Position numbers and translations under genes: made by a program. Positions 1-51,361 of a stretch of DNA of 51,361 nucleotides are shown piece after piece (positions within the stretch are counted from its first letter, which is position 1; each line of letters begins with the position of its first letter). Location of the stretch: positions 2,264 to 53,624 of the forward strand of contig JBBEBL010000263.1 of assembly GCA_040882345.1 (NCBI GenBank). The letters run 5' to 3'. The notes below the pieces were generated by a model that made no database searches, had not been told where the DNA came from, and saw only the letters and a program-made list of their open reading frames with translations. This stretch comes from Chloroflexota bacterium. GTDB taxonomy: Bacteria; Chloroflexota; Limnocylindria; Limnocylindrales; CSP1-4.

Positions 1-1092
1 CGTGGCGGGGATGGCCGGTGGCGGCGCGGGATCCGCGGCCGGCGGGGCCGGGGCCGGTGCCGCGAAAAGGGCAAGCTCGAGTTGGAGCCGCAGGCCGCCG
101 ATGCCGGCCCGGTCGGGATCGATCGCGACGAGGCGACGGGCGACGGTGGCCAGCTGCGCTCCATGGGCGGTGTCGCCGCCGGCGGCCGCGACGACGAGCC
201 GGGCTCGGACGGCGTCCACGACCTGGTCGAGCAGCGCCCGCGGGTCGCGTCCACGTTCCTCGAGGCGGTCCAGGATCCCGATCCCGGTGGTGGCATCGCC
301 GGTCGCCATGGCATCCAGGAACCCCTCGACGGCCGCCGCGTCGGCCAACCCGAGCAGTTCCCGTACGGCGGACTCGGTGATCGGTCCGTCCGGCGTCGAG
401 GTCGAGAGCAACTGGTCCAGGATCGACTCCGCGTCGCGCATGCCGCCGGCGGCCAGCCGAGCGACGAGGGTCACGGCCTCGTCCTCCGCCCTTCGGCTTT
501 CCGCAGCGAGGATGCGGCGCAGCTTGCCCTCGATCTCCGGGACCGTCAGGCGCCGGACGTCATAGCGCTGGAGCCGCGACAGGATCGCCGGCGGGAAGCC
601 GGAGGGCTCCGTGGAGGCGAACATGAAGACGACGAAGTCGGGCGGCTCCTCCAGCGACTTCAGCAGCGCGTTCCAGGCATCCTTGGTGATCTGGTGCGCC
701 TCGTCCAGGATGTACACCTTGCGGCGGAGGTGGCCGGGCGGATACGCGAGTCGCTCCCGGAGCTCACGGACCTCGTTGATCCCGCGGTTGGACGCGGCAT
801 CGATCTCCAGGACGTCCAGGGTGGTGCCCTCACGGATCGCGACGCACGCGGCGCAAACATCGCACGGGTCGCCGTCGCGGAGGTCCGTGCAATTGACCGC
901 CTTGGCCACGATCCTCGCGAGTGACGTCTTGCCCGTACCGCGCGGGCCGACGAACAGGAGGGCGTGCGATACGCGGTCCGTCCGGACGGCGTTACGCAGG
1001 GTCTCGACGACGGCTTCCTGCCCGACGATCTGGCTGAACGTCTGGGCGCGCCAACGTCGATAGAGCGCCTGGTGTGGACTGGTCGTCGTCAC
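1..1092 (-). CDS. dnaX: DNA polymerase III subunit gamma/tau, N-terminal 364 codons (gene continues beyond window start)
   Basis: Absent from the ORF track because it has no stop in the window. My reverse-strand translation from GTG at 1092 reads VTTTSPHQALYRRWRAQTFSQIVGQEAVVETLRNAV..LFVGPRGTGKTSLARI (Walker A), CDVCAACVAI (Zn module), YILDEAHQIT and SRLQRYDVRR. A GGAGGAGG sequence lies immediately upstream. Confidence 0.9.
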   Translation of the reverse strand, partial: MTTTSPHQALYRRWRAQTFSQIVGQEAVVETLRNAVRTDRVSHALLFVGPRGTGKTSLARIVAKAVNCTDLRDGDPCDVCAACVAIREGTTLDVLEIDAASNRGINEVRELRERLAYPPGHLRRKVYILDEAHQITKDAWNALLKSLEEPPDFVVFMFASTEPSGFPPAILSRLQRYDVRRLTVPEIEGKLRRILAAESRRAEDEAVTLVARLAAGGMRDAESILDQLLSTSTPDGPITESAVRELLGLADAAAVEGFLDAMATGDATTGIGILDRLEERGRDPRALLDQVVDAVRARLVVAAAGGDTAHGAQLATVARRLVAIDPDRAGIGGLRLQLELALFAAPAPAPPAADPAPPPAIPAT

Positions 1093-1114
1093 GACCTCCT
1101 CCGGTCGGGGGCGA

Positions 1115-1405
1115 GCGAGGGCGAAGTGCCGTGCACCCTCCGTCGATCGTCCGTCACCCGTGCCCACCGTGACGGGCGGCTCGGACCAGGCCGTTCCGCG
1201 GCACCCGACGATGGTCGCTTAGTGCTGCTTCCTTCCGGACCTGACACGGTTCGCGGTTCGCCGCTGCGCGGGACCCGGTCCTCAACGTCGCACCATCGGG
1301 CGGCATCCGGGGACAGAGACCTCGAGAGGGGATTCAGCCCTGCTGGAGCGGATTGCAGGCTACAGGGCACCGCTAGTTCCCCGCCTAGCACGGCCTCGGA
1401 AGGAT
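1115..1405 (-). ncRNA. ffs: Signal recognition particle RNA, long (Bacillus-type, Alu domain plus S domain)
   Basis: The reverse strand contains the universal domain IV motif GUCAGGUCCGGAAGGAAGCAGC (complement of 1223-1248). The 5' part, GUGCUAGGCGGGGAACUAGCGGUGCCCUGUAGCCUGCAAUCCGCUCCAGCAGGGCUGAAUCCCCUCUCGAGGU, resembles the B. subtilis scRNA Alu domain as I recall it. The 5' and 3' ends pair (CCGUGC/GCACGG). It lies directly upstream of dnaX, as in Firmicutes. Ends are approximate (about +/-10 nt). Confidence 0.85.
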
Positions 1406-1576
1406 AGCGCGCCCGGCCGCCGCGGGTCGGCGAGGCGAGCGGCGAGGGGCGGCGGGTGCAGGGCGTCGCAGCCGAAGGCGGCTCCGGTGAGGATCGCAGC
1501 GAGCGCACTCGCACGTGCGTGAGCGAGCCCCGGAGATCGCCGACGCCCGGATGCGGCGCCAGGCGCCAGCCGGGGG

Positions 1577-1664
1577 TGGCGGAGAGGGCGGGATTCGAAC
1601 CCGCGACGGGTTGCCCCGAACCGCATTTCCAGTGCGGCGCCATAGTCCACTAGGCGACCTCTCC
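1577..1664 (-). tRNA. tRNA-Ser (anticodon GGA), CCA encoded
   Basis: Reverse complement is GGAGAGGTCGCCTAGTGGACTATGGCGCCGCACTGGAAATGCGG..long variable arm..GGGTTCGAATCCCGCCCTCTCCGCCA. Anticodon stem is CCGCA/TGCGG and the loop is CU-GGA-AA. Confidence 0.92.
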
Positions 1665-1717
1665 CCGAGACGGCAGGACCGACCGGAGACCCGGCCGGTC
1701 CGACGTGCGTTCGAGGG

Positions 1718-1803
<86 letters not shown>

Positions 1804-1871
1804 GCGGGAGAGGATACCAAACCCTCGCGTCCCGACCCTCGGCAGGCCCGGAGCGGGACCCTGAGCGGTGT

Positions 1872-2312
1872 TCAGCCGGCGGCCACGGGGGCGGCCAGCG
1901 CCTCTGCCTCGTCCCGGCGGATCCCGCTGACGACCTTGATCCGACGCGGCAATGCCGGATGCTGCGCCAGCTGGATGACCGAGCCCGCGGCCCCGTCGAG
2001 ATCGTTGGGAACGGCGTAGACCAGGGCCTCCACGTCACTCTCGAGAAGGGCCCCGACGCACATCACGCACGGCTCGTGGGTAGTGAAGATCGTCGCGTCC
2101 GCGAGCCGCACCCGACCGAGTCGGCGGGCCGCCTCACGGAGGGCGAGGACCACCGCGTGGGCGGTCGGGTCACCGGTAGCCTCGACCCGGTCGTGGGCCC
2201 GCGCGACCATCGCCTCGTCCACGACGACGACGGCGGCGATCGGACGCTCGCCATGGTCCATGGCGGACTGGGCCTCTGCCAGCGCCTCTCCCATGTACAG
2301 CTCGTAGTGCAT
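1872..2312 (-). CDS. tadA: tRNA adenosine(34) deaminase (TadA/CDA-fold) homologue with a non-canonical active site (HAV instead of HAE)
   Basis: 146 aa. The Zn-ligand motifs are present: DPTAHAVVLALRE and HEPCVMCVGA (PCxxC). Length and position next to the SRP RNA and dnaX are typical of tadA. Codon 54 (complement 2151-2153, GTG) is Val where the family has the catalytic Glu. A TAGCAT box at 2320-2325 lies 7 nt upstream of the ATG. Confidence 0.8.
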   Translation of the reverse strand: MHYELYMGEALAEAQSAMDHGERPIAAVVVVDEAMVARAHDRVEATGDPTAHAVVLALREAARRLGRVRLADATIFTTHEPCVMCVGALLESDVEALVYAVPNDLDGAAGSVIQLAQHPALPRRIKVVSGIRRDEAEALAAPVAAG

Positions 2313-2375
2313 GCGGTCGATGCTAACAGACCCGTCCTCCCGGACCCGGCGGCGGCGCAGTACGATTCAGGCGCC

Positions 2376-3560
2376 ATGACCACATCCAAGCGGATCGCGA
2401 TCCTGACCGGAGGTGGCGACGTCCCCGGTCTCAACGCCGTCATCAAGAGCGTCGTCTATCGAGCGACGGAGGCCGGCTATGTCGTCCTGGGGTTGCGCCG
2501 CGGCTGGGAGGGCCTGACCCACGTCCAGCCCGCACTCCCCGACGGTGGCGGCACGGGTTACCTGCGGCCACTGGACCGGGTCGGCACGCGGACCATCGAC
2601 CGGACGGGCGGCACCGTGCTGCACACGTCGCGGACGAACCCGCGGCGGATGCGCGCCGGTGGGCTACCGCCGTGGATGTCCGAGCAGGACGCCGCCCGCT
2701 ACGTCACGGACGACGGGGTCTACGACCTGACGCCGCTGGTGCTCGACAACCTCTCGGCGCTGGAGGTCGACGTGCTGGTCACGATCGGCGGGGACGACAC
2801 GTTGTCGTACTCGCAGGTGCTGGCCGATGCCGGCGTCGCGCTGATGGCCATCCCCAAGACGATGGACAACGACGTCCAGGGGACCGAGTACTGCATCGGC
2901 TTCTCGACGGCGATCACCCGGGCCAAGGAGGCGATCAATCGCCAGCGGACCACGCTTGGGTCGCACGAGCGGATCGGCGTCTTCCGGATCTTCGGCCGCG
3001 ACGCCGGGTTCTCCGCGTTGTACACGGCGTACGTCACGTCCGGGCGGTGCGTCATCCCGGAGGCGCCATACGACCTGGAAGCGCTGGCCGGATTGATGGC
3101 CGCTGACCACGCCGCCAACCCGAGTCACTACGCCTTCGTGATCACCGCGGAAGGCGCCATCTGGCAGGGCGCCCAGATGGCGGACAAGGGCGAGCCGGAC
3201 GCGTTCGGCCATCGCCACAAGGTCAACGTCGGTGAGGCGCTGGCGGAGGAGCTCAAGCGGCGGACCGGCATCGAAACGCTGGCGTCGGAGCTGACCTACG
3301 ACCTTCGCTCGGGTGAGCCCGACTCGATCGACTCCATGGTCGCGACGACGTTCGCGAACGTCGCGATGGACCTGATCGACAGCGGCGTCACCGGACGCAT
3401 GGTGGCCATCCAGGATGGGAAGTACGCGCACGCCGCACTCCCGGATCCGGCGCTCGGGCCGCGCAAGGTGGACGTCCCGGCGATGTACAACGCGACCCGC
3501 TTCCGGCCTCGCTACGACGGCAAGCTGGGCGACCCGATGCTGCTGGTCGGCCTGGACTGA
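2376..3560 (+). CDS. 6-phosphofructokinase (PfkA family); signature residues are of the PPi-dependent type
   Basis: The start is placed at MTTSKRIAILTGGGDVPGLNAVIKSV. The longer track ORF (1515..) runs through two tRNA genes and tadA and is spurious. Motifs seen: TIGGDDTLSY and IPKTMDNDV. Confidence 0.88.
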   Translation: MTTSKRIAILTGGGDVPGLNAVIKSVVYRATEAGYVVLGLRRGWEGLTHVQPALPDGGGTGYLRPLDRVGTRTIDRTGGTVLHTSRTNPRRMRAGGLPPWMSEQDAARYVTDDGVYDLTPLVLDNLSALEVDVLVTIGGDDTLSYSQVLADAGVALMAIPKTMDNDVQGTEYCIGFSTAITRAKEAINRQRTTLGSHERIGVFRIFGRDAGFSALYTAYVTSGRCVIPEAPYDLEALAGLMAADHAANPSHYAFVITAEGAIWQGAQMADKGEPDAFGHRHKVNVGEALAEELKRRTGIETLASELTYDLRSGEPDSIDSMVATTFANVAMDLIDSGVTGRMVAIQDGKYAHAALPDPALGPRKVDVPAMYNATRFRPRYDGKLGDPMLLVGLD

Positions 3561-3574
3561 TCAGCGGTGGACGG

Positions 3575-4456
3575 TCAGTCGTCCAGCCCGGACAGCCCGC
3601 GGATGGCGCGAGCCAGGGCTGACACGTCGTCGTCACCGTGACCGCGGGCGATCAGGCCTGTCTCCAGCTGGGCCGCCAGCGCGGTGACCGGGAGGGCGGC
3701 GCCGAGCTGGTTCGCGAGGTCGAGGGCGATCGCCAAATCCTTGCGGTGGAGCGTGACCTTGAAGCCGAGCGGGTAGTCGTTGTCCAGCATCCGCCCGCTT
3801 CGGTTGGCCAGCACCCAGCTCTGCGCCGCGCCACCACCAAGCGCGTCCGCGACCTGCTCCACGTCCAGTCCGGCCTTCAGCGCGAGGACGATCCCCTCCG
3901 CGACACCCAGGTAGGTACCCGCCAGGATGACCTGGTTGACCGCCTTGACCGCCTGACCCGCACCGATCGGACCGACATGGGTGATCGTCCTGCCCATCGC
4001 GGCGAGGACCGGTCGGGCACGCTCCACATCACGTGCGTCGCCGCCGACGAAGATGGTCAGCGTGGCATTGCGAGCGCCCTCGCTCCCGCCGGACACCGGG
4101 GCATCGACCATGGCCAGCTCCCGCTCGTGAAGGCGGGCCGCGAAGTCCCAGCTGCCCGACGGCGCGATGGTCGAGCAGTCGATGATGAGTGTCCCGGGTC
4201 GAGCGCCGTCCACGACCCCGTCGGGGCCGAAGAGCACGGCCTCCACGTCCGGCGTATCCGAGACGCACACGACGACCAGCGCCGCGTCCGCCACCGCCTG
4301 GGCCGGGGTGGCCGCGACCGTAACGCCGAGCTCCGCCAGTCCTGACGCCCGCCCCGGCGTGCGATTCCAGGCCGTGACGGCAAAACCCGCCCGTGCCAGG
4401 TTGGCGGCCATCGCCGCACCCATCGTCCCGAGTCCGAGGAAAGCCACGCGCTCCAT
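3575..4456 (-). CDS. NAD(P)-dependent oxidoreductase, 3-hydroxyisobutyrate / 6-phosphogluconate dehydrogenase-like family
   Basis: Start placed at MERVAFLGLGTMGAAMAANLARAG (Rossmann GxGxxG). Later motifs include DAPVSGG and GAGQAVKAVNQ. A TACCAT box at 4465-4470 lies 8 nt upstream of the ATG. The upstream part of the track ORF is Arg/Pro-rich junk. Confidence 0.8.
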   Translation of the reverse strand: MERVAFLGLGTMGAAMAANLARAGFAVTAWNRTPGRASGLAELGVTVAATPAQAVADAALVVVCVSDTPDVEAVLFGPDGVVDGARPGTLIIDCSTIAPSGSWDFAARLHERELAMVDAPVSGGSEGARNATLTIFVGGDARDVERARPVLAAMGRTITHVGPIGAGQAVKAVNQVILAGTYLGVAEGIVLALKAGLDVEQVADALGGGAAQSWVLANRSGRMLDNDYPLGFKVTLHRKDLAIALDLANQLGAALPVTALAAQLETGLIARGHGDDDVSALARAIRGLSGLDD

Positions 4457-4502
4457 CGGACACGATGGTACGGGTCGGGAGCGCCGCGCGTGGGTCGGAC
4501 AC

Positions 4503-5717
4503 GTGGCGGATGATGGCGGCGTGATCCGTCTCGCCGTCGCCCTCTTCGCGGTCCAGGCGGGATTCCACGGCTTCACCGCATCGCTGCCGGTCGCCCTGGC
4601 TCGCGCCGGCGTGCCGGACCCGGAGATCGGCCTCATCGTGGGCGTCGCCGCCCTCGTCCAGCTGCCTGCTGCGTTCGTGGCCGGGATCGTCGTGGATCGA
4701 GTCGGTGGGTTGCGCGTCTTCACGATCGGTGGCCTGGCCTACCTGGTGGGCTGTGCGATCCTGATGGCTCCGGGCGTGGAGCCCGACGGCCCGACCTGGC
4801 CGTTCCTCGTCGCGCGCATCTTCCAGGGGGTCGGCATCGCTGCGACCCTGCCGGCGGCGTTGTCGCTCGTCCCGGCCCTCACCCCACCGACGCAGCGCGG
4901 CTTCGGCCTGGCGTTCATGGGCAGCGCCCACAATCTGACCCTGGTGGCCATGCCGCCGCTGTCGCTGTTCGTCCTGTCGGCGTCGTCGCTCCACGGGGTC
5001 GCGCTGGTCATGACCGGGGTCGTCCTCGTGGGACTGACGATCGCGCGGATCGTGCCGTTCCGCTTTCGACCTCCGGACACCGCCGGGCTGGCGGATGGCC
5101 CGCGCCACGCCGCGCGGCGACGTCTCGGGTTCGCGTTCCGCCGCACGTGGGCGCCCCTGATCGCGATCATCGTCCTGTACGTCGCGCACTGGGGTGTCGT
5201 CCTGGCCTACCTTCCCCAGCGGGCCGAGGCGGCGGGGGCCAACATCGGCCTCTTCTTCGCCGCGGATGGGCTGGCCATCCTGCTCAGCCGGGTCCCGGCC
5301 GGGTGGCTCGCCGATCGGGTACGCCCGGTCCTGCCCATCAGCGCGGGTCTGGCCGCCACGTTCATCGGCGTCGGCCTGTTGACCTTCCCGCCTACGACCC
5401 CGTTGCTCATCGTGGCCGGGCTGCTGGGCGGCGCCGGTGGCGGGCTGGTCATCTCGCCGGTCCTCGTGGAGCTGTCACGCCGCAGCGCTGATGCCGATCG
5501 CGGGAGCGCGTTCTCGCTCTTCTCTGCGGCACTCGCCGCGGCCCTCGTCCTGGGCAGCATCGGGGCGGCGCCACTGATCGGCGAGGTCGGATTCGGGGTG
5601 ACGCTGGCGGTGTCCCTGTCAGGGATCATCGCGGCCGGCATCTTGACCGTGGCGGACACCGGTCTCCGGCGAGTCCCGCTCGGGGCGAGGCTGAGGTCAG
5701 GGGGCTCCGCGGCGTGA
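4503..5717 (+). CDS. MFS transporter
   Basis: Hydrophobic protein of about 12 TM segments (LAVALFAVQAGFHGFTASLPVALARAG..). The start is uncertain: GTG at 4503 or 4521. The earlier part of the track ORF overlaps the opposite-strand oxidoreductase. Confidence 0.7.
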   Translation: MADDGGVIRLAVALFAVQAGFHGFTASLPVALARAGVPDPEIGLIVGVAALVQLPAAFVAGIVVDRVGGLRVFTIGGLAYLVGCAILMAPGVEPDGPTWPFLVARIFQGVGIAATLPAALSLVPALTPPTQRGFGLAFMGSAHNLTLVAMPPLSLFVLSASSLHGVALVMTGVVLVGLTIARIVPFRFRPPDTAGLADGPRHAARRRLGFAFRRTWAPLIAIIVLYVAHWGVVLAYLPQRAEAAGANIGLFFAADGLAILLSRVPAGWLADRVRPVLPISAGLAATFIGVGLLTFPPTTPLLIVAGLLGGAGGGLVISPVLVELSRRSADADRGSAFSLFSAALAAALVLGSIGAAPLIGEVGFGVTLAVSLSGIIAAGILTVADTGLRRVPLGARLRSGGSAA

Positions 5718-5727
5718 TCGGGGGATG

Positions 5728-5803
5728 TGGCGCGCCCGGCGAGACTCGAACTCACGACCTTTAGGTCCGCAACCTAACGCTCTATCCACTGAGCTACGGG
5801 CGC
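5728..5803 (-). tRNA. tRNA-Arg with anticodon GCG (G34, not the usual bacterial A34/ACG), CCA encoded
   Basis: Reverse complement is GCGCCCG-TA-GCTC-AGTGGATA-GAGC-G-TTAGG-TTGCGGA-CCTAA-AGGTC-GTGAG-TTCGAGT-CTCGC-CGGGCGC-G-CCA. The 7-nt anticodon loop is UU-GCG-GA. The D-loop (GGATAGAG) is Arg-like and the overall layout resembles E. coli tRNA-Arg(ACG). Confidence 0.85.
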
Positions 5804-5835
5804 ACGCGATGCCGCTCTGGTCCCGGGAGAGGTCC

Positions 5836-5927
5836 TGGCGGAGAGGGAGGGATTCGAACCCTCGAAGCAGGTTACCCCACTTGGCGGTTTAGCAAACCGC
5901 TGCACTAGACCTCTATGCGACCTCTCC
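5836..5927 (-). tRNA. tRNA-Ser (anticodon GCU), CCA encoded
   Basis: Reverse complement is GGAGAGGTCGCATAGAGGTCTAGTGCAGCGGTTTGCTAAACCGC..long variable arm..GGGTTCGAATCCCTCCCTCTCCGCCA. Anticodon loop is UU-GCU-AA. Confidence 0.9.
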
Positions 5928-6202
5928 GTCGCCGACGGCGGGCGCCATCCTATCACGGCCTCCGGCGTGGCCTGGCGGCCCGATCTCGCGTCCCGGTCCG
6001 GTCGCGCGGGAGGGTCTCGATGCGCCGGAGATCACGGCGCGGATCCGCGACGTGACCCGAAGTCACACAACGGGGATAGTCCCCTCGTGGTCCATCCCCA
6101 GGTCGACATCCTGGAGCCGTTTGGGGATCGACCCCTGTTCATCTGTCGCGGATGCGTGACTACGGGTCACGACGGGCGAGCCGACGCGCGCCGGAGGCTG
6201 GA

Positions 6203-6232
6203 TTGACATGCGACCGCCACTCGGGGGACACT
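6203..6232 (+). promoter_or_regulatory. Candidate promoter for the aro leader (TTGACA, 18 nt spacer, GACACT)
   Basis: Perfect -35 TTGACA at 6203-6208. The -10 GACACT at 6227-6232 is weak and lies 10 nt upstream of the leader-peptide ATG. Confidence 0.3.
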
Positions 6233-6242
6233 CCGTGAACGC

Positions 6243-6278
6243 ATGAACCACACCTTCTACTTTTTGAGCCCGGCATGA
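6243..6278 (+). CDS. Candidate attenuation leader peptide [11 protein letters not shown] (F-Y-F)
   Basis: ATG AAC CAC ACC TTC TAC TTT TTG AGC CCG GCA TGA. Three consecutive aromatic codons sit about 50 nt upstream of an intrinsic terminator that precedes the DAHP synthase gene. It is too short for the ORF track. Confidence 0.45.
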
Positions 6279-6325
6279 TGGTTCTCGGTCGCTAGACCGG
6301 GGGCACGGGTCGTGCCGGGCGAACG

Positions 6326-6356
6326 AAGCAGAGGCCAGACCTCTGCTTTTTTGTTT
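6326..6356 (+). terminator. Intrinsic terminator / attenuator upstream of the aro operon
   Basis: Perfect stem AGCAGAGG (6327-6334) / CCTCTGCT (6340-6347) with loop CCAGA, followed by TTTTTTGTTT. It lies 35 nt upstream of the aroF start codon, so it cannot be the end of a + strand gene. Confidence 0.75.
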
Positions 6357-6390
6357 GGCCCGACCGATCGACGAGGGAGACCGCACCAAG

Positions 6391-7476
6391 ATGTTCGTCG
6401 TGATGGCCGCCGGCGCCGGCGAGGCCGAGGTCCTGGGAGTCAAGAGCCACATCCTGGGAGAGGGACTGACCCCGTACGACCATGCGTCAGGTGGGCGGGT
6501 CAAGATCGCCGTGGTCGGCGAGGTCGGCGGCCGCCGGCCGGCGCTCCTGGAACGGCTGGGGCGCCTGCCCGGGGTGGAATCGGTCACGCCGATCTCGCGG
6601 CCGTTCAAGCTGGTCTCACGCGAGTTCCATCCCGAGGACAGCGTGATCCGGGTCCTGGATGCCGCCGTCGGCGATGGCTCACTCACGATGATGGCGGGAC
6701 CGTGCTCCGTGGAGAGCCGTGAGCAGCTGTTCGAGACCGCCGACGCGGTCAAGGCCGCGGGGGCGACCATCCTGCGCGGCGGCGCGTTCAAGCCGCGGAC
6801 GAGCCCGTACGCGTTCCAGGGCCTGGGGGTCGAGGCGCTTCGCTACCTCGCCGAGGCGCGTGACCGGACAGGACTGCCGGTCATCACGGAGGTCATGGAG
6901 CCATCCCAGGTGGACATCGTGGCCGAGTACGCCGACATCCTCCAGATCGGCACCCGGAACATGCAGAACTACTCGCTCCTGCGTGACGTGGGCCGGGTCG
7001 CGCGGCCGGTCATGCTCAAGCGCGGCTACGGCGCGACCGTCGAGGAATGGCTGATGGCCGCCGAGTACATCGTCAGCTCCGGCAACCCCAACGTCATCCT
7101 GTGCGAGCGCGGGATCCGCACGTTCGAGACGTACACGCGCAACACCATGGACCTTGCCGCCGTACCACTCCTCCACCACCTGACGCACCTGCCGGTGATC
7201 GTGGACCCGAGTCACGCCACGGGCAAGCGCTGGCTGGTCAAACCGCTGGCCATCGGCGGCGTGGCCGTCGGGGCGGACGGCGTCATGGTGGAGGTGCACC
7301 CCACCCCGGATCAGGCCCTGTCCGACGCGGAGCAGCAACTGAACCTTGACCAGTTCCGGGACCTGATGGAGACGCTCGTCCCCGTCCACGCCCACGTGCG
7401 CGGGCTGCGGGGGGACCCGGTCATGTCCGCCGAGGCGATGGGCATCGGCGGGACGGGAGGCCTGGCGCGACATTGA
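6391..7476 (+). CDS. aroF: 3-deoxy-7-phosphoheptulonate (DAHP) synthase, type I-beta with N-terminal ferredoxin-like/ACT regulatory domain
   Basis: [85 protein letters not shown]. It is collinear with the Thermotoga maritima-type DAHPS. SD GAGGGAGA at 6373-6380. Confidence 0.92.
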
Positions 7477-8822
7477 ACATGTCGGATGCCGTCACGGTCC
7501 AGCCGGCCGCGCGACTGCGCGGGTCGTTGAACCTGCCCGGCGACAAGTCCATCAGCCACCGAGCGCTCATGCTCGCCGCGCTGGCCGCCGGTGAGAGCCG
7601 GATCCACGGTGCCGGCGACGGGGCTGACGTCCGCTCCACGGCCGGGATCGTGCAGGCCCTCGGCGTGACCGTGGAGCGCGTCGCCGACGACGGTCGCCGG
7701 GTGGACTACCACGTCGCGTCGCCGGGCGCGGACGGCCTGGCGGAACCGGACCGGATCCTGGACTGCGGGAACTCCGGCACCAGCCTGCGCCTGATCACGG
7801 GGATGCTCGCCGGCCTGCCCATGACGTGTGTCCTGGACGGCGATGCGTCGTTGCGCCGCCGTCCGGTCGCTCGTATCATCGAGCCACTGCGTTCGATGGG
7901 CGCGGTGGTCCATGGTCGACGTCACGATTCCCTCCCACCCCTCACCGTGGTCGGCCACACCCCGCTCCGGGCGGTGGATGTCACGACACCCGTGCCGTCC
8001 GCGCAGGTCAAGTCGGCGATCCTGCTGGCGGGACTCCGGGCCGAGGGGACGACCACGGTCCGCGAGCGGGTCGCGACGCGCGATCACACGGAGCGGATGC
8101 TCCGGGCACGGGGGGTGCCGGTCACGCGTGAGGACGGGCCGGACGGGGCGACGGCATGGATGATGGAAGGAGGCAAGGCGGTGCAGGCGATCGACGAGCG
8201 CGTCCCGGGTGACGTGTCCGGCGCTGCCTTCTGGCTCGTGGCGGGCGCCATCCATGACGACGCCGAGCTCACGCTGCACGATGTCGGCGTGAACCCGACG
8301 CGACGGGCGATCATCGACCTCCTGCGCGCTATGGGCGCCGCCATCGACGAGGTCCCGGTTCCCGGCGCGAGCGCGACGGACGGCGTCGGCGAGCCGCGCG
8401 CGGAGCTGACCGTCCGTTCGTCCGACCTGCACGGCATCGACATCGGGCCGAGCGATGTGGCGGCGGCCATCGACGAGATCCCGATCCTGTGCCTGGCCGC
8501 GGCCAGGGCGACCGGCACGACGACGATCCGGGGTGCGGGCGAGCTGCGCCACAAGGAGTCGGATCGGATCGCGGGCATCATCGCCGGCCTGCGCGCGATG
8601 GGCGTCCAGATCACGGCCCACGATGACGACCTTCGCATCGAGGGCGGCGGGCGCGCTCCGCTCCGCGCGGCCACGACGGACAGCCACGACGACCACCGGC
8701 TGGCGATGACCTTCGCCATCGCCGGCCTCGTCGCCACCGGCCGGACCAGGGTCCTGCGACCCGAGTCGGTCGCGATCTCCTATCCCGGCTTCTTCGACGA
8801 TCTCCAGGGGGTTCGAGCATGA
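7473..8822 (+). CDS. aroA: 3-phosphoshikimate 1-carboxyvinyltransferase (EPSP synthase)
   Basis: [44 protein letters not shown]. The start is TTG at 7473 (overlapping the aroF stop) or ATG at 7479. Confidence 0.92.
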
Positions 8823-9760
8823 CCAAGCGCGTCGTCCTCATCGGGCATCCGGTCGCCCACTCGCTGTCCGGCGCCATGCAGCAGGCGGCGTTCGATGACC
8901 GCGGGATCGACGCCCGCTACGAGCTGTGGGACCGCGCTCCGATCGCGCTGGCGGACGCGATCAAGGAGCTCCGCGGCGACTCGTTCCTGGGCGCGAACGT
9001 CACGATCCCCCACAAGGAGCGCGTCGTGCCGATGGTCGAGAAGCTGACCGAGGAGGCACAGGCCACCGGCGCTGTGAACACGATCACCCGTGAGGGTCGC
9101 CGGCTGGTGGGCCACAACACGGACGTCCCCGGGTTCAAGGTGGCCCTGGACCGGCTCGTCGGCAAGCAGAAGATGCCTCGCCAGGCGGTCGTGCTGGGGG
9201 CCGGCGGCGGCGCCCGGGCCGTGGTCTACGGCCTCATCACGGAGGGCTTCCAGCGGGTCATCGTCTTCAATCGCCACCTGCACCGCGCGGAGGGGCTGGT
9301 CAAGCACTTCGCCCGGAGTGCCAGCCACATGGAGCTGCGGGCGATGCCGTGGCACGAGTCGATCATCGAGTCGGAGCTTGCCCGGACCAAGGTGCTCATC
9401 AACGCGACGTCGATCGGGTTGACCTCCGAGGAGAGCCCGGTCCCCGCGGAGGTGCTGCACGGTGACTTGCTGGTCCTTGACCTGATCTACGCCCGGACCC
9501 GGCTCCTCCGCGACGCAGCGGCCGCCGGAGCATCCGGCGCGGACGGGGAGCTGATGCTCCTCCACCAGGGCGCGGCGGCGTTCACCCTGTGGACCGGACA
9601 GCCGGCACCCCTGGAGCTCATGCAGGCCAGCCTGGCCGAGGCACGGGCCGGCGGACTTCGGTCCGCTGAGGGTGAGCCGACCGGGCTCGCCGCGGACGCG
9701 CTGGCTGCGAGCGCAGCCGGGGCCGGCGACGGCGAATCGGCGGCGGCCGGGGCCGAGTGA
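8819..9760 (+). CDS. aroE: Shikimate dehydrogenase with an Ala/Gly-rich C-terminal tail
   Basis: IGHPVAHSLSGAMQQAAF..GANVTIPHKE..GAVNTI..GHNTDVPGF..VLGAGGGARAV. ATGA overlap with aroA. Confidence 0.9.
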   Translation: MTKRVVLIGHPVAHSLSGAMQQAAFDDRGIDARYELWDRAPIALADAIKELRGDSFLGANVTIPHKERVVPMVEKLTEEAQATGAVNTITREGRRLVGHNTDVPGFKVALDRLVGKQKMPRQAVVLGAGGGARAVVYGLITEGFQRVIVFNRHLHRAEGLVKHFARSASHMELRAMPWHESIIESELARTKVLINATSIGLTSEESPVPAEVLHGDLLVLDLIYARTRLLRDAAAAGASGADGELMLLHQGAAAFTLWTGQPAPLELMQASLAEARAGGLRSAEGEPTGLAADALAASAAGAGDGESAAAGAE

Positions 9761-11085
9761 CCGCGTTCCGTTTCCTCACGGCCGGGGAGTCGCACGGACC
9801 CGCCCTGGGCGCGACCGTGGAAGGCGTCCCGGCCGGCCTCCCCCTGGACGCCGACACCATCGCCGTGGATCTCGCCCGGCGACAGAAGGGCTACGGGCGC
9901 GGCGCCCGCCAGGCCATAGAACAGGACCGCGCGGAGATCCTGGGCGGTGTCCGGCACGGGCGGACGCTTGGCTCACCGATCCTCCTCCTGGTCCGCAACC
10001 GCGACTGGGAGAACTGGACCCAGGTCATGCAGGTCGAGCCCCTGGACGACGAGACCGCAGCTGGGCTGTTCGCCGCAGCCGAGGGCGGCAATAAGCGGGC
10101 GACGCCGGTCACACGGGTGCGCCCCGGGCACGCCGACCTCGCGGGTGCCCTCAAGTACGGATTCAACGACGTTCGCGACGTACTGGAGCGCGCCTCCGCG
10201 CGTGAGACCGCGGCGCGGGTCGCGGCCGGCGCGGTCGCTCGGGCGTACCTGCGCGAGCTCGGGATCGAGGTCTGGTCATTCACCGCGGAGGTCGGGGGCG
10301 TGGCGCTGGACCCGGAGCGCTCCACCCGCTCACGCGAGGAGGCCGACGCGTCCCCCCTGCGCTGTCCCGACGCCGAGGCGGAGGCCGCGATGATCGCCCG
10401 GATCGATGAGGCGCGCAGCCGCGGCGACACCGTGGGCGGCGTGTTCGAGGTCGTCGCCCACGGGCTGCCGGTCGGGCTCGGCTCGTACGTCCACTGGGAC
10501 CGGCGCCTTGATGCCGCCCTGGCCGCCGCGGTCATGAGCATCAACATCGTCAAGGGCGTGGAGTTCGGGCTCGGGTTCCAGCAGACGCGGCGGTTCGGGT
10601 CCGGTGTCCATGACGTGATCGAGGGCCGCACGGACGATGGCCGCTGGGTCCACCGCTCCAACAACGCCGGCGGCCTCACCGGTGGCGTCACGAACGGCGA
10701 GCCGCTCGTCGTCCGCGGTGCGGTCAAGCCCATCTCCACGCTCGCCCGCCCGCTCCCGTCCGCCGACCTCATCAGCGGCGAGGCGGTGGACAAGGCGCAC
10801 TACGAGCGCAGCGACATCAGCGTGGTCCCGGCGGCCGGCGTGGTCGGCGAGGCGATGGTCATGCTCACCCTCGCGGCATCCATCGCGGAGAAGTTCGGCG
10901 GCGACACGATGGACGACGTCCGCGCCGGCATGGCTGCCTACCAGGCGCGGATCGCCACCCCGCCGGCGGCGCCCGTGGCCGGCGGCGTGCGCGCCGCCAA
11001 TCCCCGATCGTCGGCTCCGCCCGTCCCAGCGCCAGCCCACGGCCTGTCCGGCACGGACGAGGCCGGGTCCGGCGGCGACGACTAG
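9757..11085 (+). CDS. aroC: Chorismate synthase with a Pro/Ala-rich C-terminal tail
   Basis: FRFLTAGESHGPALGATVEGVPAG..RPGHADLAG..SARETAARVAAGA..GDTVGGVFE. GTGA overlap with aroE. Confidence 0.92.
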   Translation: MTAFRFLTAGESHGPALGATVEGVPAGLPLDADTIAVDLARRQKGYGRGARQAIEQDRAEILGGVRHGRTLGSPILLLVRNRDWENWTQVMQVEPLDDETAAGLFAAAEGGNKRATPVTRVRPGHADLAGALKYGFNDVRDVLERASARETAARVAAGAVARAYLRELGIEVWSFTAEVGGVALDPERSTRSREEADASPLRCPDAEAEAAMIARIDEARSRGDTVGGVFEVVAHGLPVGLGSYVHWDRRLDAALAAAVMSINIVKGVEFGLGFQQTRRFGSGVHDVIEGRTDDGRWVHRSNNAGGLTGGVTNGEPLVVRGAVKPISTLARPLPSADLISGEAVDKAHYERSDISVVPAAGVVGEAMVMLTLAASIAEKFGGDTMDDVRAGMAAYQARIATPPAAPVAGGVRAANPRSSAPPVPAPAHGLSGTDEAGSGGDD

Positions 11086-11095
11086 GGGACCTGAG

Positions 11096-12754
11096 ATGGA
11101 CCTCGTCCTCGTCGGCCTGCCTGGCAGTGGCAAGAGCGTGGTCGGCAGGCGCGTCGCGCAACGTCACCGGGCGACGTTCATCGACCTCGACGAGGAGATC
11201 GAGCGGACCGACGGGCGCGCGATCCCGGACATCTTCGCCGACGACGGTGAGGCCGCATTCCGGACACTGGAGCGACAGATCGTCGCGGACCTGGGGTCTG
11301 CCGACGACGCCCCCGAGCTTCGCCGCGTCATCGCGACGGGGGGCGGCGCCGTCGTGGACCCGCGGAATCGCTGGCGCCTCTACCGCGGCCGCCAGACGGC
11401 GTGGCTGGACGGCCGCCCGGAGGTCCTCGCCCAGCGCCTGCGACGTTCGCCCCACGTGCGCCCGCTCGTGACCAGCCGCGATCCGATCGGGACCATCCGC
11501 GACCTCGCCGTCCGTCGCGATCGCTTCTACGCCGCCGCGGACCTGCGGGTGGCCGGCGTTCGTGACGTCGGCCAGGTCGTGGCGACGCTCGAGACGAGCC
11601 TGGTCGATCGCGAGGCGGATCCGACCGTGGCCGGGACCGTGCTCCTGCGGGCAAAGACCTCGCTCGGGCGCATCGTCATCGTGGATCACGGTGCCGCCCC
11701 GGAGGTGGACCGGGCTCTTCGACAGCTGGAGGCGCGCCGGGCCATCATCGTCTCTGAGCCGGGGGCCCATGCGGCCGCGGGCGCGCGGATCTCCGAGGCG
11801 CTGGTCGCGCTCGGGTGGGCCCTGGAGACCGTGCTGCTGCCGGAGGGCGAGTCGGCCAAGCGCATGGCCGTCATCGAGGCGGCCGCGAGCGACCTGGCGC
11901 GGCTCCGCGTGGAACGGGACGAGCCGATCGTGGCCATCGGCGGTGGCGCCCTTGGCGACGCCGCCGGCTTCCTGGCCGCCACGTACCTGCGCGGGATCCC
12001 GCTCATCCACATCCCCACGACGCTCGTCGCCCAGATCGACTCGTCCATCGGCGGGAAGACGGCCGTGGACCTGCCGGAGGGCAAGAACCTGATCGGAGCG
12101 TTCCACCAGCCCGCGGCCGTCGTCATGGACACGGCCGTCACCCGGTCGTTGCCAGAGCGCCAGCGGCGGGCGGCCCTGGGCGAAGCGGTCAAGATGGCCG
12201 CGCTCGGGGACGAGCGCCTGTTCGACCTGCTGGAGTCCCATGGCCCGGCCATCGCGCGCGGCGACGACGCGGCGTACGCGACCGGGGTCGTCGCCGAGCT
12301 GGTGGAGCGGAGTGCCTGGGCAAAGGTGGAGATCGTCATGGCGGATGAGCACGAACGATCGGGCGACGGTAGCGGGCGCATCAGCCTCAACCTGGGTCAC
12401 TCGCTGGGCCACGCGGTGGAGGCTGCGGCCGGCTACGGGGACCTGCTGCACGGTGAGGCCGTCGCCTATGGGCTCCGGGCCGCCGGACGGATCGGCGTGG
12501 CGCTGGGGGTGTCCCCGGCGGAGCGTACGGAGCGAATCGGCCGGTTGCTGGACGAGCTGGACCTGGCCCGGACTCCCCTCCCCTACGGCCTGGACACGGT
12601 GCTGGACCACCTGGCCGCGGACAAGAAGCACAGCGGCGGTCGACTGCGCTGGGTCCTGCCCACGGCCACGGGCGTCGAGGTCCGGGCCGACGTCCCAGAC
12701 GAGATCGTGCGCGAGGCCGCCGGCTCGCTGCTCGCCACGGGAGCGACTCGATGA
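11096..12754 (+). CDS. aroKB: Bifunctional shikimate kinase / 3-dehydroquinate synthase (AroK-AroB fusion)
   Basis: The N-terminus MDLVLVGLPGSGKSVVGRRVA..FIDLD..FRTLE is AroK (P-loop). From about residue 190, EGESAKRM..IGGGALGDAAGFLAATYLRGIPLIHIPTTLVAQIDSSIGGKTAV..NLGHSLGHAVE is AroB. It is a single frame. The track ORF's upstream part overlaps aroC in another frame. Confidence 0.9.
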   Translation: MDLVLVGLPGSGKSVVGRRVAQRHRATFIDLDEEIERTDGRAIPDIFADDGEAAFRTLERQIVADLGSADDAPELRRVIATGGGAVVDPRNRWRLYRGRQTAWLDGRPEVLAQRLRRSPHVRPLVTSRDPIGTIRDLAVRRDRFYAAADLRVAGVRDVGQVVATLETSLVDREADPTVAGTVLLRAKTSLGRIVIVDHGAAPEVDRALRQLEARRAIIVSEPGAHAAAGARISEALVALGWALETVLLPEGESAKRMAVIEAAASDLARLRVERDEPIVAIGGGALGDAAGFLAATYLRGIPLIHIPTTLVAQIDSSIGGKTAVDLPEGKNLIGAFHQPAAVVMDTAVTRSLPERQRRAALGEAVKMAALGDERLFDLLESHGPAIARGDDAAYATGVVAELVERSAWAKVEIVMADEHERSGDGSGRISLNLGHSLGHAVEAAAGYGDLLHGEAVAYGLRAAGRIGVALGVSPAERTERIGRLLDELDLARTPLPYGLDTVLDHLAADKKHSGGRLRWVLPTATGVEVRADVPDEIVREAAGSLLATGATR

Positions 12755-13191
12755 CGCACGTCCTCGTGCTGCAGGGGCCGAACCTCAACCTGCTGGGCAC
12801 CCGCGAGCCGGAGATCTACGGATACGAGTCACTGCAGGAGATCCATGCCGGGATCCAGGCACGGGCCGCCGAGCTGGGGCTGACCGTGGCCTTCTTCCAG
12901 TCGAACCACGAGGGCGCGCTCATCGACCGACTGCACGCGCGCGACTTTGATGTCGCCATCGTCAACGCCGGCGGCCTCACCCACACGAGCGTCTCACTGC
13001 GGGATGCCCTGTCCGCGGTGCAGAGACCGTTCGTGGAGGTCCACCTGTCCGACCCATCCCGGCGCGAGCCGTTCCGACAGGTCAACTTCCTCCACGACAT
13101 CGCCGTCGAGTCGATCGTCGGACAGGGGGCGCGGGGCTACCACCTGGCGCTCGAGGCCATCGCCCGTCGCTACGGTGGCGCCCGTGGCTGA
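12751..13191 (+). CDS. aroQ: Type II 3-dehydroquinate dehydratase
   Basis: VLVLQGPNLNLLGTREPEIYG..FQSNHEGALID..NAGGLTHTSVSLRDA..EVHLSDP. ATGA overlap with aroKB. Confidence 0.93.
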   Translation: MTHVLVLQGPNLNLLGTREPEIYGYESLQEIHAGIQARAAELGLTVAFFQSNHEGALIDRLHARDFDVAIVNAGGLTHTSVSLRDALSAVQRPFVEVHLSDPSRREPFRQVNFLHDIAVESIVGQGARGYHLALEAIARRYGGARG

Positions 13192-13537
13192 TCGTCGCCT
13201 GCCGGAGACCGCCGAACTGCGCCGGCTGCGGCGCCGCATCGATGCCCTGGATCGGCGGATCGTCGCGATGCTCAACGAACGGGCGTCCCTGGCCCGTGAG
13301 GCCGGTCGTGCCAAGAGCGTGGCGGGACGGCGGGCGATCCGCGACGCGGAGCGCGAGCGCGAGGTCCTGCTGCGGGTGTCGATGGCGAACGAGGGTCCCC
13401 TTCCCCAGGCCGATCTGCTGGCCCTGTATCGACGGCTCTTCACCGCGACGCGGGCGCTGGAGTCGCGCGACCGCGACCGAGCTCGCGATCGCGGTGCCGA
13501 CGACCCTGGCCCGGAGCGGGACGACGGGCGTTCCTGA
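13184..13537 (+). CDS. Chorismate mutase (AroQ class)
   Basis: LRRLRRRIDALDRRIVAMLNERASLAREAGRAK..RDAEREREVL..LYRRLF. The GTG start at 13184 overlaps the aroQ stop. The start is inferred. Confidence 0.75.
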   Translation: MADRRLPETAELRRLRRRIDALDRRIVAMLNERASLAREAGRAKSVAGRRAIRDAEREREVLLRVSMANEGPLPQADLLALYRRLFTATRALESRDRDRARDRGADDPGPERDDGRS

Positions 13538-14366
13538 CCCGGCGGCGCTGCCGGACGGCGCCCGGACCCGGTTCGCGCCGGCCCCCACCGGGTACCTGCA
13601 TCTGGGCCATGTCGCCAACGCCATCTGGACGTGGGGCGCCGCCCGGGCCGTGGGTGGCCAGGTCCTCCTGCGTATCGAGGATCACGATCGACAGCGCTGC
13701 CGGCCGAGATATGACGCGGCACTCCTGGAGGATCTCGCCTGGCTGGGGTTCACGGCCGATGCCGGCCCGGTGCGCCAGACGGATGGTGAGGCCCTGGTCG
13801 CCTACACGGCGGCCATGGACCTGCTCCGCACGGCCGACCTCGTGTACGGGTGCGACTGCACGCGATCCACGTTCACCGCCTGGTCGGCGGACCATGGGCG
13901 ACCGTGGGCGGGCCCCGGCTGTCCAGGTGGCTGTCGGGGGCGGCACCCGGATGGGCCGGTGCTACGGGCATCCCTGGGCGGCGGGACGGAGACGTGGATG
14001 GATGGCCTCGTCGGACCATGCTCCGGGGACGTGGCCGATCATGCTGGCGACCTGGCGATCAGGGACCGCAACGGCAACTGGACGTACGGCTGGTGCGTCG
14101 TCGTGGACGACCTGCGCCACGACATCGGGCTCGTGGTCCGCGGGCGGGACCTGCTGCACGCAACACCGGCCCAGATCTGCCTGGGCCGACTCTTGGGCCG
14201 GGAGGCGCCGCCGGCGTTCCTGCACCACGCCCTGGTCCGACGTCCTGACGGGACGAAGCTCTCCAAATCGGCCGGTGACACCGGCGTCCGTGAGCTGCGG
14301 GCGGCCGGGCACACCGCGCGCGAGATCCTCGCGATGGCGGCCCAGGCGACGGGCTGGACCGACTGA
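13494..14366 (+). CDS. gluQ: Glutamyl-Q tRNA(Asp) synthetase (truncated GluRS paralogue)
   Basis: RFAPAPTGYLHLGHV (HIGH), LLRIEDHD, YGCDCTR, WCVVVDD, VRGRDL and KLSKS. About 290 aa with no anticodon-binding domain. The start (GTG at 13494) is uncertain. Confidence 0.8.
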   Translation: MPTTLARSGTTGVPDPAALPDGARTRFAPAPTGYLHLGHVANAIWTWGAARAVGGQVLLRIEDHDRQRCRPRYDAALLEDLAWLGFTADAGPVRQTDGEALVAYTAAMDLLRTADLVYGCDCTRSTFTAWSADHGRPWAGPGCPGGCRGRHPDGPVLRASLGGGTETWMDGLVGPCSGDVADHAGDLAIRDRNGNWTYGWCVVVDDLRHDIGLVVRGRDLLHATPAQICLGRLLGREAPPAFLHHALVRRPDGTKLSKSAGDTGVRELRAAGHTAREILAMAAQATGWTD

Positions 14367-14380
14367 CTCGCGGATCCCTG

Positions 14381-15204
14381 TCAGGCCGGCGGTCGAGCGG
14401 TGGCGTCCGCAAGGTCGCGTACGAGGACGGCCAGCGCCTCCACGTCGCGGCCATCCGGCCCCAGCCGGTCCACGAGGGCCGACGCGACGATGACGCCGTC
14501 CGCGCCGGCGCTGGCGATGGCGCGGACGTGGGCCGGCGTGCTGACGCCAAAGCCGACGGCGACGGGGATCGGGGAGAGGGCCGTCACCTCGCGAACCAAC
14601 CGCGTGACGGTCCTCGGAAGGGATCTTCGCGCCCCGGTGACGCCGACCAGCGACACGCAGTACAGGAAGCCGCCGCTGCGGCGGGCGATCGCGGCGCGCC
14701 GGTCTGGCGGCGTGGTGGGCGTGACGAGGTAGACGACAGCGATCCCGGCCTCGCGGGCGACGGCCTCGAACGGCCCGCCCTCGTCCGGCGTGAGGTCGGC
14801 GACGATGATGCCGGCGGCACCGGCCCTCGCGAGTCGAGTGGCGACCGCGGCCCCGTCGCCGCCGCCGATGACCTGGTTCGCGTACGCCATCGGGACGAGC
14901 GGGAGGTCCGGGCGGGCCGCCCCGATGCGCTCGATCAGCTGGAGCGAGCCCTCCACGGTCGCGCCGGCCCGGAGGGCGATTTGCGAGGCGCGCTGGAGCG
15001 TGGCTCCGTCGGCCAGCGGGTCGGAGTACGGCAGTCCGACCTCCAGCAGGTCCGCGCCGGCGTCGGCGGCGGCGAGGGCGATCCGCAGGCTCGTCTCGGC
15101 ATCGGGATAGCCGGCGACGATGTACGGCACGAGCGCCGCCCGACCTTGCGCACGGGAGCGCCCGAATGCGGCGGCGATGCGGGCTGCCCCCGCCGTCGCG
15201 TTCG

Positions 15205-15208
<4 letters not shown>
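14381..15208 (-). CDS. trpA: Tryptophan synthase alpha chain
   Basis: ALVPYIVAGYPD..ADLLEVGLPYSDPLADG..YANQ..GFGVS. ATG at 15208 forms an ATGA overlap with the stop of the upstream trpCFB gene. An alternative ATG lies at 15223. Confidence 0.9.
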
Positions 15209-18029
<2,821 letters not shown>

Positions 18030-18033
<4 letters not shown>

Positions 18034-19058
18034 GCGCTCGCCTCGCTCGCACGACGCTCCGCGCGGAGCCGTTCCAGGAGCTCGGCCGTCAGACCGGCGT
18101 CGATGGTCAGCGCGGCCCGCTCGATGCCGTCCTCCAGGGACTCGACGACACCGGCGGCCAGGAACGCGGCACCGGCATTGAGGAGCACGACATCGCGGCG
18201 CGACCCCGGTTCGCCGCGCAGGACCGCCTCCACGTAGGCGGCATTGGTCGCGGCGTCACCACCCGCCAGCCGCGAGGTCGCGGTCGCCCGCAGGCCGAGC
18301 GCCACGGCGTCCACGAAGCGCTGCTCGACGCCGTCGTCCGTGACCTCGTACATCACCCCGGTGCCGTCCAGCGGGAGCTCGTCCACCCCGGCCCCGTGGA
18401 CCACCAGCGTCCGGTCCGTCCCGAGGCGATGGACGACCTCGGCGAACCGGCCCGCGGCGCGCGCGTCACCGACGCCCAGGAGCTGGCGCCTGGTACCGGC
18501 GGGGTTCGTGAGCGGACCCAGCAGGTTGAACGCGGTCCGCACCCCGATCTCGCGCCGGGTCGGCATCGCGTGGCGCATCGCCGGGTGGAAGTTCGGCGCG
18601 AACAGGAACGCGAACCCGTTGCCGCGCAGGGCGTCACCAGCGGACGCCGCATCGTGGTCGATGCGGATGCCGAGCGCGTCCAGCACGTCCGCCGAGCCCG
18701 ACTTCGAGGTGATCGCCCGGTTGCCGTGCTTCGCGACCGGCACACCGCCCGCGGCCACGACGAGGGCCGACGCGGTCGAGATGTTGAACGTGCCGCTGCC
18801 GTCGCCGCCGGTGCCCACGACGTCGATCGTGCCCTCCGGCGCCTCGACGCGAACCACCCGCTCGCGCATCGCGGTCGCGAATCCGGCCAGTTCGTCCACG
18901 GTCTCGCCGCGCATGCGCAGGCCCATGAGCAGGGCGGCGAGCTGGGCCGGGGTGGCCTCACCGTCCATCACGGCGCCCATCGCGAGGCGCGCGTCGTCCA
19001 GGGACAGCGTGCCGCCCTCGACGATCGTGGTCAGGGCGGCGCGGACGTGGTCGCTCAT
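18030..19058 (-). CDS. trpD: Anthranilate phosphoribosyltransferase
   Basis: [41 protein letters not shown]-like motif..NPAG. A 4-nt overlap at each end couples it to its neighbours. Confidence 0.92.
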
Positions 19059-19723
19059 CGGTCCGGGGCCTCGGCGAGGCCGGCGGTGGCGAACGAGCCG
19101 GTGGCGGCATCAAGGACGCCGGCCTCTCCCTCCCCGGCGAGGCGGAGGAAGTTGGCGAGCAGATGCGGGCCCTGCGGCGTCAGCACGCTCTCCGGATGGA
19201 ACTGCACGCCTTCCATCGGCAGGGCCACGTGCCGGATGCCCATGATCACCCGGTCCACCTCGCTCATGGCGGTCACGCGCAGCTCCGGCGGCAGCGTCGC
19301 CGGATCGATCGCCAGCGAGTGGTAGCGCGCGGCCATGAACGCGGTCGGCATCCCTTCCAGCAGGCCGCTCCCGTCGTGGGTCACCTCCGACGCCTGGCCG
19401 TGGACGAGGGTCGGAGCGCGGACGATGGACGCGCCGAACGCCGCGGCCATCGACTGCATCCCGAGGCAGACACCGAGCAGCGGGATCTCGCGCTCGGCCG
19501 CGACCTGGATGGTGGCCACGCTGACGCCCGCGTCGTCCGGGTCGCCCGGGCCCGGCGAGATGACGATGCCGCGCAGGTCGGTCGCCGGGTCGTCCGCCAG
19601 GGCCTCGACGCCGGCCCGGTCGATCGCGTCGTTGCGCACCACGCGCACGTCGGCTCCGGCGGCCTGCAGGGCCTGCACGAGGTTGAACGTGAAGCTGTCG
19701 TAGTTGTCGACCACGAGGATCAT
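19055..19723 (-). CDS. trpG: Anthranilate synthase component II (glutamine amidotransferase)
   Basis: MILVVDNYDSFTFNLVQ..ISPGPGDP..LLGVCLGMQS..GVQFHPES. This is a class I GATase triad. Confidence 0.92.
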   Translation of the reverse strand: MILVVDNYDSFTFNLVQALQAAGADVRVVRNDAIDRAGVEALADDPATDLRGIVISPGPGDPDDAGVSVATIQVAAEREIPLLGVCLGMQSMAAAFGASIVRAPTLVHGQASEVTHDGSGLLEGMPTAFMAARYHSLAIDPATLPPELRVTAMSEVDRVIMGIRHVALPMEGVQFHPESVLTPQGPHLLANFLRLAGEGEAGVLDAATGSFATAGLAEAPDR

Positions 19724-21318
19724 GCGGACGGCGCTCCATCCGCCGGGGCCCTGGGCGCCTCGGGGACGCCCGCCGCCATCTCGATGGCCCGGCGCAGGGC
19801 GGCCGCCTTGTGCTCCGTCTCCTCGAACTCGAGCTCCGGGACGGACGCGGCGACGATGCCGGCCCCCGTGTGGATGTGGGCCTGGCCGTCACGCAGGACG
19901 GCGCTCCGGATGGTGATCGCGGTGTCCAGGTTGCCGTCGTAGCCGAGGTAGCCCACGGCGCCGCCGTACAGGCCTCGTCGCTCGCCTTCCGCCTCCGCGA
20001 TCAGCTGCATCGCGCGGACCTTGGGGGCACCGCTCAACGTGCCCGCAGGGAACACGGAGCGGAGCGCGTCCAGCGCGTCCAGCTCCGGCTTGAGGCGACC
20101 CTCCACGTGCGACACGAGGTGCAGGACGTGGCTGTAGCGCTCCACCTCCATGTACTTGCTGACGGTCACCGTCCCGGGCCGACTGACGCGACCGATATCG
20201 TTGCGGCCGAGGTCCACGAGCATCACGTGCTCGGCCCGTTCCTTCGGGTCGCGCTGGAGCTGTTCCGCGAGCAGGGCGTCCTCGCGACTGTCCGCGCCGC
20301 GCGGCCGCGTGCCCGCGATGGGATGCGTGGTCAGTCGATCGCCTTCCGCCTGCAGGAGCAGCTCCGGCGATGCGCCGACGACCTCGAAGGCCGGGGTCCG
20401 GACGAAGAACAGGTACGGGCTCGGGTTGACCCGGCGCAAGGAGCGGTACAGTCCGATGCCGTCAAGCGGGCGGCCGGTGGACGCGTCCATCGGGACGTCG
20501 AACGATTGGCGCCGGGCGAGGACGACCTGGATCGCCTCGCCGCCCGCGATCGCATCCTTGGCGACCTCGACGGCCCGGATGTATCCCTCGCGGCCAAGGC
20601 TCGTCTCGATCGGGCCCCCGAGCCCCAACGGGGACGGCGCGCCTCGGGCGGCTCCACCGGCGATCTCGGCTGCGCTCGGTCGCGACGTGCGCTCCAGGGC
20701 AGCGAAGATCGCCTCCTCGGCGATGCGGTAGCGACCCTCGAGGTCCGGCGCCTCGGTATGCAGGGAGGCGAGGGCGCTCAGCGTGTGGGTCAGGTGGTCG
20801 AAGACGAGGACCAGGTCCGTCTCGATGAACGCCGCCGTCGGGACGCCGACCGGATCGCGATCCGGCAAGGCCACGCGCGGCTCGAAGATGCTGACCGCGT
20901 CATAGGCCAGCGCCCCGACGGCTCCACCGTTGAAGCGCGGCATGCCCTCGGTCGGCTGGACGCGGCGTCGCGGGACGAAGGCCCGGATCGCGTCCAGGGG
21001 GTCCTCCACGTCCATCGTCTCGATGGGCAGGTCCGGCGCGAACGTCGGCACGGTCACCGGGCGGGTCTGGATGCTGGCGCGGCCGTCGCGGACCTCCAGC
21101 AGCCGGCGAGGGCCTACCCCCATGAACGAGTAGCGGCCGAGCCGCTCGCCACCTTCGACCGATTCGAGCAGATAGGCCGGGCCGCCGTCGTCGAGGCGGA
21201 GGAAGGCCCCGATCGGGGTTTCCAGGTCGGCCGGCCGTGTCGCCCGGAGCAGGATCGTGTCCGCGTTGGCAGCCAGGCGCTTGGTCTGCGCGAGGCTGAT
21301 CGGGTCGGCGGTGGTCAT
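19720..21318 (-). CDS. trpE: Anthranilate synthase component I
   Basis: Start placed at MTTADPISLAQT (ATG at 21318). Motifs: LLESVEGGERLGRYSF..PSPYLFF..GTRPRG..ERAEHVMLVDLGRNDIGRV..GTLSGAPKVRAMQ..GGAVGY. The 80 extra N-terminal codons of the track ORF cover the T-box leader. Confidence 0.9.
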   Translation of the reverse strand: MTTADPISLAQTKRLAANADTILLRATRPADLETPIGAFLRLDDGGPAYLLESVEGGERLGRYSFMGVGPRRLLEVRDGRASIQTRPVTVPTFAPDLPIETMDVEDPLDAIRAFVPRRRVQPTEGMPRFNGGAVGALAYDAVSIFEPRVALPDRDPVGVPTAAFIETDLVLVFDHLTHTLSALASLHTEAPDLEGRYRIAEEAIFAALERTSRPSAAEIAGGAARGAPSPLGLGGPIETSLGREGYIRAVEVAKDAIAGGEAIQVVLARRQSFDVPMDASTGRPLDGIGLYRSLRRVNPSPYLFFVRTPAFEVVGASPELLLQAEGDRLTTHPIAGTRPRGADSREDALLAEQLQRDPKERAEHVMLVDLGRNDIGRVSRPGTVTVSKYMEVERYSHVLHLVSHVEGRLKPELDALDALRSVFPAGTLSGAPKVRAMQLIAEAEGERRGLYGGAVGYLGYDGNLDTAITIRSAVLRDGQAHIHTGAGIVAASVPELEFEETEHKAAALRRAIEMAAGVPEAPRAPADGAPSA

Positions 21319-21336
21319 CGCGGTGTCTGGCCTCTG

Positions 21337-21645
21337 AATCAAGAAACGACCGTTTCGTCCCGGGACGAAAGGTCGTGCCTTCCGCGGTGCCACCCTCATT
21401 CGGCGTGTGCCGCACTCATCGTGACCGACGGCTCGTGGTGGTTGCCCACCGCGGCGATCGGCGCTGCCCGGTATCGCTGGCGCTCTGCGCCGGAGCCTAC
21501 TGGTCGCGCGACCCGCAAGGGCCGCTGCGTCGTTCGGTCCGGAGGCTCCCGGGTCCATCCCCTGCCGCTGTCGCTCCGGTTTCCACCAACCACCGGATCT
21601 CTGTGCCGACGCACGTCAGGTACTCGTCCCGTTCACAGCCCGTCT
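21337..21645 (-). promoter_or_regulatory. T-box riboswitch leader (tRNA-Trp-responsive) with intrinsic terminator
   Basis: Reverse strand features:
- T-box sequence AAUGAGGGUGGCACCGCG (complement of 21383-21400).
- Terminator ACGACCUUUCGUC / GACGAAACGGUCGU (complement of 21346-21376) followed by UUCUUGAUU.
- Stem I elements: GAGUA S-turn, AGAGA bulge, UCCGG/CCGGA helix capped by UGGUUGGUGGAAA.
- Specifier loop GGA-UGG-A, with UGG at complement 21555-21557. Confidence 0.82.
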
Positions 21646-21685
21646 TCGTGATGTGTGCGGATGGTCGCAGCCGGCACGCCGGCCG

Positions 21686-21886
21686 TCAAGCGCGGGGCGG
21701 TGGCTCGTCCGGTGCTGCCGCGTCCGGCGGCTGGAACCCCGGGCAACGCAGGACCGGCAGGGCCGGGTAGCGGGGAAAGCGAGGGTCTGCCACGGATCGT
21801 CGGCACAGGATGAACCGGCTGCCGCGGGCCGTGGTCACGACGCGGACATGGCGGCACGTGGCGCACAGGCCCGGCGGCGGCGTCAT
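21686..21886 (-). CDS. Small Cys4 hypothetical protein (66 aa)
   Basis: MTPPPGLCATCRHVRVVTTARGSRFILCRRSVADPRFPRYPALPVLRCPGFQ has four Cys in a CxxC..C..C layout. I cannot name the family. Coding status is inferred from ORF length and the non-repetitive composition of the first 50 residues. Confidence 0.5.
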   Translation of the reverse strand: MTPPPGLCATCRHVRVVTTARGSRFILCRRSVADPRFPRYPALPVLRCPGFQPPDAAAPDEPPPRA

Positions 21887-21890
21887 GGCG

Positions 21891-21978
21891 TGGCGGAGAG
21901 GGTGGGATTCGAACCCACGGGATCTTGCGACCCTGCGCTTTTCAAGAGCGCCGCCATCGACCGCTCGGCCACCTCTCC
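21891..21978 (-). tRNA. tRNA-Ser (anticodon UGA), CCA encoded
   Basis: Reverse complement is GGAGAGGTGGCCGAGCGGTCGATGGCGGCGCTCTTGAAAAGCGC..GGGTTCGAATCCCACCCTCTCCGCCA. Anticodon loop is CU-UGA-AA. It lies 28 nt downstream of serS. Confidence 0.92.
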
Positions 21979-22006
21979 ACCGCTGAGGATACCGCGGGTC
22001 GGCGGG

Positions 22007-23311
22007 TCAGTCCCGCGCCGCGATGACCTCACGGCCGAGATACGGCCGCAGCACCTCCGGCACGATCACGGTCCCGTCCGGCTGCTGGTAGGTCTCCAGG
22101 ATGGCGGCGACGACCCGGGCAAGCGCGAGGCCGGATCCGTTGAGCGTGTGCACGAGCTCCGGTTTCGCGCCCGCTTCCGGTCGATAGCGGATGGCCATCC
22201 GACGGGCCTGGTAGTCGTGGAAGTTCGAACACGAACTGACCTCCAGCCAGCGCTCCACGCCGGGTGACCAGACCTCGAGGTCGTACTTGCGCGCCTGGAC
22301 GAAACCCATCTCCCGGGTGCTCATGAGCAGGACGCGGTACGCGAGGCCCAGGCGCCGGAGGAGGATCTCCGCTCGCTCGGTCATCCACTCCAGCGCGGCC
22401 GGACTGTCCTCCGGCCGCTCGAACAGGACCATCTCCACCTTGTCGAACTGGTGGACGCGCAGGATCCCGCGGGTGTCCTTGCCGGCGGCCCCGGCCTCGC
22501 GGCGGAAGCATGGGGAGTAGGCGGCATACCGGATGGGCAGGTCCGCGGCGTCCAGGATCTCGTCGCGGTGGAGGTTCGTGACCGGCACCTCTGCCGTCGG
22601 GACGAGGTACAGCTCGTCACGCGTCACGACGTACATCTGGTCTTCCTTGTCCGGGATCTGCCCGGTCCCGGTCGCGCTGGCCGCATTGACCACGGCCGGC
22701 GGCCACACCTCGGTGAACCCGTGCTCGCGGGTGTGGACATCCAGGAACCAGCTGATGAGGCCGCGCTGGAGGGCCGACCCCGCGCCCTTGTAGACCGGGA
22801 ATCCCGAGCCGGCGATCTTGGCGCCCCGGGCGTTGTCGATGATGTCCAGCGCCTCGCCGATCTCCCAGTGGGGCCGGCGCTCCCATCCGGCCTCCGCGCG
22901 TTCCAGTCGCGTCCCCCAGGTCCGGACGGTGACGTTGGCCTCCTCGCCCCCGACCGGCACGTCGGGATCGGCGGGATTGGGGATGCGCAGGAGCAGGTCG
23001 TCCAGCTCAGACTCCACCGTCGCGAGCTCGGCGTCCAGCGCGGTGATGCGTTCGCCGGCGGCCACGGAGGCGGCCTTCAATTCTGCCACCTCCGGTCCGT
23101 CCGGCCTCGCGCCACCCTTGATCGCCTCGCCGATCCGCTTGCTGGCGGCGTTGCGCTCCGCCTTGAGACGGTCGCTCTCACCCAGGAGGGCGCGGCGGCG
23201 CTCGTCGAGCCCCAGGGCGCGATCCACGAGCGCCGGGTCCTCACCCTTGTCCCTCGCACCGCGGCGGATGACCTCGGGCTCCTCCCGGAGCCGTGCCAGG
23301 CCGACGCTCAT
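22007..23311 (-). CDS. serS: Seryl-tRNA synthetase
   Basis: N-terminal coiled-coil arm, then FRREAGAAGKDTRGILRVHQFDKVE..GSGLALARV. 434 aa. Confidence 0.93.
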   Translation of the reverse strand: MSVGLARLREEPEVIRRGARDKGEDPALVDRALGLDERRRALLGESDRLKAERNAASKRIGEAIKGGARPDGPEVAELKAASVAAGERITALDAELATVESELDDLLLRIPNPADPDVPVGGEEANVTVRTWGTRLERAEAGWERRPHWEIGEALDIIDNARGAKIAGSGFPVYKGAGSALQRGLISWFLDVHTREHGFTEVWPPAVVNAASATGTGQIPDKEDQMYVVTRDELYLVPTAEVPVTNLHRDEILDAADLPIRYAAYSPCFRREAGAAGKDTRGILRVHQFDKVEMVLFERPEDSPAALEWMTERAEILLRRLGLAYRVLLMSTREMGFVQARKYDLEVWSPGVERWLEVSSCSNFHDYQARRMAIRYRPEAGAKPELVHTLNGSGLALARVVAAILETYQQPDGTVIVPEVLRPYLGREVIAARD

Positions 23312-24930
23312 GCGGCACCTCCGACGTCAGCGACCCGCGTGGCCACTGCGGCCTCGCGCAATCGAACCAGCACGAGCCCGGGGTCCAGGCTGGCCAGGAG
23401 CCAACCCGCGCGCGGTCCGTTGGTCCGGCCGAGGAAAGCGCGGTAGATCGCATCGAAGGCGCGACCGGCGGGCAGGTCCGCCCCGTTCGCGGTGGCGAAG
23501 ATCTCGTCCTGCCACGCATCGCCGGATGCCGGGGTGGAGGCGGCGGCGGCCGACGCCAGAGCGGCGAGGAAGCCGCGCTGCGCGTCGTCCAGGTCCATGG
23601 CGACGTCCGGCAGGTCCGACTGAACGCGGATGACGATCCGCTCTGGGGCGTAGGTCTCCAGCCACGCCCGGGCGGCGGCCTCGCGCTCGCCGAGGATCGC
23701 GGCCTCGCGCGGGGTCAGGTCACTCCCCTTCTCCGCGGCGGCTCGCTCGGCGACGTCCACGCCGGGGATCTGGGCGAGCATGGCGAGGTGACTGAAGGCC
23801 GGGCGGAACGCGGCCGCTTCCTCGGCGACGTCCGCCGAGGCGTCCAGCAGCGAATACCGGAACGTGGCCTCGTAGCCGGGCGGCAGCTCACCCTTCACCT
23901 CGCGCCCGGCGGTGGCCGCCCCGAACCGGTCGAATTCGTCGAACAGGCGCGGGATCTGGTCCGTGCCGTCAGGATCGAAGTCGATGGCGTGGTTGGGTCG
24001 CGGGCGCAGGAACAGGAAGCGGAGCTGTTCCGGTGGGACGACCTCCGCCATGGTGTGGGCCGCGGCGCCGCGCCCCTTGGAGGTGGACATCTTCTTGCCG
24101 CCGATGTTCAGGAACTCGTACGGGACGTTGAGCGGCGGCTCGCGCTCGAACACCTCGCGGGCGATGGCGTCGCTCCGGTCACGTGACCCGCCCGCGGTGG
24201 AGAGATCCTTGCCGCACGGCTCGATCGTGACACCGAACAGGGACCACTGGGCCGCCCACTCCAGGTTCCACGGCAGCTTGGCGGCCCCGCCGAACGGGCT
24301 GATCCAACCGGTGAAGTTGCAGCCGGTCGCCCACTCCACGAGTCGCTGACGACACTCGGCGTACACGCGCTCGCCGTCCCATTGGGTCACGATCGTCGTG
24401 CCGACCTTGCCGCAGTTCGGACAGATGACGCCGACCGGATGCCAGGTGTCGGGGTGCTGCACGTTGGCGACCCGCCGGTAGATGTCGCGGACGAGCGCCG
24501 CACGGTCCAGCGCGGTCCGGATGTACTGATCCATCGCCCCCGTCGGGTAGATGTCGCTCATCCAGTAGTAGCGGTCGGGGTGGATGCCGAGGCCCGCGAA
24601 CGTGTCGATGAAGACGCCGGCGAAGTGCCGGGCGTACGACGCATGGCAGTCGCCGATCGGATCGGGTACGTGGGCCAGCGGCCGGCCCATCTCGCGCTCG
24701 ATGGCATCCGGCGTCAAGAGCGCCTGGGCGTCCATCGGGTCAAGGTCATCTACGCCGTAGAGGAGCGTCGTCTCGATGCCGCTGGCCCGTAGCGCGCGCG
24801 CGATGGCGTCGAGGATGACGGGGCCACGGAGGCTCCCGACGTGGACCGTGCCCGAGGGGGTCTTGGAGTCGTTGACGACCTGGGGGCCGCGGTCGGCGAC
24901 GCGCTGCGCCAGTTCGTCGGCCCAATCCAT
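23308..24930 (-). CDS. lysK: Lysyl-tRNA synthetase, class I
   Basis: Start placed at MDWADELAQRV. Motifs: PSGTVHVGSLRG (HIGH-like), CPNCGK and GGKKMSTSKG (KMSKS). About 540 aa. ATGA overlap with serS. Confidence 0.88.
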   Translation of the reverse strand: MDWADELAQRVADRGPQVVNDSKTPSGTVHVGSLRGPVILDAIARALRASGIETTLLYGVDDLDPMDAQALLTPDAIEREMGRPLAHVPDPIGDCHASYARHFAGVFIDTFAGLGIHPDRYYWMSDIYPTGAMDQYIRTALDRAALVRDIYRRVANVQHPDTWHPVGVICPNCGKVGTTIVTQWDGERVYAECRQRLVEWATGCNFTGWISPFGGAAKLPWNLEWAAQWSLFGVTIEPCGKDLSTAGGSRDRSDAIAREVFEREPPLNVPYEFLNIGGKKMSTSKGRGAAAHTMAEVVPPEQLRFLFLRPRPNHAIDFDPDGTDQIPRLFDEFDRFGAATAGREVKGELPPGYEATFRYSLLDASADVAEEAAAFRPAFSHLAMLAQIPGVDVAERAAAEKGSDLTPREAAILGEREAAARAWLETYAPERIVIRVQSDLPDVAMDLDDAQRGFLAALASAAAASTPASGDAWQDEIFATANGADLPAGRAFDAIYRAFLGRTNGPRAGWLLASLDPGLVLVRLREAAVATRVADVGGAA

Positions 24931-24949
24931 GGTCAGGCGCGGGCAGGCA

Positions 24950-25414
24950 TCAGCTGATGCTGACGATCTTGTAGGTGAAGTCCCCGGCGGGGACGCTGAC
25001 GACGACCTTCTCGCCCTTCTTCTTCCCCAGCAGCGCCCGCCCGACGGGGCTCTCATTGGAGATCCGGCCCTCCGCGGGCTTGGCCTCCGTCGACCCGACG
25101 ATCGTGAAGGACTCCTTCCCGTCGCCGCTCTCGACGGCCACCGTGGACCCGATCTGGACGTGGTCCGTGGAGTGCGTCTCCTCGATGATCGTGGCGTTCT
25201 TGATCAGCGCTTCCAACGTCTGGATCCGACCCTCGACGAACGCCTGCTCGTTCTTGGCGTCTTCGTACTCGGCGTTCTCGGACAGGTCGCCGTGCTCCTT
25301 GGCGTCGTGGATCCGGTCGGCAACCTCCGGTCGCTTGACCGTGATCATCTCGTGGAGCTCGTCGCGGAGCTTCTCGAGGCCATCCTTGGAGAGATACGTC
25401 GGCTTGTTGTTCAT
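24950..25414 (-). CDS. greA: Transcription elongation factor GreA
   Basis: LSKDGLEKLRDELHEM..RPEVADRIHDAKEHGDLSENAEYEDAKNEQAFVEGRI..SPVGRALLGKKKGE. 154 aa. Confidence 0.95.
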   Translation of the reverse strand: MNNKPTYLSKDGLEKLRDELHEMITVKRPEVADRIHDAKEHGDLSENAEYEDAKNEQAFVEGRIQTLEALIKNATIIEETHSTDHVQIGSTVAVESGDGKESFTIVGSTEAKPAEGRISNESPVGRALLGKKKGEKVVVSVPAGDFTYKIVSIS

Positions 25415-25442
25415 GTCAGGTAGGCCCCCGCGATGCGAGTGA

Positions 25443-25475
25443 TCGGGATTGGGTCGGGATTGGGTCGGGATGGGG
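25443..25475. repeat. Tandem 11-nt repeat in three copies (TCGGGATTGGG, TCGGGATTGGG, TCGGGATGGGG) inside the greA 5' leader
   Basis: Read directly. On the transcribed (-) strand it gives C-rich units CCCAAUCCCGA located 29-61 nt upstream of the greA ATG. Confidence 0.85.
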
Positions 25476-25514
25476 TGTCGCGTCCCGGGTCGGTCGCTGA
25501 TCCGGTCCGTCCGC

Positions 25515-25565
25515 TGATAAAGAAAAGGACTCCAGGCGACCCGCGGTGTCCCCGCGCGCCTGAAG
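25515..25565 (-). terminator. Intrinsic terminator-like hairpin inside the greA leader
   Basis: Reverse strand: CUUCAGGCG-CGCGG-GGACA-CCGCG-GGU-CGCCUGGAG followed by UCCUUUUCUUUAU. It lies between the candidate promoter (25582-25610) and the greA ATG (25414). Confidence 0.55.
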
Positions 25566-25581
25566 TTCCAGCCGGTCGTGA

Positions 25582-25610
25582 ATGGTAGTGCGGCCCTCGC
25601 GGGGTGTCAA
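25582..25610 (-). promoter_or_regulatory. Candidate greA promoter (TTGACA, 17 nt spacer, TACCAT)
   Basis: Reverse strand: TTGACA (complement of 25605-25610), a 17-nt spacer, then TACCAT (complement of 25582-25587). This predicts a 5' leader of about 160 nt. Confidence 0.5.
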
Positions 25611-26037
25611 AAAGATCCCGGACGGGTGTCGATTCGGCGGCGCGTGATGGACCGTGGCATGGGCCGATCCCCCCTTCACGTTCAGCCCGATGGCCCCATC
25701 GAACGCCCGAAGCGCGCGCGGATGCTTGTGGCCGTCATCTGGCGCGGACTTCCGTGACGGTGAACGTTGGCGCGCCCAAGGGAGCACCGGGCGATTCGGC
25801 GGATGGCCTCCCAGCCGGTCGTTCGCCGTCGGTGAAGGCGCCAGCGCGAGGCGCCAGGCGAACGGGGCGGGGCGACCGCGACCGCCGGCTTCCCCGCGCC
25901 AACGTTCGGCGTGGGTGAAGCGGGCATGATCGCGAGCGGGTTGACGGCATCGACTTCGCGGACGGTGAATGCGGCGGGCGGACGGGGCGCCCGGTCGGCC
26001 GCGTCTGCGACGTGGCCGAGCTGCCCGCGCGCTGAGG

Positions 26038-26517
26038 CTACTCGGCGAGCCGCAGCAGGCGACGCTTCACGCGCTGGAGCGAGCCGCGATCCGGGAGCGC
26101 CACGAAGAGCGTGTCGTCACCCGCGATAGAGCCCGCGACCTCCGGCCAGCGTGCCCGGTCCAGGGCGGCAGCGATGGCGTGCGCGCTCCCGGGCAGCGTG
26201 CGCAGGACCAGGAGCAGCCCCGCCTCGTGGATCTCCAGGGGCAGGTCCGACAGGAGCTTGCGCAAGCGGTCCTCGCCGGACGTCTCCGCCTCGATCAGTC
26301 GCGGCGGGATGGCGTACGCGGCGGTTCCCTCGCGGGCGATCTTGATCAGTCCAAGGTCAGCCACGTCGCGCGAGATCGTCGCCTGGGTCGTGCGGAATCC
26401 GCGCTCGCGCAGCGCCGTGGCCAGCTCCTGCTGCGTCCGGATGACCCGCTGGGCGACGAGATCGCGGATCGCCCGCTGGCGAAGCTGCTTCATGACCTCC
26501 ATGGGCGCTCCCGTCAA
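26038..26517 (-). CDS. argR: Arginine repressor ArgR
   Basis: RQRAIRDLVAQRVIRTQQELATALRERGFRTTQATISRDVADLGL (winged helix), with the C-terminal oligomerisation/Arg-binding part ending GDDTLFV. The start could be one of the internal Met codons (MEVMKQ). Confidence 0.88.
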   Translation of the reverse strand: MTGAPMEVMKQLRQRAIRDLVAQRVIRTQQELATALRERGFRTTQATISRDVADLGLIKIAREGTAAYAIPPRLIEAETSGEDRLRKLLSDLPLEIHEAGLLLVLRTLPGSAHAIAAALDRARWPEVAGSIAGDDTLFVALPDRGSLQRVKRRLLRLAE

Positions 26518-27347
26518 CCGCCCCGGATCGCCACGACCGCCACCACGACGCCCGCCAACGCGAAGCGATACCAGATGAACACCGCGAGCGACCGCGTCCG
26601 CAGGTAGCGCAGCATGAAGTGGATGGCGGCAAGACCGGACACGAGCGACGCGACCATCCCGATGACCAGGGGCGCGGTGCTCACATCAACCCCCGACTCG
26701 CCGGTGAACAGCTTGCGAGCCTCGAAGATCCCCGCGCCGGCCGTGATGGGTGTCGCCATCAGGAACGCGAACCGCGCGGCGGCCTGGCGGTCAAGCCCTG
26801 CGAGCCTGGCGGCCGAGATGGAGATGCCGGACCGGCTGATCCCCGGGACCAGGGCCAGTGCCTGCGCGGCACCGATCCCGATCGCGACGGGGAACGAGAT
26901 GTCGCCGATGGGCCGATCGCGGCGACCGACCCGGTCGGCGACCCACAGCACGACGCCACCGACGACGAGCATCAGCGCGACGATGGCGACCTGGCGGACC
27001 TGCTGCTCGATGACGTCGTTGAAGACGAGGCCGGCGATGGCCGCCGGGATGGTGGTGGCGGCCAGCAGCCACGCCAGCTTGCGGTCCGGGTCGCCGCGGA
27101 ACGAGCGGTCCCGCAGCGCCGCGAACCCGGCCGGCACGAGCCGGAGCCAGTCCGCGCGGAAGTACACGAGCAGGGCGACCAGCGTGCCCAGGTGGAGCAT
27201 GACGCTGAAGGCCAGGCTGTTGAGGAACGCGTCATCCCACCCGAACAGGTACGGGACGACGACGAGATGTCCGGATGAGGAGACCGGCAGGAACTCCGTG
27301 AGTCCCTGCACGATCCCCATGATCAGGGCCTGGAGGACGGTGTCCAT
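26514..27347 (-). CDS. uppP: Undecaprenyl-diphosphate phosphatase
   Basis: GIVQGLTEFLPVSSSGHL..MLHLGT..PGISRSGISI. 277 aa polytopic membrane protein. Confidence 0.92.
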   Translation of the reverse strand: MDTVLQALIMGIVQGLTEFLPVSSSGHLVVVPYLFGWDDAFLNSLAFSVMLHLGTLVALLVYFRADWLRLVPAGFAALRDRSFRGDPDRKLAWLLAATTIPAAIAGLVFNDVIEQQVRQVAIVALMLVVGGVVLWVADRVGRRDRPIGDISFPVAIGIGAAQALALVPGISRSGISISAARLAGLDRQAAARFAFLMATPITAGAGIFEARKLFTGESGVDVSTAPLVIGMVASLVSGLAAIHFMLRYLRTRSLAVFIWYRFALAGVVVAVVAIRGG

Positions 27348-27370
27348 CGGGTCGCGACCTCCATGTGTCT

Positions 27371-27387
27371 GGGGCCGGACCGGCCCC
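27371..27387 (-). terminator. GC hairpin downstream of hppA (possible terminator, no U tract)
   Basis: GGGGCC-GGACC-GGCCCC palindrome lying between the hppA stop (27408) and the uppP start (27347). Confidence 0.3.
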
Positions 27388-27407
27388 GTGGTTCGGCGGT
27401 TCGGCGC

Positions 27408-29642
27408 CTAGCGGATGAACAGCGGCGCCATCACCAGGGTGATCGTGGCGAGCAACTTGACGAGGACGTGCAGCGACGGGCCGGCCGTGTCCTTGAACGG
27501 GTCGCCGACGGTATCGCCGACGACGGCCGCGGCGTGGGCGTCGGAACCCTTGCCGAGGACGTTGCCGTTCTCATCCTTGAGGTTGCCCGACTCGATGTAC
27601 TTCTTGGCGTTGTCCCACGCTCCGCCGCCGTTGTTCAGCACCGTCGCGAGCAGGACGCCCGAGATCGTGCCGACCATGAGCATGCCGGCGACCGCCTCAT
27701 AGCCGAGGAGGACGCCGACGATGATCGGCGTGGCCACCGCCACGAGCCCCGGGGCGACCATCTGGCGGAGGGCCGCCTTGGTCGTGATGTCCACGACGCG
27801 AGCGTAGTCCGGGCGCTGCGTGTAATCCATGATCCCGGGCATCTCCCGGAACTGCCGGCGGACCTCCACGATGATGGACTGCGCGGTGACGCCGACGGCG
27901 CGGATGGCCAGGCTGGAGAAGAAGTACACGAGCATCGCGGCGATGAGCGCCGCGATGAACACGTTGATGTTGGCGAGGTTGACCGACTCGAGGAGCTGGG
28001 CACCCGGAACACCCGCCTCGATGCGGCGGCCCTGGATGACGTTGATCTTGTCGATGTAGGCGGAGAACAGCAGGAACGCCGCCAGCGACGCGGAGGCGAT
28101 GGCGTAGCCCTTGGTCAGCGCCTTGGTCGTGTTGCCGACGGCATCGAGTCGATCGGTGATCTCGCGCGCGCCGGCCTCGGCGCGGCTGAACTCGGCGATC
28201 CCACCCGCGTTGTCCGTGATCGGACCGAAGGTGTCCATCGCGAGGATGTAGGCCGTGGTCATGAGCATGCCCATGGTCGCGACTGCGGTCCCGAAGATGC
28301 CGCCGACGTTGCGACCACCCTCGGCGATGAGATTCGCCTCGTTGCCGAGCCAGTAGCTCGCGAACAGGGCGATGGAGATCGTGACGGCGGTGACGAGCGT
28401 CGTCTCGAAGCCGACGGCGGTGCCGCTGATGATGTTCGTGGCCGGTCCTGTCCGCGACGCCTCGGCGATCTCGCGGACCGGACGATAGGAGCCCGCAGTG
28501 TAGAACTGGGTGATGTAGACGAAGGCGACGCTCGTCGCCAGGCCGACGACGCCGGCCAGGAAGAAGTAGACCCATGTCGGCAGCCCGAACGCTTCGCCGA
28601 TACCGCCGTTGGTGTCCATCATCACGTAGGTCGTGATGCCCAAACCGACCACGGACAGCAGGGTCGTCACCCAGTAGCCGCGGTTGAGCATGTTCATCGG
28701 GTCCTCGGTCTCCTTGCCGCGGACGAAGAAGATCGCGACGATCGTCGCCAGGAGCCCGAAGGCGCGCACGACGAGCGGGAAGAAGATCCAGGCCTCGGGG
28801 TTCGGCCAACCGGCGGTCTGGGCGATCGTGAAGGCCGCCACGCCCAGGATCATCGCGCCGATGTTCTCGGCCGCGGTCGATTCGAACAGGTCCGCCCCGC
28901 GGCCGGCGCAGTCGCCGACGTTGTCGCCCACGAGGTCGGCGATGACACCGGCGTTGCGGGGATCGTCCTCGGGGATGCCCTTCTCCACCTTGCCGACCAG
29001 GTCGGAGCCGACGTCGGCGGCCTTCGTGTAGATGCCGCCACCGAGCTGGGCGAAAAGCGCCACGAAGGACGCACCGAAGCCGAAGCCGACGATGAGGAAC
29101 GGGGCCTCGCGCACGGTCACGCCGCCGACGACGGCGCTATACAGGGTGAAGATCCCCCACACGCCCAGCAGCGACAGGGCCACCACGAGGAAGCCGGATA
29201 CCGCGCCGCCGCGCATGGCCACCTGGACCGCCTCGACCAGGCTGCGCCGCGCCGCCGAGGCGGTGCGCACGTTGGCCTTGACGCTGATGTACATGCCGAT
29301 GATGCCCGACGCCATGGAGCACGCCGCACCGACGAGGAACGAGAACGCCGTCATGAGCCCGATCGGCACACCGGCGAGTTCCGGGACATCGGCGACTTCC
29401 GGGGTCTCGACCAGGGTGATGACCACGAAGAGGATCACCGACCCGACGAGGGCCAGGATGCCGATCGTGGAGTACTGGCGCCGGATGAAGGCCACCGCCC
29501 CCTCGAAGATGGTGCCGGCGACGGCCTGCATCTCCGGAGTTCCCGTGTCACGGGCAAGGACGTCGCGGGCCAGGTAGATCGCGAACAGGATCGCGATGAT
29601 GCCGGCTGGCAGGATGATGAGCTGGAGCGTGCTCGCGTCCAT
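27408..29642 (-). CDS. hppA: Membrane-bound proton-translocating pyrophosphatase (K+-independent type signature)
   Basis: Start placed at MDASTLQLIILPAG. Motifs: DNVGDCAGRGADLFES, GPITDNAGG, DAVGNTTKALTKGYAI (Lys in GNTTKA) and VGDTVGDPFKDTAGPS. 744 aa. Confidence 0.92.
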   Translation of the reverse strand: MDASTLQLIILPAGIIAILFAIYLARDVLARDTGTPEMQAVAGTIFEGAVAFIRRQYSTIGILALVGSVILFVVITLVETPEVADVPELAGVPIGLMTAFSFLVGAACSMASGIIGMYISVKANVRTASAARRSLVEAVQVAMRGGAVSGFLVVALSLLGVWGIFTLYSAVVGGVTVREAPFLIVGFGFGASFVALFAQLGGGIYTKAADVGSDLVGKVEKGIPEDDPRNAGVIADLVGDNVGDCAGRGADLFESTAAENIGAMILGVAAFTIAQTAGWPNPEAWIFFPLVVRAFGLLATIVAIFFVRGKETEDPMNMLNRGYWVTTLLSVVGLGITTYVMMDTNGGIGEAFGLPTWVYFFLAGVVGLATSVAFVYITQFYTAGSYRPVREIAEASRTGPATNIISGTAVGFETTLVTAVTISIALFASYWLGNEANLIAEGGRNVGGIFGTAVATMGMLMTTAYILAMDTFGPITDNAGGIAEFSRAEAGAREITDRLDAVGNTTKALTKGYAIASASLAAFLLFSAYIDKINVIQGRRIEAGVPGAQLLESVNLANINVFIAALIAAMLVYFFSSLAIRAVGVTAQSIIVEVRRQFREMPGIMDYTQRPDYARVVDITTKAALRQMVAPGLVAVATPIIVGVLLGYEAVAGMLMVGTISGVLLATVLNNGGGAWDNAKKYIESGNLKDENGNVLGKGSDAHAAAVVGDTVGDPFKDTAGPSLHVLVKLLATITLVMAPLFIR

Positions 29643-29925
29643 CGAGGTTGTTCGGGTCCTCCACAAGGGTGATGGCCGGTGGTCCCGACCCGCGGCGCGG
29701 GGGCATGCGCCGCCGCGGGCGGGTGGGGTTCTGGAACGTGCCTGGGGCCCGGGCGCCATGCACCGATGGCTGGGACCTTGCAGGCCGGCGCGAGTGTACT
29801 GCCCGTGACTTTCGCCGGTCAATCGGCGGCACGGCGCTGGATATGCATCACGGTGACGACCGGCGGTCGGTCGCCCGGAGGCCGCGGCGGCGGGCGGGTC
29901 CGGCGGCCCCTATACTGCCGGACTT

Positions 29926-30522
29926 GTGAGCCAACGACCCGCGCTGGGGTGTCTCTTCGAGATCGTCGAGACCCTCGTCCTGACCCTGATCATCTTCCTT
30001 GTCATCCAGAACTTCGTCGCGCAGCCGTACAAGGTCCAGCAGCAATCCATGGAGCGGACGCTGGAGCCGGAGCAGTACGTCCTGGTGGACAAGCTGACGC
30101 CCCGCTTCGACACGTACAAGCGCGGGGACATCGTCGTCTTCAAGCCGCCGACGGACTGGGGCCAGGAAGACACGCCGTTCATCAAGCGGGTGATCGGCGA
30201 GGGCGGCGACCGTGTGGACATCCGCGACGACGGTCACGTCTACATCAACGGAGCCGTCCTGGACGAGCCGTATGTCTACGCGGGGCCGGACGGTGATCCG
30301 CAGCCGACCAACGCATCCCTCGATCAGGCGTCCTGGACGATCCCGGACGGCCAGCTGTTCCTGATGGGCGATCATCGCTCCAACTCCGCGGACTCGCGAA
30401 CGTTCGGGCCGGTGGACGTCGACCAGGTCATCGGGCGGGCGTGGCTGCGCTACTGGCCGTTCGACACCTTCGGGGTCCTGGAGACGCCGGTCTTCCCGGG
30501 CCTCGTGCCGACCTCCCCGTGA
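29926..30522 (+). CDS. lepB: Signal peptidase I
   Basis: N-terminal TM segment, then SMERTL (catalytic Ser box), GDIVVF, IKRVIG and MGDHRSNSADSR. A TATACT box at 29911-29916 lies 9 nt upstream of the GTG start. Confidence 0.9.
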   Translation: MSQRPALGCLFEIVETLVLTLIIFLVIQNFVAQPYKVQQQSMERTLEPEQYVLVDKLTPRFDTYKRGDIVVFKPPTDWGQEDTPFIKRVIGEGGDRVDIRDDGHVYINGAVLDEPYVYAGPDGDPQPTNASLDQASWTIPDGQLFLMGDHRSNSADSRTFGPVDVDQVIGRAWLRYWPFDTFGVLETPVFPGLVPTSP

Positions 30523-30529
30523 CGGACCG

Positions 30530-31249
30530 GTGAACCCCATCCTGGCGGGGGTCACCGTGGCGGTCGTCGCCGGGGCCATCGTCGCGGTCTCAGTCCGTGA
30601 CGCGCGGATCGCCGTCCTGGCCCTCGCCCTGACCATGATCCTGTCGCCGATGATCGCCGACCCTAGCCCCGGACCGGTGGGCCTCGCCGCCCGGCTGGTG
30701 GGCGCCATCCTGGCCACGTACCTGTTGTGGATGGCCGTGCGCGACCGGGCATCGGCTGGGGCCATCGCCGGCCGACCGCTGGCGCCGACCGGCGGGTCCC
30801 GGATCGGATGGCCGGCGGAGGTCCTCGTCGCGGCAGCCGCGTCCATCGTCGGGATAGCGGCCCACGGCCTCGGCGCGACGGCCGGGGGACCGGACATGGC
30901 AAGCGTGGCCGGCTTCGCGGTGGCTGCCCTGGCGGTGACCCCGGTGCTCTCCGGGAGTGACGTGCTGCGGGTGGGACTCGGCCTGTTCCTGCTTCTGGAT
31001 GCCGCGCTGCTCGTGCGCGTCGGGCTGGACGGCACGCCGGACCCGCTGGAGCATCTCGTCATCGCCGGGCTGACCGTGGTCCTTGGCGGCTCGCTGGCCG
31101 CGCTCGCCGCGGCTGCCCGGTCAGACGGCGCGGGCGGGCTCGACCTCGTCGAGGACCCGGAGCCCCGGCGGCGGCGCGACCCGGACGCCCATCCACTGGA
31201 CCACGCAGCCGACCGCGCTTCCGACCACGCCTCCGGCGACCCGTTCTAA
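30530..31249 (+). CDS. Hypothetical polytopic membrane protein (239 aa) with an acidic/His-rich tail
   Basis: About six hydrophobic segments rich in Ala/Leu/Val. I recognise no motif. It lies 8 nt after lepB and 23 nt before the next membrane protein. Confidence 0.55.
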   Translation: MNPILAGVTVAVVAGAIVAVSVRDARIAVLALALTMILSPMIADPSPGPVGLAARLVGAILATYLLWMAVRDRASAGAIAGRPLAPTGGSRIGWPAEVLVAAAASIVGIAAHGLGATAGGPDMASVAGFAVAALAVTPVLSGSDVLRVGLGLFLLLDAALLVRVGLDGTPDPLEHLVIAGLTVVLGGSLAALAAAARSDGAGGLDLVEDPEPRRRRDPDAHPLDHAADRASDHASGDPF

Positions 31250-31272
31250 AGAGAGCGCAGGGACCACCCAGC

Positions 31273-32790
31273 ATGACCCTCCTCCCCTTCCTCATCGTCA
31301 CGGTCGGCGGCGCGGTGGCCGTCCTGCTCGTTCGTGGGCCGGAGCGCCTGGCCACGTTCATCGGCCTGCTGGCCCTGCTCGCCGCGCTCGCGACGGCGCT
31401 GGCGATCGAACCCGGCGAGTCCCTGGTCATGGGCGGCAGCGGCATCGCCACCACCTCGTACCTGCGGCTGTTCCTGGTCCTTGGCGCCGGGGCCGGCCTT
31501 CTGCTCGCCGTCATCGGCACAGCCGCCGGCAGCCGACGGGACGCGACGGCCGTCACCCTCGCGATCCTCGGGACGTCGGCGCTGGCGCTCTCGATCCCGG
31601 ACACGCTGCTCGCCGTGATGGCCGCCACGGCCGGCGGGCTGTTCGGGGCGCTCCTGTGCATCGCCCCACTCGGCGGCCGGGCCGGGGCGACCGTCGGCAC
31701 TCGCGCACTGCGCGCGACGATCGTCGCCGGCACCATCGCGATCGCGGCGGCGGCGTGGATCGGTCGCGATCTCTCCGACCTGGCGGCCCAGCCGGTGGTC
31801 TTCGGGCTCGCCTATCTGGCCATGGCCGTGGCCGTCGCCATCCGCTTCGGGGCGATCCCGTTCCATGCCTGGGCGGCGCGCCTGGCCGACGCCGTCCCCG
31901 AGACCTCTCTGCCGCTCGTCACCGCCTGGGCCCCGGCAGCCATGGCCATCGTCGCGCTGGCCTGGATGGATGCGTCCATCGCACCGCTGCTCGTGGACCT
32001 GGAACAGGCCAGGGCCGTGGTCGTGGCCATCGCCCTCGCGTCCATCGGGCTGGCGTCCGTCGCGGCTCTCATCCAGGACGACGTGGAACACGTCGTGGGT
32101 TATGCCATCGTGGGCGACGCCGGGGTCGTGATCCTGGCCATCGCCGCCCTGGACCCAGAGGCGTGGGCCCCTGCCCGGATGTGGATCCTGTCGTTCGTCG
32201 TCGCCCGAACGGCCTTCGCAGCCTGGGCCGCGGCGCTCCGGGCGACCTTCTTCACCGGTCGCCTGGCGGACCTGCGCGGCTGGGCGATCCGGTCGCCGCT
32301 GCTCGCCGTGGCGTTCCTCCTCGTCGTCGGCGCCAGCATCGGGCTGCCGGGCCTCGCGGCGTTCGAGGCGCGAGGGGCGCTGATCGACCTCACGATCGAC
32401 GGGCCGCTGGCGCTCGTCGCGTGGGTCGGCGTGTTATCGCCACTCGCCTACTACGGACGACTCCTGCTCATCGGGCTTGGCCGATCCGCTCCGCGCGCGG
32501 GTGGTCCCTCCACGTGGCGACCGCAGCTCCGGGCTCTCGACCTGACCGACCTGCGGCGCTGGGGGTCCATGGCCTGGTCTGACAACCGGGCCTTTGCGGC
32601 GACCGTGAGCGCCGTGACCGTCGCCGTCCTGGCCGTGGCCGTGTCCGTCGGGGCATTCGGTGCCCCGGCAGCCGCCGCCGGCCTGCCCCCGATCGTGCGG
32701 GACGTGACGGAAATCTTCCAGCCGGACCGCCCGGACGATCCCGGCGAGTCCGGGCCGTCCTTCGAGCCGATCCCGGTCCCGTCAGGCTAG
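31273..32790 (+). CDS. Divergent NuoN/MrpD-like (proton-conducting membrane transporter fold) protein, orphan
   Basis: 505 aa, about 14 TM segments. FGAIPFHAWAARLADAVPETSLPLVTAW resembles the PFHxWxPDxYEGAPT helix. GASIGLPGLAAFEARGALI resembles the G(I/L)PPxxGFxxK helix, but the usual Lys/Glu positions are substituted. Confidence 0.45.
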   Translation: MTLLPFLIVTVGGAVAVLLVRGPERLATFIGLLALLAALATALAIEPGESLVMGGSGIATTSYLRLFLVLGAGAGLLLAVIGTAAGSRRDATAVTLAILGTSALALSIPDTLLAVMAATAGGLFGALLCIAPLGGRAGATVGTRALRATIVAGTIAIAAAAWIGRDLSDLAAQPVVFGLAYLAMAVAVAIRFGAIPFHAWAARLADAVPETSLPLVTAWAPAAMAIVALAWMDASIAPLLVDLEQARAVVVAIALASIGLASVAALIQDDVEHVVGYAIVGDAGVVILAIAALDPEAWAPARMWILSFVVARTAFAAWAAALRATFFTGRLADLRGWAIRSPLLAVAFLLVVGASIGLPGLAAFEARGALIDLTIDGPLALVAWVGVLSPLAYYGRLLLIGLGRSAPRAGGPSTWRPQLRALDLTDLRRWGSMAWSDNRAFAATVSAVTVAVLAVAVSVGAFGAPAAAAGLPPIVRDVTEIFQPDRPDDPGESGPSFEPIPVPSG

Positions 32791-32816
32791 CGGCAACGAC
32801 GAGTCGAGCGGCGCCG

Positions 32817-33278
32817 TCAGTCGGCCGGGGCGAGGACCCAGCGATCGACATCGCGGTCGTAGGCGAACAGTTCGTCGTCGTCGAACCACAGCGCGAGCTC
32901 CGTCGCCGCCGCCTCCGGACCGTCCGAGGCATGGACGATGTTCTGGGCCGTCTCCAGCGCGAAGTCGCCGCGGATGGTTCCCGGAGTCGCCTCGTGCGGC
33001 CGGGTCGCCCCGTTGATCGCGCGGACGACGGCGATGGCGTTGGGCCCCTCCAGGGCCAGCGCGACGAGCGGCGCGGAGGTGATGAAATCCACGAGCCCGC
33101 CGAAGAACGGCTTCTCGCGGTGCGACTCGTAGTGCGCCGCCGCCGTGTCGCGGGACACGTGGACGAGCTTCAGGCCGACGACCTTGAGGCCGCGCTCCTC
33201 GTAGCGCGCGAGGATGCGCCCGGCCAGCTGGCGCTGGACGCCGTCGGGCTTGATCAGGACGAGGGTGCGTTCCGTCAC
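32817..33278 (-). CDS. ndk: Nucleoside diphosphate kinase
   Basis: ERTLVLIKPDGVQR..GPNAI..TIRGDFA..NIVHASD (active-site His). GTGA overlap with the upstream gene. Confidence 0.93.
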   Translation of the reverse strand: MTERTLVLIKPDGVQRQLAGRILARYEERGLKVVGLKLVHVSRDTAAAHYESHREKPFFGGLVDFITSAPLVALALEGPNAIAVVRAINGATRPHEATPGTIRGDFALETAQNIVHASDGPEAAATELALWFDDDELFAYDRDVDRWVLAPAD

Positions 33279-34141
33279 GCGGGGTCTCCTTCATGTGGGG
33301 GTTCGAGGGTCGTGGTGACGTCGGGGCGCAATGCGCGGGCGAAGGCGCGACGGGCCTCCAGCTCACGACCCACGAGACGATAGGCGTCGCCGCGCACGAA
33401 CGCGAGCTCCGCCGACCGGTCCGCGCCGACCAGGTCCAGGACGGCCGGGGCCAGCACGGGACTGAGCCTCAGGACCAGCCCGAGATGGACGGCGGCAGCG
33501 TCATGGCGGCCCGCGACCAGGGCGTCCCGGCCGCGCTCCAGCTCGGCATCGGGAGCCGGCAGATCCAGCGCCGCGCTCGCCTCGTCCGCGCCGACGTCGA
33601 GGTCATCCCACAGGGCGAACGACGCGGGATCGCGCGCCGTCGCCGCGTCGGGCGACAGGTCGGCATCGGTCACGAGGCCGGCGGACCCGACCGTCGCGAC
33701 ATCGAACAGCGTGGGGTCCGGGGGCGGCAGGTCGGCTGGATCCGGGGGCCACACGGCCGCGCGCGGCATGCCGGCGAAGACCGCGTCCAGCGTCGCCCCG
33801 GCCGCGGCCACGGCCCGCTCGGCGAGGCGGCGCGACTCGGTCGGACGGCCACGCGCCATGGCCGCCTCCGCGGCGACGACCAGGGCCAGCAGCGGTCCGT
33901 CATCCGCGTCGCCGAGGATCACCTGCGCGGCCTCACCCGCCCCGGTCACGTCACCCGTTCGCCAGCGCACCTCGGCGAGGTCCACGAGGCCGTCGTCGTC
34001 CAGCGCGTCGCGGCCGGCGAGCGTTTCCAGCTCTGCACGGGCCAGCGCCAGCGACCCCAGGCGCAGGTGGAGCCGGGCAAGCTCCAGGTCGGCGGAACGG
34101 GCCGGCGTCGGCGCCCCTGGCGAGGTCGAGGTCGGCGTCAT
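33275..34141 (-). CDS. Hypothetical Ala/Asp-rich protein with possible TPR-like helical repeats
   Basis: Start placed at MTPTSTSPG (ATG at 34141, 7 nt after the M16 peptidase stop). No catalytic motif recognised. It is coupled to ndk. Confidence 0.5.
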   Translation of the reverse strand: MTPTSTSPGAPTPARSADLELARLHLRLGSLALARAELETLAGRDALDDDGLVDLAEVRWRTGDVTGAGEAAQVILGDADDGPLLALVVAAEAAMARGRPTESRRLAERAVAAAGATLDAVFAGMPRAAVWPPDPADLPPPDPTLFDVATVGSAGLVTDADLSPDAATARDPASFALWDDLDVGADEASAALDLPAPDAELERGRDALVAGRHDAAAVHLGLVLRLSPVLAPAVLDLVGADRSAELAFVRGDAYRLVGRELEARRAFARALRPDVTTTLEPPHEGDPA

Positions 34142-34148
34142 CGGATGC

Positions 34149-35417
34149 TCACGCCGGCAACCGCAGCCGGCGCTCCAGGCCGCGCAGGTACCGTGCCGGC
34201 GCGACGGCGGCCAGCCGAAGCCTGTCGTCATGGAACAGGTCGCCGGCCACGCGCTGGACGTCCTCCGCGCGAACCGCGTCCACGGCCACGAGCGCCTCGT
34301 CCAGCGTCAGGACGCGGTCGTGCAGGGCCTCCTGCCCGCCGATCCACGATGCGACGTGGCGCGTCTCGTCCATCCGCAGCTCCAGCCCGCCAGCCAGATA
34401 CCGCTTCGCCTTGCCGAGCTCGTCGTCCGCGACGAGGTCGTCGCGCAGGCGTGCGAGTTCGGCGAGGATCGCGTCCAGGGCCTCCGGCAGGCTCGCCGGG
34501 TCGACGCCGGCGGACACCTCAAGGGCTCCGGCGTCGCTGTAGTCCACGAGGCCGGAACCGATGTCGTACGCGAGACCAAGCTCCTCGCGGACGGACAGGA
34601 ACAGCCGGCTGCTCATGCCGTCGCCAAGGACGCCGTTGAGGACCGCCAGCGTCCAGCTGTCCCGATGATCGCGTGGCAGTGCCGGCAGCCCCAGCACCAG
34701 CTGGGCCTGCGCCGTGCTTCGCTTGCCGACTCGCACTCGCTCACCGGCCGGCAGCGGCGGCGCCGGCTCGTAGCCCGGGATCGCGCCGTTCCCGGTCCCA
34801 AAGGCGGCGGCGGCCAACTCCACGGCCTGCTCGTGCGCGAGGTCGCCCGCCACGGCGACCACGGTGTTGGCAGGGCGGTAGAGGGTCTGCCAGAAGCTGC
34901 GGATGGTCGCGTCGGGGAGCGAGCGGATGCCGGCCTCGTCACCGCAGATCTCGCGGCCCAGCGGGCCGTCGCCGAAAAGCGCCACCTGGAACAGCGTCTG
35001 CGCGTACTCGGAAGGGTCGTCCTGGTAGGAGCGGATCTCCTCGATGATGACGGAGCGCTCACCCTGGATCTCGTCGGTGGCCAGGGACGGACGGACGATG
35101 AGTTCGCCCACGACGTCCATCGCCCGGCGTGCCTCGCGGACCGGGACCCGGACCCAGTAGACCGTGGACTCGCGGTCCGTTGCGGCGTTGAACGAGCCAC
35201 CGACCCCCTCGATCGCCTCGCTGATGGCGCGGGTGGTCGGGTACGCAGCCGTCCCCTTGAAGGTGATGTGCTCCATGAAGTGGGCGACACCGGCCTCGTC
35301 GGGCGACTCCAGGCGCGAGCCGGCCAGGACGTACGCGGCGATGGAGACCGAACGCGCCCCGGGGAGCCGGGAGCTGATGACGCGCGGCCCTTCCGGCAGC
35401 GCGGTCCGTTCGAACAT
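34149..35417 (-). CDS. M16 family zinc metallopeptidase (pitrilysin-like)
   Basis: GVAHFMEHITFKGT is the inverted HxxEH zinc motif. 422 aa. A TACCAT box at 35426-35431 lies 8 nt upstream of the ATG. Confidence 0.85.
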   Translation of the reverse strand: MFERTALPEGPRVISSRLPGARSVSIAAYVLAGSRLESPDEAGVAHFMEHITFKGTAAYPTTRAISEAIEGVGGSFNAATDRESTVYWVRVPVREARRAMDVVGELIVRPSLATDEIQGERSVIIEEIRSYQDDPSEYAQTLFQVALFGDGPLGREICGDEAGIRSLPDATIRSFWQTLYRPANTVVAVAGDLAHEQAVELAAAAFGTGNGAIPGYEPAPPLPAGERVRVGKRSTAQAQLVLGLPALPRDHRDSWTLAVLNGVLGDGMSSRLFLSVREELGLAYDIGSGLVDYSDAGALEVSAGVDPASLPEALDAILAELARLRDDLVADDELGKAKRYLAGGLELRMDETRHVASWIGGQEALHDRVLTLDEALVAVDAVRAEDVQRVAGDLFHDDRLRLAAVAPARYLRGLERRLRLPA

Positions 35418-35444
35418 CGCGACGGATGGTACAGGAATGACGAC

Positions 35445-35473
35445 GGCGCCCCGGCCATGGTGGACGGGGCGCC
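35445..35473 (-). terminator. Hairpin downstream of the purine permease gene
   Basis: GGCGCCCC (35445-35452) pairs with GGGGCGCC (35466-35473) across a 13-nt loop. The U tract is poor. Confidence 0.35.
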
Positions 35474-35514
35474 GCTGGTCGCGCGGTCCGGTGGGCGCCG
35501 GACCCTCGCCAGGC

Positions 35515-36906
35515 CTAGATGCCGAGGGTCTGCTGAAGCCAGGGGATGGCGAAGTAGACGACGAAGGCCAGCGATGCAGCCCACATCAGCGGATGGATCT
35601 CGCTCATCCGGCCGCGGACGGTCTTGAGGAAGACGTACGAGATGAACCCGACCGCGATGCCATCGGTGATCGAGTACGTCAGGGGCATGACGATGAGCGT
35701 GGCGAGGACGGGGAAGACATCGTCGATCTCGCCCCACTCGATATCCTTGATGTTGCGGAACATCAGGTAGCCCACGACGACCAGGGCGGCGGCCGTGGCC
35801 TGGGCCGGCACGACGCCGGCGATCGGCGCGATGAGGATCGACGCCAGGAACAGGATCCCGACGACGACCGAGGTGAGCCCGGTGCGGCCGCCTTCGGACA
35901 CGCCGGCGGCCGACTCGATGTACGTGGTGTTGGAACTCGTGCTGAAGGCACCGCCCACCATCGCCGCGACCGAGTCCACGACCAGGACGTTACGGATGCC
36001 CGGCAGGCGCCCGTCCTCGTCCAGCAGGCCGGCTTCCTCGGACACGCCGATGACCGTGCCCATCGTGTCGAAGAAGTCGGACAGCATGAGGCTGAACACC
36101 ACCAGGGCCACCGTCAGGAAGCCCAGCTCAGGGTTCGTCCAGATGGAGATCAGGAACCCGAGCGGTGCGAGCAGCGTGGAGAAGTTGTCCGCGCTGAAGT
36201 CGAACAGGTACTGCTCAGGTAGCACCGCCTGCCCGGGCCCGAAGCCCGCCGACTCACCGAAGACCAAGCGCAGGACGATGGCCAGGATCGTGGCGGCGAT
36301 GATGCTGATGAGGAGCGCCGCGCGGACCCGCATCGCCATCAGGGCAAGGGCGAGGGCGAGGCCCACGACGAACGTCAGGAAGGCGGGCGTCGTGAGGTTG
36401 CCGAGGGTCACCGGGGTCCCGGCACCACCCTGCACGAAGCCGCCGTTGACGAGGCCGATGAACAGGATGAACAGGCCGATGCCCACGGCGATCGCTCGCT
36501 TCAGGGTCATCGGGATGGCGTGCATGATCGCCTCGCGCAGGCCGGTCAGCACGAGGATCGTGATGAGGATGCCTTCCCAGACGATGACCGCCATCGCTTC
36601 TTCCCACCGGAAGCCGCGTCCCAGGATGAGCTGGAACGCCACGACCGCATTGAGCCCGAGGCCTGCCGCCAGCGCGAACGGGTAATTCGCGATCAGCCCC
36701 ATCGCGATGGTCAGGATGCCCGCGGCGAGCGCGGTGGCGACCACGGTCGGCAGGAAGGGCGGGCCCAAGCCATCCAGCGGCCCACTCGAGAGGATGCTCG
36801 GGTTCACGAAGATGATGTAGGCCATGACCATGAACGTGGTCAGGCCCGCTCGGACCTCCGTCGAGACCGAGGTCCCCCGCTCACTGAGTCGGAAATACTG
36901 CTCCAC
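35515..36906 (-). CDS. NCS2/AzgA-family purine (adenine/guanine/hypoxanthine) permease
   Basis: VEQYFRLSERGTSVSTEVRAGLTTFMVMAYIIFVNPSIL is the typical N-terminus. The start is proposed at GTG 36906, with AAGGAGGG at 36918-25. The track start at 36939 is the alternative. Confidence 0.85.
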   Translation of the reverse strand: MEQYFRLSERGTSVSTEVRAGLTTFMVMAYIIFVNPSILSSGPLDGLGPPFLPTVVATALAAGILTIAMGLIANYPFALAAGLGLNAVVAFQLILGRGFRWEEAMAVIVWEGILITILVLTGLREAIMHAIPMTLKRAIAVGIGLFILFIGLVNGGFVQGGAGTPVTLGNLTTPAFLTFVVGLALALALMAMRVRAALLISIIAATILAIVLRLVFGESAGFGPGQAVLPEQYLFDFSADNFSTLLAPLGFLISIWTNPELGFLTVALVVFSLMLSDFFDTMGTVIGVSEEAGLLDEDGRLPGIRNVLVVDSVAAMVGGAFSTSSNTTYIESAAGVSEGGRTGLTSVVVGILFLASILIAPIAGVVPAQATAAALVVVGYLMFRNIKDIEWGEIDDVFPVLATLIVMPLTYSITDGIAVGFISYVFLKTVRGRMSEIHPLMWAASLAFVVYFAIPWLQQTLGI

Positions 36907-37055
36907 CTGGCGTCCGTCCCTCCTTCGCCCTTCCGGCACGCCGAGCCACCTTGGGCGGGCTCGGTCCGCGCCTTGGCCGCTTGTCCACCCGGGCCCTCTG
37001 GCCCTGGTGCCCCCACCGTGTTCGCCGGCACCGTCCGCGCCGGCTCCCGATCGCG

Positions 37056-37493
37056 CTACTCGTCCTCGTGGGCGTCGAGGCCGAGCAGCTCCATCTGGAC
37101 GTAGTCGGACGTGTCGAACGCGAGCTGCTGCGGCGCGAACGGTGAGCGATCCTCACCGGCCGGGCCGATCGGCGCGAACTCCACGATGACGCGCTCGTCA
37201 CCCTGCACCAGGGCGTAGACCAGGAGCTGGTCCGGGCGTGTCTCGAACTCGAGATGCTCGAATGAATCGATGTTCAGGGTGATCGCCAGGGGCGTGAAGT
37301 AGGTGGAGGTGTCCGGCGCATCCGTGACGACGCGTTCCACCCAGCCCGTGCCGATGGCGATGACATCGCGGCCGCGCAGGTACCGATACGAGACGGTCTG
37401 CTTGATGAGGGGGCGAAGGAGGTGGAGCATGTCCGTCCGGCTGGTGACGACGCCCGCGTTCACGAAGAACTTGGCAGCCGGCGTGGTCCGCAA
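37056..37493 (-). CDS. Hypothetical protein (145 aa), acidic C-terminus
   Basis: TTG start at 37493 preceded by GAGGAG at a 9-nt spacing. The sequence is non-repetitive and globular-looking (VIAIGTGWVERVV..FTPLAITLNIDSFEHLEFE). No family recognised. Confidence 0.6.
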   Translation of the reverse strand: MRTTPAAKFFVNAGVVTSRTDMLHLLRPLIKQTVSYRYLRGRDVIAIGTGWVERVVTDAPDTSTYFTPLAITLNIDSFEHLEFETRPDQLLVYALVQGDERVIVEFAPIGPAGEDRSPFAPQQLAFDTSDYVQMELLGLDAHEDE

Positions 37494-37621
37494 CGGATCG
37501 GTCTCCTCGGGCGCAGGGGGCCGGTGGGTGGGCCCGATGTGGCGCGATGGTAGCGCACCGGACGGGCCACGGAACGGCGAAGTTCGCGGGTACGAGCGGC
37601 CCGCCGCGTATCATCGCGACC

Positions 37622-38434
37622 ATGCTGTTCGCCATCGACATCGGCAACACCAACATCACCGTCGGGATCATCCGCAACGGGACGCTCATCACGACCCGGC
37701 GCGCCGCGACGGACGCGCGGATGACCGGCGACCAGCTGCGCATCCTGGCCGGAGACCTGCTGGCCCTGGACGGCCTGGCCCTGCGCGACGTGGCGGCGAT
37801 CGCCTGCGCGTCCGTGGTGCCCAACCTCACCACCGGGACCGAGGCGCTGGCAGCAAGCCTTGACCGGCCGCTCATCGTGGCGACCGCCGGGACCGTGCCG
37901 ATCCCGGTCCGCGTGGACCGACCCGGCGAGGTCGGGGCGGACCGGCTGGTCAACGCGCTGGCGGTCGCGCGCCTGTACGGCACGCCCGCGGTCGTCGTGG
38001 ACTTCGGCACGGCCACCACGCTGGATTGCGTGGCCGCGGACGGCGCCTACGTCGGCGGGGCGATCGCGCCCGGGTTGGAACTCGGGCTGGAGGCACTCGC
38101 GGCGCGGACGGCGAAGCTCCCGCGCGTGGAGCTGCGCACCCCGGACCGGGCCATCGGCCGCGACACGGTCAGCGCCATCCAGGCCGGCACGATCTTCGGC
38201 TACCAGGGACTCGCGGCCACCCTCCTCGCGCGGGTGCGACGCGAGCTGGCGGATCTCGCCGGCATCGAGCCGGCGGCGGTCCGCGCGGTCCTGACCGGCG
38301 GCCTGTCCGGCGCGCCGTGGGCCACCGCGATCGAGGGTGTGGACGCCATCGACCCTGACCTCACGCTCAAGGGCCTGGGCATCCTCCACGCAGAGGTGGC
38401 CGGCGGCGAGCGTATGGAACTCGGGCTGACGTGA
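37622..38434 (+). CDS. coaX: Type III pantothenate kinase
   Basis: MLFAIDIGNTNITVGI..GADRLVNA..VVVDFGTATTLD..IAPG. A TATCAT box at 37609-37614 lies 7 nt upstream of the ATG. Confidence 0.92.
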   Translation: MLFAIDIGNTNITVGIIRNGTLITTRRAATDARMTGDQLRILAGDLLALDGLALRDVAAIACASVVPNLTTGTEALAASLDRPLIVATAGTVPIPVRVDRPGEVGADRLVNALAVARLYGTPAVVVDFGTATTLDCVAADGAYVGGAIAPGLELGLEALAARTAKLPRVELRTPDRAIGRDTVSAIQAGTIFGYQGLAATLLARVRRELADLAGIEPAAVRAVLTGGLSGAPWATAIEGVDAIDPDLTLKGLGILHAEVAGGERMELGLT

Positions 38435-39756
38435 CCGACGGCGGTCGCCTCCATGGGCGCCTCATCGGTCTTGGCGTGACCGGTTCCATCGCCGCCTACA
38501 AGGCGGTGGAGCTCGTGCGCCTGCTGCGCGCGGAAGGCGCGGACGTATCCGTGATGCTGACGCCGTCCGCCACGCGGTTCGTGGGCCCGCTCTCGTTCGC
38601 GGCCCTGTCCCGTCACCCGGTCGAGACGGAGGTCCTGGACCTGCTCGCGGACCAGCGCATCGGCCACATCGTGGTCGCCGACACGGCGGATGCGATCGTC
38701 GTGGCGCCGGCCACCGCCCACTGGCTGGGCGCGATGGCCCACGGCCTGGCCGGTGACGTCGTGACCGCCACCGTCCTCGCCACGTCCGCTCCGGTCGTCG
38801 TCGCCCCGGCGATGGACGGCGACATGTGGACGCACCCGGCCACCCGCGACAACGTCGCGCGGCTGCGCGACGGGTTCGGGTACACGATCGTGGAGCCGGA
38901 GGTCGGTCCCCTTGCCTCCGGGCAGTCCGGCACGGGGCGCCTGGCGGACCTGGCCGCCATCGTGGACGCCGTGGTGCGCGTCGCGACGGCGCGGCCCGTC
39001 CGCGCGCCTGACCCATCGGACCGCCCGCCGGTGGTCGGCCCCGCGCGGGACGCCGACCTGGAGGGCATCCACGTCGTCGTGAGCGCCGGCGGAACCCGCG
39101 AAGCGATCGACCCGGTACGGTTCATCGGCAATCGCTCCACGGGGAAGATGGGCGCGGCGGTGGCCGCGGCGGCACTCGATCGCGGCGCCCGGGTGACGGT
39201 CGTGGCCGCGAACGTGGAGGTGCCGCTCCCCGAGGCGGCCACGGTCATCCGGGTCGAGTCCACGAGTGACCTGCGGGATGCGCTCCTGGGCCTCGTCGGG
39301 GAGGGCGGCGGCGCTCCCGGGTTCGATGTCCTGGTCATGGCGGCGGCGGTCGCCGACTTCCGTCCGACCGCGACCGCCGGGACCAAGCTCCAACGGGGCG
39401 ACGGCCTGCACCTGGACCTGGAGCCCACGCCGGACGTGCTCGCCGCGGTGTCGGCGACGGTCCGCGGCACGACGACGCCAGCGCCCGCGCCCGTGCTCGT
39501 CGGGTTCGCGGCCGAGACGGGGTCGCTGGACCGGGCCGCCGACAAGCTCCGACGCAAGGGCGTGGACCTCCTCGTGGCCAACGACGTGTCCCAAGTGGGA
39601 TCCGGCTTCGGGACGGACACGAACCGCGTGAGCATCCTTGGCTCGGACGGTGGCCGGGACGATCTGCCGCTCCTGACCAAGCGGGAGGTCGCCGACCACA
39701 TCCTGGATCGCGTGGCCCCCTTGCTGGACGCCCGCCGCGGTGGCGCGCAGACTTGA
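38431..39756 (+). CDS. coaBC: Bifunctional phosphopantothenoylcysteine decarboxylase / phosphopantothenate-cysteine ligase
   Basis: GVTGSIAAYKAVELVRLL..APAMDGDMW (flavoprotein half), then VSAGGTREAIDPVRFIGNRSTGKMG..AAAVADF..KLRRKGVDLLVAND. Confidence 0.92.
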   Translation: MTDGGRLHGRLIGLGVTGSIAAYKAVELVRLLRAEGADVSVMLTPSATRFVGPLSFAALSRHPVETEVLDLLADQRIGHIVVADTADAIVVAPATAHWLGAMAHGLAGDVVTATVLATSAPVVVAPAMDGDMWTHPATRDNVARLRDGFGYTIVEPEVGPLASGQSGTGRLADLAAIVDAVVRVATARPVRAPDPSDRPPVVGPARDADLEGIHVVVSAGGTREAIDPVRFIGNRSTGKMGAAVAAAALDRGARVTVVAANVEVPLPEAATVIRVESTSDLRDALLGLVGEGGGAPGFDVLVMAAAVADFRPTATAGTKLQRGDGLHLDLEPTPDVLAAVSATVRGTTTPAPAPVLVGFAAETGSLDRAADKLRRKGVDLLVANDVSQVGSGFGTDTNRVSILGSDGGRDDLPLLTKREVADHILDRVAPLLDARRGGAQT

Positions 39757-39763
39757 CCCGATC

Positions 39764-40678
39764 ATGAGCACGACCACTGAACAGCCCCGCCGCCTGACCG
39801 TCGCGGACATCGGCCGCATGTACGCGGACGGACAGCGCATCCCGATGCTGACCGCCTATGACTACCCGACGGCGCGGCTCCTGGACGAGGCCGGCATCCC
39901 GTTCGTCCTCGTCGGCGATTCGCTGGGCCGGGCGATGCTCGGGTACGAGAGCGAGATCGCCGTGACCATGGCGGACATGCTCCACCACACGGCGGCCGTG
40001 ACCCGCGGCGCCCGCCGCGCGCTCGTCGTCGGCGACATGCCGTTCCTGAGCTACCCGACCGCGGAGACGGCTATCGCCAACGCCGGCCGCTTCCTGGCGG
40101 ATGCCGGGGCGCAGGCGGTCAAGCTGGAGGGCGGAGTGCGCACCGCGCGGGCGATCGAGGCGGTCGTGAAGGCCGGCATCCCGGTCGTCGGTCACATCGG
40201 CTGGACGCCCCAGGCGGCGAACGCCGCCGGCAAGGTCCGCGTCCTGGGCAAGGACAAGGCGCAGGCCCGGGCGCTCCTGTCGGATGCCGTCGCCGTCCAG
40301 GAGTCGGGGGCTTTTGCCATCGTCCTGGAACTCATGCCGGAACAGCTGGCCGCCGCGATCACGGACCGCCTGCGCATCCCGACCATCGGCATCGGCGCGG
40401 GCGCCGGCTGCAGCGGGCAGGTCCAGGTGATCACGGACCTGCTGGGCCTGGACACCTGGCAGCCGCGCCACGCGAAGCCCTACGCTGACCTGCGGGCGAC
40501 GATCCTCGCCGCCGCCGGCGCCTACGCCACAGATGTCAAAGCCGGCACGTTCCCGGGCGCGGCCCAGACCGTCCGGATGGACGATGCCGTCCTCCTGGAG
40601 GCACTGGGCCGGACGGACGCCGATCGACCGGCCGGCACGGTCCCGTCGGGCGGGATCCCGCTCGACCGCGACCTCTGA
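39764..40678 (+). CDS. panB: 3-methyl-2-oxobutanoate hydroxymethyltransferase
   Basis: IPMLTAYDYPTARLLDEAG..LVGDSLG..VVGDMPFLSY..VKLEGG..GHIGWTPQ. Confidence 0.92.
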   Translation: MSTTTEQPRRLTVADIGRMYADGQRIPMLTAYDYPTARLLDEAGIPFVLVGDSLGRAMLGYESEIAVTMADMLHHTAAVTRGARRALVVGDMPFLSYPTAETAIANAGRFLADAGAQAVKLEGGVRTARAIEAVVKAGIPVVGHIGWTPQAANAAGKVRVLGKDKAQARALLSDAVAVQESGAFAIVLELMPEQLAAAITDRLRIPTIGIGAGAGCSGQVQVITDLLGLDTWQPRHAKPYADLRATILAAAGAYATDVKAGTFPGAAQTVRMDDAVLLEALGRTDADRPAGTVPSGGIPLDRDL

Positions 40679-40731
40679 GCCCGCGGCGTCCCGGTCACAC
40701 GCTGCCGACCGCGTCCGATGACGGCAAGCCG

Positions 40732-41592
40732 ATGACCCGCGTCCTGCGAACCCGGGCGGACCTGCGGGGGGCGCTGGCTGCCTCCGCCCGGCCCATCGGC
40801 CTGGTCCCGACCATGGGCTGGCTGCATGACGGCCACCGGGCGCTGATCCAGCGGGCTCGTCGCGACGATTCCACGGTCGTCGTCACGATCTTCGTCAACC
40901 CACACCAGTTCGACGCCGCCGCCGACTACACCAGGTACCCTCGCGACGAGGCCCGCGACCTCGCGATCTGCGAGGCCGAAGGCGCCGACCTCGTCTGGGT
41001 CCCGGGCGTGGACGAGGTCTACCCGCCTGGGTTCGACACCCGCGTCAGCGTGGGCGCGGTCGCCCGACCCCTGGAGGGCGCCGCGCGGCCGGGCCACTTC
41101 GACGGCGTGGTCACCGTCGTCGCCATCCTGTTCGGCCTGGTCGGGGCGGAGCGCGCGTACTTCGGCCAGAAGGACGCCCAGCAGGTGATGGTCGTCAGAC
41201 AGATGGCTCGCGACCTGGCCATCGGCACGGAGGTCGTGGCCTGTCCGACGGTCCGTGAGCCGGATGGGCTCGCCATGTCCTCCCGCAACGTCCACCTCTC
41301 GCCGGCGGAGCGCGCGGCCGCCCCCGTCCTGCGCCGAGCGCTGCTGGCGGCCCGCGATGCCTGGTCGGCCGGCGAGCGACGTGGTGATGCGCTCCGATCC
41401 GCGATGGGCGCCGTCCTGGCGTCCGAACCGCTGGCCGACGTGGAGTACGTTTCCGTCGCGAACGCGCTGAGCCTGCAGGAGCTGGATGTCGTGGACGGCC
41501 CGGCATTGGCCTCACTGGCGGTCCGGCTGGGAGCGACCCGCCTCATCGACAACGAGATCCTGGACGAGGGGCGTCCACCGGACCCGCGGTGA
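40732..41592 (+). CDS. panC: Pantoate--beta-alanine ligase
   Basis: GLVPTMGWLHDGHRALI..VTIFVNPHQF..RPGHFDGVVTVV..FGQKDAQQ..REPDGLAMSSRN. Confidence 0.92.
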   Translation: MTRVLRTRADLRGALAASARPIGLVPTMGWLHDGHRALIQRARRDDSTVVVTIFVNPHQFDAAADYTRYPRDEARDLAICEAEGADLVWVPGVDEVYPPGFDTRVSVGAVARPLEGAARPGHFDGVVTVVAILFGLVGAERAYFGQKDAQQVMVVRQMARDLAIGTEVVACPTVREPDGLAMSSRNVHLSPAERAAAPVLRRALLAARDAWSAGERRGDALRSAMGAVLASEPLADVEYVSVANALSLQELDVVDGPALASLAVRLGATRLIDNEILDEGRPPDPR

Positions 41593-41627
41593 GCCCGCGG
41601 TCGGGTCCACGTCGGGTCCGCGCCGGA

Positions 41628-42734
41628 TCAGGCGAGAGACGCCTCCGTGGCGACCTCTGAGATCCGATCGATGAACAGGTACTCCCAGACCAGGGCCTTG
41701 ATCTCATCGATCTTCTCGACATCGGCGGCGTGGGTCTTCACGAGGAGATCGTGGACCTCCGACGCCACCTGGTACGTGTCCTCGTCCACGATCGTGGCGA
41801 ACAGGTCCGCGTAGCGGATCGCGTCCACGACCGTCCGTCGTGGCTTGTAGCCACCGGTCAGGACCAGGCCCAGGGCGTCACCGCCCGCGGGTGCCCCGAT
41901 GCGCTTGGCGTGGACGATGGCGGCGATGACATCTTCGCGATCGCCGGGCACGATGACGAGCGCGCGTGACCCGATGCGCTGGAGCATGTGCTGCGGCTCC
42001 ATCGCCCCGATCGAGATGCCGCCGATGACCTGGTCCAGGTCCGGACCCGGATGGATCAGTTCGCCGCGCACGCCTTCCGCGACCATCGCAAGCGTCGGGT
42101 TGGACAGGATGGGCCGGTACGGCAGCACGCCCAGCAGGAGGATGCCGTGACGGGCGAGACCGCGCTCCAGGGTCACGGCCAGGTCCGGCTTGGCCAGCAG
42201 GTCCACCTTGTTGACGATGGCGCCGGCGACCCGGACACCCTCGCGCTCGAAGAGGGCCGCGTTGAGGACGATCTCGTCGATGGGGCGACCGACGCCGCCC
42301 TCGGAGACGATGACGGCGGGGGCACCAAGGAGTCGCGCCACGACCGCGTTTGACAGGTCGATGACGGCCCCGACCCCGGCATGGCCCGTGCCTTCGATGA
42401 GCAGGATCTCGCGGTCGCCGGCGAACGACGCATGCGCCTCGCGGATCCGCCCGGGCAGGTCCTCCACGACCTTGCCCTCGATGTACGACTTGGTGAATCC
42501 GCGCGGGATGTGGACGGGGCTCATCCTGGCCAGCGGTTCAGTGAGGCCGAACACCGCCTTCATGAGGACCGCGTCCTCGTCCGCGGGGACGCCCTCCTGG
42601 ATGACGGTCCGCTGGCCCACCGGCTTGACGAACCCGGTGGACAGGCCGCGCCGAGCGAAACCGTCCATGACCCCCAGGCTGACCGTGGTCTTGCCACGGT
42701 TCTGGCCGGTCGCGGCGAGGTAGAGATGGCGCAT
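41628..42734 (-). CDS. Stand-alone Pta-N-terminal-like protein (BioD/CobQ-like P-loop domain plus DRTGG-type domain)
   Basis: Start placed at MRHLYLAATGQNRGKTTVSLGV (P-loop). Also EGTGHAGVG, and a C-terminal half with ALVIVPGDREDVIAAIV. No phosphotransacetylase catalytic domain follows. Confidence 0.55.
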   Translation of the reverse strand: MRHLYLAATGQNRGKTTVSLGVMDGFARRGLSTGFVKPVGQRTVIQEGVPADEDAVLMKAVFGLTEPLARMSPVHIPRGFTKSYIEGKVVEDLPGRIREAHASFAGDREILLIEGTGHAGVGAVIDLSNAVVARLLGAPAVIVSEGGVGRPIDEIVLNAALFEREGVRVAGAIVNKVDLLAKPDLAVTLERGLARHGILLLGVLPYRPILSNPTLAMVAEGVRGELIHPGPDLDQVIGGISIGAMEPQHMLQRIGSRALVIVPGDREDVIAAIVHAKRIGAPAGGDALGLVLTGGYKPRRTVVDAIRYADLFATIVDEDTYQVASEVHDLLVKTHAADVEKIDEIKALVWEYLFIDRISEVATEASLA

Positions 42735-42750
42735 CAGGGACGGCGAGGGC

Positions 42751-43356
42751 TCAGCCGTGGGCCCCGGTCTTGCGCTCCACGAGCGACAGCGCGTCGCGCA
42801 ACCGGGCGATCGACTCGGCGTCCACCGCGTCCGGCTCCAGGTGCGGACCCAGGCGCTCCAGGATGTCCGTGACGAGCCCCAGGAAGACGCTCGCATCGGC
42901 CATGAAGAACTGGGGCTCGTTGTTGTAGCGGACGAGCGTGAGCCGGCCCTGGAGCACGCGGCGCTCCTCGACATGGGCGATCTGGGTGCCGAAGTTGTGG
43001 CCCTGGATGCCGTCCGGGTTGTTCAGGAAGTTGAGGGCGTTATCGATCGCCAGGCCGAAGCGGGCCCGCCACGCCACGAGTCGTTCGTGGACCTCGGACG
43101 GGATCCGGACCTCCGCCACCTCGTCGAAGACCTCCGGGGTTATGGTCAGCAGCCCGACCAGGGTCGTCCCCGCGCGGGGGCCCAGCATCACCTGGAGGCT
43201 GCGCTCCAGGGTGAAGACCTCGGAGTCGAAGCGCGGGCTGGTGATGACGTCCGTCAGCAGGTCCTCGACGTTGTCGAGGATGCCGGGCTCCGCCACGGCG
43301 TTCGACAGATGGAGGATCTCCTCCTTGAACAGGAATTTCTCTTCGTGGTCGAGCAT
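42751..43356 (-). CDS. Hypothetical protein (201 aa)
   Basis: Start placed at MLDHEEKFLFKEEIL (ATG at 43356). A TACCAT box at 43364-43369 lies 7 nt upstream. The composition is globular and the gene ends 16 nt before the DRTGG-like gene. No family recognised. Confidence 0.6.
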   Translation of the reverse strand: MLDHEEKFLFKEEILHLSNAVAEPGILDNVEDLLTDVITSPRFDSEVFTLERSLQVMLGPRAGTTLVGLLTITPEVFDEVAEVRIPSEVHERLVAWRARFGLAIDNALNFLNNPDGIQGHNFGTQIAHVEERRVLQGRLTLVRYNNEPQFFMADASVFLGLVTDILERLGPHLEPDAVDAESIARLRDALSLVERKTGAHG

Positions 43357-43607
43357 GGCCGCGATGGTAGCACCGGGCGCGAGCGGTCCCGTGGTGTGCC
43401 GGTCGCGTGGCGCGTGCGATCGCGGTGCCGCCCCCTTGCCGGCGCCAGAGAGGTCGTTCGGGGCGTGCGACTGACAGTGGCAGTCCCCCGACGGGTGAGC
43501 GTGCCAGACGCGCGATTCGGCGCGAATCGGGCGAGACCCTCGCACGTTCGTCACAGGATGGCCACTGTGGGTGCCACCCAGGCAGGCCGGTCTTGCGCTA
43601 CGGCGGG

Positions 43608-44012
43608 TCAGAACTCGGGTTCGAGCGACTCGAAGAGGGTGAGCTGGAGACCGGCCGGCCCATCAAGCCGGGAGTTGAGTGACCTCCAGGGCGTCTCCGT
43701 GGGTGGGGCGATGAGGCTGGCCCCGCCAGCGACCGCGCGGACCGTTGCGTCCCGGGCGTCGGCGACCCCGAGGGCGACGCGGATATGGCCCGCGACGCGC
43801 CGACCGACCTCCACCCGATCGACGTAGGCGCCGTGCGGTGGATCGGCAAGCTCCAGGGTCGCTCGCCCGGCATCGAGGATCGTCACCCGGCCTCCCTCCG
43901 CGGCGAAGGCACCGAGCTGCGGCATGCCGAGCGTGTCACGGTAGAAGACGAGTGCGGCCTCGTAGTCGTCCGTCGTCACGACGAGCCGCATCTCCGACAC
44001 GCCACCATCCAT
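43608..44012 (-). CDS. VOC (glyoxalase/bleomycin-resistance/dioxygenase) family protein
   Basis: 134 aa. The YEAALVFYRDTLGM..LEL pattern is typical of a single paired beta-alpha-beta-beta-beta module. SD GGAGGG lies 7 nt upstream, 12 nt after the gdh stop. Confidence 0.65.
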   Translation of the reverse strand: MDGGVSEMRLVVTTDDYEAALVFYRDTLGMPQLGAFAAEGGRVTILDAGRATLELADPPHGAYVDRVEVGRRVAGHIRVALGVADARDATVRAVAGGASLIAPPTETPWRSLNSRLDGPAGLQLTLFESLEPEF

Positions 44013-44024
44013 GCCCGGGCCCTC

Positions 44025-45290
44025 CTACGGGTAGAGGCCGCGCAGCTCCATGGCATCCGCGACGCGCTTCACGGCGAGGAGGTACGCGGCGGTCCGCATG
44101 TTGACGTTCTCGCGCTGCGCCATGGCCAGGACTTCACCAAAGGCCCGGACCATGATCTCCTTGAGCTTCGCGTTCACGACCAGCTCGCTCCAGTGGTCGC
44201 GATTGAGGTCCTGGACCCACTCGAAGTACGAGACCGTGACGCCACCGGCGTTGCACAGGATGTCCGGGACCAGGAAGACGCCGTTGGCGTACAGGATCTC
44301 GTCCGCTTCCGGGGTCGTCGGACCGTTCGCAGCCTCGGCGACGACCTTGGCCTTGATGTTGCCGGCATTGCGCGGCGTGATCTGGTTCTCCAGCGCGGCC
44401 GGGATGAGGATGTCGCACGCGACCTCCAGCAGCTCTGCGTTGGTCACGTCCGTGGCGCCAGGGAAGCCCTGGACCGTGCCGTGCTCCTGCTTCCAGCCGA
44501 TGACCTTGGCGATGTCCAGGCCATCCGGGGCATGGATGCCACCGGTCGAGTCGGAGACGGCGACCACGGTGGCGCCCTCCTCCGTCATCAGCCGGGCGGC
44601 GATGGACCCGGCATTGCCGAATCCCTGCACCGCGACGGTGGAGGCGGTGAGGTCCAAACCCAGGTGCCGGGCGGCTTCGACGACGCAGAAGACCGTGCCC
44701 CGGGCCGTCGCCTCGGTGCGCCCCTCCGAGCCACCGAGGCTGATCGGCTTGCCGGTCACGACGCCCGGGACCGTGTACCCCGCGTGCATGGAGTACGTGT
44801 CCATCATCCAGGCCATGATCTGGGAGTTGGTGTTGACGTCCGGAGCCGGGATGTCCTTCTCCGGGCCGACCAGGACCTCGATCTCCGTGAAGTAGCGGCG
44901 GGTCAGGCCCTCCAGCTCCTTCTGGCTGAGCTGCTTGGGATCGACGATGACGCCGCCCTTGCCGCCGCCGTACGGGATGCCGACCACGGCGCACTTCCAG
45001 GACATCCACATGGCGAGGGCCTTGACCTCATCCAGCGAGACGTCCTGGTGGTAGCGGATGCCGCCCTTGGCCGGGCCGCGGCCCAGGTTGTGCTGGACGC
45101 GATAGCCCGTGAACACCTGGACGGACCCGTCGTCCATATGGACCGGGAAGTGGACGGTGAATTCGCGGCGCGGCTCGCGCAGGACGAGGCGCATGCCCGG
45201 GTCCAGGTCCAGTCGCTCTGCGGCGAGGTCGAACTGCTGCTGGGCGACTTCCCAGGCATTGATCCGCGCAGCGACGTGCTCGGTGGTCAT
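44025..45290 (-). CDS. gdhA: Glutamate dehydrogenase (Glu/Leu/Phe/Val dehydrogenase family)
   Basis: Start placed at MTTEHVAARINAW. Motifs: GPAKGGIRYH..KCAVVGIPYGGGKGG..VQGFGNAGS..GANGPTT-like AANGPTTPEAD..NAGGVTVSYFEW. Confidence 0.92.
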   Translation of the reverse strand: MTTEHVAARINAWEVAQQQFDLAAERLDLDPGMRLVLREPRREFTVHFPVHMDDGSVQVFTGYRVQHNLGRGPAKGGIRYHQDVSLDEVKALAMWMSWKCAVVGIPYGGGKGGVIVDPKQLSQKELEGLTRRYFTEIEVLVGPEKDIPAPDVNTNSQIMAWMMDTYSMHAGYTVPGVVTGKPISLGGSEGRTEATARGTVFCVVEAARHLGLDLTASTVAVQGFGNAGSIAARLMTEEGATVVAVSDSTGGIHAPDGLDIAKVIGWKQEHGTVQGFPGATDVTNAELLEVACDILIPAALENQITPRNAGNIKAKVVAEAANGPTTPEADEILYANGVFLVPDILCNAGGVTVSYFEWVQDLNRDHWSELVVNAKLKEIMVRAFGEVLAMAQRENVNMRTAAYLLAVKRVADAMELRGLYP

Positions 45291-45845
45291 GGACGAAGGA
45301 CCCTCCGTGTCCGACGACCCTCCTGGGCCGTCGTATCGACGCGGGCCGTCTCCCGGACGACCCCACGGGGCGCATCGACCGCGATCCGGCGCCGCCCGGA
45401 CGGTACCGGGCGAGATCGTCAGACCGGCGACACGCGACTGAGACTCAGGGGTGAGTATAGCCGCGTGGCGGCGATCGCCACCCGCCCGATGGTACCTGCA
45501 CGCAAGGTTGTCGCAACCGTGCCGCAACCCTGGGGTCTGCCGCGCTGCGCCCGGGGCCCGCTGCTTCACCGTGATCGAACGTTCGGGGTCGAACCTGTGG
45601 CGCTGGTCACCTGTGGCCCTTCGCCGTTCCGCCGATTCGCTGCGGGTGAACGGATGCGGGGCGAAGGGCGCATCCGGGCGCTGCAGCCACGGCCGGACGC
45701 GGTCCTGTTCACCACCGGTGACACCTCGCGCGGGAAGGAGCCAGGGTCAGGCTGTCCGGGCGATCACGGGCCCGTTCGGCCTGCTGGTGTTCGGCGTGGG
45801 TGAACCCAGCCGCCCGGCCGAGGCGCGGGCGGCGGGCGGCGCGGT

Positions 45846-46697
45846 TCAGCTGGCCCGATACAGGATCGCGGCCCCCACGCAACCTGGGCCGAGGTGAGGA
45901 CCGACGGACGCTCCCACGAGCTCCACTGTCACCGCGGACGGATCCAGGTCGGGGATGCGACGCAGTACTTCCAGGCGGAACTCCTCCACGTCCGGGGCCA
46001 CCGTGTGCAGGATCGACAGGCGTTCGACGGGTCGCTCCGTGATGAGCTCCAGCAGTCGCTCGCGGGCCTTCGAGCGGGTGCGGACGCGATCGGTCGTCTC
46101 CACGACGCCGTGCTTGACCATGATGATCGGCTTCACTGACAAGAGCGTCCCGATGGCCGCCTGCGCGCCGCTGATCCGGCCACCCTTCTTGAGGTACTCC
46201 AGGGTCTCCAGCGCGACGTACGCGACCAGGTCCGGCGACCGACGCTCCAGCGTCTCCGCGATCTCCTCCGCGCTGCGGCCCTCCGCCGCCAGCTGCACGC
46301 CCATCCGGCAGAGGATGCCCTGCGCCATGGAGACGCCCAGCGAATCCACGATGTGGATCTCGCGGTCCGGCAGCATGTCGCGCGCGATCTGGGCGCTCTT
46401 GATGGTCCCGGACAGGGTGCCAGCCACGTGGATGGAGACGATGGCGTCCGCGCCGGCCGCAAAGGCCGCCTCGTAGGCCTCCTTGAACTCGCCGGGCGAC
46501 GAGGCTGCCGTCGTCGGGAACGGGGCGTCCGGCGCGGTCATCCGCTTCCAGAAGTCCGGACCGCTCAGCTCCGTCCCGGCCTTGAACGACGCGCTCCCGA
46601 AGTTCACCAGGAGCGGAACGATGGTGATCCCCGATGCCGCCGCCTCGACGGGGTCCATGTCGGATGCCGAATCGGTGAAGATCGCGACGCGACTCAA
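45846..46697 (-). CDS. DegV family fatty-acid-binding protein
   Basis: VAIFTDSASDM..VPLLVNFG..TAASSPGEF..IVSIHVAGTLSGT..GGRISGAQA. A TTG start is proposed at 46697, with GGAGG 7 nt upstream. The upstream part of the track ORF is Arg/Gly-rich junk. Confidence 0.82.
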   Translation of the reverse strand: MSRVAIFTDSASDMDPVEAAASGITIVPLLVNFGSASFKAGTELSGPDFWKRMTAPDAPFPTTAASSPGEFKEAYEAAFAAGADAIVSIHVAGTLSGTIKSAQIARDMLPDREIHIVDSLGVSMAQGILCRMGVQLAAEGRSAEEIAETLERRSPDLVAYVALETLEYLKKGGRISGAQAAIGTLLSVKPIIMVKHGVVETTDRVRTRSKARERLLELITERPVERLSILHTVAPDVEEFRLEVLRRIPDLDPSAVTVELVGASVGPHLGPGCVGAAILYRAS

Positions 46698-46863
46698 GAG
46701 GTGGCCTCCATCCACGCTCGCCCGGCGGGCGTTGCGTTTCGGGCATGATACGGGCCCCGGTCCAGCCCGAACGTGGCTCGAATGACCCCTATCGACGTGG
46801 GAGATCCCCCGCCCCACCGGTCCGTTCGGCCCGCGCGGCCCGCACCCGCTACCCTTCCTCGCG

Positions 46864-48129
46864 ATGGATCGCTCGCTGTGGGCCGTGCTGGCCGGGACGT
46901 TCACGCTCCGGTTCAGCACCGGACTCACGGGCGCGATGCTGGCGACCTACCTCGCCACCCTCCCCGACCACGGCGGCGAGCCGGTCAGTCCGGTCGTGGT
47001 CGGCATCTTCGCCGCGACCTTCTACGTCGCCGAACTCGTCCTGTCGCCCGTGTTCGGCATCCTGTCCGACCGCCTTGGGCACCACCGGATCATGCTCTAC
47101 GGTCCGGCCTTTGGTGCCGTGGCCGTGATCATCACGGGCCTGACGACGAACCTCGTCCTCCTGGGTGGCACGCGCTGGCTGGAGGGCGCATCCACCGCCG
47201 CCAGCGTCCCGTCCATCCTTGGCTACATCGCCATGGTCACGGCCAAGGACGCGGCGCTGCGCGGCAAGGCCTCCGCGCGGTTCGAGGGCGCGACGCTCCT
47301 CGGCCTGGGTGCCGGGTTCGCGGTCGCGCCCGTCCTCTTCGCCGCGATCGGGCCATCGGCCTTCTTCCTCAACGCCGTCATCTACGGGGGCTCGTTCGCC
47401 ATCTTCTGGATCGTGCAGGACCCGGCGGGCGAGGCCGCGTCCATCAAGGCGCCCCACGTCGGTCTCCGCCGGTACCTGCACCTGGTGCGCAGTGCCCACG
47501 TCTGGGTCCTGGCTCCCACCTGGATCGCCGTCAACGCCTCCATCGGGCTGTGGTTCAGCCAGTCCATCTTCCAGTTCGCGAAGGAGGATCCGCGCTTCCC
47601 CGATCAGACGCTGATGCAGGGTTTCAGCCCGGAGCAGATATCCGGCACGGCCGTCGTCATCGGGCTGATCTTCGGCGCGGGGCTGCTGTACTGGGGCAAC
47701 CGCTTCAAGTCGCTGCGCCGGACGACCATCATCCTGTACGGCGTGCTTGGCGGAGGGGCGCTGGTGGGTGCCGGTCTGGTCATCAACCACGCGGTGGGCG
47801 CCCCCATCGTCTTCGTCCTTGCCGCAGCGACCGTCGCCGCGTTCGGCCTGTTCGTCCTGGCCGGGGCAACGCCGGCCGCCCTGGGGCTCCTGGCCGACAT
47901 CTCGGAGCGCTTCCCCAACGACCGCGGCGCGATCATGGGCCTCTACTCCGTGTTCCTCGCGGTCGGCCAGATCATCGGGGCGATCGTGGGCGGATTCGCG
48001 GCTGAGGCGCGAGGGATCGACGGCATGCTCGTCGCGACCATCGTCCTGCTGGTGGTCGCCCTCGTCCCGCTGGCGCAGCTCCGGCGTGATGAGGAGGCGC
48101 TCGGCGTCGTGCCGACGGCACACTCGTGA
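46864..48129 (+). CDS. MFS transporter
   Basis: 421 aa, about 12 TM segments. The GILSDRLGHHRIM loop resembles MFS motif A. A TACCCT box at 46850-46855 lies 8 nt upstream of the ATG. Confidence 0.8.
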   Translation: MDRSLWAVLAGTFTLRFSTGLTGAMLATYLATLPDHGGEPVSPVVVGIFAATFYVAELVLSPVFGILSDRLGHHRIMLYGPAFGAVAVIITGLTTNLVLLGGTRWLEGASTAASVPSILGYIAMVTAKDAALRGKASARFEGATLLGLGAGFAVAPVLFAAIGPSAFFLNAVIYGGSFAIFWIVQDPAGEAASIKAPHVGLRRYLHLVRSAHVWVLAPTWIAVNASIGLWFSQSIFQFAKEDPRFPDQTLMQGFSPEQISGTAVVIGLIFGAGLLYWGNRFKSLRRTTIILYGVLGGGALVGAGLVINHAVGAPIVFVLAAATVAAFGLFVLAGATPAALGLLADISERFPNDRGAIMGLYSVFLAVGQIIGAIVGGFAAEARGIDGMLVATIVLLVVALVPLAQLRRDEEALGVVPTAHS

Positions 48130-49802
48130 GCGGGCGCCCGTGGACCCCCGTCCCGCTGGCTCGTGGCGCCAACGGCGCGGTCGTCGCCCCGCACCACCTG
48201 GCATCGGCCGCCGGCCTGCATGTCCTGCGGCTGGGCGGGTCGGCGGTGGACGCGGCGATCGCCACGAACGCCGTCCTGGGCGTGGTGATGCCCAGCGGCT
48301 GCGGGATCGGCGGCGACGCCTTCTGGCTCATCTGGGACGCGGCCGCCGGGATGCAGACCGCCCTGAACGGATCGGGGCGCGCCGCGGGCGCCGCCGATGC
48401 CGCGGCCCTGCGGGCCCGGGGTCTCACGACCATCCCGAAGCACGGGCCACTGTCCATCACGATCCCGGGCGCGGTCCGCTCCTGGGGCGACGCGCACGCG
48501 CGCCACGGACGACTGTCCCGCGACGTGATCCTGGCGCCGGCCATCCAGCTCGCCCGCGACGGCTTCCCGGCCTGGGACGGCTTCATCGCGGCCGTGGAGG
48601 CCACGGCGCCCCGTGTCGCGGCGGCGCTCGGGTCGGAGGCCGGGTTCTTCCCCGTCTATCGGCCCGAGGGTCGGCCGTGGCGATCGGGCGAACGTGTTCG
48701 CCTGCCGGCCCTGGCCGCGACGCTCGCCACCCTCGCGACCGACGGTTTCGACGCCTTCTACGACGGCGACCTCGGGGAGCAGCAGGCCCGCGGACTGGCC
48801 GGTGCCGGCTCGGCGATCACGGCCGCGGACCTGCGAGCCCATACCTCGACGTGGGAGGAGCCGATCGCGCTCGACTACCGTGGCGTTCGGGTCACGACCC
48901 ATCCACCCAACAGCTCCGGGATCGTGGCCCTGGAACTGCTCGGCATCCTGGGCCGGTTCGACGCACCGTCCGCGGAGGCCTTCGGGCCGGAGGGCGTGAC
49001 CGACGCGCGCTGGATCCATCTGGGCCTGGAGGCGGCCAAGCTCGCGATGGCGGACCGAGACGCGTATCTCACCGACCCGACGTTCCGCGACGTGCCGGTC
49101 GCGCATCTGCTGGACCCCTCGTACCACGACGAGCTCGCGCGCCGCATCGACGCGACGCGCGCGAGCCGTCCGCCCGCGGCCACCAACCCGCCCGGTGGCG
49201 GCACGATCTACCTCGCGGTCGTCGATGCGGCGGGGAACGCGGTCAGCCTCATCGAGTCGAACTACCTGGGGTTCGGATCGGGGGTGGTGGATCCGGACAC
49301 GGGCATCCACTACCAGGACCGGGGCAGCTACTTCAGCCTGGATCCGGCCCACCCGAACGTACTGGAGCCCGGGAAGCGGACGCTCCACACGCTGCTCCCC
49401 GGGATGCTGTTCCGGGACGGCCCGGGCGGGGAGTCGCGGCCGTGGATCGTGGCCGGCTCCATGGGTGGCGACGCGCAGCCGCAGATCCACGCCCAGTTCG
49501 TGTCCGCGGTGGTGGACGGGGGCGTGGATGTCCGCACGGCGGTCGCGGCACCGCGCTGGTACGTGGAACCAGCCGACCACTTCGCGCCACCAACGGACGT
49601 CCACCTGGAGCCTCGCCACGCGGCGGGCGTCGCCGAGGCCCTGGCCGCCATGGGGCACGACCTCGCCTCGACCGAGCCGTTCGATCCGAATCTGGGTCAC
49701 GGCCACGCGATCGAACTCGTGGACGGCGGACCGTCGACCCCGGGCGGCTCGCTGGCCGCCGCAACGGACCCGAGGAGCGCCGGCCTGCCCGCCGTCTGGT
49801 GA
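48126..49802 (+). CDS. ggt: Gamma-glutamyltransferase family (Ntn hydrolase)
   Basis: GGSAVDAAIATNAVLGVV..GGDAF..PPGGGTIYLAVVDAAGNAVSLIESN (autoprocessing Thr)..GSMGGDAQPQ. GTGA overlap with the MFS gene. Confidence 0.88.
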   Translation: MSGRPWTPVPLARGANGAVVAPHHLASAAGLHVLRLGGSAVDAAIATNAVLGVVMPSGCGIGGDAFWLIWDAAAGMQTALNGSGRAAGAADAAALRARGLTTIPKHGPLSITIPGAVRSWGDAHARHGRLSRDVILAPAIQLARDGFPAWDGFIAAVEATAPRVAAALGSEAGFFPVYRPEGRPWRSGERVRLPALAATLATLATDGFDAFYDGDLGEQQARGLAGAGSAITAADLRAHTSTWEEPIALDYRGVRVTTHPPNSSGIVALELLGILGRFDAPSAEAFGPEGVTDARWIHLGLEAAKLAMADRDAYLTDPTFRDVPVAHLLDPSYHDELARRIDATRASRPPAATNPPGGGTIYLAVVDAAGNAVSLIESNYLGFGSGVVDPDTGIHYQDRGSYFSLDPAHPNVLEPGKRTLHTLLPGMLFRDGPGGESRPWIVAGSMGGDAQPQIHAQFVSAVVDGGVDVRTAVAAPRWYVEPADHFAPPTDVHLEPRHAAGVAEALAAMGHDLASTEPFDPNLGHGHAIELVDGGPSTPGGSLAAATDPRSAGLPAVW

Positions 49803-49822
49803 GGGCCTGTGCGATACTCGGC

Positions 49823-49865
49823 GGACCGGTGGCGGGGAGCGCTCACACGACGCCGCCACCGGTCC
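49823..49865 (+). terminator. Perfect 13-bp GC-rich hairpin after ggt (terminator-like, no U tract)
   Basis: GGACCGGTGGCGG (49823-49835) pairs with CCGCCACCGGTCC (49853-49865) across a 17-nt loop. It starts 21 nt after the ggt stop. Confidence 0.45.
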
Positions 49866-49899
49866 CACCATCGCCCGACGTCTGTCGTGGAGGGAGCCC

Positions 49900-50172
49900 G
49901 TGACCTCGAACGTCAGCCAGAACTACCCGTACTCGAGTGAGCCGGAGCACGTTCGCGCCGCGACGGTCGCCCGCCTGGTCACCGAGCGGGAGGCGCTGGC
50001 CGCGACACTCGCAGCGGAGTCGACGCCGCTGGATACCAACGAGCGCTGGTGGGTCTGGAAGTGCCCCACCAAGGGATGTGCCGGCCTGCTCCACGCCGCG
50101 GGCTATGCGGCGGAGAAGCACGCCGTCTTCGTGGTCTGCGACGGGACCTGCGCAAAGACCTTCCTGCGCTGA
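49900..50172 (+). CDS. Small hypothetical protein (90 aa) with a C-terminal Cys4 zinc-ribbon-like motif
   Basis: GTG start with GGAGGGA 4 nt upstream. ..WWVWKCPTKGCAGLLHAAGYAAEKHAVFVVCDGTCAKTFLR (CxxxxC..CxxxC). The upstream portion of the track ORF overlaps ggt out of frame. Confidence 0.55.
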   Translation: MTSNVSQNYPYSSEPEHVRAATVARLVTEREALAATLAAESTPLDTNERWWVWKCPTKGCAGLLHAAGYAAEKHAVFVVCDGTCAKTFLR

Positions 50173-50186
50173 CGCGGCGCGTCCCT

Positions 50187-50987
50187 GTGGACGAGTCCAC
50201 GGACCCGTATCCGCGCCTGCGGCGCCGCCTGGTGACCGAGGCGCTCGGGATCGCGGTGTCCGCGATCGGCTTCGGGTTCGTGTACGGCCTGTCCGCCAGG
50301 GAGGCCGGGTTCTCGCCGATCGAGGCCATGGCGATGAGCACCATCGTCTTCGCCGGAGCCGCCCAGTTCGCCGCGGTGGGGTACGTGGCCAGCGGCCTCG
50401 CCTGGCCTGGGGTCCTGCTGCTCACGGCGCTCCTCAACGCGCGCCACCTGCTCTACTCCGCGGCCCTTGCCCCGTGGCTGCGCGACGTGCCGTTCGTCCG
50501 TCGTGCGGGTATGGCGCACATCCTGACGGACGAGGCGTTCGCCCTGTCCATCGGGCACTTCCGGCGCCTGGGGCAACCGGATGAGGGTGGCTACTGGTTG
50601 AGCGCCATCGGGTCCACCTTCATCCCGTGGAACCTCGCGACGCTGGCCGGGGTGCTGCTCGGCGGGGAGATCCCGGAGCCCGCCCGTTTCGGCATCGACA
50701 TCATCTTCCCGGCGGCGATGATCGGCCTGGCCGTCGGCCTCGTGACCGGACGGCGCGAGCTGGTCGCCGCCATCGCGGGCGCGGGTATCGGCGTGGTCAC
50801 GGCCCTGCTCACGAATCCAGCCATCGGCATCGTCATCGGCGGCCTGGCGGGACCCGCGCTGGGGCTCCTCGTCCCGGCGGCCGTCGCCCACGAGCAGGCG
50901 CCGCTGGGCACGGCCCGGTCCGCGGAGCGCTACTCGATGCCCGGCGCCCACCTGACCGACCAGGTGGATGATGAGGTCGTGCCGTGA
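50187..50987 (+). CDS. azlC: AzlC family branched-chain amino acid exporter subunit
   Basis: FGFVYGLSAREAGFSPIEAMAMSTIVFAGAAQFAAV..LLNARHLLYS. The start (GTG at 50187) is inferred. Confidence 0.8.
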   Translation: MDESTDPYPRLRRRLVTEALGIAVSAIGFGFVYGLSAREAGFSPIEAMAMSTIVFAGAAQFAAVGYVASGLAWPGVLLLTALLNARHLLYSAALAPWLRDVPFVRRAGMAHILTDEAFALSIGHFRRLGQPDEGGYWLSAIGSTFIPWNLATLAGVLLGGEIPEPARFGIDIIFPAAMIGLAVGLVTGRRELVAAIAGAGIGVVTALLTNPAIGIVIGGLAGPALGLLVPAAVAHEQAPLGTARSAERYSMPGAHLTDQVDDEVVP

Positions 50988-51328
50988 GCACGGACCTCGT
51001 CCTGCTTGCGGTCCTCATGTTCGGGGTGACGTACCCGTCCCGTGCGCTCGGCCTGCTCACGCCCGGCCTCGATCGGTTGCCCCGGGTTGCGCTCGACTAC
51101 CTGCAGCTCGTGGGGCCGGCCGTCCTGGCGGCGCTCGCCGCGGTCAACGTCATGGTCCGCCTTGACGACGCCGGGGTGCCGACCTTCGTGGTCGGCATCG
51201 AGTGGGTCGCCGTGCTCGCCTGCCTCGCCGTGACGGCCTGGCGGCGCAACCTCCTGCTGGGGCTGGCCGTGGCGGTCGGTCTCGTGATCGTGGCCCGTGC
51301 GACGGGGCTGGCGGCCCTGCCGGGGTAG
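50984..51328 (+). CDS. azlD: AzlD family branched-chain amino acid transport protein
   Basis: 114 aa, four hydrophobic helices (LLAVLMFGVTYPSRALGL). A 4-nt overlap with azlC gives the canonical azlCD pair. Confidence 0.8.
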   Translation: MSTDLVLLAVLMFGVTYPSRALGLLTPGLDRLPRVALDYLQLVGPAVLAALAAVNVMVRLDDAGVPTFVVGIEWVAVLACLAVTAWRRNLLLGLAVAVGLVIVARATGLAALPG

Positions 51329-51361
51329 GGACGGGCCGGCCGGGGGGGCAGGCCGGGGGGG

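Follow-up and report, generated by a model that had tools for sequence, protein, structure and literature searches.

The window, the 51,361-nt stretch of DNA analysed here, has a G+C content of 71.5%. Close to its start it carries, on the minus strand, a gene for a TadA-fold protein in which the canonical His-Ala-Glu (HAE) motif reads His-Ala-Val (HAV). Downstream of this gene on the same strand are two serine tRNA genes, the signal recognition particle (SRP) RNA and dnaX. A phosphofructokinase (PFK) gene diverges from its start, and a further pair of tRNA genes lies beyond:

1..1092, minus strand: 5′ part of dnaX, running off the window start, with a probable GTG start at 1092; the translation, YRRWRAQTFSQIVGQE...GPRGTGKT, is that of a DnaX N terminus
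1129..1393, minus strand: SRP RNA (Bacteria_large_SRP), full length (Rfam RF01854, 165.7 bits)
1577..1664, minus strand: tRNA-Ser(GGA) (ARAGORN, Rfam)
1718..1803, minus strand: tRNA-Ser(CGA), 68 nt 3′ of the tadA stop codon (ARAGORN, Rfam)
1872..2312, minus strand: tadA orthologue with the HAV motif, a predicted pseudo-deaminase (ORF, Pfam, NCBIfam, PDB alignment, AF2, Foldseek)
2376..3560, plus strand: phosphofructokinase gene, divergent, 63 nt from the start of the tadA-like gene (ORF; Pfam PFK in orthologous loci)
5728..5803, minus strand: tRNA-Arg(GCG) with the anticodon loop U32 U33 G34 (position 5770) C35 G36 G37 A38 and an encoded CCA end (ARAGORN, sequence, Rfam 69.9 bits)
5836..5927, minus strand: tRNA-Ser(GCU), directly upstream of tRNA-Arg(GCG) (ARAGORN, Rfam)

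The gene order here is thus tadA, two tRNA-Ser genes, SRP RNA and dnaX. In the loci of relatives L012–L017, dnaX, ybaB and recR come next, and tRNA-Ser(CGA) was found in 71 scanned sequences comprising the window and the loci of relatives. The corresponding order in Bacillus subtilis is yaaJ (tadA), scr, dnaX, yaaK and recR (PMC10454642). The ancestral order tadA, tRNA-Ser, SRP RNA, dnaX, ybaB, recR therefore identifies the HAV gene as the vertically inherited bacterial tadA orthologue of the class Candidatus Limnocylindria (Chloroflexota). The window protein itself has no exact record among the encoding contigs, and genomic context was taken from close relatives. A scan for promoters and terminators around the HAV gene found none.

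Identity and fold of the HAV protein

The ORF call and translation give a protein of 146 amino acids with an ATG start, in which four stretches bear on function:

2190..2192, minus strand: codon 41, GAC (Asp), where canonical TadA has the Asn hydrogen-bonded to N3 of A34 (N46 in Escherichia coli, N42 in Staphylococcus aureus; sequence and alignment)
2151..2153, minus strand: codon 54, GTG (Val), where TadA enzymes have the catalytic Glu that shuttles protons (E. coli E59, S. aureus E55; sequence and alignment)
2058..2078, minus strand: retained EPCxMC zinc-binding motif, H79-E80-P81-C82-V83-M84-C85 (sequence; motif invariant in the HAV and HAE sets)
1872..1916, minus strand: shortened C terminus, residues 133–146 plus the stop codon, with a helix at 133–140, a variable tail and no FF...R RNA-binding helix (AF2 secondary structure)

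Read from the minus strand, His52 is CAC (2159–2157) and Ala53 is GCG (2156–2154), the Glu80-Pro81-Cys82 codons occupy 2075–2067, and Cys85 is TGC (2060–2058). In HMMER alignments to E. coli-derived TadA structures, Val54 shares a column with E59 of the DPTAHAE motif. All three zinc ligands (H52, C82 and C85) are present and invariant, and the zinc site of the CDA fold is complete. The codons and the alignment bear out an earlier, sequence-only reading of this DNA, which had reported Val54 after His-Ala together with three retained zinc ligands. The same reading had described the gene as the only TadA-like one in the window, and an HMM search of all six-frame ORFs indeed returned no other CDA-fold ORF there or in the 20-kb loci of relatives L012–L017.

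The protein matches the Pfam families dCMP_cyt_deam_1 (3.4e-23) and MafB19-deam (1.6e-26). Its top NCBIfam match is the TadA equivalog NF008113, at 118.6 bits, under the curated cut-off of 150. The RibD model (25.2 bits; cut-off 156) and the ComEB model (18.8 bits; cut-off 219) score far lower, and guanine and guanosine deaminase structures match less well than TadA in both HMMER searches against the PDB and Foldseek. With these family scores below their cut-offs and the Glu absent, we rejected assignment to another CDA-fold enzyme (guanine or guanosine deaminase, dCMP deaminase/ComEB or RibD). The AF2 model (pLDDT 94.4), in which the C-terminal helix is short (133–140), superimposes on TadA crystal structures with a TM-score of 0.92–0.93 and an r.m.s.d. 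of about 0.9 Å in Foldseek, at 36–41% sequence identity. Members of the clade are named 'nucleoside deaminase' at NCBI and 'tRNA(adenine34) deaminase' at JGI.

Conservation of Val54 and purifying selection

A one-off GAG-to-GTG change caused by a sequencing or assembly error, or a decaying, non-functional pseudogene, would each place Val at codon 54. The exchange is a single transversion, the window comes from a metagenome-assembled contig, and the sequence-only reading had itself cautioned that one base separates the two codons. However, the 120 nearest database proteins, which come from independent samples and are named Chloroflexota or Candidatus Limnocylindria, carry HAV in all but one case (119), and 470 relatives were found in JGI metagenomes. 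Among 83 distinct genes from other samples, codon 54 is GTC in 52, GTG in 30 and ATC in 1, and GTC lies two steps from GAG. At the E59 position, Glu is found in 100% of 90 canonical TadAs and Val in 100% of 60 clade members. Comparison with orthologues had been suggested as a check on the substitution, and it found Val to be lineage-conserved: no cluster representative of at least 55% identity that spans the motif carries Glu, and all carry Val but one (Pro, HAP).

Nor does the gene behave as a pseudogene. The ORF is unbroken at 146–155 amino acids in 87 loci, and the median pairwise dN/dS of the HAV gene is 0.15 (3,392 pairs). Using the adjoining divergent PFK gene as the selection control, we obtained medians of 0.16 for the HAV gene and 0.20 for PFK across the 49 loci in common. 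Conservation, codon usage and dN/dS together refute an error or a decaying gene, an explanation whose probability we regard as negligible, and the single-base caveat falls with it. The HAV protein evolves under purifying selection as strong as that on the neighbouring glycolytic gene. Such selection indicates that the protein is still used and supports a retained role, in line with the new role that had been raised as one option for a TadA of this kind.

Substrate-binding positions and arginine decoding

The exchange at codon 54 is one of several. We compared 37 alignment columns in which 90 canonical TadAs show at least 85% conservation; 26 of them are kept in the HAV clade and 11 are changed. 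In E. coli numbering the changed columns are V28R, V30 (variable), G31A, N46D, E59V, Y81F, R98D and H128R, together with F148, F149 and R153, which are altered or deleted. The Asn of the N46 column, present in 99% of canonical TadAs, is Asp in 100% of the main HAV clade. The DPTAHA and EPCxMC pocket motifs stay invariant. Among the altered positions, the main clade shows no variation at R23, A26, D41, F76, D93 and R123; the adenine-stacking position may hold I, N or V. His79 was considered as a compensating residue and rejected, as the clade also has Q, R, N, E and L at this position.

Iyer et al. (2011) list as marks of the TadA clade a Glu before strand 1, an Asn in strand 2, the motif EPC(l)MC, a basic residue after strand 4, and a Glu and a Phe in the first C-terminal helix (PMC3239186). 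The HAV protein keeps the first Glu (E22) and EPCxMC. By contrast, the strand 2 Asn has become D41, the basic residue after strand 4 has become variable (L105 here), and the FF pair is variable. In S. aureus TadA, E55 shuttles protons, N42 hydrogen-bonds with N3 of A34, K106 and N123 read the 32–38 pair, and the αC helix is required for binding of the anticodon stem–loop (PMC8216470). The equivalents of K106 and N123 are also lost in the HAV protein. The changes thus extend beyond the one substitution noted earlier: the N3-binding Asn, the 32–38 readers and the C-terminal helix are gone too. Judged from the sequence, the structure model and the published structures, the loss of Glu, Asn, 32–38 readers and helix would make canonical binding and deamination of an ACG loop impossible, and the HAV TadA has probably lost its deaminase activity. 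The invariant zinc-pocket motifs and the fixed changed positions could also be explained by a new activity, catalytic or ligand-binding, rather than by a plain scaffold.

The arginine tRNA 3.4 kb away, which the sequence-only reading had noted as a G34 tRNA and linked to the loss of Glu, has the anticodon GCG, with G34 at position 5770, and the link is borne out in relatives. Twenty-three loci (those of 22 relatives, plus the window) extend far enough to cover this tRNA-Arg, and in each of them the anticodon is GCG; the pairing with tRNA-Ser(GCU) is conserved in relatives. A scan of about 540 kb of Limnocylindria DNA turned up no tRNA-Arg(ACG). Among relatives, the anticodon stem and the T stem of tRNA-Arg(GCG) show compensatory changes, which indicate that this tRNA is functional. 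The nearby serine tRNAs identified by ARAGORN are GGA, CGA, GCU and UGA, and not AGA. Across phylogeny, a given codon box has an A34 or a G34 isoacceptor but never both (PMC8007984).

Relation to known systems and possible roles

The HAV protein resembles bacterial TadA (EC 3.5.4.33; NF008113; 1Z3A, 2B3J, 1WWR and 7CPH) in fold, in zinc ligands and in the DPTAHA and EPCxMC motifs, and its gene likewise precedes ffs, dnaX, ybaB and recR on the chromosome. It differs from bacterial TadA in having Val for Glu and Asp for the N3-binding Asn, in lacking K106 and N123 equivalents and the FF...R helix, in scoring 118.6 bits against a 150-bit cut-off, and in neighbouring a tRNA-Arg with G34 rather than A34. 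No description of a bacterial HAV TadA was found in the literature searched.

Val at the Glu position marks the inactive eukaryotic ADAT3 (PMC8216470), and the comparison with ADAT3 that had been drawn from the sequence holds to this extent. In common with the C-terminal pseudo-deaminase domain of ADAT3/Tad3 (7NZ7, 7NZ8), the HAV protein has the Glu-to-Val exchange at the same position and retained zinc ligands, as well as a shortened C-terminal helix apparently unable to contact the anticodon stem–loop and lost anticodon-loop determinants (ADAT3 features from PMC8216470). It is also acidic overall, and ADAT3 has a negative surface over its zinc pocket (PMC8216470); the clade medians are a pI of 5.2 and a net charge of −6, a weakly informative comparison given that canonical TadAs range widely and canonical Rhodothermales TadAs are acidic too. 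Unlike ADAT3, however, the HAV protein scores 110 bits to bacterial TadA and 51.7 bits to ADAT3, is a bare 146-residue deaminase domain lacking the N-terminal ferredoxin-like tRNA-binding domain, and has a variable tail in place of the conserved Asp-Pro C-terminal cap. ADAT3 pairs with catalytic ADAT2, whereas no ADAT2-like partner was found for the HAV protein in the window or in L012–L017. On the basis of the two scores and the bacterial tadA locus we rejected common descent with eukaryotic Tad3; the resemblance is convergent.

Decoding of CGY by tRNA-Arg(GCG) without TadA is known from Spirochaetes, Thermotogae, Campylobacter, Helicobacter and some Mollicutes (PMC8007984, PMC3711424, PMC6063277), and the Limnocylindria loci likewise use a G34 tRNA-Arg instead of an ACG/ICG tRNA. 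In those groups tadA is reported to have been lost outright, whereas Limnocylindria tadA is kept, apparently inactivated, and constrained; their G+C content is low or moderate (PMC3711424), against 71.5% for the window. No Chloroflexota case of GCG decoding without TadA was found in the literature searched. The 'degenerated TadA*' proposed for some Mollicutes embodies the idea that TadA first degenerates by point mutation as arginine decoding changes (Yokobori et al. 2013, PMC3711424); the Mollicute protein is put forward as retaining part of its activity on an ACG tRNA while heading for loss (PMC3711424). The Limnocylindria protein, by contrast, has no catalytic residue, is encoded beside a GCG tRNA and is under strong purifying selection throughout the class.

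What the retained protein does can be approached through several readings. One is a heterodimeric deaminase analogous to ADAT2/ADAT3, in which the HAV protein would be the inactive partner of an active paralogue encoded elsewhere that edits another A34 tRNA or an mRNA; a partner paralogue was the other option named in the sequence-only reading. TadA is dimeric with pockets built from both subunits (PMC8216470), three hallmarks of the ADAT3 C-terminal domain are present (Glu to Val, kept zinc ligands and a shortened C-terminal helix), and strong purifying selection implies a job. We nevertheless consider a heterodimer quite unlikely, given that neither the 51-kb window nor the 20-kb loci of relatives hold a second CDA-fold gene, the only arginine CGY tRNA seen has G34, no nearby serine tRNA is AGA, and an ADAT3-like N-terminal tRNA-binding domain is missing. 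Nor does any HAE sequence group with the clade. The closest, at 49% identity, was rejected as a lineage paralogue, its own relatives being named Syntrophobacteraceae and Desulfoferrobacter, and no lineage-specific HAE duplicate was found among the HAE sequences compared. Apparent HAE members of the clade proved to be artefacts: P0156 is an assembly chimera with a RibD-like N terminus joined at the EPCxMC motif, the N-terminal part of P0167, including its HAE, does not match the clade, and P0159 is a fragment without the motif. A peptide-pattern search of genome contigs returned 11 distant HAE relatives and no Limnocylindria, with patterns of low specificity in high-G+C DNA. That the protein is instead a neofunctionalised active enzyme, with Asp41 as a relocated acid taking over proton transfer and some other substrate being deaminated or hydrolysed, strikes us as a long shot. 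In its favour, every main-clade sequence has Asp41, neither the zinc site nor the pocket motifs show any variation, and several altered pocket positions are fixed instead of drifting. Across the wider set of HAV sublineages, however, the residues at position 41 are D, S, R, Q, A, N and E; with no conserved catalytic residue at this site, we hold Asp41 unlikely as the relocated acid. Positions 23 and 41 moreover co-vary (R/D, R/D, R/E, T/R, E/Q and A/A), resembling a structural contact and not a catalytic residue. The HxE glutamate, which is a signature of the TadA-containing helix-4 division of the deaminase superfamily, CDA-type relatives carrying C[H]AE (PMC3239186), is missing here.

A dead protein that still bound tRNA, for example the anticodon loop of tRNA-Arg(GCG) or a co-transcribed tRNA-Ser, and so served in tRNA maturation or as a chaperone, would agree with an ancestry among proteins that bind anticodon loops. 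Two same-strand tRNA-Ser genes follow, the first 68 nt downstream of the stop codon, no terminator-like site lies between, and U33, C35 and G36 of the old substrate loop remain in tRNA-Arg(GCG). We judge such a role very unlikely all the same: the 32–38 readers (K106 and N123 in S. aureus) and the stem–loop-binding αC helix are lost, the adenine-stacking position varies, and the median net charge and pI are those of an acidic protein, although this last point is weak evidence in view of the acidic Rhodothermales TadAs. A further proposal is that of an independent bacterial ADAT3-like pseudo-deaminase: after the change from A34 to G34 in tRNA-Arg, the dead TadA would have been recruited to a new selectable function, as the non-catalytic member of a heteromeric RNA-modifying or RNA-binding complex or as a zinc-dependent sensor or binding protein. 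We regard this as conceivable but unlikely.

The account that we consider probable is that the lineage moved CGY decoding to a G34 tRNA and that TadA, having lost both catalysis and anticodon-loop binding, survives as a constrained pseudo-deaminase convergent with ADAT3. The tRNA-Arg that reads CGU and CGC has G34 (GCG) at the locus, and presumably in the genome as a whole, and would offer no wobble adenosine to convert. Left without a substrate, TadA would have lost the proton-shuttle Glu (now Val54), the N3-binding Asn, the 32–38 readers and the C-terminal helix that clamps the anticodon loop. The protein has nonetheless been kept: its zinc site and TadA fold are retained, the replaced positions are fixed in the main clade, and it evolves under purifying selection; a dead TadA under such strong selection probably does something else. 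Its present state would be that of a folded, zinc-bound pseudo-deaminase with a remodelled pocket and a non-catalytic binding role, the bound partner more probably being a protein or small ligand than an anticodon loop.

To our knowledge, TadA-made I34 on tRNA-Arg(ACG) has been treated as a near-universal bacterial trait, with outright tadA losses as the known exceptions. Candidatus Limnocylindria, an abundant high-G+C class of soil and freshwater, seems to have given up I34 while keeping tadA as a constrained, disabled protein, and would be a case in which the co-evolution of decoding strategy and modification enzyme is visible. Surveys that infer tRNA modification from the presence of homologues would wrongly assign inosine-34 to this class, given labels of the JGI type, 'tRNA(adenine34) deaminase'. 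A second, independent E-to-V tadA orthologue was seen in a Rhodothermales-like lineage; if true, it would point to an evolutionary path taken more than once and to a moonlighting function latent in ordinary TadA. The HAV tadA is a natural experiment on the roles of TadA besides A34 deamination, and parallels in bacteria the way in which the inactive ADAT3 subunit of eukaryotes arose.

The HAV gene occupies the tadA locus

Direct reading of the codons confirmed that the TadA-like protein, as the sequence-only reading had proposed, carries Val54 in place of the catalytic Glu (E59 in E. coli; HAV in place of HAE) and keeps the zinc-site His52 and PCxxC pair. It also proved to be the sole TadA-like gene there, given that an HMM built from TadA-like proteins found no second CDA-fold ORF among the window ORFs.

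2312 to 1872, minus: HAV tadA-like ORF, 146 residues (ORF translation)
2159-2157, minus: His52, CAC (direct sequence reading)
2156-2154, minus: Ala53, GCG (direct sequence reading)
2153-2151, minus: Val54, GTG (direct sequence reading)
2075-2058, minus: Glu80-Pro81-Cys82-Val83-Met84-Cys85 (direct sequence reading)
1393-1129, minus: bacterial large SRP RNA, full length, between tRNA-Ser(GGA) and dnaX (Rfam, 165.7 bits)
1092 downward, minus: dnaX, probable GTG start at 1092, continuing past the window start (ORF translation)

The 146-aa protein matches the cytidine/deoxycytidylate deaminase zinc-binding region (Pfam, 3.4e-23), with MafB19-deam as an additional Pfam match. Its top NCBIfam match is the TadA equivalog, at 118.6 bits and thus below the curated cut-off of 150, and its closest solved structures are E. 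coli-derived TadA variants, whose 'DPTAHAE' aligns with its 'DPTAHAV'. The minus-strand order (HAV gene, tRNA-Ser(CGA), tRNA-Ser(GGA), SRP RNA, dnaX) reproduces the classic order tadA, ffs, dnaX except that two tRNA-Ser genes are inserted, and on large contigs of relatives dnaX is followed by ybaB and then recR. Together these agree with the B. subtilis order yaaJ(tadA), scr, dnaX, yaaK, recR (PMC10454642). The HAV gene is the tadA orthologue. Elsewhere in the window, tRNA-Ser(UGA) (21891-21978, minus) lies directly downstream of an ORF (22007-23311, minus) that is putatively a seryl-tRNA synthetase from the resemblance of its N-terminus; with three other tRNA-Ser genes, it makes four serine isoacceptors.

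Conservation of Val54 and remodelling of the pocket

The substitution is lineage-conserved: among the 120 nearest proteins in a collection of 5.8 billion (78-100% identity), 119 have HAV, and the names, where given, are Chloroflexota, Candidatus Limnocylindria or Limnocylindrales. Among 1.84 billion cluster representatives searched, none that spans the motif at >=55% identity has Glu; all have Val except one with Pro. Genuine HAE sequences begin only at 49% identity. The nearest of them has relatives named Syntrophobacteraceae and Desulfoferrobacter, so nothing points to a duplication within the lineage that yielded one active and one inactive copy. A scan of metagenomes gave 470 relatives, with 80 loci retrieved. 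Across 83 distinct genes, codon 54 is GTC in 52, GTG in 30 and ATC in one; the use of both GTC and GTG indicates that Val was kept while its codon changed synonymously, and GAG would need two base changes to become GTC. The earlier caution that a one-base GAG-to-GTG error might explain the motif therefore does not hold. Pairwise dN/dS has a median of 0.15 (Nei-Gojobori, 3392 pairs), and on the same 49 loci it is 0.16 for the HAV gene versus 0.20 for the adjacent phosphofructokinase gene, a constraint equal to that on a housekeeping enzyme. HAV conservation, codon usage and these dN/dS values (0.15-0.16) refute both sequencing error and a pseudogene.

Three apparent HAE members of the Limnocylindria clade were rejected. 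P0156 is an assembly chimera in which a RibD-like N-terminus is joined to the C-terminal half of a clade protein at the shared EPCxMC, the N-terminal part of P0167, HAE included, does not match the clade, and P0159, a fragment, does not include the motif. Several 50%-identity cluster representatives (P0156, P0130 and P0167) are assembly or frameshift chimeras, which could mislead motif surveys.

We aligned 90 canonical TadAs of many phyla with 60 clade members and defined 37 columns conserved in at least 85% of canonical TadAs. The clade keeps 26, comprising the zinc site and fold core; 11 have changed (V28R, V30, now variable, G31A, N46D, E59V, Y81F, R98D, H128R, F148, F149 and R153 in E. coli numbering). 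In S. aureus TadA, E55 acts as the proton shuttle, N42 binds N3 of A34, I26 and H53 make stacking contacts with the adenine, the 32-38 pair is read by K106 and N123, and the alphaC helix is needed for stem-loop binding (PMC8216470); in the window protein, E55 corresponds to Val54, N42 to Asp41, I26 to variable position 25, K106 to variable position 105 and N123 to Pro122, and the helix is truncated. The AlphaFold2 model has the TadA fold (pLDDT 94.4; TM 0.92-0.93 to TadA crystal structures by Foldseek), with a short terminal helix of residues 133-140 only. Of the synapomorphies that Iyer et al. give for the TadA clade (PMC3239186), the protein shows only some.

Among the replaced positions, R23, A26, D41, F76, D93 and R123 are invariant in the main clade, and positions 23 and 41 co-vary over HAV sublineages (R/D, R/D, R/E, N/S, T/R, E/Q, A/A).

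2246-2244, minus: codon of residue 23, flanking the pocket-forming strands
2192-2190, minus: codon of residue 41, flanking the pocket-forming strands

This invariance and co-variation suggest that the pocket has been remodelled rather than left to decay freely. R23 and D41 may be in direct contact, closing the old adenine pocket.

Six separate proteins (P0172, P0405, P0407, P0412, P0416 and P0433) also have HAV; the sequences closest to them are ordinary HAE TadAs from Rhodothermus and its allies.

L098:3276-3740, L099:769-1233 and L100:334-798: Rhodothermales-like HAV gene

The P0172 contig (ADI, HAV gene, Pyr_redox_2) matches the gene order of the Rhodothermus marinus tadA locus (ADI, HEPN/PIN pair, HAE tadA, Pyr_redox_2). 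The C-terminal helix is kept, as is the N3-binding Asn in four of the six; dN/dS between two members is 0.105, and no tRNA was found on these short contigs. In this tadA orthologue of a Rhodothermales-like lineage, the Glu-to-Val change seems to have arisen independently and is perhaps at an earlier stage.

Probable decoding of CGY codons by a G34 tRNA-Arg

The G34 tRNA-Arg reported 3.4 kb away was likewise borne out.

5728-5803, minus: tRNA-Arg(GCG) (ARAGORN, Rfam)

ARAGORN detected this tRNA in all 23 loci reaching far enough, window included, usually directly after tRNA-Ser(GCU), and found no tRNA-Arg(ACG) in the window and 86 related loci (~540 kb). Seven variants occur among the 23 genes; their anticodon and T stems differ by compensatory changes and the anticodon loop, UUGCGGA, is invariant, a pattern that a working tRNA would show. 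The loop has U32 and G37, where E. coli tRNA-Arg(ACG) carries C32 and A37; m1G37 usually occurs in a G36-G37 context. We take the acceptor stem to be identical to that of E. coli tRNA-Arg(CCG), and the gene may derive from a CCG-type gene, not from ACG through a single A34G change. The window has 71.5% G+C, and its crude ORF set uses CGC, CGG, CGA and CGU at 40.6, 26.0, 8.1 and 7.8 per thousand codons, CGA and CGU being about equal. With CGA in use alongside a G34 tRNA-Arg, a U34 tRNA-Arg(UCG) is expected outside the window. Across phylogeny, a codon box has either A34 or G34 isoacceptors, not both (PMC8007984), and ACG has given way to a G34 tRNA-Arg in Thermotogae, Spirochaetes, Campylobacter, Helicobacter and some Mollicutes, with inosine reported lost in Spirochaetes and tadA lost in some Mollicutes (PMC8007984, PMC6063277, PMC3711424).

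A conserved candidate pseudo-deaminase

The best-supported reading is that G34 tRNA-Arg decoding co-evolved with TadA inactivation. Because CGY would be read by a G34 tRNA, the TadA reaction would no longer be needed; the catalytic and RNA-recognition determinants would have been replaced, and the protein kept under selection as a pseudo-deaminase. By convergence it closely resembles the ADAT3 C-terminal domain of eukaryotes: in both, Glu has become Val, the zinc site is kept, the C-terminal helix is shortened and the loop determinants are lost (PMC8216470). It lacks an ADAT3-type N-terminal domain, and no catalytic partner was found in the window or relatives' loci L012-L017. That it is one subunit of a heterodimer with an active paralogue encoded elsewhere strikes us as quite improbable. 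A new enzyme using Asp41 is unlikely, as position 41 varies in deeper HAV sublineages, and so is a surviving tRNA binder, because anticodon-loop determinants are lost and the median net charge is -6. For the present role we favour non-catalytic binding.

JGI/IMG labels HAV proteins (P0016, P0018, P0019 and many others) 'tRNA(adenine34) deaminase'; NCBI PGAP mostly uses 'nucleoside deaminase', which fits because the NF008113 score is below threshold. Homology-based surveys would wrongly call Limnocylindria TadA-positive. In a full-text literature search, no bacterial TadA orthologue without the catalytic Glu turned up, nor any G34 tRNA-Arg in Chloroflexota. Loss of I34 together with a switch to GCG is already known; what appears new is a tadA orthologue that is probably inactivated yet conserved alongside that switch.

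Follow-up and report, generated by a model that had tools for sequence, protein, structure and literature searches.

Background

In bacteria, inosine at position 34 (I34) of tRNA-Arg is generally described as essential and almost universal. It is made by TadA, the enzyme that also serves as the scaffold of adenine base editors, through editing of tRNA-Arg(ACG) to ICG. In the Mycoplasma pneumoniae group of the Mollicutes, the ACG tRNA has been replaced by a GCG tRNA, a UCG tRNA has been gained and tadA has been lost (PMC3711424). According to a review, all sequenced Thermotogae and Spirochaetes also carry GCG instead of ACG (PMC8007984). In the five clade comparisons of Diwan and Agashe (2018), whose stated assumption was that every TadA homologue they detected is functional, loss of the inosine modification goes together with loss of the ACG tRNA and with the presence of GCG and UCG tRNAs (PMC6063277). 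A preliminary description of the locus studied here, made from the DNA sequence alone, had treated loss of the TadA/ACG system mainly as a matter of Mollicutes, a background that these published clades show to be too narrow. A related change is known from eukaryotes, where replacement of the catalytic Glu by Val (E-to-V) is the hallmark of the ADAT3 subunit of the tRNA deaminase (PMC8216470, PMC7713142).

Here we describe a tRNA-Arg(GCG) gene and a TadA homologue with the motif HAV in place of HAE in a window (the whole stretch of DNA analysed, 51,361 nt) from the Chloroflexota class Limnocylindria. As in the Mycoplasma pneumoniae group, where a UCG tRNA covers both CGA and CGG, a G34 tRNA-Arg appears to have taken the place of an A34 tRNA-Arg, with I34 given up. 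The setting differs from that of the Mollicutes, which are AT-rich parasites with reduced genomes that have deleted tadA and lost the CCG tRNA. Limnocylindria have ~70% GC, use CGC and CGG as dominant Arg codons, and are represented by contigs from soil and other environmental metagenomes; they keep a tadA orthologue that is well conserved and predicted to be catalytically dead, and their UCG tRNA is a prediction only. We also take Limnocylindria to be free-living.

With the Thermotogae, the Spirochaetes and the clades of Diwan and Agashe, Limnocylindria share a clade-wide tRNA-Arg(GCG), apparently in place of ACG; surveys that score TadA by the presence of a homologue would count them as I34-positive. 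Archaea, which have GCG, UCG and CCG tRNAs and no A34 deaminase, use the same wobble strategy for CGU and CGC, but the Limnocylindria tRNA body is nearly identical to that of bacterial ACG and CCG tRNA-Arg and lies in a bacterial tRNA slot. The HAV protein resembles ADAT3/Tad3 in being derived from TadA, in carrying Val for the catalytic Glu, in keeping the zinc ligands and in being conserved as an apparent pseudo-enzyme. ADAT3 carries an additional N-terminal domain and acts on many A34 tRNAs together with its catalytic partner ADAT2, whereas the HAV protein has 146 aa, no extra domain and no known partner, and the only known type of substrate, an A34 tRNA-Arg, appears to be gone. A TadA-independent G34 tRNA-Arg is a known phenomenon, found here in a new high-GC lineage; what goes beyond the precedents is the conserved TadA orthologue, predicted from its residues to be catalytically dead. 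Our literature search returned nothing on the tRNA-Arg of Limnocylindria or Chloroflexota, and nothing on a bacterial E-to-V TadA.

A tRNA-Arg gene with a GCG anticodon

ARAGORN identified five tRNA genes in the window, among them a 76-nt tRNA-Arg with anticodon gcg and an encoded CCA at 5728-5803 on the minus strand (GCGCCCGTAGCTCAGTGGATAGAGCGTTAGGTTGCGGACCTAAAGGTCGTGAGTTCGAGTCTCGCCGGGCGCGCCA). The Rfam tRNA model RF00005 matched 5731-5803 (-) with 69.9 bits and E = 2.6e-13, against a gathering score of 29, and the gene has the 7/4/5/5-bp stems of a tRNA along with this score above the gathering threshold; its centroid fold is the standard cloverleaf. Direct reading of the minus strand gave the anticodon stem TTAGG/CCTAA and the loop U32 U33 G34 C35 G36 G37 A38, in agreement with the stem and the loop UU-GCG-GA that had been folded by hand in the preliminary description, whose Arg isotype and GCG anticodon are likewise borne out by ARAGORN, the Rfam score and the loop. 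ArgRS identity is conferred by C35 and G36 of an NCG anticodon and by A20 of the D-loop; C35, G36 and A20 are all present here (D-loop AGTGGATA), and ARAGORN assigned the isotype Arg. A promoter scan 5′ of the tRNA pair formed with the upstream tRNA-Ser found no sigma-70-type site and is uninformative at 71% GC.

The window has a GC content of 69-74%, and its proteins have close homologues that bear the names Chloroflexota, Candidatus Limnocylindria or Limnocylindrales. Starting from the neighbouring TadA-like protein, we retrieved nine more loci, each from an independent assembly. Among them are two long ENA contigs (ERZ25039565 contig_4554, 2.57 Mb, and ERZ25039603 contig_6991, 1.68 Mb), a pair of NCBI MAGs (Ca. 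Limnocylindria and Ca. Limnocylindrales by name) and two deep branches in which the TadA-like protein is ~52-63% identical to that of the window. In all 10 loci, the window included, tRNA-Ser(GCU) is followed by tRNA-Arg(GCG); in the window the tRNA-Ser(GCU), found by both ARAGORN and Rfam, lies at 5836-5927 (-), 32 nt upstream of tRNA-Arg(GCG) on the same strand. The A34 of the TadA substrate tRNA-Arg(ACG) is absent throughout, with G34 in the window and in the 9 other loci.

Six tRNAs from these loci, comprising five distinct sequences, were aligned for analysis of covariation. Every helix cell is paired (100%) across the 5 distinct sequences, and five pairs (2:71, 28:42, 50:64, 51:63 and 52:62) are changed on both sides, a number reached in 0 of 500 shuffles, while the anticodon loop is invariant. 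With full pairing, compensatory changes and an unchanging loop, tRNA-Arg(GCG) is a functional tRNA gene under selection, and G34 is fixed in the lineage. We give a negligible probability to the view that G34 stems from an error of assembly or sequencing, or that the gene is a tRNA pseudogene: the rarity of GCG in bacteria is the sole point in its favour, and it is opposed by the occurrence of G34 in ten independent assemblies (ENA, NCBI and the window), by the complete pairing with its compensatory changes, and by the high Rfam score.

Genomic slot and origin of the tRNA

On sequence comparison, the body of tRNA-Arg(GCG) belongs to the bacterial type. Over 32 nt that reach from the D-arm across the anticodon arm and take in the entire anticodon stem, it matches a gammaproteobacterial tRNA-Arg(ACG) everywhere but at 32, 34 and 37 in the loop, and two Saccharibacteria CCG tRNAs differ from it over these 32 nt at position 34 alone. 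Transfer of the gene from archaea was considered and rejected because of this bacterial-type body. The genomic slot is bacterial as well. In the annotation of E. coli K-12, serV (tRNA-Ser(GCU)) is followed by argV, argY, argZ and argQ, all of them ACG, and since argV(ACG) lies directly downstream of serV in E. coli, the Limnocylindria G34 gene occupies the ACG slot. The order serV-argV was taken from annotation, as a blastn search with the tRNA pair against E. coli genomes returned nothing.

We scanned 185,579 species representatives for twins of the gene, that is, for an A34, C34 or U34 version of the exact anticodon arm. There were three matches in all, two in Saccharibacteria (CCG) and one in a gammaproteobacterium (ACG). 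No twin with A34, C34 or U34 was found in Chloroflexota among these representatives, a result that applies to this arm, since the scan would miss any ACG gene whose arm differs. The simplest origin would be a single A-to-G transition at position 34 of an ancestral ACG gene, and the same simple mutation from A34 to G34 was proposed for Mycoplasma by Yokobori et al. 2013 (PMC3711424). The ACG-to-GCG direction is taken here from the literature, from what is the rule in bacteria generally and from the slot in E. coli, rather than from an outgroup class within Chloroflexota. Alternatively, tRNA-Arg(GCG) may derive from a CCG gene, as its body is very close to the Saccharibacteria CCG tRNA. A tRNA-Arg(CCG) with the same D-arm was also seen at 1127-1203 of locus L006, a 524-kb contig from a viral collection (IMGVR_UViG_3300037418_001546).

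Active site of the TadA homologue

The TadA homologue is encoded at 1872-2312 (-) as a protein of 146 aa, characterized by its ORF, profile score, structure-sequence alignment and a comparison of residues. It aligns without gaps and over its full length with solved TadA structures (E = 1e-27 to 1e-31), with the CDA fold, and its NCBIfam TadA score of 118.6 bits falls short of the model's equivalog cutoff (150). At the position of the catalytic Glu of the solved structures (E59) it has Val, giving HAV for HAE. We compared 114 HAV proteins with 166 canonical TadAs, and the catalytic motif is HAV in 114/114 of the family alignment versus HAE in 166/166 of the canonical set. The zinc ligands, His and PCxxC, are kept, with H52, C82 and C85 invariant.

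Further changes surround the active site. In E. coli numbering, N46D (100%), V28R, G31A, R98D and H128R are fixed in the HAV family, N127P is found in 95% and D108N in 87% of its members, and the proteins end before the C-terminal FF..RR helix, so that the RNA-binding helix is truncated and F148, F149, R152 and R153 are missing. Among the residues affected, N46, D108, F148, F149, R152 and R153 are invariant in canonical TadA, and we take them to line the substrate pocket or RNA groove in the TadA-RNA structure. Given these losses and the lack of an A34 substrate, the HAV protein would not qualify as a tRNA A34 deaminase of any established type; it is predicted to be catalytically dead and unable to make inosine in the known way. 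The HAV family also has invariant residues of its own that lack a counterpart in canonical TadAs (R23, A26, D41, I75, F76, D93 and R123 in window numbering, P0001-P0148), and its D108N is reportedly the mutation that arose first in the directed evolution of TadA towards a DNA adenine base editor. The private invariant residues together with D108N hint at a new function rather than a mere loss.

Distribution, position and conservation of the TadA homologue

The HAV motif is present in 120/120 of the closest homologues, the best 120 of 3461 TadA-like matches. A search of 1.84 billion cluster representatives (50% clusters) found HAV in every match of at least 52% identity that has the motif region, some of the matches in this range being fragments that do not reach it, while canonical HAE proteins start at 49% identity to the window protein. 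In a neighbour-joining tree the HAV sequences form one clade. The HAV TadA pointed out in the preliminary description is accordingly real and fixed across the lineage, as judged by the structure alignment and by these two sets of homologues.

The genomic context is equally stable. Downstream of the TadA gene lie tRNA-Ser(CGA) at 1718-1803 (-), directly adjacent as in the related loci L001-L005, L010, L132, L134 and L135, then tRNA-Ser(GGA) at 1577-1664 (-), both found by ARAGORN and Rfam and the latter also supported by related loci, and the large bacterial SRP RNA at 1129-1393 (-) (Rfam RF01854, 165.7 bits). They belong to a conserved run of tadA, two tRNA-Ser genes, large SRP RNA, dnaX, ybaB and recR, the last three genes being seen in related loci. 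This run is also the position of tadA in Bacillus subtilis, and by its place in it the HAV gene looks like the positional orthologue of tadA and not like a side copy.

The gene is not decaying. Between genomes the TadA homologue is 82-86% identical, like PFK, DAHP synthase, shikimate dehydrogenase and chorismate synthase, and the dN/dS of HAV tadA is 0.06-0.27, which indicates purifying selection; this housekeeping-like conservation and the low dN/dS argue against decay. In the deep branch L010, where the canonical segment E-x-P-V-G-A-V is retained, both HAV and G34 are already present, which makes the E-to-V and A34-to-G34 changes early events. 

One account of such conservation is that the HAV protein serves as the non-catalytic, ADAT3-like partner in a heterodimer with a second deaminase that edits another A34 tRNA. 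The same E-to-V change defines ADAT3 (PMC8216470, PMC7713142), and the strong purifying selection shows that the HAV protein does something, but there is no A34 tRNA among the 8 different tRNA species in these loci and no partner gene or second deaminase in the conserved 20-kb neighbourhoods, and the lost C-terminal RNA-binding helix and Asn46 speak against canonical binding of an anticodon loop, so that we consider this account very improbable. Another reading is a role outside deamination: the HAV TadA orthologue may be a repurposed zinc protein with a new non-deaminase function, a bacterial parallel to the ADAT3 pseudo-deaminase and no relic, a reading to which we give slightly less than an even chance. 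The protein would then have been kept class-wide long after its only known substrate, the A34 of tRNA-Arg, had mutated away, which we hold to be nearly as probable as not.

Several sequences related to the TadA homologue deserve separate mention. In L010 the TadA-like gene (10001-10474) is frameshifted near residue 104, after which the C-terminal part is read in a different frame. In L003 and L005, which come from the same ENA study as L010, PFK is likewise split, and indel errors of the long-read type are therefore as likely as true pseudogenisation for this frameshift. A singleton TadA, P0172 (L011 3276-3740, on a contig of 61% GC), has HAV together with the canonical EVPVGAV and the C-terminal F..RR helix; its neighbourhood differs, with an arginine deiminase, a thioredoxin-reductase-like gene and no tRNA nearby, and its HAV reflects either an independent E-to-V event or a single-base error of GAG to GTG. 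P0156, a protein of 158 aa (L133 596-1072, from a soil contig of 1.5 kb), resembles a RibD-type deaminase with intact HAE in its N-terminal half and is nearly identical to the HAV family in its C-terminal half; it is probably an assembly chimera. Its place as sister of the HAV clade in the distance tree was rejected for this chimeric make-up. P0149/P0279, considered as the closest canonical TadA outgroup, were set aside as Syntrophobacteraceae, which are no phylogenetic neighbour.

Arginine codon usage and the decoding of CGA

Across 36 window ORFs with 1158 Arg codons, CGC is the dominant Arg codon (547, or 47%), followed by CGG (356), CGA (108), CGU (88), AGG (42) and AGA (17). The preliminary description had anticipated the dominance of CGC and had singled out CGA usage as informative. 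CGA accounts for 9.8% of CGN codons in the window, where no other four-fold box has so high a share of A-ending codons, and for 10-15% in related loci; the counts in Table 1 of PMC3711424 give ~4% for Streptomyces avermitilis. When seven genes of the window (six housekeeping enzymes and the TadA homologue) were compared with their orthologues, CGA aligned with Arg at 54/61 positions, where it interchanges with CGG, CGC and CGU. CGA is thus an ordinary Arg codon in Limnocylindria and is not avoided.

An ordinary Arg codon that G34 is unable to read calls for a U34 tRNA-Arg or, less likely, one with A34, and we predict a tRNA-Arg(UCG) elsewhere in the genome. A pattern scan of metagenomes for tRNA-Arg(UCG) with an Arg-type D-arm returned at least 120 loci (L012-L131). 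None of these could be linked to Limnocylindria, as ranking by GC, tetranucleotides and codon usage did not discriminate, and there was no orthologous overlap of the UCG loci listed with known Limnocylindria loci. The best-ranked candidates were assigned by exact look-up to Vicinamibacteria and Rokubacteria and were rejected; such contigs include L056 (Vicinamibacteria), where the tRNA-Arg(UCG) adjoins tRNA-His, and L122 (Rokubacteria). In its own right, the scan indicates that tRNA-Arg(UCG) with a bacterial Arg-type D-arm is common in environmental metagenomes, and from the many UCG genes we infer that, among uncultured bacteria, U34 Arg tRNAs for CGN codons are not as rare as the tRNA sets given in textbooks would imply.

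The free use of CGA would also be explained by I34, if the GCG tRNA were an extra isoacceptor and a tRNA-Arg(ACG) with a second, intact TadA elsewhere in the genome read CGU, CGC and CGA. The HAV count, which covers the best 120 of 3461 TadA-like matches, leaves room for such an enzyme. We nonetheless regard this arrangement as unlikely: the flanks of the HAV gene (two tRNA-Ser genes, SRP RNA, dnaX, ybaB and recR) make it look like the positional tadA orthologue, the G34 tRNA sits in the ACG slot after tRNA-Ser(GCU), an A34 twin of the arm is found in no Chloroflexota species representative, and in surveyed bacteria GCG and ACG rarely coexist, with GCG tracking the loss of I34 (PMC6063277).

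Proposed decoding scheme

Our preferred reading, which we think probable, is that tRNA-Arg(GCG) has replaced ACG in Limnocylindria, that the TadA orthologue is dead and that A-to-I wobble editing has been abandoned. In this scheme tRNA-Arg(GCG) would have taken the place of the tRNA-Arg(ACG) that is usual in bacteria, and G34 would form a Watson-Crick pair with CGC and a G-U wobble pair with CGU, neither of which requires editing. CGG would presumably be read by a CCG tRNA and CGA by the expected UCG tRNA, giving a scheme of G34 and U34 (and C34) as in archaea and in the bacterial clades that lost TadA. On the side of the enzyme, the tadA orthologue appears to have lost the proton-shuttle Glu (E59V), Asn46 and the C-terminal RNA-binding helix, losses through which inosine-34 would no longer be made; I34 would then be absent from the tRNA-Arg of Limnocylindria. 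The HAV protein would have been retained by purifying selection, presumably for another role.

The preliminary description had suggested a lineage that has abandoned, or is abandoning, this editing. Abandonment fits all tests. The suggestion of an ongoing loss did not hold up, as G34 and E-to-V are already found in deep branches with TadA-like proteins ~52-63% identical to that of the window, and TadA is under purifying selection; with both changes at this depth, the loss of I34 would be old and finished and not in progress.

A high-GC class that is abundant in the environment (soil and freshwater) would thereby join the short list of bacteria without I34, and since Limnocylindria are presumably free-living as well, genome reduction or AT bias would not be the general cause of such losses. 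The locus also calls for caution in annotation, as scoring a modification enzyme by the presence of a homologue misleads here: P0003, a homologue 96% identical to the window protein, is named "tRNA adenosine(34) deaminase TadA" by NCBI, and many other HAV homologues are named "tRNA(adenine34) deaminase" by JGI. If the HAV protein is indeed repurposed, homology-based surveys of tRNA modification wrongly count this lineage as inosine-making, and the conserved and apparently dead TadA offers a natural experiment on the uses of the TadA fold once deamination is lost.

Genomic neighbourhood

The SRP RNA of the window is of the large bacterial type and not of the small 4.5S type, and judging by the related loci L002 and L003 it lies between the tRNA-Ser pair and dnaX. 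Directly upstream of the tRNA-Ser(GCU)/tRNA-Arg(GCG) pair, window positions 6355-12754 (+) hold a compact shikimate-pathway operon that encodes DAHP synthase, EPSP synthase, shikimate dehydrogenase, chorismate synthase and a fusion of shikimate kinase with dehydroquinate synthase; start and stop codons overlap, and the operon is conserved in related loci. The tRNA-Ser(GCU)/tRNA-Arg(GCG) region itself is a hot spot of insertion. In L003-L005 the two tRNAs are ~1.2 kb apart with a 282-aa ORF between them, and in L004 and L005 a tRNA-Arg(CCU) lies nearby. In L134 (2259-5777), the tRNA pair is preceded by a transposase-like HTH gene and followed by genes for a BglII-type endonuclease and an MT-A70 methylase.

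Follow-up and report, generated by a model that had tools for sequence, protein, structure and literature searches.

Leader-peptide attenuation is a textbook mechanism, although to our knowledge it has rarely been documented outside the Proteobacteria and a few Actinobacteria. All characterised amino-acid leaders of the trp, phe and his type are known to work by a three-helix antiterminator scheme. In the enterobacterial pheL and trpL leaders the transcript comprises four segments, the control codons lie inside segment 1, and segments 2 and 3 form a mutually exclusive antiterminator. A different solution is found in E. coli pyrBI and pyrE, where the ribosome occludes the terminator and no antiterminator is involved: the reading frame reaches the terminator or passes through it, and the moving ribosome is what blocks this terminator. 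In Corynebacterium glutamicum, an F-Y-F leader termed aroR lies upstream of aroF, whose transcription goes up under Phe limitation (Neshat et al. 2014, as summarised in PMC11802643 and PMC7356990); the initial annotation had named this precedent, and it is a real one as PMC11802643 summarises it. Our literature search for leader-peptide attenuation in Chloroflexota found no report.

Here we analyse a 51,361-nt stretch of a Chloroflexota genome of the class Limnocylindria (assembly GCA_040882345.1, contig JBBEBL010000263.1; G+C 71.5%), referred to below as the window, which carries a short leader ORF, a first hairpin (P1) and an intrinsic terminator (T) ahead of a shikimate operon. Going by the published description of aroR, the two loci share a short Phe-Tyr-Phe leader directly upstream of the DAHP synthase gene. 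As the same summaries have it, ribosome stalling under a shortage of Phe increases aroR-aroF transcription, which we count as a likeness to the attenuator predicted in the window. Both loci belong to high-GC lineages of Gram-positive type with leaderless small ORFs, although aroR comes from the Actinomycetota and the present leader from the Chloroflexota. Unlike aroR, the leader of the window would gate all seven shikimate genes, its relatives add Trp codons, no antiterminator is detectable in it, and it contains a second, overlapping mini-ORF. With pheL-pheA and trpL-trpE it shares a leader ORF with a run of end-product codons, a hairpin over the end of this ORF and a terminator before the first gene. 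It differs from them in having two independent hairpins with the control codons upstream of P1, a 5' UTR near zero, no Shine-Dalgarno sequence and no Rfam match. This geometry is the reverse of that of the E. coli trp leader, whose control codons sit in the first hairpin. The resemblance to pyrBI and pyrE is that no fold competes with the terminator and that the outcome would be set by how close ribosome and polymerase are at the terminator. However, the mini-ORFs of the window end 30-47 nt upstream of T (ORF1 at 6278, ORF2 at 6295, T from 6325), and the ribosome that we propose would be a stalled one, brought near T only through folded P1.

The leader and its operon

The elements discussed below are the following, in window coordinates.

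6203-6208, + strand: -35 hexamer TTGACA of the leader/operon promoter, read from the window sequence
6227-6232, + strand: -10-like hexamer GACACT, with an 18-nt spacer to TTGACA, ending 10 nt before ATG 6243
6243-6278, + strand: leader ORF1 (ATG 6243, TGA 6276-6278), 11-residue peptide
6255-6263, + strand: control codons TTC TAC TTT (Phe-Tyr-Phe), of which TTT is a rare codon
6268-6320, + strand: hairpin P1, 53 nt, containing the ORF1 stop codon (minimum free energy, MFE, fold)
6268-6279 / 6309-6320, + strand: P1 lower stem (MFE fold)
~6281-6290 / 6295-6304, + strand: P1 upper stem, apical loop 6291-6294 (MFE fold)
6275-6295, + strand: ORF2 (MMVLGR*), whose ATG overlaps the ORF1 stop (ATGA) and whose TAG lies in the P1 apical loop
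6302-6316, + strand: local alternative hairpin in the P1 right arm, GGCAC 6302-6306 / GTGCC 6312-6316, seen with the left arm masked
6325-6356, + strand: intrinsic terminator T, stem 6325-6334 / 6340-6349 (10 pairs), loop CCAGA, U6GU3 tract to 6356
6373-6379, + strand: Shine-Dalgarno-like GAGGGAG of aroF, 11 nt before ATG 6391
6391-7476, + strand: aroF, which opens the operon and encodes a type I-beta DAHP synthase with an N-terminal ferredoxin-like regulatory domain
11085-12754: AroK-AroB fusion
12751-13191: aroQ, type II dehydroquinase, whose start overlaps the stop of the AroK-AroB fusion

Much of this layout had been recognised in the initial annotation. Its F-Y-F mini-ORF at 6243-6278 reads from the sequence as described, and its 8-bp hairpin followed by a T6GT3 tract is likewise found, the perfect core (AGCAGAGG 6327-6334 / CCTCTGCT 6340-6347) being part of a stem that extends to 10 pairs (6325-6349). 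The DAHP synthase start, implied there to lie at 6392, is corrected here to the ATG at 6391. The mini-ORF had also been called leaderless. A near-leaderless reading of the promoter holds and is conserved in relatives, but the predicted 5' UTR is about 3-5 nt and not zero, with transcription expected to start at ~6238-6240. Finally, two "competing pairings" had been listed between the mini-ORF and the terminator. Both can form, but neither rivals T: the pairing of GCCCGGCA 6268-6275 with TGCCGGGC 6313-6320 is the P1 lower stem itself, and the other is the alternative hairpin within the P1 right arm, which does not involve the terminator.

The promoter and start position in the window are predicted from conservation. 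When the upstream regions of relatives are compared, TTGAC is found in every one of them, 39-43 nt 5' of the leader start codon, with CACACT or TAnnGT at the same -10 spacing. A simple sigma-70 scan did not call the GACACT -10 element, which is weak by the E. coli consensus. ORF1 is preceded by no Shine-Dalgarno sequence. The whole leader is kept in a family of small genomes (~1.1 Mb; f2, loci L113-L116), with 6 nt between the -10 hexamer TAGAGT and the ATG, an arrangement that predicts a truly leaderless f2 leader. A separate promoter between T and aroF was considered and rejected: this gap spans 31-55 nt in the loci of relatives and conserved hexamers are absent from it.

The first gene of the operon matches Pfam PF00793 (6e-81) and, just under the cut-off of 27, PF18152 (26.6 bits). 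Its product aligns over the full length, N-terminal regulatory domain included, with the Thermotoga maritima DAHP synthase 1RZM/3PG9 (4e-103). The gene order is aroF-aroA-aroE-aroC-aroKB-aroQ-chorismate mutase without gaps, followed by a GluQ-like gene. All seven shikimate steps are encoded in this one operon, and the leader would consequently gate the whole common aromatic pathway. T is the sole terminator-like site in 5600-7000, against 0.4 from shuffles.

Two tRNA genes are located upstream of the leader on the opposite strand. On the - strand, at 21358-21645, a T-box-like leader precedes a convergent trp operon. Its score of 58 bits (E = 4.6e-12) is under the Rfam gathering score of 93, and a scan at the gathering threshold accordingly leaves it out. 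The RNA sensor of the Trp branch seems to be of another type than that of the common pathway.

Conservation and codon content across Limnocylindria

The initial annotation had proposed looking for the mini-ORF and terminator upstream of aroF in related genomes, and this comparison bears it out: of 41 loci whose DAHP synthase is 67-89% identical to that of the window, 37 have the leader unit upstream. Its elements follow each other in the order TTGAC, ORF1, an invariant CCCGGCATGA, the hairpin, GTGCCGGG, then GCAGAGG-loop-CCTCTGCTTTTTTGTTT. We searched the window's genome and 301 sampled Limnocylindria genomes with a covariance model based on 38 leaders. The model finds one copy in the window's genome; a second copy ahead of other aromatic genes of that genome was looked for with the same model and none was found. 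One copy each is present in 105 of the 301 sampled genomes (81 of the 154 high-quality ones), always ahead of a seven-step shikimate operon whose first gene encodes a Thermotoga-type DAHP synthase. The matches include most of the listed genomes of the window's family (f1) and 11 of the 12 genomes of f2; those in a sister family (f4) are weaker. A cmscan of 5500-6800 with E up to 10 returned no known leader family, whether Phe_leader, Trp_leader, His_leader or others of Rfam.

The leader is missing from some relatives, namely from the genera g16 and g23 and from loci L032 and L035; at these two loci the DAHP synthase gene directly follows another gene, with neither promoter nor terminator in between.

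The leader peptide varies in a manner that is informative about how it is read. In 38 relatives ORF1 has 10-12 codons, ends in CCG GCA TGA and always contains a run of two to four F/Y/W residues, the aromatic runs being FYF, FFYF, YFYF, WFYF, FYFY, FWY, YWF, FYWY and IYLF. Indels in ORF1 are multiples of 3 nt, i.e. whole codons. The f4 leaders have only 8-9 codons with W-F-Y or F-W-Y-Y, and once they are included all three products of the pathway are represented in the putative control codons; the leaders of relatives are thereby predicted to sense tRNA-Trp as well. These W-F-Y leaders resemble that of the window in class, gene context, P1 core helix and absence of an antiterminator. They differ from it in that their UAG is at the P1 foot, whereas the window's family has an F-Y-F leader of 11-12 codons with its stop inside P1, plus ORF2.

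Codon choice in the leaders opposes the codon bias of the genome. TTT accounts for 36 of 74 leader Phe codons (49%, or about one per leader) as compared with 2.6% of 7022 Phe codons genome-wide, where shares were computed over 637 long ORFs. TAT (12 of 52 leader Tyr codons vs 15% genome-wide) and CGA (17 of 45 leader Arg codons vs 8.8%) are enriched as well. Taken together, the swaps among F, Y and W, the 3-nt indels and the enrichment in rare codons argue that ORF1 is translated as codons. The central claim of the initial annotation, that a ribosome-read F-Y-F leader and an intrinsic terminator gate the shikimate operon, is strengthened by this conservation, by the aromatic swaps and rare codons, and by the content of the operon.

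It is worth mentioning that in most f1 leaders the rare Arg codon CGA comes right after TTT; the window has TTG at this place (6264-6266). Genome G000 encodes two copies of tRNA-Arg(GCG) and one of tRNA-Arg(UCG). The TTT-CGA pair may slow the ribosome at the P1 foot. A +1 frameshift at UUU-CGA, which would take ribosomes through T, was considered and discarded, as a +1-frame stop precedes T in 15 of 71 leaders, the window included.

Folding of the leader and alternative explanations

Folding 6230-6360 with RNAfold, which had been suggested as a way of finding alternative structures, yields two hairpins only, P1 and T (-59.2 kcal/mol, z = -4.5). P1 is predicted in 71 of 71 distinct leaders with a mean of -35.8 kcal/mol; its upper stem covaries and its lower stem is invariant, and the core helix GGCAYGA / UCGUGCC is common to f1/f2 and f4. 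A G-quadruplex in the P1 right arm was an idea arrived at by eye and was dropped because its regulatory logic would be wrong. All relatives conserve a predicted intrinsic terminator in the interval from the leader ORF to the first structural gene. In f1, GCAGAGG / CCTCTGC and the T-tract are invariant, and T has a predicted mean of -14.1 kcal/mol. The U6-G-U3 tail with its G at a fixed place (6348-6356 in the window) is kept even across families whose T stems differ, as seen at the f4 loci.

The initial annotation had assigned the leader to the classical pheA/trp/his architecture. This assignment is not sustained: the control codons are upstream of the first hairpin and not inside it, and masked folds, a complementarity scan and duplex energies compared with shuffles find no antiterminator in either leader family of the class. 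One may still ask whether a classical third helix was overlooked, in which a stalled ribosome would free a part of P1 to pair with the T 5' arm. The precedent of every characterised trp/phe/his-type leader speaks for such a scheme, as do the F-Y-F codons of the window, which can pair with 6325-6334 at 9 of 10 positions, and the MFE fold of one relative (L009), in which an extended helix of this kind forms when no ribosome is present. However, a ribosome stalled on F-Y-F would itself cover these codons, and over 71 leaders the duplex between leader codons and the T 5' arm is no better than shuffled (mean -6.6 vs -6.8 kcal/mol; median p 0.54). Either P1 arm against either T arm scores at or below shuffled sequences in both f1/f2 and f4, whereas the duplex of the two T arms (-13 to -16 kcal/mol) scores far above them. 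Moreover, the only conserved complementary columns of a 72-sequence structural alignment are the P1 lower stem, T and register shifts in CCGG-rich P1 segments, without any such helix, and with a ribosome masked at each codon in turn T forms in every fold of seven diverse leaders. We consequently judge an overlooked antiterminator to be unlikely.

Three further explanations were weighed. In the first, the peptide would be a nascent-chain sensor of the TnaC type: in the presence of free aromatic amino acid, ribosomes that have added Pro-Ala would arrest at the UGA and, being arrested there, set the RNA fold; in f1 the C-terminal Pro-Ala-UGA is indeed invariant, and with the ribosome at the stop the aromatic cluster would lie 4-6 residues from the peptidyl-transferase centre. 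However, the Pro-Ala codons double as the left strand of the invariant P1 stem, and RNA pairing accounts for their invariance, and f4 peptides end in Y-A, Y-G, Y-V or Y-T before UAG, leaving the families with dissimilar C-termini. Since, in addition, the aromatic residues change freely in order and identity and selection for rare TTT and TAT fits a sensing of tRNA supply rather than of peptide sequence, we regard an arrest peptide as very improbable. Control of T by a trans factor, whether an RNA-binding protein or, in the manner of a T-box, uncharged tRNA, would make the mini-ORFs secondary. It would agree with the conservation of the P1 lower stem (GGCAYGA / UCGUGCC) and the T stem in sequence and not just in pairing, even between families, and with the T-box-like leader of the trp operon in the same window; yet the leader matches no Rfam family and lacks T-box features, and the aromatic codons, the rare-codon bias and the 3-nt indels would all be left unexplained, which makes this possibility a distinctly weak one in our estimation. 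That there is no switch at all, transcription of the operon being constantly lowered by a leaky terminator or by a small-RNA gene, would be in line with the prediction that T forms under all modelled conditions. Here the difficulty is that the only conserved promoter lies upstream of the leader, the 31-55 nt between T and aroF being too small for another, and that an aromatic-codon ORF kept in precise register with P1 across three families would have no explanation; we attach hardly any weight to it.

Ribosome position and a proposed mechanism

The reading that we favour is that of a ribosome-mediated attenuator which adjusts expression of the whole shikimate operon to the available charged tRNA-Phe and tRNA-Tyr and works with two hairpins and no antiterminator; on balance, and with modest confidence, we hold it to be correct. 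Geometry was measured on 82 leaders of the three families f1, f2 and f4. Counted from the first base of the last aromatic codon, P1 pairing starts after 3-8 nt in these leaders, and the linker between P1 and T is 0-5 nt in 82 of 82. The ORF1 stop is 6-12 nt inside P1 in f1/f2 and at the P1 foot in f4; in the window the TGA is 8 nt inside the P1 left arm. A ribosome protects about 10 nt beyond its A site (PMC4824070). With the spacing of 3-8 nt, such a footprint implies that a ribosome stalled on the aromatic codons would abut P1 and open at most a few basal pairs. Across the 82 leaders, the control codons are thus not placed where a stalled ribosome would disrupt the first hairpin.

We propose that a ribosome waiting at TTC, TAC or TTT would reach the P1 foot only and leave P1 folded. 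A ribosome that finishes the peptide would instead enter P1 to reach the TGA and unzip the lower stem; in the window's family, it could next re-initiate at the overlapping ATG and translate six codons up to the stop in the P1 loop, holding the whole hairpin open. With plenty of Phe and Tyr, P1 would be open, T would fold freely and transcription would end near 6356. Under starvation, P1 would be folded with the stalled ribosome at its foot, T would be defeated and the operon transcribed. Because no other conserved promoter serves the operon, T must be passable. From the biosynthetic logic, the aroR precedent, in which stalling leads to read-through, and the geometry, we infer that folded P1 gives read-through and open P1 termination.

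Since T forms at equilibrium in every masked fold, the read-through state has to be explained by steric or kinetic arguments, and three candidates may be envisaged. In candidate (a), P1 would bridge the stalled ribosome to within a few nt of the T 5' arm, and RNA polymerase and ribosome would clash before the basal pairs of T close. A ribosome 5 nt from the E. coli terminator tR2 cuts termination from ~90% to below 10%, but by the criterion quoted in the same work a terminator arm outside the ribosome could still fold (PMC4824070), which makes candidate (a) borderline. In candidate (b), the bulky P1 helix, 0-5 nt from T, would itself hinder completion of the hairpin in the RNA exit channel. 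Against this, folded aptamer helices of many OFF riboswitches sit close to terminators that work. In candidate (c), P1 would act on the polymerase as a cis antiterminator RNA. A role for ORF2 would be clear under (b) and (c), where it would prevent P1 from closing during transcription of T; under (a), it would serve only as a safety stop.

The ORF2 ATG is made of the A of the last ORF1 sense codon and the TG of the stop (GCATGA), and in the window the frame reads ATG ATG GTT CTC GGT CGC TAG. A stop in the ORF2 frame is present at the same P1 loop position in 64 of 71 distinct f1/f2 leaders; two others have an ORF2 of 5 or 7 codons that still ends in the P1 loop, and two have an earlier stop, one of them having lost the loop stop. 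TAG, TGA and TAA are all used, and the loops vary in sequence and size. The third frame is open past the terminator in 56 of 71 leaders, usually for more than 100 nt, and in leader L026, where ACG replaces the ORF2 ATG, the ORF2 frame has no stop for more than 280 nt. In our view the loop stop has been selected because it halts ribosomes re-initiating at the ATGA overlap, and this would in turn mean that ribosomes do terminate at the ORF1 stop. ORF2 could also be merely a 'safety stop' against accidental re-initiation. Two f2 leaders have CTG for the ORF2 ATG, yet keep the loop stop, and in 7 of 12 f4 leaders the loop contains a UAG with no overlapping start, so that the stop-in-loop signal is not fully specific. 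The more elaborate form of our proposal, in which P1 is the read-through element (by tethering the stalled ribosome or by blocking T) and ORF2 parks the fed ribosome on the P1 apex so that P1 is open for as long as termination requires, is accordingly put forward as a tentative and rather doubtful possibility.

If only the ordinary reading proves true, the leader would be a well-supported addition to the aroR-type attenuators. A single leader would here control the entire common aromatic pathway in an abundant, uncultured class of soil and freshwater bacteria. Two hairpins without a competing fold, control codons outside the first hairpin and an overlapping mini-ORF cannot be accounted for by the classical model, and they would offer a compact case in which ribosome position controls an intrinsic terminator through spacing and not through alternative pairing.

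Lastly, in the f4 leaders L123 and L125 the sequence TAT GGC provides an ATG in the +1 frame, and a 9-codon frame runs from it to the P1-loop UAG. This frame may correspond to ORF2; the other f4 leaders read ACG where these two have the +1-frame ATG.
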